Shown here in pieces: positions 1 through 64,000 of a stretch of 64,000 nt of DNA. Position 1 is the first letter of the stretch. Every line of letters begins with the position of its first letter. Below the pieces are notes generated by a model that saw only the letters and a list, made by a program, of their open reading frames with translations, was not told where the DNA came from and searched no databases. The DNA lies in the sequence record MT478991.1; one strand, 5' to 3'. A program made the position numbers and the translations under genes. Source of the stretch: Escherichia phage vB_EcoM_011D4.

Positions 1-46
1 GCGGTCAACTTTATTAGCCTTTCCCTCTTCGGACGTCTTTAGAAAA

Positions 47-349
47 TCACTGAATTTCATGTTCTCGATTCTCCATATTATGCAACAGAACAAATTGTTG
101 TGCGGCATATCCCCCCATAATAAAACACTGCTTAGAATCCATACATTTACTACGAGCATACATCTTCATAATATGGGCATGAAATTTCTGGCTGGTTTCA
201 ATGGAAGGAGATATTTTGTTTACATATACTATCATTGCACCGTCGAAATAATCAGTAAAGTCACCAGTTGGATCATATTGATCAGCACTGACACTTCCGA
301 CCGCAGTCAAGCATATTGCCGCTGTTAGAGTTTTACGAATAAATGACAT
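47..349 (-). CDS. hypothetical secreted protein (N-terminal signal peptide)
   Basis: ORF 100 aa; hydrophobic N-terminus MSFIRKTLTAAICLTAVGSVSA typical of a Sec signal peptide; no recognisable catalytic motif. Confidence 0.45.
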   Translation of the reverse strand: MSFIRKTLTAAICLTAVGSVSADQYDPTGDFTDYFDGAMIVYVNKISPSIETSQKFHAHIMKMYARSKCMDSKQCFIMGGYAAQQFVLLHNMENREHEIQ

Positions 350-382
350 AAGTCATTCCCCCAGATTGAAAATATTCAGTTA

Positions 383-390
383 TATTTATA
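383..390 (-). promoter_or_regulatory. T4-type late promoter-like box (TATAAATA on minus strand)
   Basis: plus strand reads tatttata, about 34 nt upstream of the minus-strand ORF starting at 349. Confidence 0.3.
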
Positions 391-417
391 ATCTGGGGCT
401 TTATTTATGATTAACTC

Positions 418-1014
418 TTATTTGGTAGTACCGTCAATAAAATGTTTACGGCACACAGAAACATATTTATCCTCTGCACCAACTTCGATTTGAGCACCAT
501 CGCGAATAACATTACCATCTTTATCTACGCGAAGGACCATAGTCGCTTTCTTGCCACAATGACAAATACCCTTCATTTCGACCAGTTTATCAGAAAATGC
601 CATTAATGCCGCAGATCCTTCAAATAGATTGCCCTGAAAGTCAGTGCGAAGGCCATAGCACAGTACAGGGATATTTGCATCATCAACAAGCGCACACAAG
701 CCTAAAACATGCTCTTTAGTCATAAATTGGGCTTCGTCTACAAAAACTGCATCTGGACGCCATCGATCCGGTCTACGCTTACCTAACGATTCACGATAAA
801 CCAAGTCGAAAAGATCATCCGATTTAGTGAAGGTGATCGCTGGAGCACTTAGGCCAATTCGGGAAACAACTTCATTTTCTGAATCTCGATTATCAATCGC
901 TGGCTTAAGAATTAATACTCGCATATCACGTTCGGTATAGTTATAAGCACTTTGTAATAGGGAAGTTGATTTGCCAGCGTTCATAGATGCATAGTAGAAA
1001 TATAATTGCGCCAT
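418..1014 (-). CDS. tk: thymidine kinase
   Basis: 198 aa; P-loop YYASMNAGKST near N-terminus, C-terminal zinc ribbon (CHCGKKAT ... VCRKHF) typical of type II thymidine kinases; size matches T4 Tk. Confidence 0.9.
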   Translation of the reverse strand: MAQLYFYYASMNAGKSTSLLQSAYNYTERDMRVLILKPAIDNRDSENEVVSRIGLSAPAITFTKSDDLFDLVYRESLGKRRPDRWRPDAVFVDEAQFMTKEHVLGLCALVDDANIPVLCYGLRTDFQGNLFEGSAALMAFSDKLVEMKGICHCGKKATMVLRVDKDGNVIRDGAQIEVGAEDKYVSVCRKHFIDGTTK

Positions 1015-1307
1015 TAATTAATCTCCAAAAATCCAGCAAGACCTAAACCGATATAAGTCCAGATACCAATAAAAAAGATGTTAATGCTCATGGCAAGGAT
1101 AAACCCTTTCAGCGTTTTGGGATACCCAACCCAATATTCCCGACCATCTTCTAACCGGATCAGTTTATTTCCTTGAGAGTCCATATCAACTACAACATGT
1201 TTATTTCGAGATTGCAATAGATATTGTTTTACAATCTCAATACCCGCCATAATAACAATAACGAAAATAAAAGTCCACACAACAAGATTAATGATAGTCT
1301 CAAGCAT
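1014..1307 (-). CDS. small membrane protein, hypothetical
   Basis: 97 aa ORF with several hydrophobic segments; start overlaps upstream ORF, stop abuts tk. Confidence 0.45.
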   Translation of the reverse strand: MLETIINLVVWTFIFVIVIMAGIEIVKQYLLQSRNKHVVVDMDSQGNKLIRLEDGREYWVGYPKTLKGFILAMSINIFFIGIWTYIGLGLAGFLEIN

Positions 1308-1542
1308 TTTCTATCACCTCCACCCAATCAGGTGTTTCCTGAAAGACTCCTTCACCTTCATGATGGTCGCAACCTTTATTGCTGCAATACATCCACCAAT
1401 CCCACATTCCCCACGGTAAACGCTGCATATCGTCGTTACAGCAAGTGAAGATGATAGGCCAACCACATCTAACACATCGGCAGTTTTCCTTCATGTGAGC
1501 GGTATTAGGCTTCTTCATAGATGACTCCAATATAATCGACAT
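1300..1542 (-). CDS. Cys-rich small protein, hypothetical (possible metal-binding)
   Basis: 80 aa with CRCVRC and CC/CSNKGC clusters; overlapping ORF chain typical of T4 tk.x region. Confidence 0.4.
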   Translation of the reverse strand: MSIILESSMKKPNTAHMKENCRCVRCGWPIIFTCCNDDMQRLPWGMWDWWMYCSNKGCDHHEGEGVFQETPDWVEVIENA

Positions 1543-1745
1543 TTACATTTAGGGCAATGCGGTTCTTTAATATAATACCCGTCTGTCTTTGGAACACTAA
1601 CAGGAGCGGTTTTTATATTGTATTCAGTGAAACAACGAAAACAAGTTACGTTTTCTACAGACTGACGTTTCACCCAATCACCGGAATAGAGATCATTTTT
1701 ATTTGTCATATTCAACCACCACAATATTGATATCTGGAGTAGCAA
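1515..1745 (-). CDS. zinc-ribbon-like small protein, hypothetical
   Basis: 76 aa with CFRC ... CPKCKC paired cysteine motifs. Confidence 0.4.
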   Translation of the reverse strand: MLLQISILWWLNMTNKNDLYSGDWVKRQSVENVTCFRCFTEYNIKTAPVSVPKTDGYYIKEPHCPKCKCRLYWSHL

Positions 1746-2154
1746 TATTAATGATTTCTTCTACACATTCCCACTCAAGGCCACCGATACCGCAACCGAT
1801 TTTAGGAATATAGAAAGGCTGTATAGCACCCTCAAAAACATCATTAAGAGACTCAAATCCTTTCAGGATAGCACCATATTCAGCATTTGGACCCGGTCGG
1901 AATTGGGTATAGAGATTCACCCCGCACCAGTTATAACCATTAACTTGATGCGTCCAGATACTAAACCCACCCAGCTTTTCTACCTTACCGCGAGAAGTTT
2001 GCTTGTCAATCTCTAACGCTTGCGGGAACTCTTTTGCGATATCCGCAGCAATACCAGCGCCCATAGTATGAAAACAATTACAACCATGAATTAAATGACC
2101 GTTTCCTTGTTTAAACAGGGCGATGAGATCGCCCTTTACAGTATCAATAATCAT
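1699..2154 (-). CDS. macrodomain protein, TARG1/OARD1-like (putative ADP-ribose hydrolase)
   Basis: 151 aa; motifs VKGDL ... HGCNCFHTMGAGIA ... F and PKIGCGIGGLEWE resemble the TARG1/C6orf130 macrodomain signature as recalled from memory. Confidence 0.6.
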   Translation of the reverse strand: MIIDTVKGDLIALFKQGNGHLIHGCNCFHTMGAGIAADIAKEFPQALEIDKQTSRGKVEKLGGFSIWTHQVNGYNWCGVNLYTQFRPGPNAEYGAILKGFESLNDVFEGAIQPFYIPKIGCGIGGLEWECVEEIINIATPDINIVVVEYDK

Positions 2155-2169
2155 AATATAAACCTCTCA

Positions 2170-2529
2170 TTAGTCACGGGAAGACAACCCAGCCATAAAA
2201 CGGCTTAACAGTGTGTCGCGATAAGCAAAGCATAATTGCTTATCAGGGGCAGTATCACACAGGTTGCGTTTTGTTTTAGCAAAGCTGGCAATACTCAGAT
2301 CCCATGCTCGATTTTTTCGTTTTTCGTCTCGACCTTGTTTGTATGCTTCATCAAGTTCGAGCGCGATAAAATCACTACACATGTTATCATCATCACAGAA
2401 AGTTTTAATGATCTTTTTGTTGATCTCAAATCCTTTGTATTCAAACTTTGGATAAGGGCGCTCATTACTAGCAAGCGCACCAGCCGAGAACATCATAGCA
2501 ATCATAGCAATTATTGTCAACTTTTTCAT
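2170..2529 (-). CDS. hypothetical secreted protein
   Basis: 119 aa; signal peptide MKKLTIIAMIAMMFSAGALA; several Cys residues. Confidence 0.45.
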   Translation of the reverse strand: MKKLTIIAMIAMMFSAGALASNERPYPKFEYKGFEINKKIIKTFCDDDNMCSDFIALELDEAYKQGRDEKRKNRAWDLSIASFAKTKRNLCDTAPDKQLCFAYRDTLLSRFMAGLSSRD

Positions 2530-2536
2530 ATATTCC

Positions 2537-3127
2537 TCAATAGCGTTTAGTCTTAAGAATGCCTTTACTCTTTAGATGGTTAGCCTTTTTTAGTACGTCA
2601 TCAGCATAACCTAATCCGGCTTTATAGTTCCATCCAGCATTGTAAGAAGCTAGCGCGAGTCGGATATTACCGTTTCGAACATCCAGCCAGTATGCTAACT
2701 CATCCATCGCGTAGAATGCAGAAACCTCGCGATTCATGATAAAGTTGATAGTCTGGCGATCACTCATTTTAACACCGCGCTTTGCATTTTTCGCTTTCAC
2801 CGTTTTAAGGTAATTTTGAAATAATCCATAAGCATGATGATTTTTCTTTGGTGCTAAGTTTGCACCCGCGCTTGATTCTTGCCATGCGATACCCGCCAGG
2901 ATGTGGCCTAAACCCTTTCCGTTATAGCGAATATTCGGATGGTACTTTTTCAACTTACCGCTTTTCTCAAATTGCTCGCCGTATTGATAGGCGAAATGTA
3001 AATTATCTAGTTGGTGTGCTGTAAAGTTGTCTATCGGCGCTTTTTTGATCGGTGCGCTAGTCGATGCGTGTGTAGCACCAACGGCTAGTGACAGACTCAA
3101 TACTATCGCTTTTAGAACTTTTAACAT
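2537..3127 (-). CDS. secreted lytic transglycosylase (SLT domain)
   Basis: 196 aa; signal peptide; SLT-type motifs AWQESS ... YGLFQ ... YNAG. Confidence 0.65.
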   Translation of the reverse strand: MLKVLKAIVLSLSLAVGATHASTSAPIKKAPIDNFTAHQLDNLHFAYQYGEQFEKSGKLKKYHPNIRYNGKGLGHILAGIAWQESSAGANLAPKKNHHAYGLFQNYLKTVKAKNAKRGVKMSDRQTINFIMNREVSAFYAMDELAYWLDVRNGNIRLALASYNAGWNYKAGLGYADDVLKKANHLKSKGILKTKRY

Positions 3128-3212
3128 TAATTTCTCCTGTTTGGCTTAACTTTCTGATTCCATAATATAGCCCTATCACCAGAAAGTCAAGCATTATTTT
3201 AACCAATTTCCA

Positions 3213-3635
3213 TTATTGGTCTACTTTCAAAACAACCGCCGACATTTTACCCGCCAGTCGTTTTGGATTCTCTATAATCATTCGGCAGCATAGACCGTGA
3301 TACGGCTTACCCTCTTCGATTAGATCTACTGTCATCCCGATCCACATGTTACCGTCAGTAATTTCTAATCGATTAGGTCTGTCTTCCATTTTCAGGAAGT
3401 CGAAGATCTCCGGCAAACGAGTTTCTATCTTATTGAATAGTTCCATTGTCTTATGTTCATCGATATGACGATCGGTTAGACGGTCGATCATATGCGGACT
3501 AAAGCGAATGAAAATATACTCACCATAACCATCATTCAAGCACTTTTCTTTGATCTGTGCATTGGTTTTGCGCATTTCGGTTTCGAAGAATCTACGCAGC
3601 TTACTACGGCGAACATGTACGTTAATTGTTTCCAT
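3213..3635 (-). CDS. hypothetical early protein (regB position by synteny; assignment tentative)
   Basis: ORF track gives 3213..3677; an internal Met (METINVHVRRSKLRR) preceded by AAGGA is the likelier start; size and position relative to tk resemble T4 regB but the sequence could not be verified. Confidence 0.4.
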   Translation of the reverse strand: METINVHVRRSKLRRFFETEMRKTNAQIKEKCLNDGYGEYIFIRFSPHMIDRLTDRHIDEHKTMELFNKIETRLPEIFDFLKMEDRPNRLEITDGNMWIGMTVDLIEEGKPYHGLCCRMIIENPKRLAGKMSAVVLKVDQ

Positions 3636-3639
3636 TTTA

Positions 3640-3975
3640 TTATCCTTTCTTAAACAAATTGCGAAGCCAGTATACAAACGGGATTTCTTTAAACTTGAAT
3701 TTCTCGATAGTTAATTCTTTAGTAGCAAGATGAATACCATAAGCATCATGTGTCACGATATGCCATTTTCTATAGTCCAAATGTGAACAACCGTCTGGAT
3801 CTAGGTTAATAAGAGTTTCTCGCTCACTAGGATTATTTTTCCACAATTTTGTAATAGGATCGCACATAATTCGACCTAGCGTACCATGAATAATCTCACA
3901 ACGGTAAAGTTTTCCAGCAGTGAGATAGGCGCACCCGTCATAGTCGGTATAAACAAACACTTCTTTAACACTCAT
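3640..3975 (-). CDS. hypothetical protein, member of tandem paralog family (DGCSHL motif)
   Basis: 111 aa; shares (D/G)GCSHL and aromatic-rich motifs with the next two ORFs; own early promoter upstream. Confidence 0.5.
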   Translation of the reverse strand: MSVKEVFVYTDYDGCAYLTAGKLYRCEIIHGTLGRIMCDPITKLWKNNPSERETLINLDPDGCSHLDYRKWHIVTHDAYGIHLATKELTIEKFKFKEIPFVYWLRNLFKKG

Positions 3976-4003
3976 TTTAATACTCCTTTGTTGTTTCGAT
4001 GGG

Positions 4004-4037
4004 GGTGTATATTACTACCCCCGTTTTGTTGTGTCAA
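4004..4037 (-). promoter_or_regulatory. early sigma70-type promoter with stem-loop (PeSL-like)
   Basis: minus strand reads TTGACA-17 nt-TAATAT; inverted repeat GGGGGT/ACCCCC spans the -10; followed by leader and AGGAG. Confidence 0.5.
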
Positions 4038-4298
4038 CTACTTTTTCAAGATTTTTTTGAGTGCATTCCAAAGACCTTTATTCTCAGGTTGTTTTGGTTC
4101 TTCGATCAGTGTCCACGGACGGTCGTCTAAGTATGCACAGCTTTTCAGAGAAATAAAAAGTTTATATCCTTGATCATCTTTGATGTAACCGTAGGTAGAC
4201 ATTCTTTCATCTGGCGTAAACTTATACAGTTTATTTGGGGTGATGTAAGATCTACTACTATAAGGTGTCATCACATACATCATGGTACTAACTCCCAT
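4038..4298 (-). CDS. hypothetical protein, tandem paralog family
   Basis: 86 aa; motif TPxKLYKFTP ... GYIxDD ... paralogous to 4280..4474. Confidence 0.45.
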   Translation of the reverse strand: MGVSTMMYVMTPYSSRSYITPNKLYKFTPDERMSTYGYIKDDQGYKLFISLKSCAYLDDRPWTLIEEPKQPENKGLWNALKKILKK

Positions 4299-4474
4299 TT
4301 ATCACCGCGAAGATGAGAACATCCACCATCAAGAAGGATCGTAATACGAAACCCCACATCATCTTCAATATACCCGATAGTCGGTGGATGTTCGTCGTCT
4401 CGTGCCGGGGTAAAATCATACATCTTTCCCGGTGTGATATCATTGCCTTTATTGCTATTGGTATAAACTTGCAT
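4280..4474 (-). CDS. hypothetical protein, tandem paralog family
   Basis: 64 aa; motifs TPGKMYDFTP, GYIEDD, GGCSHL shared with neighbours. Confidence 0.45.
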   Translation of the reverse strand: MQVYTNSNKGNDITPGKMYDFTPARDDEHPPTIGYIEDDVGFRITILLDGGCSHLRGDKWELVP

Positions 4475-4495
4475 TTTCTTAATCTCCTATATTAA

Positions 4496-5194
4496 CTAAC
4501 CACGGGTATAGTGTTCCAGAACAACTGTCAGATGAATATATTCTAATAGATCTTTCCAAAAGTCAACATCTGGTTCTTCCGGCATACCGTTTTTCTTTGC
4601 CTCTTCACGCGCGAGTTTAACACGCTCGTAGAGATCTTTCAATTCTTCCCGCACATTATCAAAGGTTCTTTCTCCTAACTTACACGCTAAAATAGAAGAA
4701 CGTCGCGCGAGCGGGAATTGTAGATCACCAGTTTGATAGATTTCAAGTAGCTGATAACCAACACGCAGAGCATGAGAAAGATCTTTCCAGTTACTGAAAT
4801 ACTTTTCAGATTTTGTTACCTGTTTCTTGAGATAACCAGACAAACCCCACATACCAACATGATAGAATTTATCGCGATGTGTTCGGATGTATTCCCATTC
4901 TCTGGAGGATTCAACCAACATGTTACTAGGCGCGTGCACCATGTCAATAGCGCCGATATCGCCTTTACATGCCAGATTGATAAACCGTTTTAGACTGAAC
5001 ATATTAACATCAATATCGTCTTTGGTGTTCTTGATACCTTGACCGCTAGTGCTTTGGTCATAGTGTTCTTTCATCGATCCTAAGATAATTTCTTTAGCAG
5101 TCGGAACAAAGATACCACGATAATCTTTATCTGAATTTTCAGTATCAAGGCCGTACAAGTGAGATCCGAAGACCATTTTAACCATTGTATGCAT
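4496..5194 (-). CDS. predicted nucleotidyltransferase (minimal pol-beta-like fold)
   Basis: 232 aa; N-terminal GSHLYGLDTENSDKDYRGIF matches the GS ... D.D nucleotidyltransferase motif. Confidence 0.5.
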   Translation of the reverse strand: MHTMVKMVFGSHLYGLDTENSDKDYRGIFVPTAKEIILGSMKEHYDQSTSGQGIKNTKDDIDVNMFSLKRFINLACKGDIGAIDMVHAPSNMLVESSREWEYIRTHRDKFYHVGMWGLSGYLKKQVTKSEKYFSNWKDLSHALRVGYQLLEIYQTGDLQFPLARRSSILACKLGERTFDNVREELKDLYERVKLAREEAKKNGMPEEPDVDFWKDLLEYIHLTVVLEHYTRG

Positions 5195-5207
5195 AATTAA
5201 ACCCTCA

Positions 5208-5738
5208 TTAGTATTTTACGTTACGTCGAACGCCTTTTCGAATCTGACAAATAGCAGACGGTGAAACATTATATTTTCTTGCAAGTTCTACACCCTTCAT
5301 ATGGGGAGAAGATAAAATCTCTTCCACTTGGTCGTCGGTAAGTTTTGCGTTTCCGTGGTTCTCTCCCCAATTGTTGTTTAATCCTTCTTCCTTCGCATGA
5401 ACAAGATTTCGGGTATCTGTCGTCCATTCAAGATTATAAAGGTCATAGTTTTGTTTGTTTCCATCCTTATGATTAACTACACGGTAGTTATTTGGATTCG
5501 GAATAAACGCAACCGCCATAGCTTTATGCATGTTCACGGTTTTTCTAAATCCATCCGGCTTATAACATACTGTAAATTTAGAATAACCAGTTTTACCATA
5601 AACACTAATATAATTTCCGGTCTCTGTATTTCTAACCCTACCATGAGAGCTAATCTCAAATTGAGTGTAGGGCAACAGCGCATCAATCACTTTCCATTCT
5701 TCGACAGGATGGTCATCACAATATCTTTTAATCATCAT
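5208..5738 (-). CDS. HNH homing endonuclease (NUMOD4 + HNH + C-terminal HTH)
   Basis: 176 aa; FEISSHGRVRN (NUMOD4-like), NHKDGNKQNYDLYNLEW (HNH), C-terminal ARKYNVSPSAICQIRKG HTH. Confidence 0.8.
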   Translation of the reverse strand: MMIKRYCDDHPVEEWKVIDALLPYTQFEISSHGRVRNTETGNYISVYGKTGYSKFTVCYKPDGFRKTVNMHKAMAVAFIPNPNNYRVVNHKDGNKQNYDLYNLEWTTDTRNLVHAKEEGLNNNWGENHGNAKLTDDQVEEILSSPHMKGVELARKYNVSPSAICQIRKGVRRNVKY

Positions 5739-5754
5739 ATCACCTCATAAAAAT

Positions 5755-5785
5755 AAAGCCAACCCTTTCGGATTGGCTTAAAAAA
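5755..5785 (-). terminator. hairpin terminator downstream of GrcA-like gene
   Basis: inverted repeat aagccaa / ttggctt followed on the minus strand by a U-run. Confidence 0.45.
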
Positions 5786-6202
5786 TTACATTGCTTCCGT
5801 AAAGGTGCGCGAAATAACGTCACGTTGTTGGTCTGGAGTCAGACTATTGAATCTTACGGCATATCCGCTAACGCGAATGGTTAGTTGCGGATACTTATCA
5901 GGATTAGCAACCGCATCAAGAAGAAGATCGCGACTCATCACATTGATATTCGCGTGCTGACCACCTTCGACAACCGGAGCACCATTATCTACAATGACAG
6001 GACGGAAGCTAGTTGTGTGTAGTGCCAGCGAATCGACGTCTTCTGCGGTGATCACATGGTCTTCTGCGAAAGTTTTACTAACAATTACTTTAGCGCCGAT
6101 CAGTGCTTTCGGTTCGGATACCAGAATCATAGGCGCGAAGTGTCCACCAATAATAGTACCTTTATGCTCACCTTTCATGATTTGAATTGCTTTAAATTCC
6201 AT
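5786..6202 (-). CDS. autonomous glycyl radical cofactor (GrcA/YfiD-like)
   Basis: 138 aa; C-terminus [32 protein letters not shown] carries the glycyl-radical signature RVSGYA and closely resembles E. coli GrcA as recalled. Confidence 0.8.
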
Positions 6203-6337
6203 AATTCACCTCTTATAGATCAGGACGTTCGTCATTAATTTTACCAACCAAAACACCATAGAGTTTATCAGGTTGGACTTTGCGATTCTTTTTAATTGTA
6301 GCACGGAATCGACGTGCTACGCTATCTTTATTTTTCA

Positions 6338-6823
6338 TCAGTTGATACCTAAGCCAATGAAAATAGGTTGGTCTTCTACATTACCCATCCCAACACTAAG
6401 TCGATTTACTTCTAAAAACTGCAATACGCTGTCAGTAAATCCGCGCATGGTAGTATCTAGGATAAAAATTGTTTTGTCAAGACTACGACCTCGCCATGTG
6501 ATCGGATTCAGGAAAGTTCGGATAGACGTACAATCTACATTTGAAATATTTACATTTTCACCGCGACCGCGATCTCGGATCGTTTTGGCATGTTCCCGCG
6601 TCGTTGAAACGATAAAGACACTATAGCCTTTTCGCGTATAATGGTCATATAACTTGATTGTAGCGTCTGTATGCCCTGTCTGACGGCCTAAATTGATTGA
6701 GACGATGGAATCTAGGTCATCAGCAAAATTGCGTCGTTTACGGCGTTCTATGATGCCATTTACGGCAGAAATACACGCAGCATAAATCAAATCTTTACTT
6801 TCTAATTTTACATCAATATTCAT
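6338..6823 (-). CDS. hypothetical protein
   Basis: 161 aa; no confident motif (GRQTGHTD is not a canonical Walker A). Confidence 0.45.
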   Translation of the reverse strand: MNIDVKLESKDLIYAACISAVNGIIERRKRRNFADDLDSIVSINLGRQTGHTDATIKLYDHYTRKGYSVFIVSTTREHAKTIRDRGRGENVNISNVDCTSIRTFLNPITWRGRSLDKTIFILDTTMRGFTDSVLQFLEVNRLSVGMGNVEDQPIFIGLGIN

Positions 6824-6885
6824 GGTAAAGTCTCCAGTGAACGGGGAGAGATCCTTAGATTGTCTCCCCGTTGATGGTTAATATT

Positions 6886-7275
6886 TTATTTTGGATCTTG
6901 GTATTTGCTGTGTGGTAATTGTAGATGAGGACCATCTTTAAAACTAGTCCAATCCCCACCCCATTCAACAGGAACACCCAATTCTCGGCCAGCTTGTTTA
7001 AATGCATCAGCGATCATGCGGTAATATTTCATATTCCATGTATCCTTATCTTTCGGATACGCTACAACGTCAACCGCGAAACCGTGAAGATGACGAGATT
7101 TCATAGTCTTAGATTTACCTTCCGCAACATATTTCTTTTGCGTTGCGAGACTACGCACACCTTCTGTAATACCAAAATCGACCGGAGTCAGTTCTAACGC
7201 ACGATGAACGACTTTTACCAGGTCAGGATGCACACCAACAAGCCGATCTTTGCTTCTTTGAGATAATTTAAACAT
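6886..7275 (-). CDS. endolysin, peptidase M15 (VanY/L-Ala-D-Glu peptidase-like)
   Basis: 129 aa; zinc-ligand motifs SRHLHGFAVD and WGGDW ... DGPHLQL typical of M15 peptidoglycan peptidases; sits at the T4 e position. Confidence 0.75.
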   Translation of the reverse strand: MFKLSQRSKDRLVGVHPDLVKVVHRALELTPVDFGITEGVRSLATQKKYVAEGKSKTMKSRHLHGFAVDVVAYPKDKDTWNMKYYRMIADAFKQAGRELGVPVEWGGDWTSFKDGPHLQLPHSKYQDPK

Positions 7276-7303
7276 TATTCACCCCCTTTGTGAGTGATAA
7301 TAT

Positions 7304-7495
7304 TTAGATTCCGGTGATCCTGCATAGAGTTCTTGTATTAGCACCAATCAGGATCGCATTAACTACAACCATTCCCCAATCAACCCACGGATTATTATAA
7401 ATGCTAAATCCGTTTGAAAGACCAAATACAAGCATTCCGGTACACATACTCAGAGCAATAATCAACATCACGGTAAAACCAAATGCAAATCTCAT
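7304..7495 (-). CDS. small hydrophobic membrane protein
   Basis: 63 aa, predominantly hydrophobic. Confidence 0.4.
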   Translation of the reverse strand: MRFAFGFTVMLIIALSMCTGMLVFGLSNGFSIYNNPWVDWGMVVVNAILIGANTRTLCRITGI

Positions 7496-7496
7496 G

Positions 7497-7763
7497 TTAT
7501 TTTCCTTTTCTCTGTTTACGTTTATAAAAGTAATACATTACCTCATCGCGTCCGGTGATCCAACATGCTAGGGCGGTAAACAGGTTTACAATTCCCAACA
7601 CTCCTACTGACGCGGCGCTGTCAACAGACATAGGAACAGTAAAGGCCATAGCTAACATAGCAACGCCACAAATGACATTAAGCACCATTATAATAAGACC
7701 GAAGAAAACCATTGTCAATCCTCCCAAATAAGAAAACCAACAATCACGCCAGTGATAAGACAT
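7497..7763 (-). CDS. small hydrophobic membrane protein
   Basis: 88 aa, two hydrophobic segments, basic C-terminus. Confidence 0.4.
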   Translation of the reverse strand: MSYHWRDCWFSYLGGLTMVFFGLIIMVLNVICGVAMLAMAFTVPMSVDSAASVGVLGIVNLFTALACWITGRDEVMYYFYKRKQRKGK

Positions 7764-7906
7764 GATGCGCCGCTAATAAGACAACCCGCGCCAAGTGATT
7801 CCCACCAGATCAGGGAAGCGACAATAACACAGAATCCCCAGACTACCGCAATCACAACATAGGCAAGGGTCGCCCAAAACATATATTTGTTCATAATAAA
7901 CCACAT
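7715..7906 (-). CDS. small hydrophobic membrane protein
   Basis: 63 aa; hydrophobic; overlaps neighbours in a tight chain. Confidence 0.35.
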   Translation of the reverse strand: MWFIMNKYMFWATLAYVVIAVVWGFCVIVASLIWWESLGAGCLISGASCLITGVIVGFLIWED

Positions 7907-8079
7907 TCACCAAACAAATAAGAAAAAAGCCATATCAACAGAAACGAGGCAATTGATCCGGCAAGCAAAATGATATTAGAGAATCCACCGTCTATCCAGG
8001 CAACAAAACAGAATACGCTAGTATAGAAGCATAAACCCATTACAAAGCATACTATAAGCAACCATAGATAAAACGCCAT
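7891..8079 (-). CDS. small hydrophobic membrane protein
   Basis: 62 aa; hydrophobic. Confidence 0.35.
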   Translation of the reverse strand: MAFYLWLLIVCFVMGLCFYTSVFCFVAWIDGGFSNIILLAGSIASFLLIWLFSYLFGECGLL

Positions 8080-8140
8080 AGAAAGCCCTCCAGCGAGATA
8101 AATTAGTGCGGGTAGTACATTACCCTACCCGCATTGTTAA

Positions 8141-8299
8141 TCATCGCAGAGCGTGTTCTAGAACGATTCCAAACCATCCACAAACAACGCCCACACAGAC
8201 AGCGACCAGCAGATTCATTCTCTCTTTAGGGATCACAGCAATCATAACAACAACCATACAGAAAGCCATCACCATTGAAGTTAACATTTGTTCAACCAT
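8141..8299 (-). CDS. small hydrophobic membrane protein (52 aa, below ORF-track cutoff)
   Basis: hand translation MVEQMLTSMVMAFCMVVVMIAVIPKERMNLLVAVCVGVVCGWFGIVLEHALR; AAAGGTG upstream of ATG; preferred over opposite-strand ORF 8106..8321. Confidence 0.35.
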   Translation of the reverse strand: MVEQMLTSMVMAFCMVVVMIAVIPKERMNLLVAVCVGVVCGWFGIVLEHALR

Positions 8300-8301
8300 T
8301 A

Positions 8302-8640
8302 TCACACCTTTAAAGTCATAGACGCATAAACATTAATGCCAGGCCAGTTAGGATCGCAATTATACTCAACATCCCACAAATAAAGCGGTTTAGATGTATC
8401 AGCCAAGTTTTTAAAATCTTCTACCCACATTTCAATGCTATATGATGGATAAACTAGGCTGTCATATCCTCCGTAACGTTGGCCTACTGGTCGGTCAGTA
8501 AAAACTACATCAAGATCCGGTAATTCTTTTTCAAGGATAACCGCCAGCGCATAAATCAGACGGTCTTCCTTGTTACGCTGCCGAAGGACCGTTGTCAGTT
8601 GGTTTTTCCGGTTCACTAGCAAGCACCTCCACATTTTCAC
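8302..8640 (-). CDS. hypothetical protein
   Basis: 112 aa ORF; 68-nt overlap with upstream ORF, true start uncertain. Confidence 0.4.
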   Translation of the reverse strand: MKMWRCLLVNRKNQLTTVLRQRNKEDRLIYALAVILEKELPDLDVVFTDRPVGQRYGGYDSLVYPSYSIEMWVEDFKNLADTSKPLYLWDVEYNCDPNWPGINVYASMTLKV

Positions 8641-8893
8641 AGAATGAAATTTTCACAGACACAATTTTACCATAAGTGAAGAATGAATATACGTTATCGA
8701 TATATTCAACGTCACCTACAATCACATCAAACTGCGGATCAGCAACCGCCGCAACATATTCTACCAGTTCATCAAGAGAATGCAACTTAATTTCATCAAT
8801 TCGGCTGTATTTGGTTGCATCTTTGATTTTAAAACCACGTTGTTTCAGCTTATCAATTAGAATTTCACGCGGAGTTTCAAACAGTTTGCTCAT
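8573..8893 (-). CDS. hypothetical protein
   Basis: 106 aa ORF. Confidence 0.4.
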   Translation of the reverse strand: MSKLFETPREILIDKLKQRGFKIKDATKYSRIDEIKLHSLDELVEYVAAVADPQFDVIVGDVEYIDNVYSFFTYGKIVSVKISFCENVEVLASEPEKPTDNGPSAA

Positions 8894-8914
8894 AATATAA
8901 TCCTCACATTAAAT

Positions 8915-9115
8915 CTAAAATTTGTTAACGACGAATTGCATAATTAGACTAATCACAAACATTGCAAACCAAGTATAAATGCAACAGATAAAAGCTACAT
9001 ACAATTCAATCTGGTCAGAGAATACACCGGGTAAAAGCATTAGCAAAATAACAACAGTAAAGAAGCTAGCGATACCCGCAACAAAACCAATATCATTTTT
9101 ACTAATCGTCATCAA
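8915..9115 (-). CDS. small membrane protein
   Basis: 66 aa, two hydrophobic helices. Confidence 0.4.
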   Translation of the reverse strand: MMTISKNDIGFVAGIASFFTVVILLMLLPGVFSDQIELYVAFICCIYTWFAMFVISLIMQFVVNKF

Positions 9116-9309
9116 GTCACCGTTTTGTAAAGAAACACAATAAAATCCAAGACAAGAAAGACAGTGTAAATGATCATCGTCAAGACAGTAAACACTGTCA
9201 AATTTTCATCGTTAGTTAATTCATAGTCACCCATCCATACAATCACAAGATATAGCATTGAAAGAATGGAAGCACCTACGAAGTTAAAAACATATTCTTG
9301 AGCGTCATA

Positions 9310-9492
9310 TTAACAACCATCGCGGCTTAAGTCAACAGCAATTGCATACAGCATAATGAATATGCTAGCAGATCCAAGAATCAATACACCCTCACATTTT
9401 GAAACTCGCTCATCAAAATGTAACATTATCCATCCGAGGATGTTAAAGGCGCAGACCGCGCCTATGTTCGCTAACCAATTAATCTTTTTCAT
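9310..9492 (-). CDS. small membrane protein
   Basis: 60 aa, hydrophobic. Confidence 0.35.
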   Translation of the reverse strand: MKKINWLANIGAVCAFNILGWIMLHFDERVSKCEGVLILGSASIFIMLYAIAVDLSRDGC

Positions 9493-9500
9493 AATATACC

Positions 9501-9827
9501 TTAGAAAGAAACAGTTTTCAAGAAATCCAGATTTTCAGTACCGAAAACAGAAAAGTAGTGTTTTCCTTTTTCGGTTTTAGAGAAAGCGATTGTCTTCTCT
9601 ACATGGTGACGGAAGCCAGACAGACGATCACCCAGGTCAAGGCGGCAAGCGTAAGTAGTGCCGTTTTCGAAAGTAACCTCGATTTGAGTTTTGTCATATT
9701 CGCTTTCATAGGCTTTTTCTGCCGCTTCCAGTGCTTTACGCTCGAAGTCTTCGAAGTGGAATACTTCGTTTGCGTTAGCGAATACAGAAGATTCAGAGAA
9801 GATAACTTTAACAGATACTGGTTTCAT
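9501..9827 (-). CDS. hypothetical early protein
   Basis: 108 aa; AAGGAG 8 nt upstream of ATG and an early promoter immediately upstream. Confidence 0.5.
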   Translation of the reverse strand: MKPVSVKVIFSESSVFANANEVFHFEDFERKALEAAEKAYESEYDKTQIEVTFENGTTYACRLDLGDRLSGFRHHVEKTIAFSKTEKGKHYFSVFGTENLDFLKTVSF

Positions 9828-9864
9828 TTTGATACTCCTTAGTAGTTCGTGTTTCGTTTCGATG

Positions 9865-9898
9865 GGTGTATTATGCTATACACCCTCTCTCGTGTCAA
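9865..9898 (-). promoter_or_regulatory. early sigma70-type promoter with stem-loop (PeSL-like)
   Basis: minus strand TTGACA-17-CATAAT; inverted repeat GGGTGTA/TACACCC around the -10; conserved leader CCATCGAAACGAAACAC. Confidence 0.5.
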
Positions 9899-9906
9899 CA
9901 ACTTTT

Positions 9907-10095
9907 TTAGTCTTTTTTCATAATTTCTAGAGCAGTTTCTACCGCACCTTTCCAACCTTCCCACATAATGGACATAGTGATGAAGGTAAAGCACCCGCAG
10001 GAATCAGCCTTTTTAGAAATAAACCATTCTACAAACTCTTCGCTAATACCATGCTCTTTAGCGGATTCGCGTAATTGTTCAATTTTGTCTTCCAT
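9907..10095 (-). CDS. hypothetical small protein
   Basis: 62 aa ORF in ORFan cassette array. Confidence 0.4.
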   Translation of the reverse strand: MEDKIEQLRESAKEHGISEEFVEWFISKKADSCGCFTFITMSIMWEGWKGAVETALEIMKKD

Positions 10096-10104
10096 AGTAT
10101 CACC

Positions 10105-10305
10105 TCAACACTTAACGTTATTCAAACGATTTTGAAAGTACATATAGCAAGCATAATTTTGCTTTGGCTGTACCGTATCAGATAGACACGCTTTTGCAGC
10201 CTCGCGGTCCGATGGATCTACACCCTCAGCTTTAAGTAATGCTAAAATCTGGTTATAGCGTACTCTTAGCTGTACTAATGGTTTCTCTCCCATAAAACCC
10301 TCCAA
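10105..10305 (-). CDS. hypothetical small protein
   Basis: 66 aa ORF. Confidence 0.4.
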   Translation of the reverse strand: MEGFMGEKPLVQLRVRYNQILALLKAEGVDPSDREAAKACLSDTVQPKQNYACYMYFQNRLNNVKC

Positions 10306-10533
10306 TTAAAGTTGTTCTGCAATGTATGCGGTGCATTTGCGGAGTTTAGCCATAGCACCACCTTTCATGTCGCTTGCGCCTACAATGTTCATGATCTCTA
10401 AGCGATCAGCCGGATTCAGTCTAGTAGCCCAGATCTGGTTAGCCAGTTCCATTTTACCCATCTGCGGTTCCATCTCAAATAGTTCACGCTCAAAGTCGAT
10501 AATTTCTTTTGCTGCGTCTTTAAAGTTAATCAT
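10306..10533 (-). CDS. hypothetical small protein
   Basis: 75 aa; GGAG upstream; own early promoter. Confidence 0.45.
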   Translation of the reverse strand: MINFKDAAKEIIDFERELFEMEPQMGKMELANQIWATRLNPADRLEIMNIVGASDMKGGAMAKLRKCTAYIAEQL

Positions 10534-10557
10534 TTTGATTCTCCCGTTTCGTTGATG

Positions 10558-10591
10558 GTTGTATTGTAGGGGAGTTATCCTCCCCTGTCAA
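10558..10591 (-). promoter_or_regulatory. early sigma70-type promoter with stem-loop (PeSL-like)
   Basis: minus strand TTGACA-GGGGAGgataaCTCCCC-TACAAT; hairpin lies in the spacer. Confidence 0.5.
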
Positions 10592-10599
10592 CACTTTTA

Positions 10600-10785
10600 T
10601 CAGAAATATGCAATATAGTTTGCCAGTCCCACAGAGTCATCATTCGGCATTGCTTTTACTGCCAGTTCAAACCCTGCTTCAACTTTCTGTTTAGCGGATT
10701 CTTCGTTATAACCCCAGATTACCAGAATAGCTACTACGTTTTCTTTGCTTACTGCTTTCAGTGCTTTAGTGATGCGACGTGCCAT
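10600..10785 (-). CDS. hypothetical small protein
   Basis: 61 aa; GGAG upstream; own early promoter. Confidence 0.45.
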   Translation of the reverse strand: MARRITKALKAVSKENVVAILVIWGYNEESAKQKVEAGFELAVKAMPNDDSVGLANYIAYF

Positions 10786-10826
10786 AATTTGATTCTCCGT
10801 TTAAGAAAGTGTGTTTCGTTTCGATG

Positions 10827-10860
10827 GGTGTATTATGCTATAGGCCGGATCTGGTGTCAA
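10827..10860 (-). promoter_or_regulatory. early sigma70-type promoter (PeSL family, degenerate stem)
   Basis: minus strand TTGACA-17-CATAAT and the same conserved leader as the 9865 copy. Confidence 0.5.
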
Positions 10861-10884
10861 CAACTTTTTTAAAAAAATTTTAGG

Positions 10885-10912
10885 CAATAAAAAAGCCACT
10901 CCGAAGAGTGGC
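10885..10912 (-). terminator. rho-independent terminator (UUCG-type loop)
   Basis: minus strand AAGCCACTCTTCGGAGTGGCTT followed by a U-run. Confidence 0.55.
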
Positions 10913-11058
10913 TTATAGGGAAGGTAGCGAATCTTCCTTGTCTCCAACCTGCTAGCGGCCTAGCAAGTGAATGCTTTAGCGTACCGGATAGCCCACATAC
11001 GCTGTAATAAATGCGGCTAGGTGACGTCCAAATCATTCTAACCGCGCTGTCTTTAGTT
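10886..11058 (-). ncRNA. candidate small non-coding RNA (unknown family)
   Basis: about 170 nt between a late-promoter-like box and a strong terminator; several local hairpins; only ORF lacks a ribosome-binding site and would read through the terminator. Confidence 0.25.
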
Positions 11059-11063
11059 CACTA

Positions 11064-11282
11064 TTATTTATATCGCTTTCTCTCGCGACGTTTTTGATCT
11101 TCTTCCTTGATAGAGTTAAATGCATCAAAAAGACACATGACACTGATAATAAACATAACCGTATTTTCTACGATATCCCACGGCTTCGCATCAGTACAGA
11201 TCCCCCAAACGGTAAGAAATGCAAATAATGCAGAAGAGATCACAAGCATGATACTTGCTAAGATATAAAAAGTCATTTTCAT
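11064..11282 (-). CDS. small membrane protein
   Basis: 72 aa, hydrophobic core, basic C-terminus. Confidence 0.4.
   Translation of the reverse strand: MKMTFYILASIMLVISSALFAFLTVWGICTDAKPWDIVENTVMFIISVMCLFDAFNSIKEEDQKRRERKRYK
11065..11072 (-). promoter_or_regulatory. T4-type late promoter-like box (TATAAATA on minus strand)
   Basis: plus strand tatttata directly at the stop of upstream gene; no coding gene downstream before the terminator. Confidence 0.3.
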
Positions 11283-11473
11283 GGTTTTACCTCAATTCTT
11301 CGATATTCATCACACATCCACGCAGTAAGCAAGAATCCCAACACATAAGCAACAAAATACGTTAATGCTTCTTCTGGTTCCGTGCTATGTATCATCAGTA
11401 AACCAGCGAGAACAGTCTTAATAATTACATTTAAAATAATTAGCCACGCAAATAGTTTCATCGTATACCCCAT
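11279..11473 (-). CDS. small membrane protein
   Basis: 64 aa, hydrophobic. Confidence 0.4.
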   Translation of the reverse strand: MGYTMKLFAWLIILNVIIKTVLAGLLMIHSTEPEEALTYFVAYVLGFLLTAWMCDEYRRIEVKP

Positions 11474-11700
11474 TTCGGTCGAGTCTTTTCAAACTTATAC
11501 ATTCCGTAACAATCTCGAATCATCCACGTAACAAGAGCACCAGTCAACACAGACAACACACAGAAGAAGTAAAACGGTCCGGTTGCATTATCAACATGAG
11601 CAAGCCATGTAAAGAATACACATGCTAAGAATGTAAAGAACATCATAAAACACAAGAAAGCAAAATATTTTATGCTACTCATAGCGCCACCATACAACAA
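11458..11700 (-). CDS. small membrane protein
   Basis: 80 aa, hydrophobic. Confidence 0.4.
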   Translation of the reverse strand: MLYGGAMSSIKYFAFLCFMMFFTFLACVFFTWLAHVDNATGPFYFFCVLSVLTGALVTWMIRDCYGMYKFEKTRPKWGIR

Positions 11701-11785
11701 ATCATAAGAAACCCAAACGCAATTAGAATTGCATCAAATTTAGTGAACTCAGGTCCACCTATCAACATCATTCGTTCTATTTCGT

Positions 11786-12028
11786 TCATAGCGTACAAAG
11801 CCATTTAAAAGCACCACATAAAGCGAGCAGAATACTAGGTATAAACGAGACCATAACAAGTTTGCAAAAATCATCTAAGGTAACACCGGAATAGCTACCT
11901 ACTGTAACAACACCGATCATCAGACACAGAAAGAAAACAAATGCAATCATAAACAAAGTATTGCTAAACAGTTTAGTGATCATTAGACACCCCACGACGA
12001 TCAATTTCAAAAACTTTTTTACCATCAA
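11786..12028 (-). CDS. small membrane protein
   Basis: 80 aa, hydrophobic. Confidence 0.4.
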   Translation of the reverse strand: MMVKKFLKLIVVGCLMITKLFSNTLFMIAFVFFLCLMIGVVTVGSYSGVTLDDFCKLVMVSFIPSILLALCGAFKWLCTL

Positions 12029-12176
12029 CGAAGCATGTCACAACTGCCTCGTTGACTTCCGCAAATTGTTGTGTTACCCACTTAAGGTCAGAGCGAAACA
12101 ATGTTCTATTAATAACAAATGTTTTACCGCTCTTATCCTTACCCATAAATTTTGCTTTAACCATATCAAATTCCAT
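11973..12176 (-). CDS. hypothetical small protein
   Basis: 67 aa soluble ORF. Confidence 0.4.
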   Translation of the reverse strand: MEFDMVKAKFMGKDKSGKTFVINRTLFRSDLKWVTQQFAEVNEAVVTCFVDGKKVFEIDRRGVSNDH

Positions 12177-12185
12177 ATTATCACC

Positions 12186-12344
12186 TTATTTGCTAATCGC
12201 TAAACCCAATCCGAAGAGAGCACCCGACGCTACAGTATACCCGAAAGTTTCAAAGGCAGTAAAGATATCCAACCCACCAGCTAACAGAGTTGCAGTAAAC
12301 AGAGTACCAGCTACGAACATAAAAGTTTTACCGATAAATTTCAT
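12186..12344 (-). CDS. small hydrophobic peptide (52 aa, below ORF-track cutoff)
   Basis: hand translation MKFIGKTFMFVAGTLFTATLLAGGLDIFTAFETFGYTVASGALFGLGLAISK; GGAG upstream; early promoter just upstream. Confidence 0.35.
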   Translation of the reverse strand: MKFIGKTFMFVAGTLFTATLLAGGLDIFTAFETFGYTVASGALFGLGLAISK

Positions 12345-12370
12345 CTTGATTCTCCTTTCGTTTGTTTGTG

Positions 12371-12404
12371 GGGGTATCTTACTACCCCCGTTTCATGTTG
12401 TCAA
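12371..12404 (-). promoter_or_regulatory. early sigma70-type promoter with stem-loop (PeSL-like)
   Basis: minus strand TTGACA-17-TAAGAT; inverted repeat GGGGGTA/TACCCCC. Confidence 0.5.
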
Positions 12405-12410
12405 CTATTT

Positions 12411-12785
12411 TTAAGAATATTTTACTTCGTCTACAATGTCTTTCATGACATTGATTTCCATTCCGGTCAGAACACGTTGGAACATGTGCTGCACATACGC
12501 TTTCAGGTATTCATTTGATGGCTTGCTATCGAAAGTCTTTTTAGTGTAGTAGTCATCACCGAAAGCTACTGTAATTACATTTTCGTCGTCGTTCCAAGCG
12601 ATATAAGCAAATTTGCCGTTATCCCAGAAGCGAGCACTAATTGCTACTTTTGTTGAATCGAATCCTACTTCGCTGTGAGATTCAAGAACTACTTGCGTGC
12701 CAGTTTCTTTATGAATGTAGTAGCGGGATACTAAGTCAAAGTTACGGGTGTAGTGACATTCGAATTTATCTTTAAACATCATCAT
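12411..12785 (-). CDS. hypothetical early protein
   Basis: ORF track 12411..12854; start trimmed to the MMMFKD Met at 12785, which has GGAG upstream; the longer form would overlap its own promoter. Confidence 0.45.
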   Translation of the reverse strand: MMMFKDKFECHYTRNFDLVSRYYIHKETGTQVVLESHSEVGFDSTKVAISARFWDNGKFAYIAWNDDENVITVAFGDDYYTKKTFDSKPSNEYLKAYVQHMFQRVLTGMEINVMKDIVDEVKYS

Positions 12786-12817
12786 TTTGATTCTCCTAAG
12801 TGTGTTTCGTTTCGATA

Positions 12818-12851
12818 TGTGCATTATGCTATAGTCGTTTATGGTTGTCAA
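12818..12851 (-). promoter_or_regulatory. early sigma70-type promoter (PeSL family)
   Basis: minus strand TTGACA-17-CATAAT plus conserved leader. Confidence 0.5.
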
Positions 12852-12859
12852 CACATAAA

Positions 12860-12887
12860 AACAAAAAACCCCGAAAAATTTTCGGGG
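12860..12887 (-). terminator. rho-independent terminator
   Basis: hairpin ccccgaaaaattttcgggg followed on the minus strand by a U-run. Confidence 0.5.
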
Positions 12888-12894
12888 TATAAAA

Positions 12895-13365
12895 TTACAG
12901 TTTGGTCGTCCACTCCAGGTCTAGATCTTCGACATACTCATGAGATCGGACAATCTCTAAATCGAACTCTAGGTCAGTGCCAAATTTACGCGCACCAACA
13001 TCATAAGAAAGCGTGATATGCGGTACATATTCAGGATAATCCCACGTCGCACCTAAAGCAGTGCCGATATCGTGTCTGAATTGCATGTAGTCGCTTTCAA
13101 ATGCCAACACAAGCGCATTAGTACCGGATTGAGTTTCAAACACTTTCAGATGGCATAGAGAGCCTAAGAACTTCTCCCCTTCTTCTGGGATAAACGGAAC
13201 ATAGACACGAGAATATAAGATAGTGCTATGCAGTTTATCACGAGGAACAGCATTAGGCAGATCGTAGAACTCCTGCAATTTTTCAATGCGGTCTAGTGTA
13301 TCCTCAGTGAATTTAACCGCCGCATATGTACCTTTAACGGATTCTCGAAACGGGGTCATAATCAA
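12895..13365 (-). CDS. 2H phosphoesterase family protein (LigT-like; T4 57B position)
   Basis: 156 aa; two H-x-T/S-x motifs (HSTI and HITL) with spacing typical of 2H phosphoesterases. Confidence 0.5.
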   Translation of the reverse strand: MIMTPFRESVKGTYAAVKFTEDTLDRIEKLQEFYDLPNAVPRDKLHSTILYSRVYVPFIPEEGEKFLGSLCHLKVFETQSGTNALVLAFESDYMQFRHDIGTALGATWDYPEYVPHITLSYDVGARKFGTDLEFDLEIVRSHEYVEDLDLEWTTKL

Positions 13366-13628
13366 GCCTCCGTGATCAGTTCTACTTCCTCTTTAGCGTC
13401 TTCCGCTGCTTCGTCTTTAGGGAGAAGTGCTTTCACTTCTTCGACAATAGCATCAAGGGAAACAGTGCCGTTTTCGTCTGGCTGAATACCCAGAATGCGT
13501 ACCAGTTCCATCAATACACGCTCACGATCTTTCAGTTGGCCTTCTAAGAATGCGGCCTTTTCTTGAGTGTCAAACAGACGTACTTTCAGGACATTAATCA
13601 TTTGTTCATGCTGATTGGACATATTCAC
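13362..13628 (-). CDS. small acidic coiled-coil protein (T4 57A position, possible tail-fibre chaperone)
   Basis: 88 aa; assignment by size and position upstream of gene 1 only. Confidence 0.4.
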   Translation of the reverse strand: MNMSNQHEQMINVLKVRLFDTQEKAAFLEGQLKDRERVLMELVRILGIQPDENGTVSLDAIVEEVKALLPKDEAAEDAKEEVELITEA

Positions 13629-13654
13629 ATCTCCTACTTGTTGATAACTTTTTA

Positions 13655-14311
13655 TTAAATGTTCGCGAGAATCGCGCTTTCAAATTCTTCTAATGTACCA
13701 TTATTTATGATAATGGTTTCACCGTCAATAGGCAAAATTCCTTTTTCGGTGGAGTGAGTCGATACAATACCAGTATCACGCTGAATATGCAACACCTTAG
13801 CACCCATAGCACGCATGAGAGCAATTTCAATAGGCTGACGCACATCAACCACTACAAAATACCCTTCTTCATTTTTGCGCTTCATAAACTCATTCACGAA
13901 GAGATTACACCAATAAAGCGGATTGATCAAGTTAACCATTATATCAGTACCGAGAGTGGTTAACATGAGACGAATAGACCAGACGTTATTATGTTTTTCG
14001 CCAATCTCATTAACGACCTTGTAAATCTCAGCCAGACGATCACAAGTAAAGGAACTACCGCCATACTTCGAATCTAGCATAAGCAGACACTGAATAAACC
14101 ACTTATGCGCGGTATAGGTATCAATACCTAGATCGGATTCTCTGTCACGCCCTAACCCGTCAAAGTCAAGATAAGTCAGACCTAAGTCTGGTTGACATTC
14201 GCACAATATTTCTTTGATCGGTGCTGCCAGTTGATAACTATGTCCATCAATGATTAACGCGGCAGTGTCTTTTCCTACTCGCTTTTTACCACAAAGTGCA
14301 ATCAATTTCAT
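13655..14311 (-). CDS. 1: deoxynucleoside monophosphate kinase
   Basis: 218 aa; P-loop LCGKKRVGKDT and a C-terminal half closely resembling T4 gp1 as recalled. Confidence 0.85.
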   Translation of the reverse strand: MKLIALCGKKRVGKDTAALIIDGHSYQLAAPIKEILCECQPDLGLTYLDFDGLGRDRESDLGIDTYTAHKWFIQCLLMLDSKYGGSSFTCDRLAEIYKVVNEIGEKHNNVWSIRLMLTTLGTDIMVNLINPLYWCNLFVNEFMKRKNEEGYFVVVDVRQPIEIALMRAMGAKVLHIQRDTGIVSTHSTEKGILPIDGETIIINNGTLEEFESAILANI

Positions 14312-14326
14312 TATATAATCCTCTTA

Positions 14327-14917
14327 TTACTTTCTAAAAGCAGGGTGCATAGCTTTAATACCTTCCACCCTCTGACGATCCGCCGCCTGAATTGCAGGGC
14401 GAGGAACGATCAGCTGACCATCACGTTCAATGCTCATCGTTTTAAATGGAAGAATTGCAGTACATACCAGAGATTCATGCATATCATCGGTGTATGTTAA
14501 CTCAAGTTCCCCCAATTGTGAACACCAACAACCATAAAAGTTAAAAGTGCACACAATGTTACGGCGTTCGTTGTCCATCATGTGAACTTGAACGGCTTCC
14601 GGCATTGAATCCTTCCACGCTGTGGAGTTACCGTTATTGTAGTCTACTATAGAAAGCATCCATGTGTAAAGGTTTAGATAGCTTTCCAAATGCTCATCGA
14701 CAATAAACCGGACTACCAACGGGTCAAACTCCACATGACTAGACGGATAATCAGCGACCGCCAAACCATATTGACCAGCAACTTGCTTAGTCGGTGGAAT
14801 GGTTATAGCCGGAAGTGTAACACCTTGAGCATTTAAAGTAAAGCCTTTTGTTAGTTGACCATCTGGAATATTGATCTGCCAGTTGCTAGGGTTAGCATAG
14901 TTAAAGAGATTAGACAT
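14327..14917 (-). CDS. 3: tail completion / tail tube terminator protein (gp3-like, by synteny)
   Basis: 196 aa; sits between gene 1 and gene 2 as in T4; no independent motif. Confidence 0.5.
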   Translation of the reverse strand: MSNLFNYANPSNWQINIPDGQLTKGFTLNAQGVTLPAITIPPTKQVAGQYGLAVADYPSSHVEFDPLVVRFIVDEHLESYLNLYTWMLSIVDYNNGNSTAWKDSMPEAVQVHMMDNERRNIVCTFNFYGCWCSQLGELELTYTDDMHESLVCTAILPFKTMSIERDGQLIVPRPAIQAADRQRVEGIKAMHPAFRK

Positions 14918-15003
14918 TACTGATTCCTCAAATGAAAATATTTATTAACAATTGTCGCTTTGCGACGTGCCGGAGGCACTGACTATTTTTTAACCGAAAC
15001 AAA

Positions 15004-15050
15004 TTTTCTATATTCTAAAGATCTTTCTTCGTTTTGGTTATATTTTAACC
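15004..15050. repeat. 45-nt conserved intergenic repeat, copy A
   Basis: ttctaaagatctttcttcgttttggt core identical to copy B near 49.8 kb; contains a 10-nt palindrome aaagatcttt. Confidence 0.6.
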
Positions 15051-15106
15051 AATAACTATATTTTTATACAGTAATAAATAAAACGGGTACTATACGAGGA
15101 CTTCTT

Positions 15107-15361
15107 ATGACAGAAGACATTTTGTTAAAACTCTATGATCGTTTGGACAACGAATTGGCAACATTGCGGGGTGAAGTTCTCTATTTGTCTAAATGCAATA
15201 CAGATCTGCTTAAGCAGATTGCAGAAAGGGATGACCAAATAAAATCCCTTTCAGGTGCATTACGTGATCGCGACAAGGCATTAGAGATTTTACAGCGTGT
15301 AACCAATAAAGAAGAATTAAAAGACTTCTTACATGGTTATGCTCATGCCATCGATCTATAA
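15107..15361 (+). CDS. hypothetical coiled-coil protein
   Basis: 84 aa; GAGGA upstream; only plus-strand ORF between minus-strand genes 3 and 2. Confidence 0.4.
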   Translation: MTEDILLKLYDRLDNELATLRGEVLYLSKCNTDLLKQIAERDDQIKSLSGALRDRDKALEILQRVTNKEELKDFLHGYAHAIDL

Positions 15362-15363
15362 TA

Positions 15364-15390
15364 AAAAAGCCCGTCATTGACGGGCTTAAT
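15364..15390. terminator. hairpin terminator between convergent genes
   Basis: aagcccgtcattgacgggctt hairpin, A-run on one side; lies between the stops of 15107..15361 (+) and gene 2 (-). Confidence 0.5.
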
Positions 15391-15391
15391 G

Positions 15392-16213
15392 TTATGCATC
15401 CTTCCAAACTTTCCTTGCGTCGTATTTCTTGCCTTTTGACATAAACTGATATGTCGGCATATAGATAATATTGCTCCAGTCTTTCGGGCTAATTTCAACA
15501 AGTTTTGTTTTAATGTGTCCCGGTAGATATGCTTTGATCATGTGATCACTTCCACGCATACCTTTTACATCGCTCCATTTGATTTTTAAGCGTGTTTTAT
15601 TACTCAAGGTAGGAGTAGATGCATATTGCTTTAAAAGTGCCTCTAAAAACTGCTGACGGGCTTTAGGCGTTACATAGTGTAAGTTAAGACCCAGCATTAC
15701 AGTATTACCCGCCTTTGTCTTAGAATCACCCAGACAAATGATCAGCGGGAAAACATCCCAATATGGCAAAGTGTCTTTATACTTCGCATCATACATAAAG
15801 GTATAGATTCGCCCTACTTGCGGTTTTACAATCTGGTGTCCCTTTATTCCCGCTTTTATTGTTTTAGTAAACCACTCCTGTGATTTTTCTTTAGGACGAC
15901 TCTTTGATACAGCACGCATAGACGCACGAAAATCATTAATCATCATCATTGCGCGTTGCTGCTTATTGAGACCCTTTGCGCCTTTCCCTTTTAGTTTTTC
16001 AACTTCTATTGCTGTTTTAATTTCGCTGGCATAACGAGACATACTTTTAGTGAAAGTCGCATAGGCTATTCCCTTAGAATCTGCAAATGCTTTAGCTGTC
16101 ATGCCTTTGGCTTTTGCTTTCGCAAATTCTACACCCAATTCGACCCACTGTTTAGACTTTCGTTTTTGGGGAGACGGCTTTTCGTCTTCTGTGATTATTT
16201 CAAATACGCTCAT
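15392..16213 (-). CDS. 2: DNA end protector protein (gp2-like)
   Basis: 273 aa, Lys-rich; size and position match T4 gp2. Confidence 0.6.
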   Translation of the reverse strand: MSVFEIITEDEKPSPQKRKSKQWVELGVEFAKAKAKGMTAKAFADSKGIAYATFTKSMSRYASEIKTAIEVEKLKGKGAKGLNKQQRAMMMINDFRASMRAVSKSRPKEKSQEWFTKTIKAGIKGHQIVKPQVGRIYTFMYDAKYKDTLPYWDVFPLIICLGDSKTKAGNTVMLGLNLHYVTPKARQQFLEALLKQYASTPTLSNKTRLKIKWSDVKGMRGSDHMIKAYLPGHIKTKLVEISPKDWSNIIYMPTYQFMSKGKKYDARKVWKDA

Positions 16214-16224
16214 AATATTATCCT

Positions 16225-16698
16225 CTATTTGTTAAGCCCTTTAAAGCCAAACACTTTCTTTAATGCATGTTCGGTGATGATCTTAAACTCCATGTTATGC
16301 TTTTGGCATAATTTCACGGCAGCTAACCATTTTTCAGTATTTTTTGTGTATGTCCATACTTCATGCATATATCGTTGCTTTGTCTTCGCGGTCATTCTTT
16401 TTGGCTTTTCCGGTGGCCTTGTCTCTTTAGCTGGTTTAACTTCCCATAAATGCTCCTTGCCATCATCAAACTTAACGTAAAAATCCATAAAGTATCTGTG
16501 TCTTTTCCCGTCTGTCGATGACTCATAAGGAATTACTACGGTCTCAGATCCCCATTTTGCAACTCTAGGATTGCGGTCTAGCCACTGCATGATCCATCTT
16601 TCCCAGCTTGAACGGTATGTGATCTTACGTATATCCCCTTTATACTTTTCCTTATTCTCAGGAACATACTTGCCCTTATAAGTGTTAGATCCTCCCAT
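16225..16698 (-). CDS. 4: head completion protein (gp4-like)
   Basis: 157 aa; divergent from gene 53 as in T4. Confidence 0.6.
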   Translation of the reverse strand: MGGSNTYKGKYVPENKEKYKGDIRKITYRSSWERWIMQWLDRNPRVAKWGSETVVIPYESSTDGKRHRYFMDFYVKFDDGKEHLWEVKPAKETRPPEKPKRMTAKTKQRYMHEVWTYTKNTEKWLAAVKLCQKHNMEFKIITEHALKKVFGFKGLNK

Positions 16699-16713
16699 TT
16701 TAGCACCCTTTAT

Positions 16714-16721
16714 TATAAATA
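16714..16721 (+). promoter_or_regulatory. T4-type late promoter TATAAATA
   Basis: exact TATAAATA about 33 nt upstream of gene 53 start; flanked by inverted repeat tagcaccct/agggtgcta. Confidence 0.55.
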
Positions 16722-16753
16722 CATAATACTATTTATCAATTGAGGGTGCTAAA

Positions 16754-17308
16754 ATGCTCTTTTCTTTCTTCCCTGCCATTGAATACAATGGCAAGATGAT
16801 TACTGACATTGTGCGCAATTACCGCGCATATTTCAATGCAATAATTTCTGATTATAACATACAAACATATTACATTCAAGGTAGTCCACGACCGGAACAG
16901 GTTGCATATGAAGTATACGGAAACCAGCAACTTTATTGGATCTTGCTGATGCTTAATGACGTATACGATCCGTTTCATGACTGGATCACCGATCAAGAGA
17001 CAGCATATGAATCAGCCGAACAACGATATGCAAATGTAGGAGGAAATCAAGTATTATACCACGTTGATATTGACGGAAACAAGTATTGGAATCTTACCGA
17101 ATATCCGAAAGGATCAAGCAACTGGTATGATAAAGGGGATATTCATCACCGTTATTTGCAGTTTCATGGTGCACTGTCGGCAGTAGACACACTGGAAGAT
17201 GCGATCCTCCGTAATGAGGAACGACGCAAGATCAAGATCATAGATCCTACACAAATTAAACAATTTATTAACGCATTCATTCGAGAAATGGAAAAGGCTG
17301 ATGTGTAA
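16754..17308 (+). CDS. 53: baseplate wedge protein gp53
   Basis: 184 aa; N-terminal MLFSFF and YYIQGSPRPEQ ... LYW ... DPFHDWIT resemble T4 gp53. Confidence 0.8.
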   Translation: MLFSFFPAIEYNGKMITDIVRNYRAYFNAIISDYNIQTYYIQGSPRPEQVAYEVYGNQQLYWILLMLNDVYDPFHDWITDQETAYESAEQRYANVGGNQVLYHVDIDGNKYWNLTEYPKGSSNWYDKGDIHHRYLQFHGALSAVDTLEDAILRNEERRKIKIIDPTQIKQFINAFIREMEKADV

Positions 17309-17319
17309 GGTGATTAATT

Positions 17320-19119
17320 ATGCTAATGTTTAATAACTCCGTTAAATGGTTTACCGGAATTGTAGAAAACAGGGAAGACCCATTAATGCTGGGGCGTGTT
17401 CAGGTTAGGATTCATGGTATACATCCCTCGCTATCCGCACACGGTGACATTCAAGGTCTTCCAACCGAAGATCTATTATGGATTACGCCAGTACAAGATA
17501 TTACAAGCGCGGCGATCTCCGGTATAGGTCAAAGCCCTACTGGTATTGTTGAAGGTTCAATGGTATTTGGTTTGGCTTTAGATGAACGTTATTTAAACTG
17601 CGTTATTCTTGGTACTATTGCCGGACAATATACAGAGAAACCACTCACTACAGAAGGTTTTTGCGACCCTTCTGGTGCATATCCTCGTTATATTGGTAAT
17701 GATGTTAATATTCTTGCTCGTGGCGGTATTAACCCAGAAACCGGACAAACAACAAAACCTGATAGTGTCTATATTCGAGATGAAAACACTGGAGTTGCAG
17801 TAAATCCAGACGACGAGCCATTAGACCAAATTCCGGTTGATGATAATCCTGATTTTACAATAGAAAAAATGCTGCGGGGCGATGAGGGATATCGCGAGAA
17901 ATGGTATCTTGATTCAGAAGGATATCCGACAATAGGCATCGGGCATTTGATCATTTATAAGAAAACCAGTGATCTTGGTATTATCAATAATGAACTTTCT
18001 AAGCTGGTTGGGCGTGAAGTTACAAACGGAAGACTTACCGCCGAAGAAGTTAGTAAAGTATTTGCCGACGATATAGAAAAGACTCGTCGTGATATGCGCA
18101 AACATCCACGAATTGCACCTGTCTATAATAAATGTAATGCCTCACGTCGTATGGCATTAGAAAATATGGCGTTTCAAATGGGTGTTGGTGGATTGGGTAA
18201 ATTTAAGAATAGTCTTGCTGCGATGTTAGCGGAAGAATGGAAACAAGCCTATGATGGATTACGTCAATCGGTATGGGCTAACCAAACTCCAGGACGCTCC
18301 AGCCGTGTTTCTAAAATTATTTTAACTGGTAACTTAGAATCATATGGCGTAATTGCTCCAAAGAAAGAGGAATCAATTTCTGATGATCCGCGAGCACGTT
18401 TGAGAAATGCCCGTATTGCTGCCTATAAGACGCAGAGAGCAGAAGAAGACCCAGAAGCACCGTTTACCCCACAAGACACACGAATCATGTTTAAAGAGCC
18501 TAAGAGTTCGTATTCTGCTAGGTATCCTTATAACCATGTGTACGAGTCAGAGAGCGGTCATATTATCGAGATTGATGATACTCCTTCTCATGAGCGATAT
18601 CATCGTAAACATCCTTCGGGTACATTTGAAGAAACCAGACCGGACGGAACGAGGGTAGAAAAGATTGAAGGTGATGATTATCTGATCGTTAAACAAGGCC
18701 GGAAAGTAAACGTTAAGGGTAATTTGCAAGTTGTTGTTGAAGGTGACGCGCAAGTTTATTATATGGGTAATGTGATGCAAACCGTTGATGGTAACGTCAC
18801 TGAATTTATTCGTGGTAATGTTAATCAGACCGTTGAAGGTACTGCTAACATGCATGTTGTAGGTGATGTTACCGCTCAGCTTGACGCTAATTTGACGGCT
18901 AACGTCAAGGGTAATGCTGAATTAATGATCGAGGGTAACACGACCGAAACAATTAAAGGTAACTATGATTTAACCGTTGAGGGTAATTTTAATATGACCG
19001 TCAATGGCACTAAATCAGATCAGGTTAATGGTGACTGGTCCCGTAATTGTGGTGCAAGCGTTAAAGATATTGCATCTGGTACAGTTAAAATTGATGGTAG
19101 CCGTATTGATCTTGGGTGA
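17320..19119 (+). CDS. 5: baseplate hub / cell-puncturing protein gp5 with lysozyme domain
   Basis: 599 aa; central T4-lysozyme-like motif GYPTIGIGHL; C-terminal VxGxxxxxx repeats (beta-helix needle). Confidence 0.9.
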   Translation: MLMFNNSVKWFTGIVENREDPLMLGRVQVRIHGIHPSLSAHGDIQGLPTEDLLWITPVQDITSAAISGIGQSPTGIVEGSMVFGLALDERYLNCVILGTIAGQYTEKPLTTEGFCDPSGAYPRYIGNDVNILARGGINPETGQTTKPDSVYIRDENTGVAVNPDDEPLDQIPVDDNPDFTIEKMLRGDEGYREKWYLDSEGYPTIGIGHLIIYKKTSDLGIINNELSKLVGREVTNGRLTAEEVSKVFADDIEKTRRDMRKHPRIAPVYNKCNASRRMALENMAFQMGVGGLGKFKNSLAAMLAEEWKQAYDGLRQSVWANQTPGRSSRVSKIILTGNLESYGVIAPKKEESISDDPRARLRNARIAAYKTQRAEEDPEAPFTPQDTRIMFKEPKSSYSARYPYNHVYESESGHIIEIDDTPSHERYHRKHPSGTFEETRPDGTRVEKIEGDDYLIVKQGRKVNVKGNLQVVVEGDAQVYYMGNVMQTVDGNVTEFIRGNVNQTVEGTANMHVVGDVTAQLDANLTANVKGNAELMIEGNTTETIKGNYDLTVEGNFNMTVNGTKSDQVNGDWSRNCGASVKDIASGTVKIDGSRIDLG

Positions 19120-19127
19120 GGTAACTA

Positions 19128-19694
19128 ATGGTTGAAATTCTTCCGATGAGTTCAAAATTGGAGGATATCAGCGAGCGAGAAATCTTTGAGGTGGTGTTCT
19201 CTTATAAAGCAACGCCACCGGATGCAAATACCACATACACGATTAAAGAGTTTAAGATCAGCGAGTATCGCCCTAATAAGGGCGTTACCGTTGAAGAAAC
19301 TAAAATATCTGGTGAGTATCGGGATAGTTTTTCGCTTGGCGCGGATTCTCTTAAATATATAACGAAAGATAGAATTAAAAAATCTGCCGGAAGTTTTGAT
19401 GATTTACCAGATCCAACTACCGCAGATCTATATTATTTTAACGCTCCTACACGTCTACAGGAGGTTTATACTTATAAAGTAACCCTAACCTATATCCAAT
19501 CTGTTTCAGAGTCTTCTGGTGGTTCTGGTGAAGGAAATAGTGGTGGTTCCAATAGCCGAGAGGGTGCTGGTGAAACTAATCCTCCTCCGGTAGTAACCGA
19601 GCACACAATAGAGAAAGTTTATACTCAAACCGTTTTTGGAAATTGGGATGTGTGGGCGCAGCAACTAAGAGATTATGTACATAGGGGTGTTTAA
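19128..19694 (+). CDS. hypothetical protein (gp5.1 position)
   Basis: 188 aa ORF between gene 5 and the PAAR gene; Gly/Ser-rich segment. Confidence 0.45.
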
Positions 19695-19987
19695 TGGCTG
19701 GATTATCCTACGATAAAGCTAAAACTACAGGGCACGGAAACTACCCACCTACGGTAATTAATGCAACTCAATCTAAGGTATTTGTTGAGGGTATCCCTGT
19801 ATTAGTCGAAGGAGACCCAATTACACCACACACAAAAACAACAAAGCCTTATGATACACACGGGGGAACTACGGTCGCCAGTACCCCGAAAGTATTTGTT
19901 ACCGGAAAGAAAGCAATTCAAATGGCAGATCGTATTAGCTGTGGCGATACCGTCGCTATGGCATCACCGAAGGTATTCATAAAATGA
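19694..19987 (+). CDS. 5.4: PAAR-repeat spike tip protein (gp5.4-like)
   Basis: 97 aa; three PAAR-like segments (VFVEG, PKVFVTG, SPKVFI); same size as T4 gp5.4. Confidence 0.7.
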
Positions 19988-21888
19988 CAAAGCAAAAGAT
20001 TACACAAATTCCTGATATTTTTAATGCTGCTACATTCGATGAAATTAAAAGCGCATTAACAGACTGGATGAGAAACCAGGAAGAATTTAAAGATTTTGAT
20101 TTTAATGGTGCTGGTATTAACGTATTGATGGACTTGCTCGCATATAACACTCTGTATATTCAGCAATTCGCTAACGCCGCGCTATATGAATCTTTTATCA
20201 GAACGGCAATTAAGCGTAGTTCAGTTGTTCAAGCCGCGCAAGATTTAGGATATTTGCCAGCGAGTAAAACTAGTGCATCAACTACTATTATGTTGCACGT
20301 ATCACATCCACGAAATCCGGCAAGTATTCGAATCCCACGAGGAACTAAATTTATTGCAAGTGTGGATCGCCAGACTTCTTACCCGTTTGTTACTACCGAG
20401 GATGTTGTAAGCGTTTTGGGTTCAAATGGTTTATATACGCCTATGCTTAAAGTCGCACAAGGTCGTATCGTTCGTACAGAGATGTTATTTAATCCGAAGA
20501 AACAAATTCTGATCCGCGATCCTGATATTGACCGCGCTCAGGTTAAGTTGTGGGTGGACGGTGCTGAATGGAAAGACTGGACGCGAGAAAGTATTGTTAA
20601 TGCAACTGGTGCAAGCAATATTTTCTATATGCGTGAAACCGTAGACGGACATACTGAAATTTTCTTTGGTGAGGGTGAATCAACTTTATCTGCTGCTGGC
20701 GGTGCACTGGAAGCAAATTATATCGGTGGACTTAAGCCGTCAACTGGTGCTAATATTGTTATCGAATATATCAGCACTAAGGGCGCGGAAGCAAACGGTT
20801 CAGTTAATTTCACATACGCGGATACCCTTGCATCTATCTCTATTGTTAAAATTATTGAGAATCCGACAAATGATCGTGATTATGTCGGTGCAGATGGTGG
20901 TGGTGATCCTGAATCAATCGAACGTATCCGTGAACTTGCTCCGGTAATGCGTGAATCTCAGCGTCGTTGTGTAACTGCTTCCGACTATGAGGCTTTTGTA
21001 TCTAGCCGTTTTGGTAGTATTGTTCAGGCGGTACAATGTTTCACCGACCGAGAAAAGCCAGGTTATGCTTTTGTTGCTGTTAAGCCGAAATCTGGCTTGC
21101 GCTTGACAACTGTTCAAAAAGAAGATATGCGGGATTATCTGGCAAAATATAATCTTGCCCCTATCACACCGAGCATCATTGACCCTAACTATCTGTATAT
21201 TAAACAGAATATTAAAGTTTCATATTCAATCAATGACTTGTCTGAATCAGAACAGTGGCTGCGCGGTGCGGTTATTGATCAGATTGATGCATATTATAAC
21301 GACGAAGTGGAAATTTTTAACCAGACCTTTAGTAAGTCTAAAATGCTTGCGCGTATTGACAAAGCTGATGTATCTGTGATAGGTTCTAGTGCAGAAATCG
21401 AGATGGTGCGAGAGATCGACAACTTCTATAAAGCACCGATGGCTGGAATCAAGTTTTTAAACCAGTATAAGAGCGGAATCAAGTCTAGTTCATTCAACTT
21501 CGAAAAGGACGACAAGCAATATCCGATCCATTATGTAAGTACAGAAATGAACAAAGAATCCGGTTTAGCTAAATTGCTGGTTGGACCTTTCCCTGTTGAT
21601 TCTACAATCGCTTTACCGCACTATTCCGGCACTGATTTTGATAAAGAGGTTATCGACGGTGCGGACCTATACTTTGAGGTTGGAGAGGTTAAGCATTATG
21701 ACGACCTTATTTCATGGGATCTGGGTAAACTGAATATCAATAGCGATCGCTTTACTGGTTCATATATTGAGTTGACAGCTAAACCGATTGCTGATAACAT
21801 CTTTACTAAAGACGGTTCTTTGATCGTGTTTGAAAACGATCTCCGTCCTCAGTACACAACTATTAGTCTGGAGGCAATTGCTCAATGA
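19984..21888 (+). CDS. 6: baseplate wedge protein gp6
   Basis: 634 aa; position and size match T4 gp6; overlapping start/stop with neighbours. Confidence 0.8.
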
Positions 21889-24800
21889 TTAAAGCGCCTA
21901 GTGTAACTAGCTTGACAATAGAAAAATTGTCTGCTAATCAGGCGTATATCACATGGGATGACGTAGGCGAAAACTTCTTTTATTTTGTGGAGTTAGCCGA
22001 AACCAGAACACGAGACGGGGAGATCATCCCCGTCGATGAGTTAAGCTGGGTAAACCTGGGATATACTGCCGAACAAAACTGGTTTGAGGATAAAAACCTT
22101 TTTCCAGAATATTATTACAAGTTTCGTGTAGCAGTAGCCGCAGAAGGATTTGAACAAAGTAAATGGGTTGAAACAGAAGAGTTTCAGACATTTAAAACAA
22201 ACGCATATAATTTTTCTATGATGCGAGAGTTCAACCTTGCAAATGAGTTTATAAAGGAAAAATTTACATACGATAATCGAGAGTATGTCAAGTTTAATAC
22301 TGACCTGATTCAAGCATCATTGATGAAGGAAGATTTTGTCTTTAGTCCTGAATATGCAAACATGACAAATATCTCAAACTACATTGTAGTTGATGAGAAC
22401 TTTCATGAAATACAGGATCACATAGAAAAAGTTTGTATTGATATAAACCGCACTATGTTAGCGGAAATGAACGGTGTTTTGTACCTTTTCGAACGGTTCC
22501 AGCCGATCGTGAAAGTGTCAAATGATAAAGGTCAATCATGGAAAGCATACAAGGCTTTTAATGACCGTGTAGGCAATCCGGTTTCCCGTACATGCGTTTA
22601 TCAGTCTAAAACAACTACTTACGTTTTAGGTTATGACCGAATCTTTTACGGACGACAAGCGAGCGATACTCGATGGAGCGCGGACGATGTTCGATTTAGT
22701 GATGATACGATCACTTTTGCAAAGGTTGGTGACGAGAACGATTTAGGGTTTGACGTTGAGGTATTTGGCGTATTTTCCCGATTAACAGGCGACACCACAA
22801 AATACGCCGAAGCGATGGCGTGTAGTGACGATTATTTGTGGGTTGGTGCTAAGGATGTTATTCGCAGGATTCGCCTTAAGAATACTCCGGTCGATACCGT
22901 ACAGGGTTCGCCTACGTTTGGAGAAAAAATATTCGATCCTGATGTTATCCGAGTAACAGGAAATGATAAAGCTGTCATTCAGAAAATGGATGTGATCGAC
23001 GGTAAATTGCTTGTATTTGTTACGGGTGAAGTTAAACAGCGTTATCAAGATCCAACTAAACCAGAAAACGTTGTTCCGTCAGATGATGCGGGTGTATACT
23101 TAATAGGGAGTGATGGTCTGTCTTTTCAGAGAGTATTTGGCAACACTCCGCAGGAAAGGGAATATATTCAGCATGGGTTCAGTAATATGTCAACCAATGG
23201 TGATGAGGTGTTCATAAGCCATTATAATCATCACTTCGAAAGCATTTTACCTGATCCAGAAACTGCCGCGAAATATGAATTAGGCGAAGCTGTGAAATAT
23301 TCTCAGGAGCCAACTTATCTAACTGATAAGAAAATACATCAAACTACTTTCAGAGCAAGTTATGATGATTTGCGTATTTGGGAGTTGGGACCGCAAGCGT
23401 ATTATAATGAGGCTGATTATACATGGATGCGTCGAAACGGTGTCCGTGTGTGGATCACAAATGATAATCGCCCGTTGGTTGTTTATCCAGAGGTTATCTA
23501 TACTCAAGAAGTTGATACGTCCGGCATTCTTGATCAAAATAGGGTCAACCGAGAAGTTTATGATAAAGGGACCGTGACCTGTTATCTTAACAATGTTAAA
23601 TTTGAAGGATTCAAACAATATGCATCCGGTGTAATGTTCCATAAAAACACGGGAGAGATCATAGGATTCTATCAATTTAACTATCGCGTTCGTGATCAGG
23701 TTGGTGTATATTGGAAACCTACAAATGTAGCATTTGTTGCTGAATTGCAAAATCAGGTTCGAGAGGTTCCCTGGGTTCCGGTTCACTACGATCGAGAGCA
23801 AGATCCAGATTTGCGACCTTTACTGAATAAGATGACACCTGATAGCTTTTTACTTGAGAACGAAAATTTCAGAAAATTCTCTGAATATTATCTGCAATTC
23901 TTAAGTGATGGTTCAGGAACATATTATAATAAACTAAAAAATCTGATTAAAAACAAATATCCACGCGAGCAAGATGCATATGAGTATCTTTGGTCAGAGA
24001 TGAACAAACGAAACATCTATGCAGATAAAAACAAGCGAGATGCGGTAGTAAGATTCTTTGAATCCCGCAAATCAGATTTTTATTCCACTAAGGGCGTGGA
24101 GGCTTCTTATAAGTTCTTGTTTAAGTTACTTTATAATGAAGATGTGGAAATTGAGGTTGAATCACAAGCCGGACTAGAGTATGATATTGTTGTTAGTTCA
24201 ACGAACATTGACGAGGATATCGTAGGTCGCACGATTTATACTCCAACCGGACGGGCTAACGTGACGTATCTTGAAAGGGAATATGAAGGTGGTCGCCTAC
24301 GCTGGCGAGTAACCATTCATAACCTGATCGGGCGGTTCGAAGAAGGTCAAGTGATCAAATCAGAGAAAACAGCGTTTGAAGGGATGATCCTTGTTGGTGT
24401 ACGTGGTAAAGAGTTGTTGAGTAGTTCAATCGACTATATCAACCGCTCACGAAGCCAATACACCATGAAGATTAAAAGTGCATTGCCAGTTTCTCGCTAT
24501 GCAAATGATGTAATGCGATTCGTTCATCCTGTCGGCTTTGGGTTTATCGGTGTTACCCTGCTTACGATGTTCATTAACAGCGGGTTAAGCATGAAACACA
24601 CAGAGACGATAATTCAATCTCTAAAAAATTATAAGTTTGACAGCGGATTGCCTAGCGTGTATCCTGATCGGGTGGCAGACCTTGACGTTGACGGAAACAT
24701 TAAGAAAGACCCGCTTACCGGAAAAGCATTATACTTAACGTCACCGACAATGGGCGAAGAGTTCCCCGTTCCTCCTGAATATGATCAGGAGAACAGCGAA

Positions 24801-24971
24801 TTGTTCCACGGACTTAAAGCAAGCGAACGAAGATTTGCAATGAGTCCACTGTTTGACCAGTCGGCGGTAACATTCTCTATGTTCCGTGAACTTGTAGATA
24901 AACGGTTGAAGGATAATATAGGGAATCCACGCGATCCGAAGAATCCGACACAGAGGAAAATTAATGGCTAA
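21885..24971 (+). CDS. 7: baseplate wedge protein gp7
   Basis: 1028 aa, matching T4 gp7 size and order. Confidence 0.8.
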   Translation: MIKAPSVTSLTIEKLSANQAYITWDDVGENFFYFVELAETRTRDGEIIPVDELSWVNLGYTAEQNWFEDKNLFPEYYYKFRVAVAAEGFEQSKWVETEEFQTFKTNAYNFSMMREFNLANEFIKEKFTYDNREYVKFNTDLIQASLMKEDFVFSPEYANMTNISNYIVVDENFHEIQDHIEKVCIDINRTMLAEMNGVLYLFERFQPIVKVSNDKGQSWKAYKAFNDRVGNPVSRTCVYQSKTTTYVLGYDRIFYGRQASDTRWSADDVRFSDDTITFAKVGDENDLGFDVEVFGVFSRLTGDTTKYAEAMACSDDYLWVGAKDVIRRIRLKNTPVDTVQGSPTFGEKIFDPDVIRVTGNDKAVIQKMDVIDGKLLVFVTGEVKQRYQDPTKPENVVPSDDAGVYLIGSDGLSFQRVFGNTPQEREYIQHGFSNMSTNGDEVFISHYNHHFESILPDPETAAKYELGEAVKYSQEPTYLTDKKIHQTTFRASYDDLRIWELGPQAYYNEADYTWMRRNGVRVWITNDNRPLVVYPEVIYTQEVDTSGILDQNRVNREVYDKGTVTCYLNNVKFEGFKQYASGVMFHKNTGEIIGFYQFNYRVRDQVGVYWKPTNVAFVAELQNQVREVPWVPVHYDREQDPDLRPLLNKMTPDSFLLENENFRKFSEYYLQFLSDGSGTYYNKLKNLIKNKYPREQDAYEYLWSEMNKRNIYADKNKRDAVVRFFESRKSDFYSTKGVEASYKFLFKLLYNEDVEIEVESQAGLEYDIVVSSTNIDEDIVGRTIYTPTGRANVTYLEREYEGGRLRWRVTIHNLIGRFEEGQVIKSEKTAFEGMILVGVRGKELLSSSIDYINRSRSQYTMKIKSALPVSRYANDVMRFVHPVGFGFIGVTLLTMFINSGLSMKHTETIIQSLKNYKFDSGLPSVYPDRVADLDVDGNIKKDPLTGKALYLTSPTMGEEFPVPPEYDQENSELFHGLKASERRFAMSPLFDQSAVTFSMFRELVDKRLKDNIGNPRDPKNPTQRKING

Positions 24972-25959
24972 TGAAAATAGTGTGATCTATCGCTCAATAA
25001 TTACTAGTAAATTTAGAACGGAAAAACTTCTGAATTTCTATAATTCTGTAGGCGATGAGGCAAATCAAATTACAATTTATGGAACGTTTGGACGTTCGGA
25101 GCCGTGGTCAGAAAACGAAAAAGAGGTGGGCTTTGCCCCACCTTATCCGACCGATTCAACGGCTGGTGTTGTTGACATGTGGACCCATATGATGGGGGCG
25201 GTTAAGATTAACAAATCACTTCTTGATGCGGTTATCCCTCGTAAAGATTGGGGTGATACCGGACAGGATAACCCGCGCACATTCTTTATCAATGACATTG
25301 TTGTTGTAAACTCAGCACCATATAACCGTACAGATGTTGGTAGCGGCTGGATGGTGTATCGCGTAACCGATGTTCCTGATCGCGGTTACTGCTCGATTTC
25401 AAGCATTGATGCTAAAGTAGAGTGTTTGAAGTTGGGCGGAAAGTGGACCCCCACTCATGAATCAATTGCGCCACCTGTAGGAAAGGGCGATTCTATTGAT
25501 ATGGGTGATGGGTATCGTTGGGAATATCTGTACACAATTCCACCTGATGCGGCGATCAACCGTTGCACCAATGAACATATTGTTGTACCGTTCCCCGATG
25601 AACTGCGACAAGATCCGGCGCGTTGGGGCTATGACAATGTGATCACCTGGTATAATGACTATAATCTGCTTTATCGGCTGAAAGTAGTAACTTTGCGTTT
25701 TCAGGCTTATATGGACTCTGCGCAATTCCCAACTACCGCGTTAGTGGGTAATACTGGTTTCCGTCAGTTAAGCATTATCCTTAACCCATTGGAAAAGAAA
25801 GCACGCCCTAGCGATCCAGACGTTAAAGCGGTTAACGATAAGTACCGACCGCAAGACTTAGAGCCACACTCAGGAGAAATGATCTACATGGAAAACCGAC
25901 AACCTATCGTTCGGTCATTAGATCAAACAGAACTTGTTTCTGTATTGTTTGAGTTCTAA
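24964..25959 (+). CDS. 8: baseplate wedge protein gp8
   Basis: 331 aa; position and size match T4 gp8. Confidence 0.8.
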   Translation: MANENSVIYRSIITSKFRTEKLLNFYNSVGDEANQITIYGTFGRSEPWSENEKEVGFAPPYPTDSTAGVVDMWTHMMGAVKINKSLLDAVIPRKDWGDTGQDNPRTFFINDIVVVNSAPYNRTDVGSGWMVYRVTDVPDRGYCSISSIDAKVECLKLGGKWTPTHESIAPPVGKGDSIDMGDGYRWEYLYTIPPDAAINRCTNEHIVVPFPDELRQDPARWGYDNVITWYNDYNLLYRLKVVTLRFQAYMDSAQFPTTALVGNTGFRQLSIILNPLEKKARPSDPDVKAVNDKYRPQDLEPHSGEMIYMENRQPIVRSLDQTELVSVLFEF

Positions 25960-25971
25960 GTGTATGATTTA

Positions 25972-26000
25972 AAAGCCAATTCGAGAGAGTTGGCTTTTTC
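25972..26000 (+). terminator. rho-independent terminator after gene 8
   Basis: hairpin aaagccaa-10 nt loop-ttggcttt followed by a T-run. Confidence 0.55.
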
Positions 26001-26011
26001 TATTTTGGGTG

Positions 26012-26040
26012 TTGACAGTCTTGTCTGGTAAAGGTATAAT
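26012..26040 (+). promoter_or_regulatory. consensus sigma70 promoter (TTGACA-17-TATAAT)
   Basis: exact TTGACA at 26012-26017, 17-nt spacer, exact TATAAT at 26035-26040; about 30 nt upstream of the ORF at 26070. Confidence 0.7.
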
Positions 26041-26069
26041 GCTCACATCTAAACAACGGAGGATAAATT

Positions 26070-26327
26070 ATGGCACGTCGTAAATTTACAGATAATTGTG
26101 AAGCAATTCAGGTATCCCCTTGCGGTTGGGATGTGATCGCGAACGGTGAAAAGATCGGCGAGATCATCGATCATACTCATTCATCACTAGCCGATTACAC
26201 CGATGAACTATGGGAGGGTATCAACTTCATGAATGACACTAAACGATTCAAGACTATCGACGAAGCTATCTATTTTGTGTATAATCCAACTTTCGGTATG
26301 TGGGGAACTAGAAAATGGCACGCGTAA
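26070..26327 (+). CDS. hypothetical protein (first gene of inserted cassette)
   Basis: 85 aa; GGAGG upstream; no recognisable motif. Confidence 0.5.
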   Translation: MARRKFTDNCEAIQVSPCGWDVIANGEKIGEIIDHTHSSLADYTDELWEGINFMNDTKRFKTIDEAIYFVYNPTFGMWGTRKWHA

Positions 26328-26647
26328 ATATTAAATTGCATTACACAATGAATAAAGCTAAGTTCCCAATGCAAAAGCATTACTATGGTCTACGTGCACA
26401 AGATCCTAAACTCTATGGTACTCATTGGTTTTGTAAACATGATAACCAATGGCACACATACGAAGAAATGCACGAGATGATGAAACAGGGTATTGAATTT
26501 AGTTATTCTAATTATGACCATCGTATAACTTGCATTCGAAAATTGAAACGATGGATTCGTAAGAATCCGCAATTTAAAAACTTTGTGTTCTTTATGTCTC
26601 ATGTTTATTTGGGGCATAGCGTTACCGTCACAGCAAAGGTTAAATAA
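26315..26647 (+). CDS. hypothetical protein (second gene of cassette)
   Basis: 110 aa, His/Tyr/Trp-rich; overlaps upstream gene by 13 nt and downstream gene by 1 nt. Confidence 0.5.
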   Translation: MARVNIKLHYTMNKAKFPMQKHYYGLRAQDPKLYGTHWFCKHDNQWHTYEEMHEMMKQGIEFSYSNYDHRITCIRKLKRWIRKNPQFKNFVFFMSHVYLGHSVTVTAKVK

Positions 26648-27486
26648 TGGCACGACTTTCTAAACAAGAACAAAAATTACACGACCGAGCAATGGAGTTG
26701 ATTAATTCAGATCGCCCATTGACATATGAAGAAAAAGAATTTTGCTATAATAACTATCATGGCGATGGGCTAGGTGGTTCCGGTGCATTCTTTACCCCAG
26801 AAGGGCTTGCATGGGATTTTACCATCGATGCACATTGCACAGGAAAAGTATTGGATCTTTGTGCTGGGATCGGTCGCTTATCTTTTTGTATGTTACATCG
26901 TTGTAAGCCAGAAAAGATCGTATGCGTCGAACTCAATCCAGAATTTGCGCGGATTGGCAAGCGACTATTACCGGAAGCAGAATGGATCACCAGCGATGTA
27001 TTCGAATTTGAGTCAAACGAAAAATTCGATGTTGTAATTAGCAATCCACCTTTCGGGAAAATCAATACAACCGACACAAAGGATGTATTTGAGTACACTG
27101 GCGGCGAATTTGAATTTAAGGTTATGACGCTAGGGCAAAAGTTTGCCGATGTTGGCTATTTTATTGTTCCTGTGGGTTCCGCTGGTTTTGCTTATTCCGG
27201 CAGACCTTATTATGACGGGACCATGAAGTCTAATAAATATCTAAAATGGAGCAAACAAACTGGTTTGGTGACTTATGCCGGATGTGGGATCGATACATCA
27301 ATCTATCGCGATGAATGGCACAGTACCAACGTTTTAACAGAAGTGGTTGAGGTTCGGTATTACGAGAAAGAAGCCGTAGAAGCGCCTAAATCGCGTCCTA
27401 ACGAACAAATAGAAGAAAGTAAGGAGATTACCTTACCGAAACAGGAAAGCGAGTCTGGGACGCTCTCAGATTTGTTTGACATTTAA
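26647..27486 (+). CDS. putative N6-adenine DNA methyltransferase (gamma-class amino-MTase motifs)
   Basis: 279 aa; motif X GAFFTPEGL, motif I VLDLCAGIGRL, motif IV VISNPPFGK in N-to-C order. Confidence 0.6.
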   Translation: MARLSKQEQKLHDRAMELINSDRPLTYEEKEFCYNNYHGDGLGGSGAFFTPEGLAWDFTIDAHCTGKVLDLCAGIGRLSFCMLHRCKPEKIVCVELNPEFARIGKRLLPEAEWITSDVFEFESNEKFDVVISNPPFGKINTTDTKDVFEYTGGEFEFKVMTLGQKFADVGYFIVPVGSAGFAYSGRPYYDGTMKSNKYLKWSKQTGLVTYAGCGIDTSIYRDEWHSTNVLTEVVEVRYYEKEAVEAPKSRPNEQIEESKEITLPKQESESGTLSDLFDI

Positions 27487-27489
27487 TTA

Positions 27490-27518
27490 TAAGCCGTCCT
27501 TGTGGGCGGCTTTTTTGT
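27490..27518 (+). terminator. rho-independent terminator after methyltransferase cassette
   Basis: hairpin aagccgtccttgtgggcggctt followed by tttttt. Confidence 0.6.
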
Positions 27519-27526
27519 ATGTATTT

Positions 27527-27534
27527 TATAAATA
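27527..27534 (+). promoter_or_regulatory. T4-type late promoter TATAAATA
   Basis: exact TATAAATA about 28 nt upstream of gene 9 start. Confidence 0.55.
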
Positions 27535-27561
27535 ATACATCATAACATGAGGAATTAAACA

Positions 27562-28416
27562 ATGGCACAAGTTCCAAAGAAAAGAATAGACACAGGTACT
27601 GTCGGCAATCCATCGACTGGCGATATCTTATATGATGGCGGCAATAAAATTAACGATAACTTTGATTCAATATATGACGCATTTGCTGATCAGCGGTTTA
27701 AAGACGTAGACCACGGTGTGGGAAGAATGGTTATTCATGCAACCGGATACTATCAGAAGCATCCACGTCAAAGCTACGCGGGTTCCGCTGTTGAGATTGG
27801 GAGTCTACACGATATCGATACAACTCAAGGCGCACTTATTGCTATTCTACCTAAAGCAAAGGTCGGCGAGGGTGTTGTATTCATAAATAGTAACGGTAGC
27901 CTTTCAACGACGACACCGCTCAATATTCGAACTCAAGCAGGTGATTCTATTAGCGGTTATTCCGGTGATGCTACAATAACACAACCATTTTCAAAAGTCA
28001 CTGTTTGGTGTACTGCCGTTGAAGGTAGTCGCGTAACGTGGCGATTGGGTATCGAAAGTATGTTTACCGATACAACAACGCCATTAGATAAAACAGTTAA
28101 CGTAACTGGAGTAGCAACAAACGTTGCTATTGCCGCAAAAACAGAATACGTTTCCATCAAATTATTAACTACCGCTAGCAATACATCCGGTTCAAAAATG
28201 CGTTCAAGTGAAACGCTACTGATGATTGATTCTAAAGCCGGAAAAGTTTATGCGACGGAATATGCAGTTTTACAGAAGACAGAAGATGAACTATACACGG
28301 TTCGTTATTTCATCGGTTCCGGCGATAAAGTATATGCAGAGTATAAGGCTACTGGCGAAAATATTCGTTTAGCAGTTAAAGCCGTAGACACTATTAAAAT
28401 CGGGGTTGCTACATGA
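27562..28416 (+). CDS. 9: baseplate wedge tail-fibre connector gp9
   Basis: 284 aa; position and size match T4 gp9. Confidence 0.8.
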   Translation: MAQVPKKRIDTGTVGNPSTGDILYDGGNKINDNFDSIYDAFADQRFKDVDHGVGRMVIHATGYYQKHPRQSYAGSAVEIGSLHDIDTTQGALIAILPKAKVGEGVVFINSNGSLSTTTPLNIRTQAGDSISGYSGDATITQPFSKVTVWCTAVEGSRVTWRLGIESMFTDTTTPLDKTVNVTGVATNVAIAAKTEYVSIKLLTTASNTSGSKMRSSETLLMIDSKAGKVYATEYAVLQKTEDELYTVRYFIGSGDKVYAEYKATGENIRLAVKAVDTIKIGVAT

Positions 28417-30215
28417 AACAATTAATTAATATCGGTAACGTTGTTGATGACGGTACAGGTGATTATCTAAGAAAAGGCGGTCAAAAGATTAATGACAACT
28501 TTTCTGAACTTTATACTAAGCTGGGGGATGGTGATATCCCTCATGCATCCGGCGCGTGGAAAACTCACACACAACCAGTATTAAAACCAAATTTTGGTGA
28601 TGCATGGGCGATTAATACAACGAACAACGCTGTTTCTGTTGAATTGCCTAAAGGAAGCGTGAGCGATTATAATAAAACAATTAAACTTCGTGATGTTTGG
28701 CGCTCATGGGCTGCACATAACGTAACGTTGAAGCCAGCACAAGGTGATACCATTAAGGGATCTCCAATCGACCGTGAGTTGTATAAAGATTTCATGGATG
28801 TTGAATTGGTTTATTGTGCGCCTGGACGTTGGGAATATGTCGAAAATAAACGAGTAGATACTATCACCACTTCCGATTTAAGCACAGTTGCCAAAGAAGT
28901 TTATATTGCAACCGAAGGACAAACAGACTTCCCTAATGTGTTTGGTTCCAATACTTACAATATTCGAAATGTTGAAGTGTATTATCGCGGTAACTTGCTT
29001 TATTATGGCAAGGATTTAACCGATGATTCTAACTATGGATCAATCGGTGAAAACGGTGATATTGTTCCGCTGGACGGTAAAAGCATTAAATTACGCTTCC
29101 CTTGTTCGGCTGGTGATACCATTCAAATCATCACTTATATGGACGGTATCGCATCTTTCCGGTCAAGCTATATTACTCATACAATCCGCGTTTATGAAAC
29201 AGGAATGACCACTTTGGAATCCATCCCTGGTGAAGTTTGGGTCGGTGAACTAGCTAATAAGAAAGAATTTACTAATGCTGAATTAGGCGTAAGTAAGCGA
29301 GATCTTATTAATCCAAATTCATTTGAATTGCTGATCAACGGCACACAAATGATTAAAGCGGGTGATGCGGATTTACCTTCCTTTATTTGTGAAGGCGCTG
29401 ACGGTGAAACGGAAGAAACCTGCGTACTTGCTGGCGGTCAATGGGTGGAATCTGGGGAAGATTATTCATTGATGTTCGACGAAAACAGCGTGGTGACTGG
29501 TATTAAATTATCTAAAGCACTAGATAACCGAGATACTATCACAATTCGCTGGTTTAATAATGATATCGGAACATTAATGGAATGGGACGGTGTAGGCGGT
29601 ATTAAAGAAAAAGCAGATAAAATCTATCTTAATAACGAAGATGAAGTTACTCTGACAAATCGAATTGAATATACCGATTTCCAGAATCCAAGCCAAGCAA
29701 CTAAACGCCCAATGGAAGATTATACAGGTCGTGTGATGGATATCTATTCCATATTCGATATTTTCTATCCTATAGGCACAATTTATGAAAATGCGCATAA
29801 CCCAGCTAACCCAGCGACATATATGGGATTTGGTACATGGGTACGTTATGCAGAAAAAGAATTTTTAGTTGGTTGGTCTTCTGACGCAAGCGATCAAAAC
29901 TTCGCACTAAACAACAACGATCTTGATACACATGGTCAACCTACACACACCGCAGGGGGTAACGGTGGTGATGTTGCATACCAGATCAAGAAAAATATGA
30001 TTCCTGAATTACAGAGCGACGATCGAGTTCTTGTAAAAGATGATAACGGAAATATTATTATCGGTGGTTGTCAGGTAGATCCTGATGCAGTAGGTCCAGC
30101 GTTTACCAAATATCGCGAAGATAATGTTAAAGTTAATCAGGGAAATACCGACCCGTCAATGATTGGTATTCTTCCTCCATACAGAACTGTCTATCGTTGG
30201 CTAAGGGTAGGTTAA
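28413..30215 (+). CDS. 10: baseplate wedge protein gp10
   Basis: 600 aa; N-terminus shares motif with gp9 N-terminus (G..TGD....GG.KINDNF) as expected for gp9/gp10. Confidence 0.8.
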   Translation: MKQLINIGNVVDDGTGDYLRKGGQKINDNFSELYTKLGDGDIPHASGAWKTHTQPVLKPNFGDAWAINTTNNAVSVELPKGSVSDYNKTIKLRDVWRSWAAHNVTLKPAQGDTIKGSPIDRELYKDFMDVELVYCAPGRWEYVENKRVDTITTSDLSTVAKEVYIATEGQTDFPNVFGSNTYNIRNVEVYYRGNLLYYGKDLTDDSNYGSIGENGDIVPLDGKSIKLRFPCSAGDTIQIITYMDGIASFRSSYITHTIRVYETGMTTLESIPGEVWVGELANKKEFTNAELGVSKRDLINPNSFELLINGTQMIKAGDADLPSFICEGADGETEETCVLAGGQWVESGEDYSLMFDENSVVTGIKLSKALDNRDTITIRWFNNDIGTLMEWDGVGGIKEKADKIYLNNEDEVTLTNRIEYTDFQNPSQATKRPMEDYTGRVMDIYSIFDIFYPIGTIYENAHNPANPATYMGFGTWVRYAEKEFLVGWSSDASDQNFALNNNDLDTHGQPTHTAGGNGGDVAYQIKKNMIPELQSDDRVLVKDDNGNIIIGGCQVDPDAVGPAFTKYREDNVKVNQGNTDPSMIGILPPYRTVYRWLRVG

Positions 30216-30216
30216 T

Positions 30217-30861
30217 ATGATTTCGAAAACACGTTCAAAAGCTAGTGTATTTTCCAGCGATGCGGCGTTTATTTCATACGATCCAGGATCGAAAGATCCT
30301 GTTATCGGTGGTTCTCGTCCTATCGGTGGTGTTAATGTCGATCAATCAAGAAAAGGTTCCTATGTAAGCAACGTTCAATCTGCAATTGATGACCTTTATT
30401 CATTGTCAATGATCCGAATTGGTGATGTGTTGGTTACAACCAACTCAACTCCACCACAAGCCGCAGGACAGATTGAAACTCTGTCATTTTCTGGTTCTGT
30501 TAACAATCAGCATAATCCAGACGCAAACAAAGTATTAATTGATGTTTTGGGTTATCCATTTATTGTTGATGTTGGGTCTTCCGGCGTTTCTCTATGTGAG
30601 AAAGTAACGGAAAAATTTACCGAACTAATGAATAAAAACATTATGTTCAAAGAAGTAAAAAGAAAAGGAAGTAGCAACGACCAATTAGAAATTCATTATA
30701 TCGATTCTCTTGAACATCCACCAACCGATATTAACAAGTACGGAATTACAATCACAGGAAATGTTGATTCTCCTGCTCGTGTTGGTTATGGTTCATGGTC
30801 TCGAATGGGTACAGAAGAGAAATTTGGAACTACCCTATATTATTTCAAACGTATTGCATAA
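30217..30861 (+). CDS. 11: baseplate wedge protein gp11
   Basis: 214 aa; position and size match T4 gp11. Confidence 0.75.
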   Translation: MISKTRSKASVFSSDAAFISYDPGSKDPVIGGSRPIGGVNVDQSRKGSYVSNVQSAIDDLYSLSMIRIGDVLVTTNSTPPQAAGQIETLSFSGSVNNQHNPDANKVLIDVLGYPFIVDVGSSGVSLCEKVTEKFTELMNKNIMFKEVKRKGSSNDQLEIHYIDSLEHPPTDINKYGITITGNVDSPARVGYGSWSRMGTEEKFGTTLYYFKRIA

Positions 30862-30872
30862 GGTGATGTATA

Positions 30873-32273
30873 ATGGCAAACAATACTATTAACCATGTAA
30901 AAGACGATGCTCAATACGTCAAGTTTAACCCTGTAAATGATTGGCCTCAAAGCATTACCAACGTACAAGCGGCTTTAGCCGCTATTAATGGCTTTGCCGT
31001 AAATGGATTACCGGACGCTACGGAAGATACAGCCGGGATCGCTGCAATCGCAACTCAGGAAGAAGTAAACGACGGGACAGTAGACAATAAGATCGTGACT
31101 CCAAAAACACTGGCTGTTAAAATGTCACGTCCAGATGCCACAAAAGAAGTAAAAGGCATTACCCGATTTGCCACGATGGAAGAATCGCTGCAAGAGAGCA
31201 ACGAGAACATAGCAATCGGTCCAGACACACTAAACCATTACTTCACCACTAAAAAGGCGTCAGAGAGCGTTCAGGGGACTATTAAGATATGTTCTCTTGA
31301 GGCGGCAAAGATTGGCAGTGATGACACAATGGCAGTAACACCGAAAAAGATGCACACTGCCATTGCACAGATTGTACCTGGATTAATTCCAGATCAAAAC
31401 ACAGCAACCGAAAGCGCACAGGGTTTAGTTCAGTTAGCAACCAGTGCGCAAGTTTTACAAGGCCAGATTCGAGAAGGTTTTGCAATTAGTCCTTATGCAT
31501 TTGCAAATGCTCGCGCCAATGAGAATCAGGCGGGTACTGTTAAGATCGCCAGTCAGTCACAGATGAATGCTGGTTCAGATGATACTGTAGTTGTTTCTGC
31601 TAAGAAGTTTGCAAGCACTAAGGCAACAACGTCTCAATACGGTATTGTTAAACTACGAGACACCGTAGGAAGTGAGGCTAACGCTGCATTATCAGCAAAT
31701 GCTAAGGTTCTTCCTAGCACTGGCGGTACGGTAAGCGGAAACGTCTATAAAGGTTCAAACTCAGACGGCAACCAGTTTGTTACTAAAAATGAATTAGCGA
31801 ATCACGCAATGCCAATTGGTGGTATTATCCTTTCTGGATTCAATGCCGATCGAGGTGACTTTCTGATCTGTAATGGTCGTTCGCTGAATAAAAATCAATA
31901 TCCGCAATTATTTTCTGCGATTGGTTATACCTTTGGTGGTTCAGGTGACAATTTTAACATTCCTGATATGCGCGGTTTAGTTGCTCGTGGTTGCGATCAT
32001 GGAAGAAACCTTGATCCAGGTCGTCGATTTGGTTCTTATCAAGAAGACGCAATGCAGAGAATTACTGGTAAATTCCCTGTAGCTGACCGCTGGCGCGGTT
32101 GGTATGGTGGAGCATTTACTGCACAGCGCGGTCAATGGAGCACGAACTATAAAAACGGTGGTGGTGATGATTGGGGTACTACTGTTAACTTTGACTCAGG
32201 AAGATCCGTAAGAACGGCTAACGAGACTCGCGTCAAGAGTCTGGCATTAAACTATATCATAAGGGTGCGCTAA
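30873..32273 (+). CDS. 12: short tail fibre protein gp12
   Basis: 466 aa; repetitive segments (IAIGPDTLNHY, FAISPYAFANA) and position after gene 11. Confidence 0.75.
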   Translation: MANNTINHVKDDAQYVKFNPVNDWPQSITNVQAALAAINGFAVNGLPDATEDTAGIAAIATQEEVNDGTVDNKIVTPKTLAVKMSRPDATKEVKGITRFATMEESLQESNENIAIGPDTLNHYFTTKKASESVQGTIKICSLEAAKIGSDDTMAVTPKKMHTAIAQIVPGLIPDQNTATESAQGLVQLATSAQVLQGQIREGFAISPYAFANARANENQAGTVKIASQSQMNAGSDDTVVVSAKKFASTKATTSQYGIVKLRDTVGSEANAALSANAKVLPSTGGTVSGNVYKGSNSDGNQFVTKNELANHAMPIGGIILSGFNADRGDFLICNGRSLNKNQYPQLFSAIGYTFGGSGDNFNIPDMRGLVARGCDHGRNLDPGRRFGSYQEDAMQRITGKFPVADRWRGWYGGAFTAQRGQWSTNYKNGGGDDWGTTVNFDSGRSVRTANETRVKSLALNYIIRVR

Positions 32274-34042
32274 TGATTGAACAATTAAACATCCACGAGA
32301 TCCCACATGTTGACGGTGTACCAAGCGAAGGACAGCACCGTATTAACTGGATCAAGAATGGCGAATGTTTAAGCGCAGCAACGACACAGACTGGCAATGA
32401 CGGGACGCTTAACCGCGCCCCTGTTGCAATTCAAGAAAACGTTGCACGCGTAAACGAAAACGCAAAATCAACCGTCGCTAAAGTTAACGAGGTTGTAACG
32501 GCGGTTAACGATATTAAAACAACTTTAGGGGTAATTTCTGACGGAAGTATCATTGATGTGGTTAACCAGACTGTCGCAAAAGTTGAATCCGTCGAAGAGA
32601 ACTTAGGAGAAACAGCAAGAACTCTGCAAACAACGGTAGACGCTGTATCAGAACTTAACATCAAGATTGGTGATCGCCCCGCTGCCGATCCTAGCACAAG
32701 AACAATCTATGATGACATTTCTTTCATCAAACAAGAAATGGGTTCTTATCCTAACTTTAATATCAATGGTTCCCCTGATGCTGGCAGTTCCGGTTCTGGC
32801 ATCAAATACCGAGTTATTCAGAATACCGCAGCATTAAATGACCACGGTCGCCGAATCGTTCAGCTTGAAAACGACTGGCAAGATTCTGACGTAGGCGAGT
32901 TAACAAGACAAGTTAACAAAATGCGCAGTGAGATCGGCGACACGTCTCTTGCAACACAAGAAAATGTGTATGTTCGTCTCCGCACCAACGCAAGAAACAT
33001 TGCTAACTTATCAAACGAAGTTCTAGAAGTCAAGAAAGCAATTTTGTTTGATTCAATCCCTGATATCGGGACTAAAGTCACTACGCTGGGAACTAATTAT
33101 GAACGTCTAAACAATGATGTTAATGGTGTAGATTCCGGTATTCGTCCTCGTCTTCTGGCTGTCGAGAATAAGATCGGAACGCCTCAATCGGCTGGAAGCA
33201 TTGATTATCGATTAACCAACACAGAGCGAGAATTTTTAGATCTTAAACAGGTTGTTGGTGTAAGCGGTGCTGACGGTTTGCGCGGTGAAGTTGTTCGACT
33301 TTCCAATGAGATTGGCACTGACAGCGATCGACATACTCTAGCCGGACGTATTAAAGTTGTAGAAAACACTCAGGGTCGGTTAGAAGCAAGCGTACAGGAC
33401 ATGGAACAGCTTGTAGGTGATCGCGAATCAGGTTTGACCGCTGGCGTTATTAAACTATCAAGTGATATCTATGGCGATGATGGTTCAGAAGATCCATTTA
33501 CTCAGAAAGGCGTGATTAAAATCGTCAAAGAGCTACAAACATCTAACGGAAACAAAGTAGATGATGTACCTGATGACGGTTTTCATTATCTGCGTAAGCA
33601 CGGCGAATGGGTGCAAGTTGCATATGCTGCTGGAGCATTTAAAAATACCGCAGATATTACGGTTGAACTTGACGAACAGGATGTTTATAAACCGATTCCG
33701 CTAAACGATATGACCGAAGAAGTTCCTGCGCGTGGAATGGTTAAGAGCGAATCTCTTGTTACGGTTAACGACAAAGGCTTATTCCGTTGTGATTTCCGTT
33801 GTTCTGTAAATGCGGCACATAACGCTACTTTCGTAGTCGGTATTGCTAAAAATGGTCTGATTGTACATGAGGTACGAAATGGTCATTATGGAGCTGATGA
33901 TTTAATTAGCTATTCTACCAGTGCTTTCCTAAATATTGAAAAGGGCGACCGGATCGATATTCGCATTAAGGGCGTATCCGAAGAAGCATTAGCGCAACAG
34001 CTACAAATTAAAGAGTTCCTCTTTGGAATTTCTCCGGTATAA
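32273..34042 (+). CDS. wac: fibritin (neck whiskers)
   Basis: 589 aa, long coiled-coil-like repeats; position between gene 12 and gene 13. Confidence 0.7.
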   Translation: MIEQLNIHEIPHVDGVPSEGQHRINWIKNGECLSAATTQTGNDGTLNRAPVAIQENVARVNENAKSTVAKVNEVVTAVNDIKTTLGVISDGSIIDVVNQTVAKVESVEENLGETARTLQTTVDAVSELNIKIGDRPAADPSTRTIYDDISFIKQEMGSYPNFNINGSPDAGSSGSGIKYRVIQNTAALNDHGRRIVQLENDWQDSDVGELTRQVNKMRSEIGDTSLATQENVYVRLRTNARNIANLSNEVLEVKKAILFDSIPDIGTKVTTLGTNYERLNNDVNGVDSGIRPRLLAVENKIGTPQSAGSIDYRLTNTEREFLDLKQVVGVSGADGLRGEVVRLSNEIGTDSDRHTLAGRIKVVENTQGRLEASVQDMEQLVGDRESGLTAGVIKLSSDIYGDDGSEDPFTQKGVIKIVKELQTSNGNKVDDVPDDGFHYLRKHGEWVQVAYAAGAFKNTADITVELDEQDVYKPIPLNDMTEEVPARGMVKSESLVTVNDKGLFRCDFRCSVNAAHNATFVVGIAKNGLIVHEVRNGHYGADDLISYSTSAFLNIEKGDRIDIRIKGVSEEALAQQLQIKEFLFGISPV

Positions 34043-34044
34043 GA

Positions 34045-34075
34045 AATTAAAGGGGCGTTAAGCCCCTTTTTCGTT
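34045..34075 (+). terminator. rho-independent terminator after wac
   Basis: hairpin aggggcgttaagcccct followed by ttttt. Confidence 0.55.
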
Positions 34076-34088
34076 TATAGGTGATATT

Positions 34089-35021
34089 ATGTCAGGATAT
34101 GTAACAAATAACCCAAGAGAATTAAAAGACGCTATTCTGCGTCGTTTAGGCGCACCAGTAATTAACGTAGAAGTAACAGAAGACCAGATTTACGATTGTA
34201 TTCAGAGAGCATTAGAACTCTATGGGGAATATCATTTCGATGGTGTGAATAAAGGATATAAAGTATTTCGTGTTAGTGCAGAGCAAGCGCAACACGGGGT
34301 ATTTGATTTAAGCGATTCTGGGGTATTCGCAGTAACTAAAATAATTAGAACAAACGTAGGTAGCGCGGCTACGATGGATGGCACTGCCGTTTATCCGTGG
34401 TTTACTGACTTTCTGTTGGGTTTAGCTGGTGTAAATGGCGGTTTAGGATCTGGATGTAGTAAATTTTATGGTCCAAATGCAATGGGCGGTGATCTAGGAT
34501 ATTTCGAACAGCTTATGAGCTATCGAGCCACTATGCAAAATATGCTTAATCCACTGCCAGACTATTGGTATAATAGCGCAAACGGACAACTTAAGATTAC
34601 AGGAAACTTCCGAGAAGGTGATCTCATTGTTGTTGAATTATATGTTAAAAGCTATGTAGACGTTCCTGATATGATCGGCGCGGTTGCTGGTTATGCTCAT
34701 GCTGGAGGATGTTCTACCGCTGGCGGGATTAGCGCCGTTTATGATAATCCAACTGCTGGTTTAAGCGGGATTGTTGCTGGCATGGGACCGATCAGTGAGA
34801 ACAAGCAGGGCGCATATAATAACCGTTGGGTTAAAGACATGGCAACCGCTTTCACTAAGGAGGTGTGGGGGTCCATCATGGCTAAACATCAAGGTCTGCA
34901 ATTACCCGGCGGTGTCACTGTTGATGGTATCCGAATCATTGAAGAAGCACGCGCCGACATTGAGAAATTGCGACAAGAACTAGAATTATTAGATCCTCCG
35001 TTCGGCATCCTCATGATTTGA
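34089..35021 (+). CDS. 13: neck protein gp13
   Basis: 310 aa; position and size match T4 gp13. Confidence 0.8.
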
Positions 35022-35023
35022 TT

Positions 35024-35050
35024 TATTGGGGGAGTATTCCCCCATTTGGA
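35024..35050 (+). terminator. hairpin (weak terminator or attenuator) after gene 13
   Basis: gggggagtattccccc hairpin with a short T-run. Confidence 0.3.
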
Positions 35051-35057
35051 GTAACAT

Positions 35058-35798
35058 ATGTTTAACAACACTCTTTTTGCTCGCCTTGAATCGCAAAAGG
35101 ATTATGAGAATACACGACAAACAGAGATTCTTAATCCTTATGTGAACTTTCACAAATATACAAATACTCAGACGTTAGCCGACGTTATGGTCGCCGAAGC
35201 TATTCAGATGCGAGGTGTAGAATTATATTACATCCCTCGTGAATTTGTCAAACCAGATATGATCTTTGGTGAGGATGTTCAAAGCAAATTTACTAAAGCA
35301 TGGAAATTTGCGGCTTATATTAACTCATTTGATGGGTATGAAGGAGCGGGTAATTTCTTCTCTAGTTTCGGGTATCAAGCTAATGATGAACTAACTTTTA
35401 CGGTTAACCCCAACCTATTCAAGCATCAAGTAGATGATCAAGAGCCAAAATCAGGTGACTTAATTTATATTCCAATGAGTAATGATCTCTTTGAAATTAA
35501 TTACGTCGAGCCATATCAGCCGTTTTTTCAGGCTGGCAAAAATGCCATGCGTAAAATTATTGCAGAGAAATTCGTGTATAGCGGTGAGGAATTGCGACCA
35601 GAATTACAACGCAATGAGGGAATTAATGTTGATGAGTTTGCGGATCTGGATCTTGCACCGATCACTAATCTGGACGGGTTAACAGATATCAACTTAGATC
35701 AGTACAAAGAAGATAAGCAATTCAGAAGCGAAGGACAAGATTTTATTGATCCGTTTGATCCTATTAATGGCACTGGTTCACCTTTTGCTAATTTTTGA
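35058..35798 (+). CDS. 14: neck protein gp14
   Basis: 246 aa; position and size match T4 gp14. Confidence 0.8.
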
Positions 35799-36658
35799 TA
35801 AATACTCATAAACAAGGGGGTCAAATGTTTGGATGGCACTACAATTCGTCACTACGAAGATATATTGTATTGCTGGGTAATTTATTCTCCGGCGTACAAA
35901 TTAAAAGGGTGCGTAGTGACGGTGAGCGGTTTATTAAAGTTCCTATCACCTACGCAAAGAAAGAAAAATTCATGATGAGTCTGGACAAATATAACAATAT
36001 CTCAAGTGAGGAAGACGTAGCAAAGGTAGAAACTATTTTACCTCGTATGTGTCTTTCTTTGATTGATATGACATACGCCCAGAACTTTAAAACCAATATT
36101 GCAAATAAGACAGTACCAAAATATACAGCGGATGGAATCAGGAGCGTAACACAATATAATCCTGTACCATATAAGTTTACTTTCGAGTTAGGGATTTATA
36201 CGCGTAACGAAGATGATATGTTTCAGATAATTGAACAGATTCTTCCTTACTTCCAGCCTCATTTTAACTGTAAGATTAAAGAACTACACGGTAATGATGT
36301 ATGGATTGATCGAGATATTCAGGTCACAATTAGTTCTATTACTCCAGATGAACAGGTAGGCGAAGATAAGTTTTCTCGTCGTCGTCTTGAGTGGACCATT
36401 ATGTTTGAGTTCATCGGGTTTATCTATCCTCCAGCTACCGACGTTAAGGGGGAAATTAGAACGATTTATCTTGATTTTCATGCCAATTCTCGTGAATTGA
36501 ATCCTAGCGGTAATTTTGAATCTGTGGATCACGAGGTCGTTAAACGTGACGTCGAGCAAGAAGAATGGGACGGAACTATCAAAGAATCATATTCTAGTGA
36601 TATTCCAATACCAGTTGCACCGACTCCACCAGGTCCACGTATTGTAAGAGAATTTTAA
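35795..36658 (+). CDS. 15: tail sheath stabiliser / tail completion protein gp15
   Basis: 287 aa; position and size match T4 gp15. Confidence 0.8.
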
Positions 36659-36671
36659 GAGGTAATTTATT

Positions 36672-38992
<2,321 letters not shown>

Positions 38993-39023
38993 CGATAATG
39001 CATAAAAAGATGAGGAAATTCTA

Positions 39024-41024
39024 ATGACTCTATTATCACCGGGTTTCGAAACGAAAGAAACTACTCTCTCCACTACCATTGTGCAATCTGCGACTGGTCG
39101 CGCGGCACTGGTGGGTAAATTCCAATGGGGTCCAGCTTTCCAGATTATTCAAGTAACTAATGAAGTTGAATTAGTTAATAAATTTGGTCAGCCGGATAAT
39201 AACACCGCAGACTATTTCATGAGCGGGGCTAACTTCCTCCAGTACGGTAATGACCTGCGTGTTGTTCGTGTATTGAATAAAGAAAAAGCAAAAAACGCAA
39301 CTGCCCTAGCTGGTAACGTTGAGTTTGAAATCACAAACGAAGGTTCAAACTATGAAGTAGGCGATACCATCAAGATTAAACATAACCGTCAAGATATTGA
39401 AACGGCTGGTAAAGTAACTAAAGTTGATGGTGATGGTAAAGTTAAGGGCGTATTTATCCCAACTGGTAAAATTATCGCTCACGCTAAAGCAATCGGTGTA
39501 TATCCAGAACTTGATGGCGGTTGGACGGCAGAGTTCAATTCTTCGTCAGGTAACGGTAGTGCGGCGCTGTCAGTAACTAAAATTGTTACTGATTCCGGTC
39601 TTCTGTTAACGGATCTGGAAACTTCCCGCGCCAATATCACAAATCAAACTTTCTTGACTAAACTCCAGAAGTATGATATGCCAGCGGTAAGCGCGATCTA
39701 TGCTGGTGAGATTGGCAACTCGCTGGAAGTTGAAATTCTGGCACGTAGTGCGTTTAAGAACACTGCACCGGATCTGACCATGTATCCTTATGGTGGCGAG
39801 CGCACCGCAGCACGCAACCTGATTCCATATGCACCGCAGAATGATAATCAATATGCATTTATTGTTCGTCGCGATGGTGTTGTGGTAGAATCCTATGTAC
39901 TGTCTACTCTGAAAGGGGATAAAGACGTATACGGCAATTCTATCTACATGGACGACTTCTTTGCTCGTGGTTCTAGCCAGTACATCTATGCAACCGCTCA
40001 AGGGTGGGTAGATGGTTTCAGTGGTATTATCTCTCTTGCTGGTGGTGTTTCTGCTAACGAAGCAACGACTGCTGGTGTTGGTGCTGATCCGTTCATCGGT
40101 GCGATGATGCAAGGTTGGGATCTGTTTGCTGAACGAGAATCTATTCACGTAAACCTGTTGATCGCTGGTGCATGTGCTGGCGAAGGCGATGCGTTCTCTA
40201 CCGTACAGAAACATGCTGTTTCCATCGGTGATGAGCGTCAGGATTGCTTAGTAATGGTTTCTCCGCCGCGTAGCACTGTTGTTAATATTCCGGTGACTAC
40301 CGCAATTGATAACCTGATTGCATGGCGCGAAGGTTCAGGAAACTATAATGAAAACAACATGAACATTAATACCACTTACGCTGTTATTGATGGTAACTAC
40401 AAATATCAGTATGACAAATACAACGACGTAAACCGTTGGGTTCCGTTGGCTGCTGATATTGCTGGTTTGTGCGCTCGTACTGATGCTGTATCCCAGCCGT
40501 GGATGAGTCCGGCAGGTTATAACCGTGGTCAGATCATGAACGTGGTTAAACTGGCAATTGAGCCTCGCAAGGCGCACCGCGATCGTCTGTATCAGGCCGC
40601 AATTAACCCGGTAATCGGTGCTGGTGGTGAAGGGTTTATCCTGATGGGTGATAAAACCGCTACGACTGTTCCTAGCCCGTTTGACCGCATTAACGTTCGT
40701 CGTCTGTTTAACATGCTGAAAAAGAATATCGGCGATTCAAGCAAATACAAACTGTTTGAAAACAACGATAACTTTACTCGCGCTTCCTTCCGTATGGAGG
40801 TTTCGCAATATCTCAGCACGATTCGCTCTCTGGGTGGAATTTATGACTTCCGAGTACAATGCGACACCACGAATAACACGCCGGATGTAATTGATCGTAA
40901 CGAATTTGTTGCTAGTATGTTCATCAAACCAGCAAAATCGATCAACTATATCATGCTCAATTTCACTGCTGTTGCAACTGGTTCTGATTTTGACGAAATT
41001 ATCGGTCCAGCTAACCAGGCATAA
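39024..41024 (+). CDS. 18: tail sheath protein gp18
   Basis: 666 aa; position and size match T4 gp18. Confidence 0.9.
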   Translation: MTLLSPGFETKETTLSTTIVQSATGRAALVGKFQWGPAFQIIQVTNEVELVNKFGQPDNNTADYFMSGANFLQYGNDLRVVRVLNKEKAKNATALAGNVEFEITNEGSNYEVGDTIKIKHNRQDIETAGKVTKVDGDGKVKGVFIPTGKIIAHAKAIGVYPELDGGWTAEFNSSSGNGSAALSVTKIVTDSGLLLTDLETSRANITNQTFLTKLQKYDMPAVSAIYAGEIGNSLEVEILARSAFKNTAPDLTMYPYGGERTAARNLIPYAPQNDNQYAFIVRRDGVVVESYVLSTLKGDKDVYGNSIYMDDFFARGSSQYIYATAQGWVDGFSGIISLAGGVSANEATTAGVGADPFIGAMMQGWDLFAERESIHVNLLIAGACAGEGDAFSTVQKHAVSIGDERQDCLVMVSPPRSTVVNIPVTTAIDNLIAWREGSGNYNENNMNINTTYAVIDGNYKYQYDKYNDVNRWVPLAADIAGLCARTDAVSQPWMSPAGYNRGQIMNVVKLAIEPRKAHRDRLYQAAINPVIGAGGEGFILMGDKTATTVPSPFDRINVRRLFNMLKKNIGDSSKYKLFENNDNFTRASFRMEVSQYLSTIRSLGGIYDFRVQCDTTNNTPDVIDRNEFVASMFIKPAKSINYIMLNFTAVATGSDFDEIIGPANQA

Positions 41025-41049
41025 TCAGTAAATTAGCATAGATTAAAAG

Positions 41050-41080
41050 TTAAATCAAGCGGGGAGAAAATCCCCGCTCT
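41050..41080 (+). terminator. hairpin terminator after gene 18
   Basis: agcggggag-aaaa-tccccgct hairpin. Confidence 0.4.
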
Positions 41081-41097
41081 ATTAAGGAATATCAATT

Positions 41098-41592
41098 ATG
41101 GCACTCGATTTGAATGATATTACACGCGGTTTCGAGTCTGGCGATTTTGCTCGTCCTAACCTGTTTGAAGTTGAGATCCCGTATCTGGGGCAAAACTTTA
41201 AGCTGATGTGTAAGGCTGCGACTGTCCCGGCTGCTACCGTAGAAAAAATTGCTATAGGCTATCAAAACCGTAAAATTAACATCGCTGGCGACCGTGTATA
41301 CGACGACTGGACCATCACTGTATTCAACGATGACGCACACAAGATCCGTGATGCTATCGTTGCATGGAGCGATCAGACACACGGCACTGGTTCGGCGATC
41401 ACTGGTGCAACTCCTGCACAATATAAGAAACAAGCTATTGTTCGTCAACTTAACCGTAACACCGAATCAACTAGCGAAAAAACATTGTACGGTATTTTCC
41501 CTACCAACGTTGGTGAAGTAACCCTCGATTGGGAACAAAACAACGAAGTTGAAACGTTTGAAGTTACTTTTGCTATCGATTGGGTAGAATAA
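41098..41592 (+). CDS. 19: tail tube protein gp19
   Basis: 164 aa; FESGDFARPNLFEVEI and QTFEVT motifs closely match T4 gp19 as recalled. Confidence 0.9.
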   Translation: MALDLNDITRGFESGDFARPNLFEVEIPYLGQNFKLMCKAATVPAATVEKIAIGYQNRKINIAGDRVYDDWTITVFNDDAHKIRDAIVAWSDQTHGTGSAITGATPAQYKKQAIVRQLNRNTESTSEKTLYGIFPTNVGEVTLDWEQNNEVETFEVTFAIDWVE

Positions 41593-41599
41593 ATATATT

Positions 41600-41625
41600 A
41601 TCATGCGGGGAGAAGTTCCCCGCCT
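41600..41625 (+). terminator. hairpin terminator after gene 19
   Basis: gcggggagaagttccccgc hairpin followed by a T-rich stretch. Confidence 0.4.
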
Positions 41626-41650
41626 AATTTCTCCCAATTCGAGGTGAATA

Positions 41651-43216
41651 ATGTTTAGTAGATTAAAAATGCTTGCGCGTTGGGCTGATTTTGACAACGA
41701 CAAATACGAAGAACAAATTAAAGATAAAGCAGAGTCTATCGCCGCACCTAAAAACAATGATGGTGCTACGGAAGTAGAAATTAACGATAATTTACCTGCT
41801 AGCGCGTGGAACTCTCTTACCCAGCAATTTTACAGCACCGACCAGAAAATCAGCACAACTAAGCAATTAGTTAACACATATCGCGGTTTGATGAATAACC
41901 ATGAAGTCGAAAACGCTGTACAAAATATCGTTAACGATGCGATTGTATTTGAAGAAGGTCATGAAGTTGTTTCATTAAATCTTGAGGCGACTGGCTTTAG
42001 TGAATCTGTAAAAGAGCGCATTCATGAAGAATTTAAAGATCTTTTAAACACTATCCAGTTTGATAGGCGCGGTCAGGATATGTTCCGTCGCTGGTATGTC
42101 GATTCGCGTATTTTCTTCCATAAAATCATCGGCAAAAATCCAAAAGATGGTATCGTAGAATTACGCCAGCTTGACCCACGAAATCTTGAATATGTTCGCG
42201 AGATCATTACAGAAGACACACCGGAAGGTAAAATTTATAAAGCAACGAAAGAATATTTCATTTACACTGTAGGCAATAGCTCTTATTGCGCAGGTGGTCA
42301 AGTATTCTCTCCTAACAGTCGCGTTAAAATCCCGCGTAGTGCTATTACATACGCTCACAGCGGCTTGATGGATTGCGATGATAAATATATCATTGGTTAT
42401 TTGCATCGGGCGGTTAAGCCAGCAAACCAGCTTAAATTGTTGGAAGACGCAATGGTCGTTTATCGTATCACGCGTGCACCGGAACGCCGAGTGTTCTTTA
42501 TTGATACCGGAAACATGAACAACCGCAAGGCTGCACAGCACATGAACTCAGTGGCACAGTCTTTTAAAAACCGCGTTGTTTATGATGCATCGACTGGTAA
42601 ACTTAAAAACCAGCAAGCAAATCTATCAATGACAGAGGACTACTGGTTACAGCGTCGAGATGGTAAAGCAATCACCGACGTTACTACTTTACCCGGTGCA
42701 TCCGGTATGAGTGATATCGATGATATTCGCTACTTTAACCGTAAATTGTATGAAGCGTTGCGTGTGCCATTGTCACGCAGCAATCTCTCCGATGCTAATA
42801 TGGTGATCGGTGGTGACGGTTCAGAAATTACTCGCGATGAGTTGGAATTTTCGAAATTCATTAGAACTCTGCAATCACAGTTTTCGGAAGTATTGCGCGA
42901 TCCTCTGAAATATAATCTGATTCTCAAAAATGTAATTACGGAAGACGATTGGGATCGTGAAATAAATAATATCAAGGTGGTTTTCCATCGGGACTCTTAC
43001 TATACAGAAGTTAAAGACGCGGAAATTTTAGAACGTCGAATCGGTCTAATCGAACGTATTACACCTTACATTGGTAAATATTTCTCTAACCAGACAGTGA
43101 TGCGTGACATTCTGAAATATACCGATGACCAGATGGACACCGAGAAGAAACAGATCGAAGAAGAAGCGAACGATCCGCGCTTTAAACAAACTCCCGATGA
43201 AATAGAGGATTTTTAA
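41651..43216 (+). CDS. 20: portal vertex protein gp20
   Basis: 521 aa; position and size match T4 gp20. Confidence 0.9.
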   Translation: MFSRLKMLARWADFDNDKYEEQIKDKAESIAAPKNNDGATEVEINDNLPASAWNSLTQQFYSTDQKISTTKQLVNTYRGLMNNHEVENAVQNIVNDAIVFEEGHEVVSLNLEATGFSESVKERIHEEFKDLLNTIQFDRRGQDMFRRWYVDSRIFFHKIIGKNPKDGIVELRQLDPRNLEYVREIITEDTPEGKIYKATKEYFIYTVGNSSYCAGGQVFSPNSRVKIPRSAITYAHSGLMDCDDKYIIGYLHRAVKPANQLKLLEDAMVVYRITRAPERRVFFIDTGNMNNRKAAQHMNSVAQSFKNRVVYDASTGKLKNQQANLSMTEDYWLQRRDGKAITDVTTLPGASGMSDIDDIRYFNRKLYEALRVPLSRSNLSDANMVIGGDGSEITRDELEFSKFIRTLQSQFSEVLRDPLKYNLILKNVITEDDWDREINNIKVVFHRDSYYTEVKDAEILERRIGLIERITPYIGKYFSNQTVMRDILKYTDDQMDTEKKQIEEEANDPRFKQTPDEIEDF

Positions 43217-43459
43217 ATGAAACAATTTATCGAAGCAATTAAAACTCGCGATCTAACGCTGATCGAAAAAGAATTTGATAAGATCATGGAGGCTAAAAAA
43301 GCCCAGATCATCGAATCCCAGCGTGTCGAAATCGCATCCAGTATCATGATCGAAGGTGAAGAAGAAAAAGACCGCGATGATGAAGAAGATATGGAAGATG
43401 AGGACGACGAAGACGAAGATCGCAAAGACGATAAAAAAGACAAAGAAGACGACGAATAA
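43217..43459 (+). CDS. 67: prohead core protein gp67
   Basis: 80 aa with highly acidic C-terminus, same size and position as T4 gp67. Confidence 0.7.
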   Translation: MKQFIEAIKTRDLTLIEKEFDKIMEAKKAQIIESQRVEIASSIMIEGEEEKDRDDEEDMEDEDDEDEDRKDDKKDKEDDE

Positions 43460-43471
43460 TAGGAAGCCAAC

Positions 43472-43879
43472 ATGATTAAAGATTTTACTCCTAAAGCTGA
43501 CTTAGAAACTTTTCTGCCGGAAGCACAGGAAAAATTGGACATGTTGGCTATGTTTGAGTCAGAAGAACTATTGAAAATCGTTGAAGGTATCTCCGAGGAT
43601 GAGCCGGAACTGGCGGTAGCAATGCTGTCTATCATCGACGGAATTACTGTAAATGAAGCAATGGTTAAACATGTAAACGCACGCGGGGAAGTTGCACGTA
43701 AGAAAGATCGCAAAACCCGTGAGCGTAATGCTTACATGACTACTGGCCTAAGCAAAGCTAAACGCCGTCAAATTGCCCGTCGTGCTGCAAAAACCAAACG
43801 TGCAAATCCATCTATCGAACGTCATGCGGAACGTAAGCGCAAAAAAGCAATGCGTAAACGTAAGGCGTTAGGATTATAA
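43472..43879 (+). CDS. 68: prohead core protein gp68
   Basis: 135 aa, basic C-terminus; position between 67 and 21. Confidence 0.7.
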   Translation: MIKDFTPKADLETFLPEAQEKLDMLAMFESEELLKIVEGISEDEPELAVAMLSIIDGITVNEAMVKHVNARGEVARKKDRKTRERNAYMTTGLSKAKRRQIARRAAKTKRANPSIERHAERKRKKAMRKRKALGL

Positions 43880-43890
43880 CAGGAAACAAC

Positions 43891-44586
43891 ATGGAAAAGA
43901 ACGAATTACTGATCGAACAATGGGGCGTTCCTTGTGCTCGCGGTAGTTCGTCATTGCTTGAATCATTTGATGATAAGGCTACAGGAAATCTCTATATTCA
44001 AGGGATTTTCCTGCAAGCCGAAACAGTAAACCGCAATAAACGCTGGTATCCTCGCAGTGTTCTAGAAAATGCGGTTACTAAATACATACATGAACAAGTT
44101 GAGACACATCAAGCTCTAGGCGAACTTAATCACCCAACAAGAGCAATGCCAGATCCATCTAATGCTTGCATCATAATTGAAAAATTATGGTGGGAAGGTA
44201 ATAACGTGATGGGTAAAGCCCGTGTTATTGAAGGGGATAAAGGCGCAGGTGATAAACTTGCTGCACTGATTCGCGCTGGCTGGATTCCTGGCGTTTCCTC
44301 CCGTGGGTTGGGTCGGTTGAAAGACTCTGGTCGCGGATACAATATTGTACAGGAAGGTTTTGTGTTGACGGTTGGTGTTGATGTTGTTTGGGGTCCGAGC
44401 GCACCAGATGCGTGGGTAACTCCTGTGGTTGAGTCAACGGATAGCGATTCTAGCGCGTCAGACGCACCAGAAAGCGATAAAACCGAAAAAGTGACTAACC
44501 CTACAGCCCCACAACAAAACATCGTAGAATCGAATAATAGCGCGTTTATGGCGCTCGCAGAAGCGTTATCTAAACGCTATAAATAA
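43891..44586 (+). CDS. 21: prohead core protease gp21
   Basis: 231 aa; LLIEQWG, GELNHP, ARVIEGD, IRAGWIPGVSSRGLG, VWGPSAPDAWVTP resemble T4 gp21 as recalled. Confidence 0.85.
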   Translation: MEKNELLIEQWGVPCARGSSSLLESFDDKATGNLYIQGIFLQAETVNRNKRWYPRSVLENAVTKYIHEQVETHQALGELNHPTRAMPDPSNACIIIEKLWWEGNNVMGKARVIEGDKGAGDKLAALIRAGWIPGVSSRGLGRLKDSGRGYNIVQEGFVLTVGVDVVWGPSAPDAWVTPVVESTDSDSSASDAPESDKTEKVTNPTAPQQNIVESNNSAFMALAEALSKRYK

Positions 44587-44617
44587 TAACGTCGTTATCA
44601 ACAAGAAGGTTATAACC

Positions 44618-45412
44618 ATGCTTAAAGAAATGCTGCTCGAAGAAGCAAAACAGATCACCGTAGACGTTGCTCTCGATGACCTGTTTGAATCCGTCGAACT
44701 GTCGCCGGAAGTAAAAGAAAATTTTGGTGCTATCTACGCTCAGGCGGTAAAAGCTAATGCTGTTGCTCTGGCAGAAAGCCACATTGAAAAAATCGCCGCT
44801 AAAGCCGATGAACTGGTAGAATCAAAGGTCGAAGAAGCACGCACCGAGATTGAAACCAAACTGTACGAAGATGCAGATAAATTCCTGAATCACTTAGGCG
44901 CTAAATGGCTGGCAGAAAATAAAGAAGCCGTCACCCGTAATATTAAAGCGGATCTGTGTGAATCCCTGATTGGTTCTCTGAAAGATGTTTTCGTTACTCA
45001 CAATGTTGTAGTACCGGAAGAATCTGTAGACGTTGTTGCTGAACTTGACGAAGCACTCAAAGAAGAAAAAGAAAAAACCTCTGAACTCTTTGATGCCAAA
45101 CTGCAACTTGAAAGCGAAATTCGTGGCATGAAGCGCGAACAAGCGATCAATGAAAGCACTCGTGATCTTTCCGATACTCAGAAAGAAAAAGTAACCGCGC
45201 TGATTGAAGGTCTGGAATATAGCGAAACTTTCGATAAGAAATTAACTGCAATTGTCGAAATGGTTGCTAAGAAAGAAGACAAACAAGCGAAGATTGAAGA
45301 ATCACTAAATACTGATGCCGACAAGCTGAATGTTATTGCAGAAAATGTCGAAAAATCAGATAAAAAGGCAACTGTAGATTCCGGCGTATCCCGCTACCTG
45401 AATTTCATCTAA
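44618..45412 (+). CDS. 22: prohead scaffolding core protein gp22
   Basis: 264 aa, acidic alpha-helical; position between 21 and 23. Confidence 0.8.
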   Translation: MLKEMLLEEAKQITVDVALDDLFESVELSPEVKENFGAIYAQAVKANAVALAESHIEKIAAKADELVESKVEEARTEIETKLYEDADKFLNHLGAKWLAENKEAVTRNIKADLCESLIGSLKDVFVTHNVVVPEESVDVVAELDEALKEEKEKTSELFDAKLQLESEIRGMKREQAINESTRDLSDTQKEKVTALIEGLEYSETFDKKLTAIVEMVAKKEDKQAKIEESLNTDADKLNVIAENVEKSDKKATVDSGVSRYLNFI

Positions 45413-45430
45413 TGTAATTCAAATCTACTT

Positions 45431-45438
45431 TATAAATA
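45431..45438 (+). promoter_or_regulatory. T4-type late promoter TATAAATA
   Basis: exact TATAAATA about 34 nt upstream of gene 23. Confidence 0.6.
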
Positions 45439-45471
45439 CTTTAGGTTAACAACAAACAAGGTTTAAAGAAC

Positions 45472-47055
45472 ATGAAAACTACCAAAGAACTGATGGAAAA
45501 ATGGTCCCCGCTGCTGGAGAACGAAAAACTGCCGGAAATCGCAACTGCGTCTAAGCAGAAACTGGTTGCTAAAATTCTGGAATCTCAGGAAGCGGATTTT
45601 GCTGTAGACCCGATCTATAAGGATGAAAAAGTTGTTGAAGCATTCGGTGGCTTTATCGCAGAAGCCGAAGTTGCTGGCGACCACGGTTATGACGCATCTA
45701 ATATCGCGGCTGGTCAGACTACCGGTGCAATCACCAACGTAGGTCCGGCTGTTATCGGTATGGTTCGCCGTGCTATCCCTAACCTGATCGCATTTGATAT
45801 TTGTGGTGTTCAGCCGATGAGCACTCCGACTAGCCAGATCTTTGCAATCCGTTCTGTATACGGTGGCGACCCGCTGGCAAGTAATGCTCGTGAAGCATTC
45901 CATCCGATGTATGCGCCTGATGCTTTCCATAGCTCTCTTGCTGCTAAAGGTGCAACCACAAGCTCTCCGGCTGGTACTCCGTTTAGCAAACTGACTGCTA
46001 GCCAGGCTATCAATACGGGTGATATCGTATATCACGTATTCGAACAGACTGGTATTGCATATCTGCAAAACGTAACATCTGGCACTGTAACTCCTACTCA
46101 GGATGGCGATACCCTCGATGAATGCGTAATGAAACTGATCGAAAAAGGTGATCTGGCAGAAATCGCAGAAGGTATGGCTACTTCCATCGCTGAATTGCAG
46201 CAAGGGTTTAATGGTTCTCAGAATAACCCGTGGAACGAAATGTCAATGCGTATTGACAAACAGGTTGTTGAAGCGAAATCTCGCCAATTGAAAGCCCGTT
46301 ACTCTATCGAAGTTGCGCAGGATCTGCGTGCTGTACACGGTATGGACGCTGACGCTGAACTGAATGCGATCCTGGCTAACGAAGTTCTGCTTGAAATCAA
46401 CCGTGAAATCGTTGATGTAATCAACTTTACCGCTCAGGTTGGTAAAACTGGTATGACTCAGACCGTTGGTTCTAAAGCTGGTGTATTTGACCTGCAAGAC
46501 CCGATCGATACTCGCGGTGCTCGTTGGGCTGGTGAATCCTTCAAATCTCTGATCTACCAGATCGACAAAGAAGCTGCGGAAATCGCTCGTCAGACTGGTC
46601 GCGGTGCTGGTAACTTTATTATCGCTTCCCGTAACGTTGTAAACATTCTGGCTTCTGCTGATCAGGGTATCAGTCTTGCTATGCAGGGTGCTGCACAGGG
46701 TCTGAATACCGACACCACTAAAGCTGTTTTCGCTGGTGTTCTGGCTGGTAAGTACAAAGTATTCATCGACCAGTATGCTCGTCAGGACTACTTCACCGTA
46801 GGTTACAAAGGCGACAACGAAATGGATGCTGGTATCTACTATGCTCCGTATGTTGCTCTGACTCCGCTGCGTGCAACTGATCCGCAGTCTTTCCACCCGG
46901 TTCTGGGCTTCAAGACTCGCTACGGCATCGGTATTAACCCGTTTGCAGACAGCAAATCCCAGGCACCGTCCGCTCGCATCACCTCCGGTATGTTGAGCAA
47001 AGACAGCGTAGGTAAAAACGCATACTTCCGTCGTGTATGGGTTAAAGGTTGCTAA
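45472..47055 (+). CDS. 23: major capsid protein gp23
   Basis: 527 aa; near-identical blocks to T4 gp23 as recalled (PLLE ... LPEIA, GGDHGY ... NIAAGQT, RRAIPNLIAFDICGVQPM, DAGIYYAPYVALTPLR). Confidence 0.95.
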   Translation: MKTTKELMEKWSPLLENEKLPEIATASKQKLVAKILESQEADFAVDPIYKDEKVVEAFGGFIAEAEVAGDHGYDASNIAAGQTTGAITNVGPAVIGMVRRAIPNLIAFDICGVQPMSTPTSQIFAIRSVYGGDPLASNAREAFHPMYAPDAFHSSLAAKGATTSSPAGTPFSKLTASQAINTGDIVYHVFEQTGIAYLQNVTSGTVTPTQDGDTLDECVMKLIEKGDLAEIAEGMATSIAELQQGFNGSQNNPWNEMSMRIDKQVVEAKSRQLKARYSIEVAQDLRAVHGMDADAELNAILANEVLLEINREIVDVINFTAQVGKTGMTQTVGSKAGVFDLQDPIDTRGARWAGESFKSLIYQIDKEAAEIARQTGRGAGNFIIASRNVVNILASADQGISLAMQGAAQGLNTDTTKAVFAGVLAGKYKVFIDQYARQDYFTVGYKGDNEMDAGIYYAPYVALTPLRATDPQSFHPVLGFKTRYGIGINPFADSKSQAPSARITSGMLSKDSVGKNAYFRRVWVKGC

Positions 47056-47139
47056 TATAAGCCATTCCTGAAAACTCCTGTCGGGTGCAATGCCCGACTT
47101 ATCATAAACCTTATGACAGTGTAAAGTGTTAATTCCAAA

Positions 47140-47168
47140 GGGAAGACTCGAAAGGGTCTTCCCTTTTT
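47140..47168 (+). terminator. rho-independent terminator after gene 23
   Basis: hairpin gggaagac-tcgaaag-gtcttccc followed by ttttt. Confidence 0.6.
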
Positions 47169-47445
47169 GCGTATTATATCAAGTTATAAATAGGGTTGCA
47201 AGCCTATATTCTATTGGGAGCGAAAATAGATACACACAACAAACATTTCCACCAATTTTCGTAGTAACTGCATGACAAAGGGACCAATGAATGAAATGAG
47301 CGTTCATGTTGATATTGGGTCGGATAGATTTGGTAGATATACAGATCTGCCTTGTTATGACATTCCAGCGTGACGCTAGCGGTAATTTTTGGTTTTGGTA
47401 CGCTGTTCCCTGAATTAACCCAAAATTCTCCATAAGGAGGAATGC

Positions 47446-47598
47446 ATGAGTAAGAAAGAAAACAGCTATGTTATGACTCGTAAGGAATACAACGAATTGA
47501 TGTTAGCATTAGCTTATGCAATTATTCGTTCTGATCATGCAATTAATCTGGTAAACAAAGTTAACCGTAGCGTTGATAATGTTTCTAGGAAGAAGTAA
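47446..47598 (+). CDS. hypothetical small protein (50 aa, below ORF-track cutoff)
   Basis: AAGGAGG 6 nt upstream of ATG; followed by a hairpin terminator; occupies the T4 segD position. Confidence 0.35.
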   Translation: MSKKENSYVMTRKEYNELMLALAYAIIRSDHAINLVNKVNRSVDNVSRKK

Positions 47599-47603
47599 GT
47601 TTA

Positions 47604-47632
47604 TTTTTGGAATCCTTCGGATTCCTTTTTCT
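47604..47632 (+). terminator. hairpin terminator (UUCG loop)
   Basis: ggaatcc-ttcg-ggattcc followed by a T-run. Confidence 0.5.
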
Positions 47633-47637
47633 TTTTG

Positions 47638-47645
47638 TATAAATA
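47638..47645 (+). promoter_or_regulatory. T4-type late promoter TATAAATA
   Basis: exact TATAAATA about 38 nt upstream of the likely gene 24 start. Confidence 0.55.
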
Positions 47646-47682
47646 TGATATATCCATTAAGGCAAATACAGGATTCATAAAC

Positions 47683-48924
47683 ATGACTCATATTTTTACT
47701 GAACTGTTGCGGGAATCTACTTCCTCAGTAGCTAACCAGACAGCGCGACCGCAACTATTATCATTAACTCGCGCGGTAAACAACCTGATTTTCTCTGATC
47801 TGGTAGCAATCCAGCCAACGGATCAACCAGTATCTGCATTGTACGGCCTACGTTATCTTAATCGTGATGGTCAGATGACTTTCCGAACTGCTACAACCTA
47901 CGGTGGCGCGGCTGGTGATCGCACAGAGATTGAAGAGTTTTCAAAAGAAAAATCTTATGACGAAGGCGCACTGTTCAAATCAGACAATGTTGTATACGAA
48001 GTTGTGACCGCTGGTACAGTCGGTGCAGATGCCGAAACTCCAGAAGCTGCAATCTTTAAAGGCGTAATGACAAACAAAATTCGTTTCTATAGCGATTGTG
48101 CATCGGTAGAATACTTTGAAGATAAAAACACCGAAATTTCGTCTACCTCTATGCAGTTTGATAAATGGCAGGTTAATGTAGGTTCTCGTAAACTGAAAAC
48201 CTCATTCACGACCGAATTAATGCAGGATCTTGAGGCAAGCCAAATCAACTCTGAAAACTCTGTAATTGATCTTCTGGCTACTGTTGCTTCCGAAGAGATC
48301 AACAAAGATATTATTCAGAAGTTGATCACTGTATCATCTCGCTATAAAATTAAAGGGATCACCCCTGATGGCGTACTTTCTCTCGTTAGCGTTCAGGATG
48401 CACCAACACAAGCGCGTGAACTTTACCGCTATGCTTGCGAAATGAGCAATCAAATGTTGCGGACTTCCTCCTTTGCTGGTACATACGTTTTGGCGTCTTC
48501 TCGCGTGGTTGGCCTCCTGCAATCTACCGGTTGGATGGAAGAAACCGACAATGCTCTAAGTGAAGGTCGTCTGCGTTGCGGTCTGGAAGTGTACGCAGAC
48601 ACGACGACACCTTTCGATTATATGCTCGTTGGTTGTAAGCACATGATCGGTGATATGGAGAGTGTAGGTTCTCTGTTCTACTCCCCATATACAGAAGCCG
48701 ACGGCGCTGGCGCGTATAAGAGCGTAATTGACCCTAATAGCTTCCAGCATCATGTAGCTATTATGAATCGTTATTCACTCTCTGTCAACCCATACACATC
48801 AAAAGTTGATCAGGAAGAACACCAGGTCATCAAGGGTGACGATTGGGGTAAAATGGCTGGACGTTCAGAAATGTCCTACATTTTAGGAATCGAACTGCCA
48901 CCGCTTGAGATTGACAACGCTTAA
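47683..48924 (+). CDS. 24: capsid vertex protein gp24
   Basis: ORF track starts at 47635; the Met of MTHIFTELLRESTSS at 47683 is the likelier start because T4 gp24 begins similarly (ELLRES) and the late promoter lies inside the longer form. Confidence 0.85.
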   Translation: MTHIFTELLRESTSSVANQTARPQLLSLTRAVNNLIFSDLVAIQPTDQPVSALYGLRYLNRDGQMTFRTATTYGGAAGDRTEIEEFSKEKSYDEGALFKSDNVVYEVVTAGTVGADAETPEAAIFKGVMTNKIRFYSDCASVEYFEDKNTEISSTSMQFDKWQVNVGSRKLKTSFTTELMQDLEASQINSENSVIDLLATVASEEINKDIIQKLITVSSRYKIKGITPDGVLSLVSVQDAPTQARELYRYACEMSNQMLRTSSFAGTYVLASSRVVGLLQSTGWMEETDNALSEGRLRCGLEVYADTTTPFDYMLVGCKHMIGDMESVGSLFYSPYTEADGAGAYKSVIDPNSFQHHVAIMNRYSLSVNPYTSKVDQEEHQVIKGDDWGKMAGRSEMSYILGIELPPLEIDNA

Positions 48925-49512
48925 CTAAATATCTAACCAAGACAAGTCAGATCCGCCCAAGATTTTTTCGACGGCGGATCTATTTTCTTGATGATATAAG
49001 TTAAAACATGGTATCCCATGTCTACGGGCAACATAAACAGCAATTCGAGTTCCTCCAGAAACAATCCCATTAACTTCTTTCGCCCAAAATAACACACAAT
49101 CTACAGGATCATCAAGTGTCTCACCTAAGACTTGAGCAACATTTCTAGAAAACAGATTTTGCATGTATAACGGTATAGAACGAGGATTATCATAAACGTG
49201 TTCTAATTCATCCATCGCCAGATTTTTTTGTTCTAAGGTTTGCCATGCAATCACATCATGACCGTTATGCTTGTGGTCATAAAACTTCCAATTTGGAATG
49301 AAAATTTTTCTATAATCTGGATCGTAATACTTCATGAAAGCATTGTCCATACCGTAAGCCCCTCCAGAATGCGCTACAACGCGATTTTCTGACAATACCC
49401 TCCCAATGGTACTAGCCATTATCAAAATGTCGCTAGGCGCTTTTCTAGAGCCGATTAAAGCACATCTACGAAGTGGTTTTACTCCAAATAGATCTTGTAA
49501 CTGGTCAAACAT
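48925..49512 (-). CDS. DprA/SLOG-like Rossmann-fold protein (putative)
   Basis: 195 aa; IGSRKAPSD ... VVAHSGGAYGMDNAF resembles the DprA/Smf GSR ... SG.A.G.D motif; GGAGG upstream. Confidence 0.45.
   Translation of the reverse strand: MFDQLQDLFGVKPLRRCALIGSRKAPSDILIMASTIGRVLSENRVVAHSGGAYGMDNAFMKYYDPDYRKIFIPNWKFYDHKHNGHDVIAWQTLEQKNLAMDELEHVYDNPRSIPLYMQNLFSRNVAQVLGETLDDPVDCVLFWAKEVNGIVSGGTRIAVYVARRHGIPCFNLYHQENRSAVEKILGGSDLSWLDI
48949..48986 (+). terminator. hairpin terminator after gene 24 (overlaps the 3' end of the convergent minus-strand gene)
   Basis: agatccgcc-15 nt loop-ggcggatct followed by a T-rich stretch. Confidence 0.4.
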
Positions 49513-49648
49513 AATATTTCCTCCATAGAAAGCAATATCATACTACAAGTTAATAACAAATACAAGTATCCGCGTAGCGGAAGCGAGCACAGCGAGCAAT
49601 AAAAACACTTCCAGTAATTGATTAATAAATGTTCGAAACAAATTTTTA

Positions 49649-49690
49649 TTATTCTATAAGATAAGTCTTCGTTTTGATCATAATTTAATC
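49649..49690. repeat. conserved intergenic repeat, copy C (degenerate)
   Basis: ttctataagataagtcttcgttttgatcataatttaatc aligns to copies A and B. Confidence 0.5.
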
Positions 49691-49792
49691 ATACATGTAA
49701 AAACTACACAAAAGGATATCGCTTCGCGAACTCCTACGGAGTATAACATTTGTGTTACAATATGTAGTGATTAATAATTAACCAAAGATACA

Positions 49793-49839
49793 TTTTCTAT
49801 GTTCTAAAGATCTTTCTTCGTTTTGGTCATAATTTAATC
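49793..49839. repeat. conserved intergenic repeat, copy B
   Basis: ttttctatgttctaaagatctttcttcgttttggtcataatttaatc; about 41 of 45 positions identical to copy A. Confidence 0.6.
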
Positions 49840-49890
49840 AAACAGTATTAATATTGTGCACATGTAAACTAAAATTATGTTAATAACAGA

Positions 49891-49920
49891 TACAAAAAAG
49901 CCGCCCAGAAGGACGGCTAA
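49891..49920 (-). terminator. rho-independent terminator
   Basis: hairpin agccg-cccagaagga-cggct with a minus-strand U-run. Confidence 0.5.
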
Positions 49921-49926
49921 TGTTAA

Positions 49927-50364
49927 TTATTTGTTGATAACGATCTGATTTCGGCGAATGGTAACATTACTCTTAGAGATGATCAGATCATCCGGCACTA
50001 CGTTAGTTTTGTATGGCTGGAAGCGAACAAGCATCTGATTGCGTTTAGACCCTTCCTTAATCTTGATTTCCATCTGGATATTGTTGCCTACGTGAGCAAC
50101 CGCAATTTCACCTTTATTCTCATAGACCCACTTGCTGGTAACGTCTCCAGCAAAAGCCTTAATAACTTGCAATGCTTCGTCATATGCGGTAGAGCTGTGA
50201 ACTTTCAGAAGACCAGCCGTAGCAAGACGGGAGCAGGTGATCGCCGGAGATTGCCAAACATCAACATTAATTTGCTCAATCAGAGTAACACCGCCCTGAT
50301 CAACTGCTTTGAATGCTTCGAACATTGCCTTTTTCATTGCTACGTGGTTTTTACGGAATTTCAT
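49927..50364 (-). CDS. hypothetical protein
   Basis: 145 aa ORF, no recognisable motif. Confidence 0.45.
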   Translation of the reverse strand: MKFRKNHVAMKKAMFEAFKAVDQGGVTLIEQINVDVWQSPAITCSRLATAGLLKVHSSTAYDEALQVIKAFAGDVTSKWVYENKGEIAVAHVGNNIQMEIKIKEGSKRNQMLVRFQPYKTNVVPDDLIISKSNVTIRRNQIVINK

Positions 50365-50410
50365 AATTATTCACCTCTATTGATTAGTTATTCAGAATAT
50401 TAATTACAAA

Positions 50411-50686
50411 TCAGGACATTGCCCGTTTGAATGCGTCCATTATAACAGTGTTATTTGGCTTGTCAACACGTTTTTGAACTTTATTTTTAAATTTTTTGTT
50501 GATGTGGTGTTTACGATAAACAACCTTTTCACGGCTGGCGTAAGCCTCGCGTGCATCTTTTACCATCAACCATGCCTTAGCCGCATCTTGTCCGCTGATC
50601 CCGCCAATCTTCTTAGCAATATCAACAAAATTAAGACCGTGGTCTTCGCGTAGCATGTAAACCATTAACGCTGTTTTCTTGTCCAT
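50411..50686 (-). CDS. hypothetical small basic protein (possible DNA-binding)
   Basis: ORF track 50411..50794; trimmed to the internal Met (MDKKTAL) whose ATG overlaps the stop of the upstream ORF by 1 nt; weak HTH-like segment and Lys-rich C-terminus. Confidence 0.35.
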   Translation of the reverse strand: MDKKTALMVYMLREDHGLNFVDIAKKIGGISGQDAAKAWLMVKDAREAYASREKVVYRKHHINKKFKNKVQKRVDKPNNTVIMDAFKRAMS

Positions 50687-50883
50687 CACTTCGCCCCATT
50701 GACGATTAACAGGATAGTGATCAGTACCGGAAACTGGATCATGACAGTACCAATAAACCGGATAAACGCATTTTCTGACTTCCACACATGACATGCGACT
50801 AGCTGATAGACCATTGTTGCAACCAAAGCCAGAAAATACATCTCGATAGGTGCTTCTTTGATCAATCGTACAATCTCATTCAT
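50686..50883 (-). CDS. small membrane protein
   Basis: 65 aa, two hydrophobic helices; GAGGTGA upstream. Confidence 0.4.
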   Translation of the reverse strand: MNEIVRLIKEAPIEMYFLALVATMVYQLVACHVWKSENAFIRFIGTVMIQFPVLITILLIVNGAK

Positions 50884-51010
50884 ACTTCACCTCATACATT
50901 CATAAACACAACAACGAATAGGACAGTAACAGTTATTAAAGCCATTTTCAACCCCATATTCATAATATTTTCTTCGCCTCACTATGACAGTAGCATGTCG
51001 ATGCGTGCCA

Positions 51011-51037
51011 TTATAGGCATCTAAATCGCTCTGTCAA
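51011..51037 (-). promoter_or_regulatory. sigma70-type early promoter (TTGACA-15-TATAAT)
   Basis: minus strand exact TTGACA and TATAAT with a short 15-nt spacer, upstream of the 50883 gene block. Confidence 0.4.
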
Positions 51038-51041
51038 GCAC

Positions 51042-51073
51042 TAAAAACAAAAAAGCCACCCCGAAGGATGGCT
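51042..51073 (-). terminator. rho-independent terminator after hoc
   Basis: hairpin agccaccccgaaggatggct with a minus-strand U-run. Confidence 0.5.
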
Positions 51074-51084
51074 GATAGATTTCA

Positions 51085-52299
51085 TTAAGCAGGATGCGTT
51101 TCACGAATGCGTAGAACTCGCTCTAACGTATCTCGGTCCAGTTTATGTAACTCTTTGGAATGATACATGAAACCATTGCGAGATTCCATGCAAGTGCAAT
51201 CACTATATTTTTCTTCCGCTGCCGCGATCGTCTCCAGATCTTTGGCGTACTTGCTGGTAGAATAAACTTCTCGGTCACGCCACTCTAACCCAGCCTCATT
51301 GAATTTAACAATCTCGTCAAATACCCACCATCCAATGTAGATAAATGAAGTTTTGCGCCACGGGATCGGGTGTACGTAACGAAACATTTTAACAACTTCA
51401 ATGGAACATTTTCTGCTTGTACTTGCTGCAACTTCTACTGTTTCATCTTCGATCTGTTGATATAGTTTAGCAACACACCAGAATTTGGCTGTGTCATCGT
51501 AAGTAGCACTCTCTTTGAACAGATGACCGTCTGGCATGATAGAAAATCCTTCCAGTGCTTCGCCGTCCTCACTACCGATTAGAGTCGGTGACGGTTGCCC
51601 TTCGCGCTGCAAATACCAGTTATGTTTGATCGTCAATTCAGGCATACCGCTAGAATCGCCTACAATGTCCTCTGATACAACATAATTAAGTAAGATCTCA
51701 TTACCTAGTGCCACGGTCTTTGATTCCACCACATCCTGATCTACGTTCATTGTTGCCAGCATGATTTTAGTCGATGCGCTATTGGCTGAATTTTCCGACT
51801 CACCCCACACTTTTACAGTATACACGCCGTTTTTATCTGCTGTAAATTCTTGGATTGTAATATCCTGTTTTGTGTCTATAACTTCTTCGCCCTTACTCCA
51901 ACTATAATGTAGTTCATAGTTGTCTGCTGGAGTCTTCCCACCCGAAAATTTTACTGTTGCATGTAATTCTACGTCTTTTTGTGATGATACGTAGAAATGC
52001 GGCGGTTCGGTGATGTTTACGATTAATTCCGCTTCTTCCATGAGGAAAACTTCAGATTCTACTGATGCCATCGTATCGGTATCTTGTACCGTGACTTTAT
52101 AGCTACCAGCATTTTCACTTGTTGCGTCTGCTACAGTTAGCGTAGCTGTGTTATTTTCATGCTGTTGGTCGTCTTTTGTCCATGTATATGTCAAATTGCT
52201 GGGTAATGGTTCGTCACCCGTTACAGTCGCCGTTAAGGTGAAACCATCGCCAGCAAGAAAACATCTTTTGTCAGATTTAATTGATACTGTGAAAGCCAT
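51085..52299 (-). CDS. hoc: highly immunogenic outer capsid protein Hoc
   Basis: 404 aa; N-terminal MAFTVSI, Ig-like repeats, C-terminal YVHPIPWR ... GWWVFDEI ... ESRNGFMYH matching the T4 Hoc capsid-binding region as recalled. Confidence 0.85.
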   Translation of the reverse strand: MAFTVSIKSDKRCFLAGDGFTLTATVTGDEPLPSNLTYTWTKDDQQHENNTATLTVADATSENAGSYKVTVQDTDTMASVESEVFLMEEAELIVNITEPPHFYVSSQKDVELHATVKFSGGKTPADNYELHYSWSKGEEVIDTKQDITIQEFTADKNGVYTVKVWGESENSANSASTKIMLATMNVDQDVVESKTVALGNEILLNYVVSEDIVGDSSGMPELTIKHNWYLQREGQPSPTLIGSEDGEALEGFSIMPDGHLFKESATYDDTAKFWCVAKLYQQIEDETVEVAASTSRKCSIEVVKMFRYVHPIPWRKTSFIYIGWWVFDEIVKFNEAGLEWRDREVYSTSKYAKDLETIAAAEEKYSDCTCMESRNGFMYHSKELHKLDRDTLERVLRIRETHPA

Positions 52300-52468
52300 A
52301 TAAAGCCACTCCCATAGAAAATCCGAATTTAATTAATTGAAATAGTTGATTGTCATCAACCAGATAACCATTGCGAGATTCCAATATATGAGTATTAGAA
52401 TAGTGATGCAACGAGGCCGAAATAGTATCGATCTCGTCTGGGTATTTGTTCTGTTTGATGTAATACAT
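52277..52468 (-). CDS. small protein resembling the Hoc C-terminal segment
   Basis: 63 aa; KYPDEIDTISASLHHYSNTHILESRNGYLV aligns with Hoc KYAKDLETIAAAEEKYSDCTCMESRNGFMYH; overlaps the hoc start by 23 nt. Confidence 0.4.
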   Translation of the reverse strand: MYYIKQNKYPDEIDTISASLHHYSNTHILESRNGYLVDDNQLFQLIKFGFSMGVALYGFHSIN

Positions 52469-52564
52469 TGATTTTGTTAGACATGTAGTATCCTCTTTTT
52501 AATTGCATAACGGAACTACAATTAAAATTATAACAAATATTTCACAACTTTTATCACCCAAAAA

Positions 52565-53290
52565 TTACTTGAGTGTGTGGAATTGGCTATGTTTAGTCTC
52601 TCGCACCTTGACAGACCCATCGCGTTTGATATAATAGATCAGTGACTTGAGGGTGTCGTGTACATACGCGTGCGGGAAACGCTCTGGATACTTCTTCCAA
52701 TCTGGAGTATTAACGATCCAGTCGAAAATCCACCACGGGCAGGAGTAGTAACCACGACCGCCACCGATCAAGCAAATGGTCGGACGGAAGCCAGTAAGAT
52801 CGCAAAATGAATCAGTGTCATGTGCTGGGGAACGATGCTCTGCTTCGTTAGAGAAAATGTTGGCTACCGGAGATTCCACTTTAACTTCCGGTGCTTCTTC
52901 AACATCTGACTTAACTTCTTCGACCACTGGTTCAACTGCTGGAGATTCTTCTTTTGTTTCTTCAATGACGATCTCAGGTTCTTTCATTGCTTCAACCAGA
53001 GACGGATCAACTTCGTCGAATACCACTTTATCATCTGCGGTGTCTGCTGCCAGAATAAGATCGTTAATACTGGTTCCTTCTGCCGGAGTTTCTTCTTCCA
53101 TTTCGGAAGCCAGTTTAGTTAATTCGGTTTCTACGAACTCGATCATGTTCTCTAGGGATAAAGTCTTTTTGACCTTAATATCAAATTGTTTTGCGTAGTC
53201 AGCTAATTCTGTTTTAGCTGTTTTCTGTGCTTCTTTGTCGTCGGACGCCGCAATAGCGCGGAGTTCTTCGAAATATTCTTTATCAAACAT
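52565..53290 (-). CDS. Inh-like capsid-associated protein (putative; T4 inh position)
   Basis: 241 aa; acidic middle; C-terminus carries WWIFDWIV and PHAYVHD motifs resembling Hoc. Confidence 0.4.
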   Translation of the reverse strand: MFDKEYFEELRAIAASDDKEAQKTAKTELADYAKQFDIKVKKTLSLENMIEFVETELTKLASEMEEETPAEGTSINDLILAADTADDKVVFDEVDPSLVEAMKEPEIVIEETKEESPAVEPVVEEVKSDVEEAPEVKVESPVANIFSNEAEHRSPAHDTDSFCDLTGFRPTICLIGGGRGYYSCPWWIFDWIVNTPDWKKYPERFPHAYVHDTLKSLIYYIKRDGSVKVRETKHSQFHTLK

Positions 53291-53317
53291 GTTATTCTCC
53301 TGATTGGGGGGTGTTTG

Positions 53318-53325
53318 TATAAATA
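53318..53325 (+). promoter_or_regulatory. T4-type late promoter TATAAATA
   Basis: exact TATAAATA about 22 nt upstream of uvsW. Confidence 0.5.
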
Positions 53326-53346
53326 TTTGTATACTGTATTTATTGA

Positions 53347-54864
53347 GTGAGGCTATTCGCTATGCAAGATATTAAAATTCACTTTCTGAACTACTCCCAT
53401 GTTCAAATTGAATGTAGCGATTCAATTTTATTAGAAATGCGAGATTATTTTAGTTTTGAAGTCGAGGGAGCGCGGTTTCAAAAAAGATTTAAGTATGGTG
53501 GATGGGATGGGCGTATTCGTCTTTTAGATTACAACGGAAAGCTGCCAATCGGCCTAACTAAAACCGTGGGAATCTTCGCTAAAAATATGGGCTATAGCGT
53601 ATGGGTAGATCCTCGCTTATTCGAAAAAGAACAAGTTACAGAAGAAGAAATTACAAAATGGTGTAATGACTTAGAATTATATTCCGGTGCTAACAGGATC
53701 ACCCCGCATTGGTATCAATCAAAGGCCGTCTTTGAAGGTATTCATCATAAACGCCGTATGTTAGTTTTGCCTACGTCCGCTGGTAAATCTGCGATTGCTT
53801 GTATGTTGTCTCGCTGGTACTTAGAGAACTACGAAGGGAAAGTGCTGATCATCGTTCCTACCACGTCGCTAGTGCTGCAAATGCGTGATGACTTTGTTGA
53901 TTATCGCCAGTTTCCTTATGAAGCAATTCATACTATCATGAGCGGTACTAGTAAACACGTAGGTGATCGCCTGATCGTTGTTAGTACGTGGCAATCAGCA
54001 TGTAAACAGCCTCGTGAGTGGTTCCAACAATTCGGGATGGTTATTGTTGACGAATGTCACAAAGCCACTGCTAAAAACCTGCTAAACATCGTTACTGATA
54101 TGGATCATTGCCAATTTAAGATCGGCATGACTGGTTCACCTCGTGACGGGAAAGCTAACATGATGCAGTATGTCGGGCTTTTCGGTGATATTTCTAAGAT
54201 CGTGAGTATTGACCGCCTGATGGAAGAAGGGCAGGTGACAAAACTGAAAATTAACTGTCTTTTCCTTCGTTATACCGATGAGGAATGTAGCGCGGTTAAG
54301 GGTAGAGAATATGCGGAAGAGATCAAGTATATTACGTCTAACCCACGACGAAATAAGTTTGCTTGTAATTTGGCGCTAAAACTCGCTAAGAAGGGCGAAA
54401 ACGTATTCCTTATGTTCCGCAATACTAAGCACGGAAAACTTATGTATGACGCGTTACAGAAGGTACACGACAAGGTTTATTATATTGACGGTGGAGTTAA
54501 GACAGAAGAACGTGATGAATTTAAGAAAATGGCGGAGGGTGACACCGGGATCATTTGTGTTGCGTCTTATGGTGTATTCTCTACTGGTGTTTCAATTAAG
54601 AATTTGCATCATGTTATTTTCGGTCATCCAGTGAAGGAATCAACTATCGTTCGTCAGAGTATCGGTCGTGCATTGCGTAAACATGGTTCGAAAGACATTG
54701 CAACGGTCTGGGATCTTATAGATCATCTGGCGGTGAAGACAAAGAGCAAGAATGCTAAGAAACAGTTTAGCCACCTTAATTATGCTCTTAAACACGCGCT
54801 TGAAAGAATAAAAATTTACAACACCGATCGATTCGAATATGTCACGAAAACAATCGAGATCTAA
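53347..54864 (+). CDS. uvsW: UvsW DNA/RNA helicase (SF2)
   Basis: 505 aa; N-terminus IKIHFLNYSHVQIECS ... FSFEVEGARF ... WDGRIRLLDYNGKLP resembles T4 UvsW; Walker A PTSAGKS, DEAH-like VIVDECH. Confidence 0.85.
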   Translation: MRLFAMQDIKIHFLNYSHVQIECSDSILLEMRDYFSFEVEGARFQKRFKYGGWDGRIRLLDYNGKLPIGLTKTVGIFAKNMGYSVWVDPRLFEKEQVTEEEITKWCNDLELYSGANRITPHWYQSKAVFEGIHHKRRMLVLPTSAGKSAIACMLSRWYLENYEGKVLIIVPTTSLVLQMRDDFVDYRQFPYEAIHTIMSGTSKHVGDRLIVVSTWQSACKQPREWFQQFGMVIVDECHKATAKNLLNIVTDMDHCQFKIGMTGSPRDGKANMMQYVGLFGDISKIVSIDRLMEEGQVTKLKINCLFLRYTDEECSAVKGREYAEEIKYITSNPRRNKFACNLALKLAKKGENVFLMFRNTKHGKLMYDALQKVHDKVYYIDGGVKTEERDEFKKMAEGDTGIICVASYGVFSTGVSIKNLHHVIFGHPVKESTIVRQSIGRALRKHGSKDIATVWDLIDHLAVKTKSKNAKKQFSHLNYALKHALERIKIYNTDRFEYVTKTIEI

Positions 54865-54869
54865 TAAAT

Positions 54870-54893
54870 AGGGGCTTTAATGCCCCTTTATTC
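54870..54893 (+). terminator. rho-independent terminator after uvsW
   Basis: hairpin aggggc-tttaat-gcccct followed by a T-rich stretch. Confidence 0.5.
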
Positions 54894-54907
54894 TACGGAG
54901 ATTAAAA

Positions 54908-55144
54908 ATGATTAGCTTTAAACGTTTTTTGGTTGAGGCCGCTATTGACGGTTTCATGCGTAAGATTTATTCTTGTAATACTATCGAGGGATTAAATGAA
55001 CTTGAGGCATATTATGAGAAGCGCAAGAAAGAAACAGAATTGAAACCTGCTGATGATATTTCGATCCGTGATGCCATCGCTGGACGCCGTAAGCAATTGG
55101 AAGCGGACAACGAGCCAGAAGAGGAGCCGGAAGAGGATTTTTAA
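54908..55144 (+). CDS. UvsW.1-like small protein
   Basis: 78 aa acidic ORF immediately after uvsW as in T4. Confidence 0.5.
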   Translation: MISFKRFLVEAAIDGFMRKIYSCNTIEGLNELEAYYEKRKKETELKPADDISIRDAIAGRRKQLEADNEPEEEPEEDF

Positions 55145-55150
55145 GATATA

Positions 55151-55176
55151 AAAAAGCCCCATCATTGATGGGGCAA
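55151..55176 (-). terminator. hairpin terminator (minus-strand U-run)
   Basis: gccccatcattgatggggc hairpin with A-run on the plus side. Confidence 0.45.
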
Positions 55177-55207
55177 AATAAACCAATTAAAATCGGTTAT
55201 CAACAAA

Positions 55208-55384
55208 TTACATTAACAGCATTGTTTGCTCTACGAGTTGTTCTTGTTCTTCGCCGTTCGCATCTTCACTAATCGAACGTTCTGTTACTAGCTGTAAGCA
55301 GTAGCCAGTGTGAACAACGCCGTTTTCTGTCTGGACGGCTAACGCATCCTCGACAGGTTGTTTACAACAAATACAGATTTTCAT
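55208..55384 (-). CDS. small Cys-containing protein (58 aa, below ORF-track cutoff)
   Basis: hand translation MKICICCKQPVEDALAVQTENGVVHTGYCLQL...; AGGAGG 8 nt upstream; T4 uvsY.-1/-2 position. Confidence 0.35.
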   Translation of the reverse strand: MKICICCKQPVEDALAVQTENGVVHTGYCLQLVTERSISEDANGEEQEQLVEQTMLLM

Positions 55385-55405
55385 AAAAATTCCTCCTGCA
55401 TGTAT

Positions 55406-55813
55406 TTAGCGACCAGATTCCAGCATACGCAATTCTATAGCATTCTTGATCGCAAAGCCACGAGATTTAACGATATCAAGTGCGCGACCAGCGAAATCCA
55501 TTACCATCTGGTAATATGCAATTTTCGTATCAAGTGGCAAGATCTCGTCGTCTGCTGCCATGACAACTTTCAATTCTGATTTCTCGTACTCTGCGCGACA
55601 CCAGTCATCACTACGGTTAGTATAAAAATCAAGACGATTTTTCATAGCCTTTTTCTTTTTAGCCTCAAGTGCAATCGTCTCTCGCTTCGCCTCGCTGTAA
55701 ATCCTTAACCACTTTGAGTATACTACCGGATTATTCAGCGCCTCCCATTGCAACTTAGTCGCATCGATCTTCATGTCAGCTTCTAATTGTTCTTTCAAAT
55801 CGTTTAGGTCCAT
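55406..55813 (-). CDS. uvsY: UvsY recombination mediator
   Basis: 135 aa; KLQWEALNNP ... YSKWL ... YEKSELK ... KSRGFAIKN resembles T4 UvsY as recalled. Confidence 0.85.
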   Translation of the reverse strand: MDLNDLKEQLEADMKIDATKLQWEALNNPVVYSKWLRIYSEAKRETIALEAKKKKAMKNRLDFYTNRSDDWCRAEYEKSELKVVMAADDEILPLDTKIAYYQMVMDFAGRALDIVKSRGFAIKNAIELRMLESGR

Positions 55814-55860
55814 AATATCCCCTTATTCACACTAAGACCTATATCATATCACACACAAAA

Positions 55861-56259
55861 TCACTTTGCAAGTCTTATGCGTAGTTGTTCAAGATCATCT
55901 GGGTTATCTATTACTGAAAAGTAGATTGATACTATGATTGAGTTATCGTCGTACTGCGGAGTTACTTCTACTGTCAGGTTTCGGACCCGTGGTTCATAGT
56001 TTCGGATCGCCTCATTAATGTTTTTTGATAAGGTATCCACTGTCAGTGGGTTCATGTTCTCAAACAGTGATTTATTGAGATCGCATCCAAACAGTGGATC
56101 AAATGGACGAGATCCCTTGCGAGTAGTAACGATCAGTAGAATCGAATCCTTAACCGCTTTAATTCCTATGTTCTTTTTAACGTCGTTATTCCATGATCTG
56201 GATATATTGAGATCCAAATCAGTATACATCTGATTAATAGTTGCCATGTTATACCTCAA
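55861..56259 (-). CDS. 25: baseplate wedge protein gp25 (gpW/lysozyme-like)
   Basis: 132 aa; identical size and position to T4 gp25. Confidence 0.8.
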   Translation of the reverse strand: MRYNMATINQMYTDLDLNISRSWNNDVKKNIGIKAVKDSILLIVTTRKGSRPFDPLFGCDLNKSLFENMNPLTVDTLSKNINEAIRNYEPRVRNLTVEVTPQYDDNSIIVSIYFSVIDNPDDLEQLRIRLAK

Positions 56260-56885
56260 AGAATTTTAAGGAAACTGGATAGACCTGATAATGAATATAC
56301 ACCAGATTCCCCGCATTCGCATTTGATCGGTACTGCCAGCGTGATTTGATTTCTTGTTAGCTCGTCGATCACTTCTTCCACTTTATCCGTGGTAAGCATA
56401 TCCAGCACGCGGTCAAAGTCCTGTGCGTTCAGGTCGTCTATATTGAATTGCTGATCGCCGATCACGATATATTCGATACATGCAATTACCATCTGCATAA
56501 TATCAACATCTTCTGTAAACTTAGGTTGACGAAACTTGATTTTTACTTGTCCTAAGTCCAGAATATACGGTTCAACTTCTGGTATCTGTGTGCGTGAAAC
56601 ATCAAGAGAATATACTTTCTCTTTATTGCATACACCGCATACCCAAGTAGCATCAATTTTCATCTTATTGAGGCTGTGACACCATAAGAGAAGAAAAATA
56701 TATTCTGCTTCGCATTTCTCTAGCTCTAATGCATTGATCCCCGTACATTCATGTATGATCTCTATAACAACCTCTGACAGCTTGCCAGTCTCTTTTGCTG
56801 CTACCAGTTTTTGAAATTCGCCGAAGGTGAAAGCACGGGCGTGTATCAACTTTTCGCCTAATTGGATCTTGAAAAAGTATTGCAT
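56256..56885 (-). CDS. 26: baseplate hub protein gp26
   Basis: 209 aa; position and size match T4 gp26; start overlaps gp25 stop. Confidence 0.7.
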   Translation of the reverse strand: MQYFFKIQLGEKLIHARAFTFGEFQKLVAAKETGKLSEVVIEIIHECTGINALELEKCEAEYIFLLLWCHSLNKMKIDATWVCGVCNKEKVYSLDVSRTQIPEVEPYILDLGQVKIKFRQPKFTEDVDIMQMVIACIEYIVIGDQQFNIDDLNAQDFDRVLDMLTTDKVEEVIDELTRNQITLAVPIKCECGESGVYSLSGLSSFLKIL

Positions 56886-56927
56886 AATAAAACACCCTTT
56901 ATAAACACATAGAATTATTTAGTATTT

Positions 56928-56935
56928 TATAAATA
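56928..56935 (+). promoter_or_regulatory. T4-type late promoter TATAAATA
   Basis: exact TATAAATA about 21 nt upstream of gene 51 in the divergent 26/51 intergenic region. Confidence 0.5.
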
Positions 56936-56955
56936 CCCGAAAGGGGGATTATACC

Positions 56956-57726
56956 ATGAATATTATCCGAATAAAACTACCGGAAGGTGTGCAGAGATTT
57001 AAACCATTCACGGTAAAAGATTATAGAGATTTCCTTCTGGTGTCAACTGAAATTAAGATGAATCCAGAAGAAGAACAAACGATTCTTGATGAGCTATTAG
57101 AAGAAATATATCCAGAAGTAGATCCTGCATTTCGTGAATATATTTTCCTGAATGTCTTTACTAGTTCAATTGGTAAAACTAAGATACCGCTTTGTTTTAC
57201 TTGCCCGACTTGCAACAAAGAAAGAAAAATGTTGCTTAACTTACAGATTGAAGCACTAAAACCAATCGTTCTGGAGGCCGCAGGGCTTAAAATAACTTTC
57301 CGGTATGTGAAACCATCAACCGACTATGCAAAAACGTTTCTAGATGCGATAGAGCGTGTATCTGATGGTATTAATGATTATCTATGGACTGAATTACCGG
57401 AAGAAGTTAGAGAACAGGTTATCGATTCAATCTCATTTGCTGAATTTGAAGAAGTTGTTAAGCAGATGCACACGATCAAGATCGAACAAAAGATATCTTG
57501 TTGTGAAAGTCATGATCTAAAATACATAGGTCTTCTTCCATTATTCAAATTGTTGTTGAATCCAGATGAGTTATTCATCTTTTATCGAATAAACCATCTA
57601 TTGGCAAAATCAAATTATTCTATCAGTGATCTTATGGATATGTTACCGATTGAGAGAAACATTGCATTGACACTGGTCGAGAAAGACGTAAAAGAGGCAA
57701 ACAATGCAAAGAACGGGGTTTCCTAA
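56956..57726 (+). CDS. 51: baseplate hub assembly catalyst gp51
   Basis: 256 aa; position and size match T4 gp51. Confidence 0.7.
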   Translation: MNIIRIKLPEGVQRFKPFTVKDYRDFLLVSTEIKMNPEEEQTILDELLEEIYPEVDPAFREYIFLNVFTSSIGKTKIPLCFTCPTCNKERKMLLNLQIEALKPIVLEAAGLKITFRYVKPSTDYAKTFLDAIERVSDGINDYLWTELPEEVREQVIDSISFAEFEEVVKQMHTIKIEQKISCCESHDLKYIGLLPLFKLLLNPDELFIFYRINHLLAKSNYSISDLMDMLPIERNIALTLVEKDVKEANNAKNGVS

Positions 57727-58813
57727 TGTCTCAATAAAACTTTATCAGGATTATGAGGCGTTTCTAAATCATCGCTTTATAGAGTTGGGTGCTACCTTTG
57801 TTACAATGACTCTGCGTGATTCGATCCGTGGGGTCAATGAAGGATTGTTGCAATTCTATGATAATAAAGCGATGCATACAAAATTAAACGGACGAGAGAT
57901 TATTCAGATTTCGCTATCCACTGCCAACACAGATGAAGTGTTCAACCGAATCTATGGGATCTCTCATAGTAATGTAACTATTGACCAAAAATCTGACAAC
58001 ATTTTAACATTCCAGTTAAAGAGCTATCACGAAACACTAAACCTTAAATTTTCTCGCGCATTGACAAATAACGCTGTTAATAACGTAACCAGTATGATTG
58101 ATGCCATCTATAAGGAAGTTCCTTTATGGAAACCTACTATAAAGGGCGATAACGTTGTTATTCCTCGTTGCCCGTGGGTTAGTACCATAAATGACTATAT
58201 GGATTTTGTTAGGGCATACGGGCAAAGCGTAGAAACCGAGTCTTTCGTGTATTGCTGGGAAGATTTTGATGGTATAACGATCGCTGGACACGATACAATA
58301 TTAAAAAATGAGCCAATACCAGCTATAATCTGTGAGCCTAGACTCATGGGGCAATTTATTGATATGTCGCCTAATCTGATGGTTTTTAATTTCGAGTGGC
58401 AGACTAAGAGCAATGCTAAAGTTAAAAATTCATTTAGCAATGTGACATACACAACTATTGATTTTGTTACTAAGCAGTATAATAAAATTGTTGTTGGTAA
58501 TGGGGATAATATTGCACACTTTGCTCATGGTGGCGCTTATGGTAATTTAACTTATAAGAATGCGTTTTTGGAAGGTTCTAAACTTGCCACAATAGAACAA
58601 TATGATTCATATGCTACCGCCGTGTGTCACGGTAATTTTTCGTTGCGCCCCGGTATGGTTATTCGATTCTTTGATGAGAAACAACAAGCACGCAATGATT
58701 TTATTGTTGACGAAGTTGTGCATGAAATTAGCCGAGAGCAATCATTAACTCACCTGTATATGATCGGTAACAGCGAAGAATTACAGGAAGTCAAATTTGA
58801 AGGTAAGATATAA
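57704..58813 (+). CDS. 27: baseplate hub protein gp27
   Basis: 369 aa; position and size match T4 gp27. Confidence 0.8.
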   Translation: MQRTGFPNVSIKLYQDYEAFLNHRFIELGATFVTMTLRDSIRGVNEGLLQFYDNKAMHTKLNGREIIQISLSTANTDEVFNRIYGISHSNVTIDQKSDNILTFQLKSYHETLNLKFSRALTNNAVNNVTSMIDAIYKEVPLWKPTIKGDNVVIPRCPWVSTINDYMDFVRAYGQSVETESFVYCWEDFDGITIAGHDTILKNEPIPAIICEPRLMGQFIDMSPNLMVFNFEWQTKSNAKVKNSFSNVTYTTIDFVTKQYNKIVVGNGDNIAHFAHGGAYGNLTYKNAFLEGSKLATIEQYDSYATAVCHGNFSLRPGMVIRFFDEKQQARNDFIVDEVVHEISREQSLTHLYMIGNSEELQEVKFEGKI

Positions 58814-59331
58814 TGACAGAAACTAAACCTATGTTAAAATTTGTTGTTCCTGTAAAAAAATTAGAGATAAACGGGAAACATATTAAGATCCCAAAAATGG
58901 GGATTAAGCAACATCGATTATTAAAAGATGTTCGTAGCTGTGATGAAACATTAAAGATTCTTCTTGATTCAATCTGTCCTGGGTTAAACGCTGCCGAGTC
59001 TGAATTGGTTATGCTTAACCTTTGTGCGTTTAATGGTAAGTGTCTGGAAGAAAAAGATGGTCTTAAGCTGTCTGATGTGTATATTTGTACAGAGACCGAA
59101 TTTACTTTAAATGGTAAAGTCTTTAAATTTAAAAATCCAATGTATACTTCTGACCCCATTATCGATGACGCTGATTTCTTGAGTCATCATTATCACGATC
59201 CTAGCGTAGACTTCCATGATTTCCCAGCTTTTATTATGGATTGGGCTACAGGATTAAGAAAAACTATTGCACTGGATACACCGGAAGGTACTATCTATGG
59301 TGGAATTAACATATTGGATCGCCTATCATGA
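58813..59331 (+). CDS. 28: baseplate hub distal subunit gp28
   Basis: 172 aa; position and size match T4 gp28. Confidence 0.7.
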   Translation: MTETKPMLKFVVPVKKLEINGKHIKIPKMGIKQHRLLKDVRSCDETLKILLDSICPGLNAAESELVMLNLCAFNGKCLEEKDGLKLSDVYICTETEFTLNGKVFKFKNPMYTSDPIIDDADFLSHHYHDPSVDFHDFPAFIMDWATGLRKTIALDTPEGTIYGGINILDRLS

Positions 59332-61061
59332 ATGACGCATTAACATCATTTCGCGGGATGCGCAAGGAAGCGGAAGAAAACCCGATTGATAAACTTAACA
59401 AGTTAGATAAACTTGATTCTATTGATAATTTGCAAGCCGCTACCGAATTGGTGGCAGAGACAGTAGAACAAAAATCTAATGAAGTTGTTGGTGCGGTAGA
59501 GGATAACACCGCAGCCAATGAATTGACGGCAGAGAATACCCAATCTACCGCTGGCAATACCCAAAAAACTTATGAAGAATTGCAAAAACTCAATAATTTC
59601 TCTTCTCAGATGAATGAGAAATTACGTGGTTTTGGTGTTATGATGGAACGTAGATTTGGTGTTGTCAGTAAAATGGCTAGCGGTATTGGTGCGATTGAAG
59701 AAGCACTGAAAAAACCGGAACAACCGCAAACAATGCCATCACCTCAGCCAGTTTTGCCTACTGTACCGGAACAGCCTAATAATGACAACTATCAAGGTCT
59801 TCCAAAGAAAAAACCAGATGTTGAGGAACGGAAGAAAAAGAACGCCGCAGATAAGCGTAATGCGGATTCTATGGAAAATCTTCTTAAAGTTGTTCGTGGA
59901 GGATTTAAAGAAACCATAGGCATCTCTAATAAGGTCTTAGGGATGTTATTTAAGATCACCTTGACCGCTATGGCAGAAGCCGCAAAATGGGGCGCTATTT
60001 TGATGGGTATTGTTTTTGCCATCGATACCCTTATGATTCATTTCAGATATTGGAGTGATTTATTCGAAACACAATTCGATGAATTTATGGATAAGGCCGG
60101 AGAATGGGCTGGACCAATTAGTGATATTCTAACAACTATTCGTCAAGTTCGAGATTATTGGTCTAAAGGTGAATATGGAGAATTAATTAAATCGCTGGTT
60201 ATGGGTATTGGTGATGCATTCTATAAAACCTTTATCCAACTTGATCGAATTATCACTACTGGTATTGCTAAAATTCTTCGCATGATCCCTGGTATGGGTG
60301 ATTATGCCGATAAGTTAGAATATGGTGCTTTAAAATCTGCTGTCGCTCAAGGCTATACGCCAAATGAAAGAGAACTCGAATTAATGGATAAGGTCGAGTC
60401 TGAACACGAAGAGGACAAATACGGGGAGCGCACAGGGTGGACCGGAAAAGCCCGTGATATTGGCGAAGCTATTGGGGATTCTATTAAGGATAAAGTTAAC
60501 GAAGGTCTTGTTAGTCTGGGTTGGAGAGATCAAAAGGATGTTGACGCAGAGAAACGACAAGAAGAGTTAAAGCGCGGGGAATACAAGTCTGTTTCTGCTG
60601 AACAACGATCTGCTAGTCGTAAACTTAAAATTAAAAGCGAGGGAGCGATCAATAATATTAATGAAGTTATGGAGAATTTGAGCGGTGACTATGACAAAGA
60701 AAGAATGGGAGAGTTGAAAAAGGATATTGATGTTTACCGTGAGAAAGTTCAAGATCCTACATTAGTTGAAAGTGATCGTTCTCAGTTAGAGCGTCTTATT
60801 GAAAAATTTGATGAGATGTATGCTGATAAAACTAAGGGTGTTGTGCAAACACAGCCAGTTCCGGCAACTGAAACGGAAACAGCAAAACAAGCGGAGCGTA
60901 CTGAACAAATGCAGAAACAAGCTGCAATCCAGCAACAAACGACAAATCAGACCTCAAACGTAAATAATACACAAATTGTAACAAACAATAGAACTATTAA
61001 ACAGGGTGCACCAACAACTAGAATTGATGCCCCCGGTACAATTAATATGGGGAACTTTTAA
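59328..61061 (+). CDS. 29: baseplate hub / tail length determinator gp29
   Basis: 577 aa, long alpha-helical with hydrophobic segment; position and size match T4 gp29. Confidence 0.75.
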   Translation: MNDALTSFRGMRKEAEENPIDKLNKLDKLDSIDNLQAATELVAETVEQKSNEVVGAVEDNTAANELTAENTQSTAGNTQKTYEELQKLNNFSSQMNEKLRGFGVMMERRFGVVSKMASGIGAIEEALKKPEQPQTMPSPQPVLPTVPEQPNNDNYQGLPKKKPDVEERKKKNAADKRNADSMENLLKVVRGGFKETIGISNKVLGMLFKITLTAMAEAAKWGAILMGIVFAIDTLMIHFRYWSDLFETQFDEFMDKAGEWAGPISDILTTIRQVRDYWSKGEYGELIKSLVMGIGDAFYKTFIQLDRIITTGIAKILRMIPGMGDYADKLEYGALKSAVAQGYTPNERELELMDKVESEHEEDKYGERTGWTGKARDIGEAIGDSIKDKVNEGLVSLGWRDQKDVDAEKRQEELKRGEYKSVSAEQRSASRKLKIKSEGAINNINEVMENLSGDYDKERMGELKKDIDVYREKVQDPTLVESDRSQLERLIEKFDEMYADKTKGVVQTQPVPATETETAKQAERTEQMQKQAAIQQQTTNQTSNVNNTQIVTNNRTIKQGAPTTRIDAPGTINMGNF

Positions 61062-62119
61062 TGAAAATTAGTGTTATCAATGATGCCGTTGATAGCTTTA
61101 AAGCGGGGGTTAAAACCTCCGCTGGTTTTACCTCAAAAAATAAAGGGAAAACATTAACCGCTCAATTCCCCGCTGAACGTGCTAGCGGTAATGATGCTAG
61201 CGGTTATTATATCAACGACTTATATAATAATGGTCTGTTATTCACTGCATACGATTATACATCTCGTACTACTGGATCGTTGCGTGATTTCAGGAAAAAG
61301 AAAAATGTTGCTAGCGGTTTTGGCGGTAGCGTTAATATCGCTGGTTTTGATTTAAATTTGGGTGGGAGAAATGCTGCATTTGACCGAGAGGCAATTGCTA
61401 ATATTCTTCTTCCTCGTAGTCAATCTGACGTTGACGCTGCTAGCCATAAGTTTAATGATGTTGGTGAATCTGTCATTTCTCGCGGCGGTGGTACTTTAGG
61501 CGGTGCTCTTTCTAATATGGCATCTACTGCCGTTTTTGGTGGTATCGAAAGTATTACTGGTGGATACCTTGCCGATCACGGTGAACAGATTTATAATACT
61601 GCGCGAAGCATGTATGCGGGTGCTGACGCACGAACTAAAAACTACGTATGGCATCTAACCCCACGTAGTATTGAAGACCTTCGCAATATTCTGATCATAT
61701 ACGAAACGTTTTTAGAATTGTCTTATGGTTCTAGTGGTATTTCCAGCACCGCAAAAGAATTAAAAGCGGAAGTTGATGCGTGGTATAAAAAAACACTATT
61801 GAGAAAATCCACCCCAGAGGAAGCGAAGAGAAATGATACTCTGTTTGAAGGGATCACCGATTTTCTATCAAACGCAATTACTGTATCTAACCCGACAATA
61901 TGGATGATCTCTAACTTCGGTAAGCGTACATCGTTTGAAGGGCGTAGCGATGCATTTGGTCCCGCTCAGATCTCAAGTGTACGTCTGGACAAGTCGCCTG
62001 ATGGTAAGTTTAATGGCCTTGCTATTTCTCCTAACTTGCCGAGTACCTTTGTTCTGGAAGTATCATTTAGAGAGATCTTGACACTTTCCCGTGGTACTAT
62101 ATTTGGGAGTGCGGCATAA
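61061..62119 (+). CDS. 48: baseplate-tail tube junction protein gp48
   Basis: 352 aa; position and size match T4 gp48. Confidence 0.75.
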   Translation: MKISVINDAVDSFKAGVKTSAGFTSKNKGKTLTAQFPAERASGNDASGYYINDLYNNGLLFTAYDYTSRTTGSLRDFRKKKNVASGFGGSVNIAGFDLNLGGRNAAFDREAIANILLPRSQSDVDAASHKFNDVGESVISRGGGTLGGALSNMASTAVFGGIESITGGYLADHGEQIYNTARSMYAGADARTKNYVWHLTPRSIEDLRNILIIYETFLELSYGSSGISSTAKELKAEVDAWYKKTLLRKSTPEEAKRNDTLFEGITDFLSNAITVSNPTIWMISNFGKRTSFEGRSDAFGPAQISSVRLDKSPDGKFNGLAISPNLPSTFVLEVSFREILTLSRGTIFGSAA

Positions 62120-63051
62120 TGTTTGATTTAAATGACTTTAACGAACAAGCCGCTAACCTTGACTTTCAGCGATCTAACTTATTCAGCGTGGCATTTGCCA
62201 CCACTCCAAGTAATAAGACACAAGCGATCCTAGAAAGTATGGGCGGTGCGGTATATGATATTATACCAAATGCATTAAATGACTATTTCGGGATTACTCG
62301 TGGTGATTATACTGACGCATTAACAAATCTTGCTGTACAGGGTGTTAGGCGTGCTGTTGATTCATCCGGTGTCAAAAAGTATCTTTTAGGTGCAATGTCA
62401 TCCCGCGTAGTTCAATCTCTTCTGGGGCAATTTGATGTTGGTACGTATGCGCTTGACTGGTTCAATATGGCATATAAGACAAGCGGTCTTCTGGTGTATG
62501 CTGTTAAGGTTCCAGAAAACAGATTGAATTATGAAATGGACCGTAACCACAATGCGCCAAACATTCGAATTACCGGACGTGATTTTGATCCGCTTGTATT
62601 GAGCTTTAGAATGGACTCTAGCGCATCAAACTATAGAGCAATGCAGGATTGGGTTAACTCAGTAGAAGACCCCGTTACAGGGCTTCGTGCGCTTCCTGTT
62701 GACGTTGAAGCAGATATTCAGGTCAACTTACATAACCGAATGGGAGTTCCTCACACGATCATGATGTTTAATGGTTGTGTTCCTGTTGGTGTGAGTGCAC
62801 CGGAATTAAACTATGAAAACAACAACGAAATCACAACATTCGATGTTACTTTCGCATATCGTTCTATGCAAACTGGTGCTGTAGGAGAGCAAGCCGCGCG
62901 AGAATGGATTGAGGATAAGGCAATAAACGCAATAACAAACACGTTCGGCAATAATTTACTTGATAGTGGGTTATCTGCTGCTGGTAATGCTTTATCGCGT
63001 CTAAATGGCGTTGGTGGGCGTGTGGTGAATACTGTCACTAACTGGTTCTGA
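62119..63051 (+). CDS. 54: baseplate-tail tube initiator gp54
   Basis: 310 aa; position and size match T4 gp54. Confidence 0.75.
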   Translation: MFDLNDFNEQAANLDFQRSNLFSVAFATTPSNKTQAILESMGGAVYDIIPNALNDYFGITRGDYTDALTNLAVQGVRRAVDSSGVKKYLLGAMSSRVVQSLLGQFDVGTYALDWFNMAYKTSGLLVYAVKVPENRLNYEMDRNHNAPNIRITGRDFDPLVLSFRMDSSASNYRAMQDWVNSVEDPVTGLRALPVDVEADIQVNLHNRMGVPHTIMMFNGCVPVGVSAPELNYENNNEITTFDVTFAYRSMQTGAVGEQAAREWIEDKAINAITNTFGNNLLDSGLSAAGNALSRLNGVGGRVVNTVTNWF

Positions 63052-63057
63052 TAAGCG

Positions 63058-63084
63058 AAAGGCGGGGATAATCCCCGCCTTTTT
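63058..63084. terminator. bidirectional rho-independent terminator
   Basis: hairpin ggcgggg-ataa-tccccgcc with T-run on plus; lies between convergent gene 54 (+) and lipoprotein gene (-). Confidence 0.6.
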
Positions 63085-63598
63085 ATTTGATTAAATCATC
63101 ACATTGTTTGCGTAGTTTATAGCGATACTGTTTTGATTGTAGCAATTGAAGTTTTTCATAATCCCCTTCCTCATATGCAGCCGAAAGATCATCTTGATAT
63201 GCTGCTTCCGTCCCGATTACACATACTCCAAATTTTCTACGACGGTCGGCATCTTCCATTGCTTTGCGATTCATTTCTTCAATTGAATTTTCATGACCAT
63301 AATAATATTCGTAAATGCGTTTCTTCTCTGCTTCTTTATCTGCCTTAATCTTTGCGATCTGTTCTGCTGATTCCGGTTGACGACCTAAACGCTGTAATGA
63401 GGCGTCTTTCTTTTCAAGGTAGTCAATAACGCAATCTTCAACGCTATTAAATGGAAAACGTGACTCTTTCTGCCATCGTTCACATGACCGTACAAACTCG
63501 TGTGTATTCTTAGATGCAAGTGCCAGATCATGCACAGCGCACCCATTAAGCATAGCCACTAAAGCCGCAGCAAGACCAATCAGTTTAATCATTTTCAT
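63083..63598 (-). CDS. putative lipoprotein
   Basis: 171 aa; signal peptide with lipobox-like LNGC; Lys/Glu-rich helical body; start ATG overlaps the stop of the upstream ART gene. Confidence 0.5.
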   Translation of the reverse strand: MKMIKLIGLAAALVAMLNGCAVHDLALASKNTHEFVRSCERWQKESRFPFNSVEDCVIDYLEKKDASLQRLGRQPESAEQIAKIKADKEAEKKRIYEYYYGHENSIEEMNRKAMEDADRRRKFGVCVIGTEAAYQDDLSAAYEEGDYEKLQLLQSKQYRYKLRKQCDDLIK

Positions 63599-64000
63599 TT
63601 AGTCACCTCACCGAAAATTGTAAATTGTCTACGATTCTCATCACCGAAAGATTCTACTACGTCGTTTACCTTGACGCAAGTCCCGCGCGGTAAAATTACT
63701 TCACATTCGCAAGGATTCCATGCAATTGACCCAACAACAAAACCTTTATGATCTTTTACGTCAATTACCCACGATACATTACAAGAATGTTGCATCTTTC
63801 CGGTCATGGATTCATATCGATTCTCACAATAAAGGCTAGTGCTGTTTGATAGCCAGCCTCCAAAGATGATCGGTGTCATGCTGGTTGACACAAAGTTTTT
63901 AAAGGTAAATTCCTTATCTTCAATAATACGCTCTATTGTCTGAATGTCAAGATGTTGACCGCGATAAAGAGTACCGTTTAACTTTTCGGTTTTATCCATG
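63595..64000 (-). CDS. ADP-ribosyltransferase domain protein (R-S-E fold; possibly 5'-partial at window edge; T4 alt position)
   Basis: at least 134 aa; LYRG (Arg), STS and CECEV (E-x-E) in the order and spacing of the ART R-S-ExE catalytic triad; ATG at 63997-63999 but the ORF may continue beyond the window. Confidence 0.55.
   Translation of the reverse strand, partial: MDKTEKLNGTLYRGQHLDIQTIERIIEDKEFTFKNFVSTSMTPIIFGGWLSNSTSLYCENRYESMTGKMQHSCNVSWVIDVKDHKGFVVGSIAWNPCECEVILPRGTCVKVNDVVESFGDENRRQFTIFGEVTK

What the first reader, a model, noticed from the sequence alone, without database searches (positions are those of the whole stretch)
63083..64000. Minimal ADP-ribosyltransferase translationally coupled to a lipoprotein-like gene at the alt position
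The edge ORF shows the R (LYRG), STS and E-x-E (CECEV) elements in canonical ART order within about 100 residues, much shorter than T4 Alt. Its stop overlaps the start of a 171-aa ORF with a lipoprotein-type signal peptide (LNGC lipobox-like). An ART coupled to a membrane-anchored partner is not the T4 arrangement and could be a toxin with a modulator or an envelope-targeted effector. The ART N-terminus may lie outside the window.
Basis: partly seen in the sequence, partly recalled or inferred. Interest (0 to 1): 0.6.

Follow-up and report, generated by a model that had tools for sequence, protein, structure and literature searches.

The report
Alt-paralog ART plus hypervariable phage lipoprotein
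The window ends inside an already annotated 274-residue second copy of the phage T4-type Alt ADP-ribosyltransferase, which is co-expressed with a small exported lipoprotein; the enzyme is ordinary, while the lipoprotein is swapped as a cassette between otherwise near-identical phages.

Summary
The window comes from a Krischvirus (RB49/Phi1-like T4-type coliphage; 99.6% identical to phage E26). The R, STS and E-x-E motifs and the ATGA stop/start overlap are real. The edge ORF is cut by the window. In E26, Phi1 and RB49 it is a 274-aa protein (RB49p183/phi1p183) whose last 134 residues match the window exactly. It is a complete C3-like ART domain, not a ~100-residue minimal one. It is not alt either: a full-length 683-aa alt lies directly upstream, outside the window. 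Nolan et al. 2006 already described this ORF as a paralogous duplication of alt. It has a sigma-70-type promoter of its own. The 171-aa partner belongs to a tiny orphan family with an invariant lipobox Cys and four further invariant Cys; the window allele has an atypical L-N-G-C lipobox. The order alt, short ART, lipoprotein and the tight junction persist in distant metagenomic relatives, but overlapping genes are the norm in this genome. The ART has no export signal, so a toxin-modulator pair is unlikely. The new point is that the mature lipoprotein is a sharply bounded hypervariable cassette (25-44% identity between allele groups; ART 97-100%). Low interest for the ART, modest for the lipoprotein.

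The parts
63595..63999 (-). Codons 141-274 plus stop of a 274-aa Alt-paralog ADP-ribosyltransferase (orthologue of RB49p183 / phi1p183), cut by the window edge. Arg motif LYRG 63958-63969, STS 63880-63888, E-C-E 63700-63708.
   Evidence: PF03496 E=2.3e-9 on the fragment and 4.3e-16 on the full protein. phrog_15144 E=2.6e-198.
63083..63598 (-). 171-aa lipoprotein-type precursor. Signal peptide 63542-63598, lipobox L-N-G-C 63539-63550, acylation Cys20 63539-63541. Mature part is all-helical with Cys39, Cys56, Cys126 and Cys166 (63482-84, 63431-33, 63221-23, 63101-03).
   Evidence: phrog_16112, unknown function. AF2 pLDDT 79.6, seven helices.
63595..63609 (-). Junction: Shine-Dalgarno GAGGTG (63604-63609) and ATGA stop/start overlap (63595-63598).
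   Evidence: Equally tight junctions (ATGA, TAAcATG, TAATG) in distant relatives L006, L008 and L009.
63057..63083 (.). GC-rich hairpin between the convergent gene 54 and the lipoprotein gene. It serves as terminator for gene 54 (T-run on the + strand) and probably ends the ART-lipoprotein transcript.
   Evidence: (same hairpin at L001 6158-6184, 12 pairs).
62119..63051 (+). Gene 54 (baseplate tail tube initiator), convergent neighbour. It fixes the locus as the 54/alt junction of T4-type genomes.

Best explanation
The window ends inside a two-gene early operon of a Krischvirus. Gene 1 is a 274-aa paralogue of Alt. It keeps a complete C3-like, arginine-type (E-x-E) mono-ADP-ribosyltransferase domain. 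It has lost the ~330-400 N-terminal residues and the ~90 C-terminal residues of Alt. The true 683-aa alt lies immediately upstream. Inferred: because the short ART has a sigma-70-type promoter of its own and lacks Alt's N-terminal part, it is made de novo early in infection and ADP-ribosylates cytoplasmic host proteins. It would thus act alongside the injected Alt and the ModB-like enzyme, in a genus with no detectable ModA. Gene 2 is translated from the same mRNA (ATGA overlap). It is exported, probably lipid-anchored to the outer membrane (Ala at +2) and stabilised by two disulfides, and it acts in the periplasm. The two products therefore work in different compartments, and the coupling means co-expression, not a toxin-modulator pair. 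Inferred with much less certainty: the lipoprotein acts at the envelope under diversifying selection. My preferred guess is exclusion of superinfecting relatives at the injection step, or another envelope-protection role.
For: Identity of the ART: 100% identical to residues 141-274 of the E26 and Phi1 protein. PF03496 at 59.3 bits. It aligns to T4 Alt 413-593 (31%, 6e-23) and to positions 330-602 of 674 in the Alt profile phrog_802. RefSeq notes 'similar to C-terminal part of T4 Alt'. Nolan 2006 calls it a paralogous duplication of alt (PMC1524935). The R, STS and ExE residues are invariant in 8 homologues down to 24% identity. Foldseek gives Vis, C3bot and Certhrax at E~4e-10. Own promoter: TTGACT-17-TATACT inside the alt terminator hairpin, with TTGACA-17-TAGAAT and TTGACA-17-TATACT in the diverged loci L006 and L009. 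ART repertoire: the RB49 genome holds Alt, this ART and a ModB-like gene, and no ModA. Lipoprotein: G19, C20 and four further Cys are invariant across 14 members. There are two Lys in the n-region, a hydrophobic h-region and Ala at +2. Cassette: E26 versus Phi1 nucleotide identity is 95-100% through alt and the ART. It drops to 35-53% just after the signal peptide and is back at 96% from the first 60-nt window past the lipoprotein stop codon. Mature alleles are 25-44% identical between the three Krischvirus groups, while the ART is 97-100%. Synteny alt, short ART, lipoprotein, then convergent gp54 holds in L006, L008 and L009.
Confidence: 0.6

Rival explanations
1. Toxin plus modulator or immunity pair: the lipoprotein controls or neutralises the ART, or directs it to the envelope.
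For: Overlapping stop/start. The gene pair and tight junction persist at 28-43% ART identity. The nearest PDB sequence hit is the T6SS effector Tre1, which has an immunity partner (E=0.066).
Against: The ART has no signal peptide or hydrophobic segment (maximum Kyte-Doolittle 1.2 over 15 aa), whereas the partner has a signal peptide and four conserved Cys typical of oxidised periplasmic proteins. The partner has no macro or ARH domain and no PADLOC match for the window allele. The partner is swapped between phages with identical ARTs, which is the opposite of what a co-adapted binding pair predicts. Overlap is the default gene junction in this genome (10 of 17 pairs).
Confidence: 0.05
2. The lipoprotein is a receptor-masking exclusion protein of the Cor/Llp type that blocks the phage's own outer-membrane receptor.
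For: It is a small phage-encoded outer-membrane-type lipoprotein, probably expressed early and hypervariable. There is a weak phrog_1119 (Cor) hit for the Phi1 allele (E=0.0074).
Against: The Cor hit covers only the signal peptide (residues 1-45) and is absent for the window allele. Krischviruses FL04 and FL15 (receptor Tsx) and FL20 (receptor OmpA) carry the same allele with 0-2 amino-acid differences, so the allele does not follow receptor specificity.
Confidence: 0.1
3. The short ART is a decaying remnant of a tandem alt duplication with no function of its own, like T4 alt.-1 and alt.-2.
For: The locus downstream of alt holds duplicates in various states of decay or splitting. T4 alt.-1 and alt.-2 are one case. 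Another is a split 273-aa plus 415-aa second copy in a Tequatrovirus-like contig. Duplicates in 44RR are a third (PMC1524935).
Against: All catalytic motifs are invariant down to 24% identity. The ORF is intact and 97-100% identical in the Krischviruses compared, and the locus is present in 58 records. It has a conserved promoter-like site and a strong SD. The fold is confidently predicted (pTM 0.75).
Confidence: 0.05
4. The window allele is not lipidated. Its Asn at -2 makes it a signal-peptidase-I-cleaved soluble periplasmic protein rather than a lipoprotein.
For: L-N-G-C fails the PS51257-like pattern. G-C-A would fit an SPase I -3/-1 site (my reading of the sequence).
Against: Gly-1 and Cys+1 are invariant across the family. 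The LNGC signal peptide occurs with both type A and type B mature parts (JK32) and in several metagenomic clusters, so it is maintained. Only the -2 position deviates.
Confidence: 0.2

Closest known systems
T4 Alt (NAD-protein ADP-ribosyltransferase injected with the DNA) and its Krischvirus orthologue (RB49p184, 683 aa)
   Same: Homologous catalytic module: LYRG/S, FVSTS and E-x-E-VILPRG. 31% identity to T4 Alt 413-593, 37% to the phage's own Alt 487-593. Same locus next to gene 54.
   Different: 274 vs 682-683 aa. It lacks the N-terminal ~330-400 residues (the PF26846 Tevenvirinae_ADPRT domain is recorded on the neighbouring Alt but not on the short ARTs). It also lacks the C-terminal ~90 residues. 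It is preceded by a sigma-70-like promoter rather than the CATAAATA late-like motif seen upstream of alt. It is a paralogue that coexists with the true alt.
T4 ModA / ModB (about 200-aa early ARTs)
   Same: Similar size class. Probably made de novo early in infection. E-x-E arginine-type motif (ModA EQEV, ModB EQEW visible).
   Different: No BLAST similarity (best E=5.6-7.7). Different locus. RB49 has a separate ModB-like gene at the syntenic place and no detectable ModA.
C3 exoenzymes / Vis / Certhrax / Iota-CDTa catalytic domains (PF03496)
   Same: Predicted fold and motif order. Foldseek E about 4e-10, ~215 aligned columns.
   Different: 13-20% identity. Extra ~60-residue helical N-terminus. 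A low-confidence 25-residue insertion after the STS motif (residues 186-210).
T4 alt.-1 / alt.-2 / alt.-3 (the ORFs at this position in T4)
   Same: Same map position between alt and gene 54. alt.-1 and alt.-2 are also products of an alt duplication.
   Different: The T4 remnants derive from the 5' part of alt and have no ART domain. alt.-3 (96 aa, DUF5498) has no signal peptide and no similarity to the lipoprotein.
Phage exclusion lipoproteins Cor (phi80/N15) and Llp (T5)
   Same: Small phage-encoded lipoprotein with an outer-membrane sorting signal.
   Different: No homology beyond the signal peptide. More than twice as long. Helical with four conserved Cys. The allele does not track receptor type.

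Membership tests
R-S-E ADP-ribosyltransferases (Pfam PF03496, C2/C3-like) | Profile match above the curated threshold | tested here: met
   Full protein 59.3 bits, window fragment 37.3 bits, cut-off 23.4.
R-S-E ADP-ribosyltransferases (Pfam PF03496, C2/C3-like) | Catalytic Arg, S-T-S and E-x-E in order, conserved in relatives | tested here: met
   R153, S178-T-S180 and E238-C-E240 are invariant in 8 homologues.
R-S-E ADP-ribosyltransferases (Pfam PF03496, C2/C3-like) | C3-like fold (N-terminal helices plus beta-sandwich core) | tested here: met
   AF2 pTM 0.75. Foldseek hits Vis, C3bot2 and Certhrax at E 4e-10 to 6e-10.
R-S-E ADP-ribosyltransferases (Pfam PF03496, C2/C3-like) | NAD-dependent transfer of ADP-ribose to a protein Arg | not testable with these tools
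   Needs a biochemical assay.
Alt orthologues (full-length, virion-packaged) | About 680 aa with the N-terminal Tevenvirinae_ADPRT domain | tested here: not met
   274 aa. It aligns only to Alt profile positions 330-602. PF26846 is recorded on the neighbouring Alt but not on the short ARTs.
Alt orthologues (full-length, virion-packaged) | Single alt gene at the locus | tested here: not met
   A separate 683-aa alt lies directly upstream.
ModA/ModB | Sequence similarity to T4 ModA or ModB | tested here: not met
   BLASTP E>5. The ModB-like gene of RB49 is elsewhere.
Bacterial lipoproteins (Lgt/LspA substrates) | Positively charged n-region and hydrophobic h-region | tested here: met
   K2 and K5. 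Mean Kyte-Doolittle 1.9 over the 11 residues before -1.
Bacterial lipoproteins (Lgt/LspA substrates) | Lipobox [LVI][ASTVI][GAS]C / PS51257-type pattern | tested here: inconclusive
   The window allele L-N-G-C fails at -2. Six of nine family members checked pass with L/M-T-G-C. Gly-1 and Cys+1 are invariant.
Bacterial lipoproteins (Lgt/LspA substrates) | Actual diacylglyceryl modification and LspA cleavage | not testable with these tools
   Needs globomycin or labelling experiments. No SignalP or LipoP was available.
Cor/Llp exclusion lipoproteins | Homology of the mature part | tested here: not met
   phrog_1119 matches only residues 1-45 of the Phi1 allele (E=0.0074) and gives nothing for the window allele.
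ART toxin-immunity pairs (Tre1-Tri1, DarTG type) | Partner with an ARH or macro domain, or a cognate cytoplasmic binder | tested here: not met
   No Pfam, NCBIfam or PDB match for the partner family, and no PADLOC match for the window allele; only the Phi1 allele has a weak PADLOC hit (PDC-M38A, E=0.0051). The partner is exported. Alleles are exchanged beside an unchanged ART.

The most novel reading that the evidence does not exclude
The alt-paralog ART and the lipoprotein form a real functional module spanning two compartments. For example, the ART could modify the lipoprotein precursor or the export or outer-membrane biogenesis machinery, or the lipoprotein could sense or relay an envelope event that the ART answers in the cytoplasm. 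That would explain why the pair and its tight junction survive at 28-43% ART identity. A less exotic version: the lipoprotein is a new hypervariable superinfection-exclusion or anti-defence determinant whose allele lineages are older than the phage lineages that carry them.
Probability: 0.07. Interest if true: 0.7.

Novelty: already known. Interest (0 to 1): 0.27.

Why it matters
The ART adds nothing new. It is RB49 ORF183, annotated in RefSeq and published in 2006 as an alt paralogue, although never studied experimentally. It does show that Krischviruses carry three ARTs of a different make-up from T4: Alt, a short Alt paralogue and a ModB-like enzyme, with no ModA. That is a natural system for asking what an Alt catalytic module does when it is synthesised early instead of injected. 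The lipoprotein is the more useful lead. It belongs to an orphan family found only in Krischvirus-like phages. Its mature part is replaced as a precise cassette between phages that are about 98% identical on both sides. That pattern usually marks proteins in an arms race, such as exclusion, receptor or defence interactions, and it could matter for designing phage cocktails from this genus.

Tried and rejected
1. Minimal (~100 aa) ART: rejected. The full protein is 274 aa and the fold alignment spans ~215 columns.
2. The edge ORF is a truncated full-length Alt: rejected. The real alt is a separate upstream gene.
3. ModA/ModB homologue: rejected, no similarity.
5. Exhaustive profile search of 1.84 billion representatives: 9 hits. 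Seven are genuine lipoprotein family members. One is a 103-aa frame-shifted fragment (P0015). One is a spurious 489-aa tandem-repeat protein (P0012).
6. Receptor covariation: rejected on the small sample available.
7. Replacement of T4 Imm/Sp: inconclusive. There is no Imm hit in RB49, but there is a weak Sp-like hit at E=0.049. The collection-wide tblastn outputs could not resolve whether Krischviruses are among the hits.
8. Late promoter TATAAATA in front of the ART: none.
9. Literature on the lipoprotein (ORF182): nothing found.

Full report
WHERE THE WINDOW COMES FROM. The last 1.1 kb of the window is 99.6% identical to Escherichia phage E26. It is 97-99% identical, outside one divergent segment, to 58 records of the genus Krischvirus, including RB49, Phi1, GEC-3S and JSE. 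The plus strand ends with genes 29, 48 and 54 (59328-63051). The finding lies on the minus strand, convergent with gene 54.

CHECK OF THE OBSERVATION. The minus-strand ORF at 63595-63999 reads MDKTEKLNGTLYRGQ...FVSTSM...NPCECEVILPRG...EVTK. LYRG is at 63958-63969, STS at 63880-63888 and E-C-E at 63700-63708. The 134-residue fragment alone scores 37.3 bits (E=2.3e-9) against Pfam PF03496, whose cut-off is 23.4. The motifs are therefore a real ADP-ribosyltransferase signature.

The stop TGA and the next ATG overlap as ATGA (63595-63598), with GAGGTG five bases upstream. The next ORF (63083-63598, 171 aa) begins MKMIKLIGLAAALVAMLNGCAVH.

What is not as described is the extent of the ART. The reading frame is open to the window edge, and the ATG at 63999 is an internal methionine. 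In E26, Phi1 and RB49 the gene encodes 274 residues (L001 6693-7517, phi1p183, RB49p183). Residues 141-274 are 100% identical to the window fragment.

WHAT THE ART IS. The 274-aa protein matches PF03496 over residues 82-266 (59.3 bits). It is the type member of phrog_15144, 'ADP-ribosyltransferase' (E=2.6e-198). It aligns to positions 330-602 of the 674-position Alt profile phrog_802 (E=3e-45).

By BLASTP it aligns to T4 Alt residues 413-593 (31%, 6e-23) and to the phage's own Alt residues 487-593 (37%, 6e-16). It shows nothing to T4 ModA or ModB. A full-length 683-aa alt lies 78 bp upstream, just outside the window. The edge ORF is therefore a paralogue of alt, not alt.

This is already on record. 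RefSeq annotates RB49p183 as 'similar to C-terminal part of T4 Alt protein'. Nolan et al. 2006 list RB49ORF183c, 44RRORF188c and T4 alt.-1/alt.-2 as paralogous duplications of alt (PMC1524935).

In eight homologues down to 24% identity, the following are invariant: Y108, N117, L120, L151-Y-R-G-Q155, F173, N175, S178-T-S180 and E238-x-E240-V-I-L-P-R245. The AlphaFold model (pLDDT 79.7, pTM 0.75) matches Vis, C3bot2, Certhrax and the Iota/CDTa catalytic domains at E about 4e-10 over ~215 columns. The protein is a ~60-residue helical N-terminus plus a complete C3-like domain, so 'minimal within about 100 residues' is wrong. The E-x-E form of the ARTT motif is the one associated with arginine-specific transferases such as Alt and the Iota/C2 family (established knowledge, not tested here).

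REGULATORY ANATOMY. The 78-bp spacer between alt and the short ART reads TAATTTTTAAGAAATAATGGTTGACTCAAACGGGGACTAGTTTTATACTAGCCCCGTTTTCTGTTATATGGGAGGCTTAAAATG. It contains a hairpin followed by a T-run, a likely terminator for alt. Embedded in the hairpin is TTGACT-17-TATACT (also found by the scan). A GGGAGG Shine-Dalgarno sequence follows.

Consensus promoter matches are no more frequent here than in shuffled sequence, so this one is not evidence by itself. However, TTGACA-17-TAGAAT and TTGACA-17-TATACT sit at the same place in two metagenomic relatives whose ARTs are only 28% and 43% identical (L006, L009). There is no TATAAATA late motif before the ART. Alt itself is preceded by CATAAATA.

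Downstream, the lipoprotein stop codon abuts the 12-pair hairpin at 63057-63083, which is shared with gene 54. I infer a bicistronic, early, host-RNA-polymerase-dependent transcript. This is inference and is not shown.

ART REPERTOIRE. A tblastn search of the complete RB49 genome finds Alt, the short ART and a ModB-like gene (E=1e-7, annotated modB, RB49p014). It finds no ModA. The short paralogue may fill the role of a second early ART. This is speculation.

THE LOCUS IN OTHER T4-TYPE PHAGES. In T4 the place between alt and gene 54 holds alt.-1 and alt.-2, remnants of the 5' part of a duplicated alt, and alt.-3. A Tequatrovirus-like contig carries a second alt copy split into 273 aa (N-domain) plus 415 aa (ART), followed by the alt.-3 family DUF5498 (L011). 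Tandem duplication of alt followed by partial loss is thus recurrent. The Krischvirus lineage kept the catalytic half.

THE 171-AA PARTNER. Searches of 5.8 billion proteins (9 hits) and of 1.84 billion representatives with a profile (9 hits, seven of them genuine family members) show a tiny family. Among 50,697 phage records it occurs only in the 58 Krischvirus records, always next to the short ART.

An alignment of 14 members has as invariant residues M1, G19, C20, C39, C56, D65, G72, C126, G145 and C166. That is the lipobox Gly-Cys plus four cysteines, the signature of an exported, disulfide-bonded protein. Most members have a canonical L/M-T-G-C lipobox. The window allele group has L/I-N-G-C, which fails the PS51257-like pattern at position -2. 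Lipidation of this allele is therefore likely but not certain. Ala at +2 predicts outer-membrane sorting in E. coli (established Lol rule).

IS THE COUPLING MEANINGFUL? The order alt, short ART, lipoprotein, then convergent gp54 is kept in three divergent metagenomic lineages. In these, gp48 is 72-81%, Alt 40-46%, the ART 28-43% and the lipoprotein 25-27% identical to E26. The junctions are ATGA, TAAcATG and TAATG. That is compatible with co-expression.

Overlap or abutment is, however, the rule in this genome: 10 of 17 same-strand neighbour pairs in the 13-kb Phi1 stretch. The ART has no signal peptide or hydrophobic segment and uses NAD, a cytoplasmic cofactor, whereas its partner is exported. 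Phages with identical ARTs also carry lipoproteins only 25-44% identical in their mature part. A co-adapted binding pair would not behave like that. I therefore reject the toxin-modulator reading (about 5%).

THE UNEXPECTED PART. Between E26 and Phi1, nucleotide identity is 95-100% through the 3' end of alt and the whole ART. It falls to 35-53% right after the signal-peptide codons of the lipoprotein gene. It is back at 96% from the first 60-nt window past that gene's stop codon.

The 58 Krischvirus records fall into three allele groups. Five carry the window type, two the JK32/Whisky type and 51 the Phi1/RB49 type. JK32 combines the LNGC signal peptide with the type B mature part. Allele C is closer to the allele of the distant lineage L009 (38%) than to alleles A or B (29%, 25%). 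Allele B is closer to L008 (34%) than to allele C (25%), though still nearest to allele A (44%).

These are old allele lineages exchanged as a cassette, the usual mark of diversifying selection on an interaction surface. The allele does not follow receptor use. FL04 and FL15 (Tsx) and FL20 (OmpA) carry type C with 0-2 differences (PMC12032242). That argues against masking of the phage's own receptor.

RB49 has no detectable Imm and only a weak Sp-like hit (E=0.049). My preferred but weakly supported guess is exclusion of superinfecting relatives at the periplasmic or injection stage, or another envelope role.

VERDICT. The sequence features are real, but the 'minimal ART' is an artefact of the window edge. 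The enzyme is the known, annotated and experimentally unstudied Alt paralogue of Krischviruses, sitting downstream of the real alt. The lipoprotein partner is real, conserved in position and probably co-translated. It works in another compartment and is not a plausible modulator of the ART. The only feature of some interest is its cassette-like hypervariability.

Noticed in passing
window 63083-63541 (mature lipoprotein coding part); L001/L002 alignment columns ~1550-2040: The mature part of the lipoprotein gene is a sharply bounded replacement cassette. E26 versus Phi1 identity is 95-100% on both sides and 35-53% inside. The boundaries are the end of the signal peptide and the stop codon. There are three allele groups in 58 Krischvirus genomes (5, 2 and 51).
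   Followed up: yes
window 63567-63569: A 3-nt in-frame insertion (one extra Ala in the signal-peptide h-region, AAALVAM vs AALVAM) relative to E26, plus one substitution at 63428. These are the only differences from E26 in the last 1.1 kb.
   Followed up: partly
L001 6184-6696 (phage E26, MN655998): The lipoprotein ORF is not annotated at all in the E26 record, which has a gap between gene 54 and the ART, although it is intact and 99.4% identical to the window's.
   Followed up: no
L001 7518-7595 (just beyond the window end): A sigma-70-like promoter (TTGACT-17-TATACT) is embedded in the terminator-like hairpin after alt. The same hexamers and spacing occur in the diverged loci L006 and L009.
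   Followed up: partly
L011 3183-5248 (ENA metagenome contig, Tequatrovirus-like): A second alt copy downstream of alt is split into a 273-aa N-domain ORF and a 415-aa ART ORF with overlapping stop/start, followed by a DUF5498 (alt.-3) gene. It is an intermediate between a full duplication and the T4 remnants alt.-1/alt.-2.
   Followed up: no
L014, L015, L016 alignment columns 2040-2220 and 2760-2900 (3' and 5' parts of gene 54): Gene 54 of PTE-Eco09, JK32 and Whisky is mosaic relative to E26 (55-70% nucleotide identity in patches), adjacent to the lipoprotein cassette.
   Followed up: no
RB49 genome OZ035808 90612-90806 (L022): There is a weak T4 Spackle-like tblastn hit (27% over 74 aa, E=0.049) roughly 3.5 kb from the modB-like gene, in the region corresponding to genes 61-41. 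No hit to T4 Imm or ModA was found anywhere in the genome.
   Followed up: partly
P0012 (489 aa): A protein made of about five tandem copies of a ~100-aa unit hit the lipoprotein profile at E=4e-12 through its charged helical segment. It has no signal peptide and looks like a spurious or assembly-repeat match.
   Followed up: no
L006 1512-2330: In the distant relative, a Gp38_N-domain ORF (153 aa) and a Peptidase_M15 ORF lie a few genes upstream of alt, unlike in Krischvirus isolates.
   Followed up: no
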